Origin: Octopus bimaculoides
Lineage: Eukaryota
NCBI RefSeq assembly: GCF_001194135.2
Contig: NC_068989.1
Location: forward strand, 84,716,204-84,780,203
Reading direction: 5' to 3'
Length of the DNA stretch: 64,000 nucleotides
Position 1 is the first letter of the stretch, and each line of letters starts with the position of its first letter. The position numbers and the translations under genes were made by a program. Shown here piece after piece: positions 1-64,000 of the stretch. The notes beneath the pieces were generated by a model. That model searched no databases. It worked only from the letters and a program-made list of their open reading frames with translations, and was not told the origin of the DNA.

Positions 1-12299: not shown

Positions 12300-12766
12300 A
12301 AAATCAAGATGTTAATTTGGATGCTATTCTTGGAGAACTCTGTGAACTTGAATGTCAGTTAAATACGACACAGAATGAAATATCAAAGTCTCTGGCTCCA
12401 TCGACGACGACTCCGCAGTCTACAGTAGGAATTAACTCTAGTGATCCTCCGGTACACAATGAACCGACAGACCCAATTCAAGCTGAACTTGATGCACTGG
12501 CTGCAGAAATCACCAAAGGACTGGGATTTGATACAAGCGATGATTTCTTTGGCATGCACTCTGAGCTTACGTCACTGTTCCCGGACGGCGGCTTGGATAT
12601 CACCGAAACGGACTCTGCTTATTCTGACAATGCTTCTTTGCCGTCTTCAGAGTCATTCACATCAATGGCCACAGTGTCTTCATCTGCCGATACCTCGAGC
12701 ACTGGAGACGCCTGTAGCACAAGCAGCACGAGCACACTGACGCCAGCTTCTGCCACCCAAACTGAA
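12300..12766 (+). CDS. RAPH1: Internal coding exon of an MRL-family adaptor (MIG-10/RIAM/Lamellipodin; RAPH1/APBB1IP/pico-like), N-terminal region upstream of the RA-PH domains
   Basis: Acceptor tgtttttctctttcAG ends at 12299; donor GAA|GTAAGT at 12767-12772. The 467-nt frame is open and non-repetitive (phase 1 in, phase 0 out): xNQDVNLDAILGELCELECQLNTTQ...IQAELDALAAEITKGL...ETDSAYSDNASLPSSESFTS...ASATQTE. The LDAILGELC and DSA(F/Y)SD..SL.SSES motifs match my recollection of invertebrate MRL proteins. The exon itself is well supported; the family call is from memory, not BLAST. The TTG start in the ORF track is an artefact. Confidence 0.7.
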
Positions 12767-12998
12767 GTAAGTTCCTTCACTTCAATAACATCCTTTTTGG
12801 GGGGGATTTTCTTCCTTTCCTTGTTTTCTTTTTCTCAAGACACTTTCATTGCAAAGCTCCTCACCCACAGTGTTTATAATATTGTACAATAATTAAAGCA
12901 GTGAAAAATATTCCCTTTAGAGGTGTGTTTTCTGAGCCCGGTATACCCCTGGAGTGCAGCCTAAAAGTCTGCTTGTACTGTCCCTTCCCTTACCAAAA

Positions 12999-13320
12999 GA
13001 GACAATTAGGCACAGCTGTGTGGACGCTTAGATTTGGCACAGCTAACTGGACATTCACCCAGTTTTGGCAATGGTACTTTTTGCTGTTGGAGGTATGCAA
13101 ATACACACACACACACACACACAGAAATATACACATGCAGATAAAAAGAGAGAGAGGAGGAGAAACCTTACAATTTATTAATTGGCATAATTGACCTAAA
13201 CACCTTCCTTCTTTTCATGCACATTAAGAAATAACACTCACACACATAAACAGGAAGAATTCAGCACCAAATTGGCAGTGCCAAATAGGCAGCGCCAAAA
13301 CAGCTGTGCCAAAATGTCTC
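12999..13320. mobile_element. Decayed MITE with ~40-bp imperfect TIRs
   Basis: Left end gagacaattaggcacagctgtg...atttggcac; reverse complement of the right end is gagacattttggcacagctgtt...atttggcac. Confidence 0.6.
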
Positions 13321-15794
13321 ATACCCATCTCCATATATTGAAAGCATCAAACAGGCTCAAGCTCTGTTTGGGTACCCCTTGAATTACATGGGTACTTGCT
13401 GACAATACTCTGAGATAAGGATGCTTTGGTTGAAGTCTAAAATAAATGTTACAGTTTGCAGTGAAGGTGTTAACTAAATAACCAACTAATTATAATTATA
13501 ATCCTATATTGACTGTTAATTTATCTGGTTGGTTGTACTAACGAGCAATGCTGGATTTTAATTGCTAACCTTATATAACAGGCTTCTTTTCTTATGTTCT
13601 GTATAACTTAAACAGACTGGGTGGCTACTTTGACGATTTATCGATTTAATATTCCTCTAGCACTGACTCTGCTGCTGGGGACACTTCCAGGGCTTACTGC
13701 GTGTATTGTCTCAACTGGGGAAAGAGCATTGATTCTGTATCACTTGATTAAAGACCCCCCGAACTCTTTTATTACCCTATTCTTCATTGAAATACACTGT
13801 CTTTCTTCCAATTGATTTTAACAATAATGTAAACTTTCATAACACAGTTTTATCCTTATTACCCTGCTGTTTAGGACATCGATTAACATGAAATTTTGAT
13901 GGAAGAGTTTAATTTAAACTACTTTAAAATGGGAAGTTTGTATCATAGAACCAGGGACAGTTCCAGATGAATTTGTATCAAAAGGGTTAGGGGTCCGTTG
14001 AGTACAACTATTTATTCTGCAAGTACTGAATGAATGTTATTGTCCTTATTAATCTTATATATGGATGGGGCTTATGAGTTGCCTTATTAAGGATCTCGCT
14101 CGGATCAGTGTGTTTCTAAGGCTTATTATATAGGGGTCATTAGTTGTCTCTTCAACATACAGATAATTTATTTGTCCAGTGTCTTAATTTGACTCAAATT
14201 TTAGATCCAGTCCTCATTAGGGTCGTCTGTAGAACTTCAAATGTTTGATTCCCTATTCTAAAAGCAGTTACGAGTTTGTTGAAGATGATATCATTGCAAG
14301 ATTTGTCATCATCATCACATATCAACATCATGTGTTGATGACACTGCAACAAAAGTCTTCCTGATTAAGTACAGGGCAGGTTCTCTCATTGAGGACGAAG
14401 CTATAGTATTACTTCATTCTGACTTATAGTGCTTTCATGGCAGAAATATTGGGGTCATTTACCATTGCCTTCCCCCAACTGGGTGGATTTTGGTCCACAA
14501 GGAGCTAAACTACCCTTCGACAGGTCTAGTTTTCAGTCACAAGAGTAACAAACCATTCAAGTAAGGAAGAGCCAGTTTAGTTGCCAACCACTCAACCATG
14601 GAACAGGTAATACTGGCTTACATGGTACCAGTAGCAGGTCTCATCAGCCTGTGATGAGATCCTTGAGCTGAGTAGAAGGCAAGATTATTCATATTAGATG
14701 ATGTTTAAAAATCTCCCTTGCTCTTTATGTAGTTCCAGTTTTAAAGACACAGGGAATTTGTTGGTGGTATATTATGTCGCATTTCTTCACATTGGTTCAT
14801 GCAGTCCCTGTTTTTAAAGACTTTATTGTAAGAGCAACATCATCATTTAACATCTGTTTCCCATGCTGGCATGGGTTGGACAGTTTGACAGGAGCTGGGA
14901 AGCTGGAGAGCTGCACCAGACTCCAATTGTCTGTTTTGGTAAGGTTTCTATGACTAGATACCGTCCCCTAATGTCAACCACTTTACAGAGTGTACTGGAT
15001 GCTTTTTACATGGCCCCAGCACGGGTGATTTTTACGGCACCAGCACAGTTAAGATACAACTGCTGTATCATTGAGAAGACTAAGTGACCACATAGAAACT
15101 ACTCCTGGCCTCATGTATCCTTACTGTCATGTCAGTAAGAAATTTATAGAGGGTGAAGGGGTCAGCTACTCGCTGCCTTATGTAATCTCCACTTTAAGGA
15201 TGGAAATGTAGAGATTTGGTCCTGACAATGAACAGATAGAATGATAAACAACACAGAATCTATACTCCCTCATTGCATCAGTAGATAAGGAGTATTACTC
15301 ATACTCTGACTTGTAGTTTTTACGGTGGGATGGGATCATACGAATGGGATAGGTTGTTGTTTAGTGTGTGAAACAAAGTGACTCACTTGAGACCACAACA
15401 GGTGGGGGGGGGGGGCAATGGGGCAATAGTCAGACATATGATGATGTGTCTATGAGACAGCAATTTTAGTGACTTGGTTGATTTAAATATGATTTGTTGT
15501 GGAGGTTTCCATCATAATCTGTTCTTGCCTGGTCGTTGATCAATGATCAGAAGTGACAGCCACATATGGATGTGAGAGGGTCCTTATACTGAAGAAGAAT
15601 GGATGTTATGTATTAGGGATAGAAAACTGCTGGTTTCTGTACAGTGTTGAGAAATGATGAAGCTGTGAAGAACTTCTCCACTTTCTACATTTGATATTGT
15701 TAAGTCATAAACTGTGACATTTAAACGCAATACATTTGTTTGTCGATCTGTGAGAGAGAGAAGTCTTTGAGCTGATACAACTTGGTAATACATC

Positions 15795-17212
15795 AACAGA
15801 AACAACAACATTCATAATTTCAAATGTTGGCACAAAAATACAATTTGGAGTTGTGCTCTACTGTGAGACACCACGCTACAATTTGGGGTTGTGCTCTACT
15901 GTGAGACACCACGCTACAATTTGGGGTTGTGCTCTACTGTGAGACACCACGCTACCGTCCCTGTCTCTTCTGGCCAAATACTGTACTGTAAGACAACAGA
16001 ACATCACTTTTATCCCCTCTTCACTGCCATCTTGTAAATAATAATAATAATAATCCTTTCTACTAAAGGTACAAGGCCTGTAATTTGTGGTGAGGGGGAC
16101 TAGTTGATTACATTGACCTCCAGTGTTCAACTGGTACTTATTTCATTGACCCTGAAAGGATGAAAGGCAAAGTTGACCTCAGTGGAATTTGAACTCACAC
16201 CGTAAAGATGGACAAAATGCCATTAAGCATTTTACCCAGCATGCTAATGATTCTGCCAACTCACTGCCTTAAACCATGTTCCTATATTAGACAGTTCTTC
16301 TTTTTCTTCACCTTCTTCTTCTTCTTCTCCTCCTTCACTTTCCTTTGTTTTTTTCTTAAGCCTTTTAAAAACCATTGGAACACTTCTCAAATGTTTCCAT
16401 CAGAACAAACACACAAACAGACAAACCAGGAAAAAAAATTCAGCCTTTTTTTTTTTCTTCTTTTTTTGTATATATATTTTTTTCATCCTAGCGGAAACAT
16501 AACTTTACTATATTCCTTTCCATATTAGCTGCCATATTTTTATAAGGAATATTGACATGCTGTTTACTTAATTCCACCCTGAAACTAGCACCATCGCCAC
16601 CACCGCCACCCCTCCCTGCTAATCTCCACATTAAGGTTTGGTACCCTGTGACTTCCACTTACATTTCTGAACTTCTCAAATGACGCCAATACACTCAATT
16701 CCACAGAGCACGTGTGTTCTGTGAATAGAGTCATGTAAAGAATATTCTTTGAGACTCAACTCGACTGGGTTTTATTTTCTAAATTTTTATTTTATTTTAT
16801 ATATTTATTTATTTGTTTATTTATTTTTTACTTTTCCATTTTACTTTCTGAATTACTTTTCTTCATGTTTTAATGTTTCTCTCTCTCGTTGTTTCGCTAA
16901 CGTTACAGACTTCTTATGACTATTACGATATAAAATATGTATTTGTGTGTGTGTGTGTGTATGTGTGTGTGTACAATCTCTCTTCTACATCAGTCAGCCT
17001 GCAAGGAATTGAACATGAAAATCTTCAAGATAAAAGATATTTTATATACAACAGAAACAACATTCATAATTTCAGATGTTGGCACAAGAATACGATTTAG
17101 GGTTGTGCTGTACTTTGAGACACCACACTACAGTCCCTGTCTCTTCTGCCCAAATACTATACTTTAAGACAACAGAACATTACTTTTACCCACTTTTTAC
17201 TGCCATTTTGTA

Positions 17213-17243
<31 letters not shown>

Positions 17244-17341
17244 CTCTGAATAGCCAGCTGGAGGTGTCCTCCTGAGACTACAAGCTACAGTAGCATCCAC
17301 CCTTAGCGGTTAGCCACATTTAAGTGGCAAATATACTTCAC

Positions 17342-17372
<31 letters not shown>

Positions 17373-17575
17373 GTAATAATAATAATAATCCTTTCTACTA
17401 ATGGCACAAGGCATGTAATTTGTCAGGTAGAGATTAGTTGACTACATTGACCCCCAGTGTTTAACTGGTACTTATTTCATCAACCCCGAAAGGATGAAAG
17501 GCAAAGTTGACCTCGGCAGAATTTGAACTCAGAACACAGCAACGGGTGAAATGATGCTAAGCATTTCATCCAGCC
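15795..17575 (+). repeat. Local direct duplication (15795-16270 vs 17048-17575), each copy ending in a minus-strand family B SINE
   Basis: caacagaaacaac..ttcataatttca(a/g)atgttggcacaa...gtccctgtctcttctg..caaatact...ttgtaaataataat is shared by both copies about 1.25 kb apart. Confidence 0.85.
15841..15954 (+). repeat. Tandem repeat, 38-bp unit x3
   Basis: caatttgg(a/g)gttgtgctctactgtgagacaccacgcta at 15841, 15879 and 15917, with one mismatch among copies. Confidence 0.95.
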
Positions 17576-18168
17576 TGTTATGTGTGTGTGTGTGTGTGTG
17601 TGCATACATGCATGCATGTGTGCATCAATGTGTATGTGTGCATGCATGTGTGTCCACTATATCGATGTGTGTTTGCATATGTGTGTATGTGTGTCTTTCC
17701 CCACACCTCCAAACACAGAATGGTTACGACGCTATCTGAGTTACACCAAAACCAAACAAAACCAAAATATTCATCAATATTCTTCAAAATAGATTCTGCA
17801 AAACTAATATCTCATTGGTTCCAGCTTATTGCCTGTGGCCATGCTGTGGCATTGCCACATGTATGTATTATACATTTATATGTATCTATATGTGTGTGTT
17901 TGTGTTAAATGAAAACGTGACGGCCCAGCCTCTTTAACTGCCTTCAAGACACAACCTTCAGCATCATTTTGTCCAATGATAGCCATCTCAATATTCATTG
18001 TTCAGCTGATAAAAATTAATTAGACAGGATAATGAGACATTTAAACATCATTGGACTATAACAACATAACTCATGTGACACGTATGCTGCTCTGTAAATA
18101 TCCATAGTTACCATATTTCCCAACATATATATAAGACGACGACTATAGTATAAACATACAGTGTAAAC

Positions 18169-18477
18169 CAGTGGTTCGGAGAATTTTGGGGGCTGCCGCC
18201 CCCTTGACACGCAGGCCACATTCCTAGCGCCCCCATCTCAAGAAACCATTACAAACATAGACCTCTTTCTGAAGCAAATTCAAAGCAACTGTATTTCACA
18301 AATAAAACTTAATGAACCCAATATTTTTGTTGTTTTTACATGTATCGCTACCCCNNNNNNNNNNNNNNNNNNNNNNNNNNNNNNNNNNNNNNNNNNNNNN
18401 NNNNNNNNNNNNNNNNNNNNNNNNNNNNNNNNNNNNNNCCCGGGGGTGGGGAATACCACCCATTTTGGGAACCACTG
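18169..18477. mobile_element. hAT-like non-autonomous element (MITE), partly in a gap
   Basis: Termini CAGTGGTT...AACCACTG. No matching 8-bp TSD is visible. Confidence 0.6.
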
Positions 18478-18966
18478 GAAATATTCAAATATTGTCGCTA
18501 TCTTTCCAAATGTGACTACATTTCACAGGGAATTTTTGGTCCTCCAAAACCATCTTGGCGTTTCGGTCAACCTACTTTTTTTTTCTTTTCTTTTTTTTTT
18601 GGGGGGGGTGTAAATTTTGGTCTGAAAATGCAGTAATATCCAATGATAGGCAGGAACAAAATGTTTGGAAACTATTTCAGATTTAGATTTTATGTCTAAG
18701 GGCCTTCCTCTTAAGTTTTCCAGTCCAGAGATAGCCACAAGTACAGTTGATCCAGTCGTTTTACTGTACACCCAGGCATAAAGTTGGTATTTCTACGTGC
18801 GCACGCACACACACACTAGCCATCCCATAATTATTACCACAGACGAGTTCCAATAGCCAAACTCGCAAAGACAATTGAGAACTGTTTGAAGTTTGGAAAT
18901 CACAGAAGTTAGTGACTTGTTTTCTCATAAACCGTTCGCAGAATTTAAACTCAGCACTGCAAGATA

Positions 18967-19275
18967 GGGGAGATACATGGCCTAGTGGTTAGAGCCGGGA
19001 ACTCGCAGTCGAGGGATCGCGGGTTCGAATCCCAGACCGGATGATGTGCGTGTTTATGAGCGAAGCACCTAAAGCTCTACGCGGCTCCGGCAGAAGGAAA
19101 TGGTGAACTTCTGCTAACTCTTTCGCCACAACTTTCTCTCACTCTTTCCTCTTGCATCTAGCAGCTCACCTGCGACGGACCGGCGTCCCGTCCAAGTAGG
19201 GAAACTATACGCCAATGAAACCGGGAAACCGGCCCTTATGAACCAGGCATGGCTCGAGAAGGAATAAACAACAAT
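18967..19275 (+). mobile_element. SINE family D, full-length with 11-bp TSD
   Basis: A box TGGCCTAGTGG at 18978-18988; B box GGTTCGAATCC at 19022-19032; (AAC)-rich tail. TSD ACTGCAAGATA at 18956-18966 and 19276-19286. Confidence 0.9.
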
Positions 19276-20007
19276 ACTGCAAGATAACGTATCATTTATT
19301 ATTCGTTTTACAATTAGAATTTTAGTAGACATGATAACATCTCCTTGAGTTGTGTCTGCAACAGATTTTGAGTTCCAGTTAAAGATGCTTCACTTCATTT
19401 TACATCACTTACGCCGGTAATATTCTTCAGAAAGGCATGCATAACACGACTTCCCATCAATTTTGGTGTCTGTAAAATCAAATACAATCATTAAGAGCCT
19501 AAATAATTGTAATATGTTATGACTATGTTCTGTGGAGCTGTGAGGTGTATCTACGACTTCTTTGAAGTTGAGAGAGTTAGACGAGCGACATACTGAATTA
19601 TAAAATCAGTGCCGTTGTTGGGACTCGATCATTCGACCCTTTGATCGATGGTTTGATCTCGTGACCACTAAGATTTTCGCTGTCGAACTTCGCTTGGAAT
19701 AAAGCTGAGAAGTGCAAGGGAGACAACTCTACTCTGACACAACCACACACTGTGATGTTCTGTTTAACTTGACGGATTATTGAATGGATTCTCATATGGG
19801 AATGAAGAGGGTGTTACTGGGCGGGGGGAGGGATTATGGAGAACGGTGGGATCACGTAGACAACTAATTCTTATTTCAAAGTTATATCACATGACTAAGA
19901 CAGTACTGTTACTTAATACTCTTTACAAGGGAAAGATATCAACATCGCTTTATCTCATTCCACTTTACACACACTCATAATCAGCGGTGCCTACTCGGTA
20001 CATCGTG

Positions 20008-20735
20008 AGCTAGCAGAATCGTTAGCGCGCCGGACGAAATGCTTAGCGATAATTCGCCCGTCGCTACGTTCTGAGTTCAAATTCCGCCGAGGTTGACTCT
20101 GTCTTTCATCTTTTCGGGGTCGATAAATTAAGTACCAGTGAAACACTGGGGGTCAACGTAATCGACTTATTCCCTCCCCCAGAATGGCTGCTCTTGTGAA
20201 AAAATTTGAAACCATTATTATTAGAGCAAGCCAGCCGGACCATTAGCAATCTGGGCACAATGCCTAGCAGTATTTCCTCCGGCTTAACATACCGAGTACA
20301 AATTCTGCCAAAATCGACATGGCCTTTCATCCTTTCAGAGTGAGTAAAATAAATACCAGTCAAGCACTGGGGTCGAGGTAATCTACTCTCCACATCTTCC
20401 AAAATTTAAAGCTTTCTACCTATAGTAGAACGGATCATTATTATAACTATTATTATCATTAAAGTGTTGAGCTGGCCAAACCGTTAGATGGATAATAGTT
20501 ATCCTCTCTGTTATAGGCTGGGCAATAAAGAAATAAGAAACGCTAGCACGCCGGGCGAAATGCTCAGCGGGTATTTCGTCTGTCTTTACCTTATGAGTTC
20601 AAATTCCGTCGAGGTCGACTTTGCCTTTCATCCTTTCGAGATCGATAAATTAAGTACCAGTTGTGTAATGGAGTCGATCTAATCGACTTCCCCCCTCCCC
20701 CAAAATGTCAGGCCTTGTGCCTAGAGTAGAAAAGG
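20008..20735 (+). mobile_element. Three head-to-tail SINE family B copies
   Basis: Family B heads near 20008, 20235 and 20545, each followed by the core. Confidence 0.8.
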
Positions 20736-20912
20736 ATACTTTTCTTGGGTATTTAATTAATGACTTACTGACACAGATTTTGTTGTTCACTTATAGTAGG
20801 TTTTTTTTTACTTTTGCACAGGAAGTTTAAACAGGATAAACCTATCCTGGTGGTTGAAATGGGCTTATGAAAAAATATTACCTTTATCCTTTAGACATTG
20901 GTTTAGTTTTCA

Positions 20913-21067
20913 GGCATAACTACAGGGTTTTACCCCCCAGACTTTGGGAGGTCATAACTTTCAGAAAAATGAATATTTTTTAATGAAATTTTCTCATTAA
21001 AAAATATTCATTTTTCTGAAAGTTATGACCTCCCAAAGTCTGGGGGGTAAAACCCTGTAGTTATGCC
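20913..21067. repeat. Perfect palindrome: 74-bp arms, 7-nt spacer, flanked by an 8-bp direct repeat
   Basis: 20913-20986 is the exact reverse complement of 20994-21067; spacer AATTTTC. AGTTTTCA occurs at 20905-20912 and 21068-21075. Confidence 0.95.
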
Positions 21068-21704
21068 AGTTTTCATTACTTATTTACGGAAACATTTTAG
21101 TGTCATCATGCAGTAAATCATATTTTTGTGTGAAGCTGGTGTGAATTCTCCAACTTTACGATAGATAGAAAAAAAACTGAGATTTTATTAAAAGAAACAG
21201 GAAAGGAGAGTTGCCAATCGTCAGAAGCAATCTGTTCAGTTACGTATGTATAGGAACGAATGTGTGTTTTCAAGAAGGCGACTTTGTTGTGGTGGAGACC
21301 AATCTCTCGGGGTATGAGAGTGAGATTCAATTTAATGCGGCTGTAGTCAAGGTACATAACTCTGCCTCACTCAGTCACTACATTAGATTCTGTCTTCATT
21401 TTGCAAGTTGACTTTAAGAAGGAAATCATCTGGGTGTGTTTATGTGATACAGACACCAGGAATGAGAGATTCAATTACTAGACTACTGGCCCCATGGACA
21501 AAGACGCTTAACTGTGCTTATTCCAGTTTCACCCATTATAGTTCAATTGCTCGCAGTTGTAACGAATGATACACATCCATACAGATATAAAATTCATTGA
21601 TTGAATAAATAAAATATCTTACCTTCCACCACCATCAACAGTACCGCTATTGTAAAGCTCAAAGCAACTCTAAACAAAATAAATTTCAAATTTTATCGGC
21701 CCAG

Positions 21705-21792
21705 GATTGGCTGCGTGGTAAGAAGTTCGCTTCCCAACCACATGGTTCCGGGTTCAGTCCCACTGTGTGGCACGTTGGGCAATTGTCTTCTA
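21705..21792 (+). mobile_element. SINE family A head fragment
   Basis: ggattggctgcgtggtaagaagttcgcttcccaaccacatggttccgggttcagtcccactg. Confidence 0.8.
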
Positions 21793-22184
21793 CTGATGAC
21801 GGCGGTAATGGAGATTATAATCCTTTCTGTTCTAGGCACGAGGTCTAAAATTTGAGGAAAGGGAGTCTTGTCGATTACATTGACCCCAGTACTCGACTGG
21901 TCCTTATTTTATTGACCCTAAAAACAAAAGTCGACCTCAACAGAATTTGAACTCTGAACAAAAAGCCGGAAGAAATACCACTAAGCATTTTGCCCAACGA
22001 TTCTGCCAGCTCACCACTTTAAGAGAGGTAACAATAGTTTCGAATTTTGGCACAGGGCCAACAATTTTTTAAGGGGAGGGGGAATCCATTGCATCAACCT
22101 CAGTATATTTTATCGAACCCAAAAGACATCAAATATGGTGTTAATTTTGATGATGTTAGTGGTTATGAGGATAATAATAATAAT

Positions 22185-22549
22185 AAGAGCACTCAGAGAG
22201 CGCAAACCACCGCCAAGGCAACACCAACGTCCTCTCAACGATTAGCCAGAGATGATTTTTAAAATGAGAATATCTGGAATAAACTCGACTGTTCTCACAA
22301 ACAAGAATACTAAAAACGAACCCGACTGCCCTCAATAATGAAGTAAAAGAACCGGAAAAATAATCCAGAATTCTTCTCCGGTATCAGATCGATCCCAAAA
22401 TCTAATCCGTTCGTGCCAGTCTCGAGGCCAAACTTCCCTGGAAGTTTCATCCGAATCCATCCAGCGGTTCTTGAGATATCTTGTCCACGAACAAACAAAC
22501 AAACACGACTGAAAAAAAATATCTCCGTCTTCGCTAAGGCGGAGGTAAT
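22185..22549 (+). mobile_element. Helentron/HINE (DINE-1-like) non-autonomous element
   Basis: 5' subterminal accaccgcc (22206-22214) is complementary to 3' ggcggaggt (22538-22546). There is an internal (AAAC)n and a 3' stem-loop ctccgtctt-cgct-aaggcggag. A second copy lies on the minus strand at 63072-63180. The classification is inferred from architecture. Confidence 0.6.
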
Positions 22550-22554
22550 AAAGT

Positions 22555-22945
22555 TTTCAAATTTTGACAAAAGGCCGGCAATTTCAGGGTAAAGGTAATT
22601 CGATTATATCGACCCCAGTGTTCAACTGGTACTTATTTTATCGACCCCGAAAGGACGAAAGGCATAGTCGACCTCGGCGGAATTTGAACTCAGAACGTAA
22701 GGACGGGCGAAATGCCGCTGAGCATTGTGTCTGGCGTGCTAACCATTCCACTAGCTCGCCGACCCCAATACTACTACTACTACTACTAAAGGCACTAAGC
22801 CTGAAATTTTGGGGGAGTGGACTAGTCAATTACATCGACCTCAGTACGCAACTGGTACTTAATTTATCGACTCCGAAAGGATGAAAGGTGAAGTCGACCT
22901 CAGCAGAATTTGAACTCAGAACGTTAAGACGAGCGAAATACCGCT
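22555..22945 (-). mobile_element. Two SINE family B copies
   Basis: Reverse complement of the family B core at ~22555-22760 and ~22790-22945. Confidence 0.85.
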
Positions 22946-25900
22946 ACATCAAATATGGTGTTAATTTTGACGATGTTAGTGGTTATGAGGATGATAATAG
23001 TATGATGTGTTATTTATAAATATTTAATGTAATACTGGTCCTGTCATATAAATTTGCTCAACGATTCAACAAATATGGAATCTAAGGGACATAACCACCG
23101 CCAGTAACTACTTTCATTTTCTCTCCTATGGTGTTTATTTATGAAAGAAAGAGCGGAGGGGAGGAAATATCCCTACTACCACCCCTGTCGTCACCACCAT
23201 CACCCTAACATCAGAAATTCATTTTGCCCCTGTACTACCACTCTCACTTCTTTCCTCCACTCGGTTATATTGTAAAATGTCACCCCAACCAAGCCCACCA
23301 CCGCCAAAAAAAAAAAACCATCTCCGCTAAAGATGAAAGTGAAACTGTTGTCAAAACTTCACGTTACAACACATAACTATTAATAATCCCCCGATGAGGT
23401 AGCATCAAATGGGATTATCACCTGTCTTCAGATAATCCCCAGTGGAGGAGGAGGTGGTGGTAATGTACAAGATATGAAGGACCTACTGGGTGGTATGTGT
23501 TGAAACAGTACTGTTGCTGGTGGCGGTGGCGGTGGTGGTGGTGGTGGTAGTAGTAGTAGTAGTGACGGTGGCGACGGACCACCGTGTTGATAGTATTAGA
23601 AGTTGAAGGTGATGTGTATATATATATTTTTTCATTTGTTTCAGTCATTTGACTGTGGCCATACTGGAGCATCGCCTTTAGTCGAGCAAATCGACCCCAG
23701 GACTTATATATACATACACACACACACATTTACATCATATAATGTTGTTTGTATAAATATATACATATGTGTGTGTGTACGAATATGCAACAATGTATGT
23801 ATATTTATATATGTGCATATATATATACGCACGCACACACACGTGTGTATGTATACATCATTTATCGTTTGCATTCCATTCTGGGTCGGATAGGACAGTC
23901 TCCGAGGAGCCAGAGGATTGCATTGCGCTGTCTGCTTCGGTATCTTTTGCTATGGCTGGATGCCCTTTCTAAGGCCCACCACTTTAAAGAGCGTGCTGGG
24001 TGCCATTTTCGTAGCACGGAAACTAGTGAGGTCACCAAAAAAAGTGCAGGGCCCCTGAACTGAGGGTGGTGGCTTTATGCCACGTGTTGAGAGACTAAAA
24101 AATGATAGAGGGACAGGAACGGGTGTCTTGTGATATAGTGACACAAATGTGAAATAGATAAATATATACACATGCACACATGTATATACGTACACATACA
24201 TGTTCATATGTATATAAATTGGTGTATATACATGTATGTACATAAATATGTGCTTATATATGAGTAGGTCATGATCTCGTATACGTATATATAACTATAT
24301 ACTTGCACATACATGTATCTGTATTTGACTATATATGTGTGCGTGCATTGCTTTACGCAGAAAAAGCAGTGTATATATATATATATATATATATACATAC
24401 ATACTGTTTTTTCAGCGTACAGCAAAGAACACAGGGAAACCCTCAATATGTGGCCCTAGTCAAGCAGCGCGCGTGCGCTCACACATCAAACGTGATAAAT
24501 CAATGAATCAACCAATCGATGTCAATTACAGTGAACCTACTTCCTGTTAGATACGACTATGTGTCCCTCTGCTGGGGCCAGCAGTCAACTATGTCCCCTT
24601 TCCTCTCGCTATTTAGTCATTGCAGGCTGCTGGTATCACATTCGACTCCCTCTCGTTCTTTCTCTCTTTCATTCTCTTTCACAATTTCCCTTTCGATTGG
24701 TCGTGGTTGGAGAAATTTCAGTGAATGGTTTGTGAGTAGGTGAATGTGTGTGTGTGTGTGTTTGTATTAGTGTATGGTTTAACATTTATTTGTGTGTAAT
24801 ACAATATTAGGATAAAGACTTTATAAGAATTTATCAAGCAGTTAGCGTGAAAAAAACATCAATTTTTTCCATAAATATATTTAATTTTTATAAAGGCATT
24901 ACTATACAATAATGCCTCACGCTAAGAGGGACTCCATAAGTCAAAACTACTAAAATATTTGTGTGTATGTGTGTGAGAGTATGTCTTTATTATGTTTTCT
25001 TAGCTTTTATAAGTTCCACTCACTGGAGAGCGAGCAATGCTAAAGGTATTAGTTTCACCGATATCTACATCATATCAATAATTGATCCCAGCACTTATTT
25101 TATTGATCTCTATTCATTGAATGGCTAAGTTACATTCTGACTTAAATGATACACGATTTGCACTCTCACACACACATGTATCTTAAGGGCTTCCAAAATT
25201 TCTCTCAAATGCCACAAGATAATGTTCATCACGACTTAGCACTCGCTACATGTGATCCAGGATCGTTCATCGTTCCATGCTGTATGTCATCTTTTGAAAA
25301 GCCATGAGCCCCACAACATCCCATTTCTCTATTCCCTTCAAATGCGAGTCAAGCTTTTCTTGGGGAAAAGGGAGCAAAGAAATCGATATTAGCCTTTGTT
25401 CTACGCATGCGCGTCATAGCTAGGGTTGCGCTTATCTGCACACACGCATACACGCACGCATTAAAATGGAGACTGTGATGTGGTTGCTCGCTCAACCTGC
25501 TAGAAACAGCAGCCAAAATTGTATCTTAAATCATACCCTACCGTTTTATAAAGGACAGGTTGAATAATGTAGTCTGCGGTATATTATGCCTGAACAAAAG
25601 ACAGGATGGTGACATTTCGAACAGGAGGGCGTGCTTTGGGGGTTAATTAACAATACAAACATACACACTGGGACATCACACACATAACATTTGTGCCTAT
25701 ATACACTTACGTACGCCTTCAAGGATCTGCATGTATGTACACTAGCGTATTAACACATGCACACACTCGCACGTATACTCTTAGTTCTATACAAAGCTAT
25801 ACATACACACACTAGGACATCAACACGTACTTAGCCATACTAAGACACACACAGACGTATACATGTATGCATACATAGTCTTGTACAAATGTACAAACAT

Positions 25901-26697
25901 GCTCTGTTGGGGACGGACGGGCATACATACACACACACGTACATTAATGTAGCCCTGATCAGATCACTAGGACATCTAAACTTGTACACGTTAGACGCTT
26001 ACATGCACGCACATAACCATTTTTTTTTTTGGTTGCTAGGCAACCAATTGATGCAGTTTTACCACAGATGTCTGTCATCATCATCATCGCAACTAGTACA
26101 TGAATATTAAAGTCTTAAAATAGCAACAGCATTTGTCCCCTTTTTTAATGACTGACTGACTGACAGTGTCGGGAGGAAGGGTGAGAGTAGTGGTGATGGG
26201 GGAATGGGGCTAGGGGTGTTGTATAGCCCCAGGTCAGCTCTCTTTGAGCAAACCTATGATGAAAAAGCATTTCGATCTCGACCATCCGGTCTCTTCTTCA
26301 GGCATAGTCTACCTTGGATCGTATCGTCCAACGCCTCCTTTCACATCTTTAAATAAGGTAGCGTGAGATTTGACTGCTACTTCTAGCAGGTTCAGCAACC
26401 ATTTAGAGGCTCCTTTGTTGGTGATGACAGTAGCGGGGGGAGGAGGGAGGAATCTGTGGTGGGTGTGACAGTATACGGTGGTGGCGGAGAGCGGAGGGAG
26501 GGACCAGGACTTGGTCTTCATGCGATTGTTAAGGGATCGGAGAAGTGTGGGGGGGGGGATTAAATTAAGGATTGGGAGATGACTGGTGGTAGAACTGGTA
26601 ATGGTAGGGTACCAGTGGAGGAGGGGGTGGGTCACTATTATTATCACACATACAATATGTATGTGTGTATATGTATTTATATACACANNNNNNNNNN

Positions 26698-26736
<39 letters not shown>

Positions 26737-28186
26737 TATATATATATACACACACACACCGACTGACATTTTCCTTATTTCCTATATATTGTAATTATGT
26801 TTTCATTGTGACTCTGAGATATAATGGTAGCGATGGTGGGGTGGGGTGGGGGCTCTAGTGGCGATGGGGATGGGTAGGGACTATAGTAGCGGTGGCGGTG
26901 GGGCTGCTGCTGTTCTCTCCCCCATCTCTCTAATGGGGGTTGGAATGGTGTTTGAGGGGAGTGGTGGCAACTGGGGGGGAGGAAAGTAGCTATGGTGGAC
27001 GAGGAGGAGGGAGGGGATGTTGTGGTATGGTGTGGCTATTGCCATGGCGGCGGCGGTGCCGATGGTGGTGATGTGATGTGGCACTCGCAATGATTGTTGG
27101 CGGTGGGTAAAGAGGATTCTGGTAGTGATGATGGGGATGTGGAGGTTGCAGTGATGGTGGTGAAGACGGTGGTGGTGGTGTGAGGAGTTAGATTTCTATC
27201 AAGAACACATCACTTTAGTATTGAAGTCAAGTACTTTGGCTTCCTGGATCAATAACACCGCCACCACCACCACCACCTCCACCTCCACCGTCGCTGCTGC
27301 TGTCTTCAACCCTGTTTCCACCACTAATAGCATCAGCACTGCTGCTGTTGTTAGTGCTGCTGCCGCCGCTGCCAATTCCTCGCTGCCACTGCTGTTGCTG
27401 TTAATACCACCACCACCACCACCACTGTCCCATAGACATATTTCCTTTTTCTTTTCCCCCTGCCTAACATCTCTATATTCTCTCTCTCTCTCTATCTCGC
27501 TATCGTTTTATCCATCTATCTACCGTTTTATCTATCTTTCTATCTATCTGTCTATCATTTTATCTAGCTCACTATCTCTTTGCATGTGTTCCTAAGTATG
27601 TTTCTCTTTATTTGTGAACGTTTGTGACACTGTACGTATAAGTCTGCAACTGTGTGTGTGTGTGTATTTTTGTGTAATCGTGTGTTTGTGTATGTGTGTG
27701 TCCACTTCCAACAACCACTGCCCTGCAATATATAATCAGCCTACACCACTGCCTTGTCCTATGTCAGATGTTATAACCTTCTTACTGCGATTGGAACCTT
27801 ATTTGGGGGTTTAGTAGGGTAGTTAGGGACTAGGCAATACAATTTGATACTAAACCCTAAAAAAAAAATTTTAATAACGATATATAATTTTGCCAAGGTT
27901 CCATGAGTTTGTCAAGTAGAAGCAAATGTGTGTGTAGTTTTCTATCAAAAGGGCCTAATGAATGACTGGTATCTATTTCATTGACACTCCAGTGGAGTGA
28001 TACATGAAGATGAGCTTTGGTGAGATTTGAAACTCTGACTAAAAATTGGCAGACATTGTTTTGTGGATGTTAAACATACACTACAGGCCAGTGAGTGTCA
28101 GACTCCACTCCACATACCAGCTGGTGTATGTCACTGAGTGTGAAATTTCACTCCACATACCAGCTAGCATGACAACTAAATGGTTC

Positions 28187-30010
28187 CTGATGGATCACAT
28201 GCATAACAAAACATAATAAAGTGCACAATATGTAATTCAATTACTTCATGTATAATGCATATCTATCACATGGCTGTGTGGTAAGTATCTTGCTTACCAA
28301 CCACATGGTTCTGGATTCAGTCCCACTGTGTGGCACCTTGGGCAAGTGTCTTCTACTATAGCCTCGGGCCGACCAAAGCCTTGTGAGTGGATTTGGTAGA
28401 TGGAAACTGAAAGAAGCCCGTCGTATATATATGTATATATATATATANNNNNNNNNNNNNNNNNNNNNNNNNNNNNNNNNNNNNNNNNNNNNNNNNNNNN
28501 NNNNNNNNNNNNNNNNNNNNNNNNNNNNNNNNNNNNNNNNNNNNNNNNNNNNNNNNNNNNNNNNNNNNNNNNNNNNNNNNNNNNNNNNNNNNNNNNNNNN
28601 NNNNNNNNNNNNNNNNNNNNNNNNNNNNNNNNNNNNNNNNNNNNNNNNNNNNNNNNNNNNNNNNAACTAAAGGCGGTGCTCCAGCATGGCCACAGTCAAA
28701 TGACTGAAAAGTGTAAAAGAGTAAATATTTTGAGTATTGTAGAAATATAAACCAGTTCATTGCCAATAAATTTTAAAAGTAAAATCATATATGGACCTCC
28801 CCCCCCCCAAGGGTCATACGGACCCCACATGAGAAACCCTCATGTGCAGGCTCCTTTATTGGCTTCTCAGGCTGTGGTAGTAGAGTGCTGTTCGGTGTGA
28901 CTTTGTCAGTCTCTGTCTGTGTGTGTAACAGCATTGTAACATGGCATTACTGGATCTTTGTAGAAAGTCAACACCTGATCAGGTCTGGAGTTTTTTTCTG
29001 GCACCCAAGGGGAAGAAGGCTCGTCTTTTGGATGTAGTTTAGAATGTTTGTCTCTGAGAAACAGCAGCAACACTGTCCAGACATGTGGTCTGGTCTGTCT
29101 GTGTGTTTAGCAACAGCAACAACTATCCCAGACAGTTGAGCAATGCTGTAATGTGATGTATACGTGTTTAACAGCAGTACGATGTGGATTTGTGAACAGT
29201 ACCATAATGTGGCTTTAGGATGTCTATGCATGCAACAACAGCACTGCCCCATATATAAGAACCGTATCATGATGTCATCTAAGATGTTTGTGTTAGAGCA
29301 CCATTAGCCCAGATAGAAAAACAATATTGTAATATGGTCTACAGTGTTTATATATGTAACAGCGGCACTGTCAAAGATATGGAAGCAGTACTGTAATATG
29401 GTTTGTTATATTTGTATGTGTAACAGCAGCTGTAGCAGCAGCAGCACTGTCCCAGACATGTGATGTAGGTTTCTTCCACCTGTACTTTGTTTAGATCAGG
29501 AGTTCCCAAGCACCAGTCTGCAGACCAGTGCCAGGCCATGAATCAGTTTGGTACCAGGCCTCACAGGAAGAATAAATTTCTAGATTTTATTTCTGTTTTA
29601 TTGACTATCACAGTTTGCTGGGTGTTTTTGCAATATATTCTTTGTAAGCCTAGTACTTATTCTATCAGTCTCTTTTGCTGAACCGCTAAGTTACGGGGAC
29701 ATAAACACACCAGCATCGGTTGTCAATGTTGGTGGGACAAACATATACACACACGTACATAAATATATACGACGAGCCTCTTTCAGCTTCCGTCTGTCTA
29801 CCAAATCCACTCATAAGGCTTTGGTCAGCCCGAGGCTATAGTAGAAGACACTTGCCCAAGGTACCACGCAGTGGGACTGAACCCAGAACCATGTGGCTGG
29901 TAAGCAAGATACTTACCACACAGCCATGTGATAGATATGCATTATACATGAAGTAATTGAATTACATATTGTGCACTTTATTATGTTTTGTTATGCATGT
30001 GATCCATCAG
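28187..30010. repeat. 113-bp identical inverted repeat pair (28187-28299 / 29898-30010), each continuing into an inverted family A SINE
   Basis: Exact reverse-complement match of ctgatggatcacatgcataac...gtaagtatcttgcttacca. The SINE bodies beyond the match differ at about ten sites. Confidence 0.9.
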
Positions 30011-30072
30011 TCTGTGGGAAAATTGTCTTGCATGGAACTGGTCTGTGGTGCCAAAAAGGTTAGGGAGTGCTG
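30011..30072 (-). mobile_element. hAT/Charlie (MER1-like) terminus
   Basis: tctgtgggaaaattgtcttgcatggaactggtctgtggtgccaaaaaggttagggagtgctg resembles the Charlie-type end ...ggtgccaaaaaggttggggaccgctg. A possible partner left end lies near 29495. Confidence 0.55.
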
Positions 30073-30774
30073 CCTTAGAAGACATTTTTGTTTACATTCC
30101 AATAAAAGATTCTTCCCAACTGTGCTGCTATCTTCCATGCTTGTGTGTTATCTTGGAGGGAGTGAGCTAATGTACAGTGGAGATTGATTCACTAAGATAA
30201 TCATTTGTGTGGGTTGTTCAATAAGGTACGGAACCCTGGTCTGTCATTTACAACAGGAGTCATATGTGTGTGTGTACCAGGGCTGTGGAATCGGAGCTGG
30301 AAAGGATTAAGGAGTAGCTGGAGTCGGAGTTGGTAAAATAGACCACAATCACTTAATTACATAGAGGGGTCAGGTTCGAAGTTTTTTGTTTCGACTACAC
30401 AACCCTGATATATACAAATGTACACATACAAGTAAGTGTATACATGCAAAAGAAGTTGGAAAAAAAATAGTACTCAAATACCAAAGGTAGAATAATGTAT
30501 TATTTATTAAAGCCTCCAAAATTTTCAAACTGTTACTCAGAGTACATGCACACAAACTCACTCCCCCAAATGCACACATAACGTGTATGTGTGTGTATAT
30601 CTATATGTTTATACAGTTTGATTTACATTACACGACAAAGAACCAGTATTTAGAACTACATGTGCATTCTTATATATCCAAAGAGAACTTGTATTACTGT
30701 TCAAGTTTTCTTTGAATGCTTTCTATAGTTTGAAGATCACAGAGTACATATAGAAAAAAAAAAAAATAAACAGT

Positions 30775-31136
30775 TTTGTCCATAAATTATTTAGCAACAT
30801 CATCTGTCACAAGTTTCATTAATAATGAAAAGATCTATGATGTAAAGAAAGCCTTATAAGCAAATTATATCAAATCTTCAGAGATTGCATAACTCTCATT
30901 AGTAAGTTTTATTGGTTATACTTGACTCCAGACAGTTTTGGTAACAATGACATAATGACTGTAGTTATGGTTATTGATCTCATAATACTGTCTAGAGTTC
31001 AACATAAATATTAAAAATTACTCATGGGAGTTACACAGTCTCTGAAGATTTGATAATATAATCTGCTTATGTAATGGATATTTTCTTTATTATTAATGAA
31101 ATACTTGGAAGATGATCTAAATAATTTATGAACAAA
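30775..31136. repeat. Degenerate ~360-bp fold-back (old palindromic MITE-like)
   Basis: The arms align in blocks: cataaattatttag / ctaaataatttatg; tttcattaataat / attattaatgaaa; ttatatcaaatcttcagaga / tctctgaagatttgatataa; ttgactccagacagt / actgtctagagttcaa. The centre is near 30960. Confidence 0.85.
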
Positions 31137-31149
31137 GAATAAACTCTCC

Positions 31150-31216
<67 letters not shown>

Positions 31217-31311
31217 CTGGCTTCTTTCAGTTATTAAATTTACTCACAATGGGACCAAACCCAAAACCATGTGGTTGGGAAATGAACTTCTTAACCACAG
31301 CCATGCATGTT

Positions 31312-31342
<31 letters not shown>

Positions 31343-31833
31343 AGTCAGGCATGAAGTGTCATGATCCTTTAAAGGGCCTTGGGGGTGGGGGAAATATCCT
31401 CTAACCAGAGACATGGTCCAAATGAATGCAACAGAGTAGACTTTCCTAAAGACCTTGAAGATGCAAGATGGTGCTGGTGGGGTTAGACCAACTGAGGGAT
31501 TAAGTCTACAACTCAGGGAGGACAAAGAACTAGGTTTAATACCACAAAGCATCCAGCTGCAGAAAATTAGAAAATGTCTTTCATTAAAATTTTATTTGGT
31601 CGATGCAAGCATGGAATTGTGGACATTGCAATGCTGGTGCAATGTGGGGTTAACCTTACTTACCAACTATGTGGTCTCAGGTTCAGTCCCACTGCGTAGT
31701 ACCTTTAACCAATATCTTCTATTATAGCTTCAGGCTGAACATGAACAAAGCTTCATGAGTGGATTTAGTTGACGAAAACTGAAAGAAGCTTGTCGTGTGT
31801 GTGTTACTCTTGTTTTGACATCACATGATGGTT

Positions 31834-32081
31834 TTAACCCTTATATACCCCTGGTTGCGTTTTCGCAATGCAAAACCTGCTCCTACTTGTTTGGACATAA
31901 ACTTGCCAGGAAGCATCTGACTGAGCAGAGCATACGAAATGTTCAGTTGATAGTTGACACTCGTAGCTAACAGTTGCATCTTGTCCTTCTTTTCCTGATT
32001 GTAATTAGCTTACCATAATGTTTAATCTAAAAACAGTAAAATGTTAAGGCTTAATTTTTATCATGGGCATATATGGGTTAA
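31834..32081. mobile_element. piggyBac-like MITE
   Basis: TTAA at both ends. TIR TTAAcccttatatacccc vs reverse complement TTAAcccatatatgccca (15/18 match). Confidence 0.65.
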
Positions 32082-32282
32082 GTGAACATCACTGTCATAC
32101 TGGTGTTGTTGTTTGTTTACTGTGTTCTGAAGAAAACATATCTGGCCATTGGGAAATATTACCTTACTTGGAAACAGATGAGAATGGGCAACAGAAAAGG
32201 CTTCATATGTTGGAAGTGGAATTTTGTGAAGATCATATATGTGTGTTTGGGTCTGTTTGTGTATATTTGTATATATATGTAC

Positions 32283-32336
<54 letters not shown>

Positions 32337-32849
32337 NNNNNNNNNNNNNNNNNNNNNNNNNNNNNNNNNNNNNNNNNNNNNNNNNNNNNNNNNNNNNNNN
32401 NNNNNNNNNNNNNNNNNNNNNNNNNNNNNNNNNNNNNNNNNNNNNNATATAAACTGCAGCACCTTCAGGCGTACCTTTACATTCAAAATGAGACTTAGCT
32501 ATTCAACAGAGGTCAATAAAATAACCAATTGAAACAAGTATTGCATTAGGCATGACAGGCTGAAACCCTGTATTTAAATGTGTATAAGGAACCCCGTAAT
32601 TTTGGGGGCTTGAAATTTGGAAAAAAAGGTCTTATAAGGGATTATAATACTATCCATGTATAAGAAACTCCCCATATTTTTTTAACCTAATTATTGACAA
32701 AAAGGGGGCTCCATATACATGTTGAAATACGGTACATACAGATACCCCACTCTGTATCCCTGGAGATATTTCTACCCATATTAACAATAAAGTTTTCTTC
32801 AGTCCTTAAATCATACGTTCCACCCTCATCCCACCCTCACCATTCTTAC

Positions 32850-33250
32850 CATGGAAACTCTTCACACTCCCTTCCTTTCATATACTTCCTTCTATCTCTC
32901 TCTCTCCCTCTCCCTCTCTCACTCTTATTCATTCATCTCTTTACATCTACTTCCCCTCTCTCCTTACTCTCCACTATTTGTTCATACCCCCACCCCCCAC
33001 CCGCATCCATCCCATTTATTCCACTCAAGCCTCATTAATTTCCGTCAGCTTTCATGTACCGCCTTCCCACCCCTTCCACCCTGCTCAGCTCCCTTCATGT
33101 TTTCCACATTATCCTGACAGTTCTGTTATCTTGAGCAAGTATGTCACCTTTACCACCACCACTGATGATATGACTACTACCACTACTGCTGATGCTGCTG
33201 CGACAACAGCAGCAGAGGCTGCAGTTGGACTGCTTAGCATTCTCTCTCTC

Positions 33251-33281
<31 letters not shown>

Positions 33282-33376
33282 TCCTCTCTCTCTGTCAATA
33301 ATGTCACATGACCTCTTGCTGAAACTAGGGGAAAAATCTACTCCTACTACTACCATATATCCTCTCTCTATCTATC

Positions 33377-33407
<31 letters not shown>

Positions 33408-34005
33408 TTATCTTCACCACCACCTTCCCCTGTACCTTACAACTTGTGTGTGTGTGTCCCCAACTAGTCCCCACCATTGCTTTTTTTTTAACCCACCACC
33501 ACTTTCCCATTCCCTCTGCCCTCACTAAATTTTCAAAATGGGTGGCCAGCAGAAGGATGGGGGGAGAGGAGTAGGGATACCAGTTATAACATGGGGAACT
33601 ACCACCATAATCATAGCACAGGGTTGCCACAACCTGAATCAGGTTTATTTCTGCTGTAACAGAGGGCTACCACGATTGTAGTGCAGGGTTACTGCAGATG
33701 TAATTCATGGCTAGCAGCCCTTATAAAACAGGGGCTGCCTCTGCTACTAACGCAGGGGCTGCCCACAACATGTTATTAAAGGTTCCCCTACATTCTACTT
33801 CACCTTGTAACTCAGGAAGAAGAGGTTGTGATGAGTCTCTCTCCCTTTCTCTCTGTCTCTCTTTCTCTCTGTCTCTCTCTTTCTCTTTCTCGCTGTCTCT
33901 CTCTTACTCCCTACCCTTATTTCATACTCTCTCACCCCATTTTTCCACCTCTAATACTTCTCTTTCTTTCCTTCTCACTCCTCTTCTCTTTTTAAGCTCT
34001 ATACA

Positions 34006-34046
<41 letters not shown>

Positions 34047-34570
34047 CCCTTCCCTCTTATCCTCTTACTCTCACTTCTACCCTTTCTCTCTCTGTTCCTT
34101 TATCTTGGCTTTCTCTCTTTCTGTCTGTCTATCTATTACTCCCTCGCTTTCAACTCCCCTCTCTCCATATTATTTCAAGACCGCCCTTCTCTCTCTATCT
34201 CTCTCTCTCTCCTTGCCCATCTCTCCCTTACCTCTACTCACACATATTTCCACTTCTACCCACAAATACAGCATTAACCCTGCCTCACTCACACTCTCTT
34301 TTGTCATTCTCATATACCCACAGCACTCACTCAATCTCTCTTTCTCCCTTACACAAACACACACTATCTCTTCCTCCCTCTCTCTCTCTCTCACCCCTCC
34401 TTCTTCACTGTCTCTCATCTCCCTCTCTCTCTCCTTCTCTCTCCATTAATACTTTTCTCAGCAAACATCCACAGATTATCCTCCAACTACTACCATCCCC
34501 ACCACGACCTCCACCTCCAACACCACCTTACTCTCAGGTCTCTTCCTCCTACTCCCTCATCATTCCTTAG
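32850..34570 (+). repeat. Long polypyrimidine (CT)-rich low-complexity region
   Basis: (CT)n, (CTAT)n and C/T-rich tracts. The ORFs here translate as SLSLSL and are artefacts. Confidence 0.9.
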
Positions 34571-35768
34571 TCTGTTCACTATACTCCTGAATCTCATTAC
34601 TGCTACTACAACGTAGCAGCAGCAGCAGCAGCAGTAGTAGTAGTCGTAGTAGTAGTAGTAGTAGTAGTAGAGCAGGCAGTGATAAATCCTCCATTCACTT
34701 ATTCATTCTCTCATCATCCTAGCAGTAGTAGTTGTAGTAGTGAGCCAAGCCGGGCCCAAGGCTGATACTACATACTACAACAGCAGCAACACTATCACCA
34801 TCACCACCACCATCACCACCAAGGCTGGTGGTATACTTACTTACACATACCCTAATACTACACATACTACAACATCAGCAACAACCAACAAACAGCTACT
34901 TACTACACGGCTTAAGTAAAGAATGTGGAGGAACCATATTCATACTTCAGTGTAACTACACAGACACACACATACATACATACATACATACACACGCGTG
35001 CACAGTTGCACACACATGCACATACACATTGTGACCACTGCAGCCTCTTCCATCCATTGTTAGATTGGAGTTTGACTGTCTTTCTTATCATCCTCATCAT
35101 CACCAGCACCACCACCGCCATCACCAGTACCACCTCCGCCATCACCATCATCTTCGACAACCATCGCCGCCATCACCGTTTTCTACCGCTACTGCTGCTG
35201 CTGCTTCTACAGTTGTTCTATCATCCAATTTTCCACCCCCCCCCCNNNNNNNNNNNNNNNNNNNNNNNNNNNNNNNNNNNNNNNNNNNNNNNNNNNNNNN
35301 NNNNNNNNNNNNNNNNNNNNNNNNNNNNNNNNNNNNNNNNNNNNNNNNNNNNNNNNNNNNNNNNNNNNNNNNNNNNNNNNNNNNNNNNNNNNNNNNNNNN
35401 NNNNNNNNNNNNNNNNNNNNNNNNNNNNNNNNNNNNNNNNNNNNNNNNNNNNNNNNNNNNNNNNNNNNNNNNNNNNNNNNNNNNNNNNNNNNNNNNNNNN
35501 NNNNNNNAGAGAGAAAGAAAGAGAGTAAGAGAGAGAGAGAGGATCGAGGCTGCTCTGTCACACACCATAAGAACTGGTGGTCAAGCTCCCCTTGCTGCAG
35601 TTTTTTTTTTTCTCAACCCCTAAGGTGGGGGTAACACGCCCCACACACCAAAAAAAACACACACACACACATACAAAATCCAAACACAAAACAAACACTT
35701 GAAAGATTTGTATTTAAGGAAAAAAAAAACAATTATCTGACATTCACTCTCTTTATATCCACATAACA

Positions 35769-35829
<61 letters not shown>

Positions 35830-35873
35830 ATCCATACCACACACTCACAAACACACACACCCCGCACACACAC

Positions 35874-35905
<32 letters not shown>

Positions 35906-63180: not shown

Positions 63181-64000
63181 TTCTGTCAGTTTCTGTTGCC
63201 GAACTGCTAAGTTATGGGGACGTAAACACACCAGAAACCGATTGAATAAGTACTAAACTCACAAAGGATAAGTTCTGGCGGTCGATTTGTTCGACTGAAG
63301 GCAGTGCTCCAGCATGGCCACAGTCAAATGACTGAAGCAAATAAAAGAATATATAGACACACGAGGGCTATTTAGTAAAACCTGTTGACACTCCCATAGT
63401 CCCATAGTCCCAAAGACAGATAACCCTGGGCCTTTCTTTATAAACATTGCTTGTTCACAGTTTAGGGTTTAGGTATTGTGATATGTAAAGTAATGCCGCT
63501 TCCAGCAAATAAAAGTTACACCAAAACAAATATATTGCCCCAGCATGGCCGCAGCCTGAAGGCCGAAACATATAAAAGAATATATATATCATCATCATCA
63601 TCATCATCATTTAATGTCCGTGTTCCATGCTAGCATGGGTGGGACATATGTATATATATATTCTTTTACTTGTTTCAGTCATTTGACTGCGGCCATTCTG
63701 GGGCCCTGCACTGAAAAGGTTTTTAGTCGACCAAATTGACTCCAGAATTTTTTTTTTTATTTAAGCCTAGTACTTATTCTGTCAGTCACTTTCGTCAAAC
63801 CGCTAAGTTGCAGGGGACGTAAACACACCAGCACTGATTGTCAAGCGGCGATTGGGGGATGGGGTGCAAACACTGACACAAAGACACACTCATACATATA
63901 TATACATATATCAGCCTCAGACTGACCCAAGGCCTTGCGAGTGGATTTGGTTGAAGGAAACTGAAAGAAGTCCATCATAGATATATATATATATATATAT

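What the first reader, a model, noticed from the sequence alone, without database searches (positions are those of the whole stretch)
20905..21075. Perfect 155-bp palindrome flanked by an exact 8-bp direct repeat
Seen: 74-bp arms with zero mismatches, a 7-nt spacer, and AGTTTTCA immediately outside both arms. Established: 8-bp TSDs are made by hAT, P and Merlin transposases, and some MULEs; GG-starting TIRs fit Merlin or MULE better than hAT. Inference: either a very young, almost wholly palindromic MITE, or a fold-back templated insertion using 8-bp microhomology (polymerase-theta-like repair). Either way it gives a 74-bp perfect dsRNA/cruciform in the intron, an ideal ADAR or Dicer substrate. 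This is the most striking unexplained structure in the window.
Basis: partly seen in the sequence, partly recalled or inferred. Interest (0 to 1): 0.72.

Follow-up and report, generated by a model that had tools for sequence, protein, structure and literature searches.

The report
Young hairpin-shaped miniature transposon insertion
A 155-base, almost perfectly self-complementary piece of DNA, bracketed by an 8-base duplication of its insertion site, is most likely a recently inserted miniature DNA transposon (MITE); that is ordinary in an animal genome, though I could not check for other copies.

Summary
Arms 20913-20986 and 20994-21067 are 74 nt and 100% complementary. They are separated by a 7-nt non-palindromic spacer (AATTTTC) and flanked by AGTTTTCA on both sides in direct orientation. 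None of this is expected by chance.

The element lies in unique DNA, 2.5 kb from the nearest assembly gap and 8.1 kb downstream of a consensus splice donor of an annotated exon.

The best reading is a young, non-coding, almost wholly palindromic DNA transposon (a MITE). It belongs to a superfamily that duplicates 8 bp of target. The GG...CC ends, 8-bp duplication and long inverted repeats fit Merlin best. The ends and target sequence do not fit hAT.

- The flanking 8-mer is direct, not inverted.
- No template exists in the 64 kb window.
- 155 bp is far larger than typical templated insertions.

Family membership could not be shown. The ADAR/Dicer-substrate idea is a reasonable inference but is untested.

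Verdict: new member of a known kind, low interest.

The parts
20905..20912 (.). Left copy of the 8-bp target-site duplication, AGTTTTCA
   Evidence: (D8); chance about 2e-5
20913..20986 (.). Left arm (terminal inverted repeat), 74 nt, begins GGCATAACTACAGGG
   Evidence: (I1); unique in the window apart from its partner
20987..20993 (.). Non-palindromic spacer / hairpin loop, AATTTTC
20994..21067 (.). Right arm, exact reverse complement of the left arm, ends ...CCCTGTAGTTATGCC
   Evidence: (I1)
21068..21075 (.). Right copy of the 8-bp target-site duplication, AGTTTTCA
   Evidence: (D8)
12293..12768 (+). Context only: upstream exon of the host gene. It matches residues 39-196 of a spliced protein fragment (UniParc UPI0006959FF9) and ends at a consensus donor GAA|GTAAGT, so transcription probably runs on across the palindrome.

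Best explanation
This is a recent insertion of a non-autonomous, non-coding DNA transposon (a MITE of the fold-back or 'hairpin' type) that consists almost entirely of its two 74-bp terminal inverted repeats.

Inferred mechanism: a transposase encoded elsewhere in the genome bound the two identical ends. It cut the target with an 8-bp stagger at AGTTTTCA and joined the element in. Gap repair then produced the two direct copies of AGTTTTCA.

The superfamily is one that makes 8-bp duplications. Merlin fits best (GG...CC ends, 8-9-bp duplication, long inverted repeats), and a Mutator-like element is second. The zero mismatches across 148 arm sites and 16 duplication sites argue for a young insertion: under 1.8% per-site divergence at 95%, if the source copy was itself perfect. 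That is much younger than the SINE-like repeats around it, which are 70-86% alike.

The near-total palindromy with only a 7-nt loop suggests the family founder arose from one transposon end by fold-back (snap-back) synthesis, as in the Izsvak model for Angel. This part is inference.

If the host gene is transcribed across the element, either orientation gives a 74-bp perfect RNA duplex. That follows from the predicted fold; any editing or dicing of it is inferred.
For: - Structure: 74-nt perfect inverted repeats plus an exact 8-bp direct duplication directly abutting them, far beyond chance.
- Non-coding: stop codons in every frame.
- Clean insertion site: the flanks 20740-21690 are unique in the window, and joining them gives a continuous AT-rich empty site ...CATTGGTTTAGTTTTCA|TTACTTATT....
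- Assembly context: the element lies inside an 8.2-kb gap-free contig, 2,467 and 5,613 bp from the nearest N runs.
- Merlin criteria from the literature (inverted repeats 24-462 bp, terminal 5'-GG, 8-9-bp duplication; PMC8101967) are all met by the sequence.
- hAT target preferences are not met.
- Not a vector or bacterial contaminant: no match in plasmids or phages or in prokaryote, viral or metagenome contigs.
- Circumstantial: a 23-mer I recalled from an abundant octopus repeat hits 12 sites in the window, and Octopus bimaculoides is reported to carry unusually many Merlin transposase-like sequences (191; PMC8101967).
- Precedent: palindromic MITEs and the fold-back origin model are documented (PMC5172404).
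Against: - No second copy, full or single-arm, was found in the 64-kb window, even allowing 5 mismatches in 20.
- No open reading frame carrying the arm's translation exists among 5.8 billion clustered proteins.
- No paper holds the terminal sequence.
- No transposase or any transposon protein domain was found in the 150 longest reading-frame pieces of the window.
- So the defining MITE property, a multi-copy family with different flanking duplications, is untested.
- The window is a gapped draft assembly (14 N runs), and I had no read-level support.
- Perfect 74-bp arms are unusual for most MITE copies.
Confidence: 0.7

Rival explanations
1. Assembly artefact or distortion. One possibility is that a short 'hairpin contig' was placed between two contigs by the scaffolder or gap-filler. 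The other is that a longer real element with inverted repeats of at least 74 bp had its interior collapsed into a 7-nt loop by a short-read graph assembler.
For: The window is a gapped draft: 14 N runs totalling 4,424 N, many next to microsatellites. Perfect inverted repeats longer than the k-mer length are a known difficulty for graph assemblers (established knowledge). No independent assembly or reads could be fetched.
Against: The element is 2.5 kb and 5.6 kb from the nearest gaps, inside continuous unique sequence. An artefactual fold-back makes X-loop-reverse-complement(X) that includes the flank. Here the flanks are not inverted, and an exact direct 8-bp duplication brackets the arms. 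The arm-spacer-arm junction k-mers must exist in reads at usable depth to be assembled. In the 'collapsed interior' version the locus is still a transposon insertion with an 8-bp duplication.
Confidence: 0.12
2. Transposase-independent insertion during break repair. Two forms are possible. A snap-back (inverted-dimer) fragment copied from a distant locus was captured at a staggered double-strand break. Or an existing copy elsewhere was copied in by synthesis primed from an AGTTTTCA microhomology. The second form is the reader's polymerase-theta-like option, generalised.
For: Inverted pairs of fragments from distant loci are inserted at breaks in yeast, and inversions can form on extrachromosomal single-stranded DNA (PMC11724301, abstract and section headings). 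No family copy has been shown, so a one-off event is not excluded.
Against: Local fold-back copying would invert the flank, but the 8-mer is direct. There is no template within 64 kb. Reported fold-back insertions are mostly 5-34 bp, against 155 bp here. End-joining capture does not normally duplicate 8 bp of target. The microhomology version needs a pre-existing copy flanked by the same 8-mer, which itself presupposes a transposon.
Confidence: 0.1
3. The hairpin is primarily a functional RNA gene (a microRNA or endogenous siRNA hairpin precursor) rather than a mobile element.
For: The RNA fold is extremely stable (-131.8 kcal/mol). Permissive Rfam searching gives E-values from 1e-9 to 2e-15 against long-hairpin microRNA families such as MIR2606, MIR5512 and MIR5070.
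Against: All Rfam hits are far below their gathering scores (81 against 140 bits for the best). They occur on both strands with near-equal scores, as any perfect long hairpin would, and nothing passes at gathering threshold. A 74-bp perfect stem is unlike animal microRNA precursors (established knowledge). The direct 8-bp duplication points to insertion. No conservation data were available.
Confidence: 0.03

Closest known systems
Merlin-superfamily non-autonomous elements / MITEs (Feschotte 2004; summarised in PMC8101967)
   Same: 8-bp target duplication, terminal 5'-GG...CC-3', and an inverted-repeat length (74 bp) inside the reported 24-462-bp range. Such elements occur in animal genomes, and O. 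bimaculoides is reported as Merlin-rich.
   Different: No element with the same ends that encodes a DDE_Tnp_IS1595 transposase has been shown. No other copy has been seen. Almost the whole element is inverted repeat.
Palindromic / fold-back MITEs: zebrafish Angel and Arabidopsis 'Hairpin' elements (PMC5172404)
   Same: Short non-coding elements that are nearly entirely a stem-loop with an A/T-rich centre. A fold-back replication model explains how such palindromes arise.
   Different: The target duplications differ: Hairpin is listed with the 5-bp CTWAR and inverted repeats of 114 bp in a 238-bp element. There is no sequence similarity, and those are multi-copy families, which is unproven here.
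hAT-derived MITEs (for example Mar in Drosophila, PMC3517528)
   Same: 8-bp target duplication, small size, no coding capacity.
   Different: hAT ends are short and begin YARNG (own knowledge); this element begins GGCAT. AGTTTTCA fits neither nTnnnnAn nor nnnTAnnn.
Templated fold-back insertions at double-strand breaks (PMC11724301)
   Same: They produce an inverted duplication with a short loop.
   Different: Those are mostly 5-34 bp and are copied from sequence adjacent to the break, so they invert the flank. They have no direct target duplication.
MITE-type long-hairpin microRNA precursor families in Rfam (MIR2606, MIR5512, MIR5070 and others)
   Same: Long, near-perfect hairpin fold; sub-threshold structural matches.
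   Different: Scores are far below gathering thresholds. These are plant families, and the matches are strand-symmetric, so they reflect shape only.

Membership tests
MITE (generic) | Short (under about 800 bp) and non-coding | tested here: met
   155 bp; stop codons in all six frames, longest open stretch 26 codons
MITE (generic) | Terminal inverted repeats directly flanked by a target-site duplication | tested here: met
   74-nt perfect inverted repeats and an exact 8-bp direct repeat abutting them
MITE (generic) | Multi-copy family whose copies have different flanking duplications | tested here: inconclusive
   No other copy in the 64-kb window or in the reachable collections.
MITE (generic) | An autonomous partner sharing the same ends | not testable with these tools
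   No transposase domain in the 150 longest reading-frame pieces of the window; the rest of the genome was unavailable.
Merlin superfamily | 8- or 9-bp target-site duplication | tested here: met
   8 bp; criterion from PMC8101967
Merlin superfamily | Inverted repeats begin with 5'-GG | tested here: met
   The element begins GGCAT and ends ATGCC; criterion from PMC8101967
Merlin superfamily | Inverted-repeat length 24-462 bp | tested here: met
   74 bp; range from PMC8101967
Merlin superfamily | Mobilised by a DDE_Tnp_IS1595 transposase from an element with matching ends | not testable with these tools
   No such gene in the window; the host genome was unreachable.
hAT superfamily | 8-bp target-site duplication | tested here: met
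hAT superfamily | Target preference nTnnnnAn (Ac family) or nnnTAnnn (Buster family) | tested here: not met
   AGTTTTCA and its complement TGAAAACT have G at position 2, C at position 7, and TT or AA at positions 4-5 (criterion). This is a preference, not an absolute rule.
hAT superfamily | Short inverted repeats beginning YARNG (own knowledge) | tested here: not met
   The ends are GGCAT. A CAGGG lies 10 nt inside the arm, but the 8-mers outside it are inverted, not direct.
Templated fold-back insertion (polymerase-theta / microhomology-mediated repair) | The inserted sequence is an inverted copy of sequence adjacent to the break, so the palindrome includes the flank | tested here: not met
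   The flanking 8-mers are direct and the flanks beyond them are unrelated. The arm has no other copy in 64 kb.
Templated fold-back insertion (polymerase-theta / microhomology-mediated repair) | Typical size of a few to a few tens of bp | tested here: not met
   155 bp against mostly 5-34 bp (PMC11724301)
Rfam long-hairpin microRNA families (MIR2606 and others) | Score at or above the family's gathering threshold | tested here: not met
   Best score 81.4 bits against a threshold of 139.7; no hit at gathering threshold

The most novel reading that the evidence does not exclude
The hairpin is not a member of any transposon family. Instead it is a one-off, de novo palindromic insertion: a snap-back DNA molecule captured at a break with an 8-nt stagger. 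That would be a germline mutational mechanism that mimics a transposon's target-site duplication. A milder version is that it is the first sighting of a currently active, perfectly palindromic Merlin-type MITE in an octopus germline, placing a polymorphic 74-bp double-stranded RNA in a gene intron.
Probability: 0.08. Interest if true: 0.55.

Novelty: new member of a known kind. Interest (0 to 1): 0.2.

Why it matters
If it is confirmed as a young MITE, it shows that a DNA transposon system making 8-bp duplications (probably Merlin) has been active very recently in this genome. It would also give a handle, the GGCATAACTACAGGG end, for finding the autonomous element.

A 74-bp perfect duplex inside a pre-mRNA is a strong candidate for promiscuous A-to-I editing or for dicing into small RNAs. 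That would be of some interest if the host is a cephalopod, where editing is extensive. In itself, though, a MITE in non-coding DNA is routine annotation material.

Tried and rejected
**Searches for further copies (all negative)**
- Looked in the window with 30- and 32-mers at up to 3 mismatches, short-word BLASTN, and a 20-mer at up to 5 mismatches.
- Scanned two exact arm segments (22 and 21 nt) against metagenome, viral and prokaryote-genome contigs: 0 hits each.
- Ran BLASTN against plasmids and phages to exclude a vector or contaminant: no match.
- Searched a composite peptide built from every open stretch of the arm against 5.8 billion proteins, hoping that spurious reading frames across other copies had been called in relatives' assemblies: no candidate.

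**Attempts to reach an independent assembly of the locus (empty-site test)**
- Looked up the neighbouring 79-aa reading frame, the 191-aa exon reading frame and P0001: none on record.
- The only orthologous locus fetched (L001, about 50% identical at the exon) shares nothing else with the window.

**Paralogous empty site**
- Asked whether the flanks belong to a repeat that would supply one. They do not: 20740-21690 is unique in the window.

**Other transposon-like structures in the window**
- Two scans for other inverted-repeat-plus-duplication structures found only this element. The other two outputs are a microsatellite and part of a larger inverted repeat.

**Sub-terminal repeat in the arm**
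- CATAACT occurs at arm positions 3 and 41, but this is not significant (p about 0.06).
- The 25-nt, 80% similarity between the upstream flank (20855-20879) and the palindrome centre is A/T-rich and at chance level.

**Autonomous partner**
- Pfam on the 150 longest reading-frame pieces gave only low-complexity hits.

**Rfam**
- Only sub-threshold matches driven by hairpin shape.

**Organism**
- The third protein search, with a reading frame that looked like a reverse-transcriptase tail, found nothing.
- Literature searches for the element's sequence and for the repeat's sequence found nothing.

**Downstream exons of the host gene**
- Not located, so intron status remains 'likely' only.

Full report
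**1. Observation**

The region reads ...ggtttAGTTTTCA | GGCATAACTACAGGGTTTTACCCCCCAGACTTTGGGAGGTCATAACTTTCAGAAAAATGAATATTTTTTAATGA | AATTTTC | reverse complement of the arm | AGTTTTCAttactt....
- The repeat finder gives arms 20913-20986 and 20994-21067, 74 nt and 100% complementary, with 7 nt between them. It also gives the 8-mer AGTTTTCA at 20905-20912 and 21068-21075. A script confirmed exact reverse complementarity and the spacer AATTTTC.
- The duplication is exactly 8 bp and cannot be shifted or lengthened.
- Chance is excluded. Arm segments match nowhere else, with 0 expected in shuffles. The DNA hairpin folds at -88.1 kcal/mol with z = -26.7, and the RNA hairpin at -131.8 kcal/mol with z = -26.5.
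- An identical 8-mer at this spacing has a composition-based probability of 2.2e-5. In the window it otherwise occurs only in seven short runs of consecutive positions, which I take to be simple or tandem repeats without having read them.

**2. Setting**

The window is a gapped draft of an animal genome.
- It has 14 N runs totalling 4,424 N, many of them beside TA/CA microsatellites. GC content is about 38%.
- It is full of SINE-like repeats that are 70-86% alike. Three copies in the same orientation lie at 20005-20738, just upstream of the palindrome.
- The palindrome itself sits in sequence that is unique within the window (20740-21690). It lies inside an 8.2-kb gap-free stretch, 2,467 and 5,613 bp from the nearest gaps.
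- Two exons of a + strand gene lie at 9254-9358 and 12293-12768. They match a spliced protein fragment, UniParc UPI0006959FF9. The second exon ends at a consensus donor, GAA|GTAAGT.
- The palindrome is therefore 8.1 kb downstream of a splice donor and is probably intronic. I did not find the next exon.
- The organism is not established by any tool. A 23-mer that I recalled from memory as part of an abundant octopus repeat hits 12 sites in the window, two of them exactly. SINE dominance is typical of octopus genomes (PMC8967140). An octopus is therefore a reasonable lead.

**3. What it is**

The anatomy is that of a cut-and-paste DNA transposon insertion.
- It has inverted ends directly abutted by a direct duplication of the target.
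- Joining the flanks gives a continuous empty site...CATTGGTTTAGTTTTCA|TTACTTATT....
- The element is non-coding, with stops in all frames.
- An 8-bp duplication restricts the choice to hAT, P, Merlin, some Mutator-like elements and a few rare superfamilies (established knowledge).
- The literature criteria for Merlin are all met: inverted repeats of 24-462 bp, a conserved terminal 5'-GG and 8-9-bp duplications (PMC8101967).
- hAT target preferences, nTnnnnAn or nnnTAnnn, are not met by AGTTTTCA. The GGCAT end is also unlike the hAT YARNG end (own knowledge).
- If the host is an octopus, it is relevant that O. bimaculoides is singled out as having 191 Merlin transposase-like sequences (PMC8101967).
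- I therefore read it as a Merlin-type, or less likely Mutator-type, MITE.

**4. Age and origin**

- There are no differences across 148 arm sites or 16 duplication sites. This bounds per-site divergence since insertion below about 1.8% at 95%, provided the source copy was a perfect palindrome and the arms do not correct each other. That is far younger than the surrounding SINE-like copies.
- An element that is 95% inverted repeat with a 7-nt loop is more easily made by fold-back synthesis from one transposon end than by a symmetrical internal deletion. This is the Izsvak model for the palindromic Angel MITE, and comparable 'Hairpin' elements exist in Arabidopsis (PMC5172404). This step is inference.

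**5.

A fold-back templated insertion using 8-bp microhomology is unlikely.
- Snap-back copying extends the palindrome into the flank, giving TGAAAACT on the far side. Here the 8-mers are direct.
- The arm has no template anywhere in 64 kb.
- Such insertions are mostly 5-34 bp (PMC11724301).
- A more elaborate repair route remains possible at low probability: capture of an inverted dimer from a distant locus, which that paper also describes. It does not naturally explain the 8-bp duplication.

**6. Artefact**

Fold-back artefacts give X-loop-reverse-complement(X) including the flanks, usually at contig ends. This structure is internal, has non-inverted unique flanks and carries a direct duplication. 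I cannot rule out that a longer interior was collapsed by the assembler. No reads or independent assembly could be reached.

**7. What could not be shown**

The defining property of a MITE family, many copies with different duplications and an autonomous partner, is untested.
- The window holds no second copy and no other structure with inverted repeats plus a duplication.
- The window shows no transposase domain in its 150 longest reading-frame pieces.
- Public collections that could be scanned by DNA hold no match.
- A peptide search designed to catch reading frames running into other copies found nothing.
- No paper contains the end sequence.
- The nearest relatives in the protein collection are only about 60% identical at the neighbouring exon. 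The host species is evidently not represented, so these negatives say little about the host genome.

**8. RNA**

- At gathering thresholds Rfam finds nothing in the window.
- A permissive search gives strand-symmetric, sub-threshold matches to long-hairpin microRNA families, which reflect shape only.
- If the gene is transcribed through the site, a 74-bp perfect duplex will form.
- That duplexes of this length are edited promiscuously by ADAR enzymes or diced is established knowledge. Whether this one is remains untested.

**9. Verdict**

- The structure is real.
- It is most likely a young, palindromic MITE with Merlin-like ends (confidence 0.7).
- The rivals are an assembly distortion (0.12), a transposase-independent repair insertion (0.10) and a primary RNA gene (0.03).
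- It is a new member of a known kind, and interest is low (0.2) unless it turns out to be single-copy.

Noticed in passing
window 20005-20220, 20243-20461, 20536-20738 (+); 21813-22022 and 22546-22946 (-); also about 6046-6216, 9463-9675, 11969-12128, 16037-16272, 17362-17574, 40576-40751, 41292-41500, 42574-43214: A SINE-like repeat family of roughly 150-210 bp has well over 20 copies in the window, 70-86% alike. Three copies in the same orientation lie directly upstream of the palindrome, and inverted copies lie about 2 kb downstream. Together they form long imperfect inverted repeats around the site.
   Followed up: partly
window 21690-21794 and 12 sites containing GGCACCTTGGGCAAGTGTCTTCT (for example 6280-6302, 28332-28354, 29843-29865, 46669-46691, 55080-55102, 62304-62326): A second abundant repeat of about 90-100 bp. 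Its 23-mer core, which I recalled from memory as an octopus genomic repeat, matches 12 sites, 2 of them exactly. This is a lead, not a proof, that the window comes from an octopus.
   Followed up: partly
window 28187-28400 and 29797-30010: A 214-nt inverted repeat, 97% complementary, with arms 1,396 nt apart. The left arm ends 48 nt before an assembly gap (28448-28664). There is no direct duplication at its outer ends, so it is not obviously a transposon. It may be a recent inverted duplication or two young repeat copies.
   Followed up: partly
window 1797-1917 and 3116-3236: A 121-nt inverted repeat, 98% complementary, with arms 1,198 nt apart. The complementarity continues into the flanks with an indel (GTTCGGC / GCCGAAC).
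   Followed up: partly
window 9254-9358 and 12293-12768 (+): Two exons of a host gene match a spliced 196-aa protein fragment (UniParc UPI0006959FF9). The acceptor is ...TTTCTCTTTCAG| and the donor is GAA|GTAAGT. The motif NLDAILGELCELECQL resembles the N-terminus of MRL-family adaptors (RIAM / lamellipodin), but that is from memory only. Pfam finds no domain.
   Followed up: partly
window 15839-15955: A 38-bp unit repeated 3.1 times in tandem with 98% matches (TACAATTTGGGGTTGTGCTCTACTGTGAGACACCACGC). It appears to be a young minisatellite, apparently inside a repeat copy.
   Followed up: no
window 42171-42590 (-): An open frame ending ...GLIIDVAAPGDQHIMKERETVDKYGDLRIEITKMWQPCESNIKVIPIVIGALGSI resembles, from memory, the conserved C-terminal tail of invertebrate non-LTR retrotransposon proteins. 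Neither the protein search nor Pfam gave a hit.
   Followed up: partly
window 1080-1661, 9759-10326, 45128-45890, 50730-51290, 59121-59684, 60331-60846 and 8 shorter runs: There are 14 runs of N (4,424 bases in all), most bordered by TA/CA/TG microsatellites. The gaps therefore appear to mark unassembled simple repeats in a short-read draft.
   Followed up: no
window 20855-20879 versus 20984-21008: A 25-nt stretch of the upstream flank is 80% identical to the centre of the palindrome (TGAAAT...AAAAAATATT). It is A/T-rich and at chance level by BLAST E-value, so it was not taken as evidence of local templating.
   Followed up: yes
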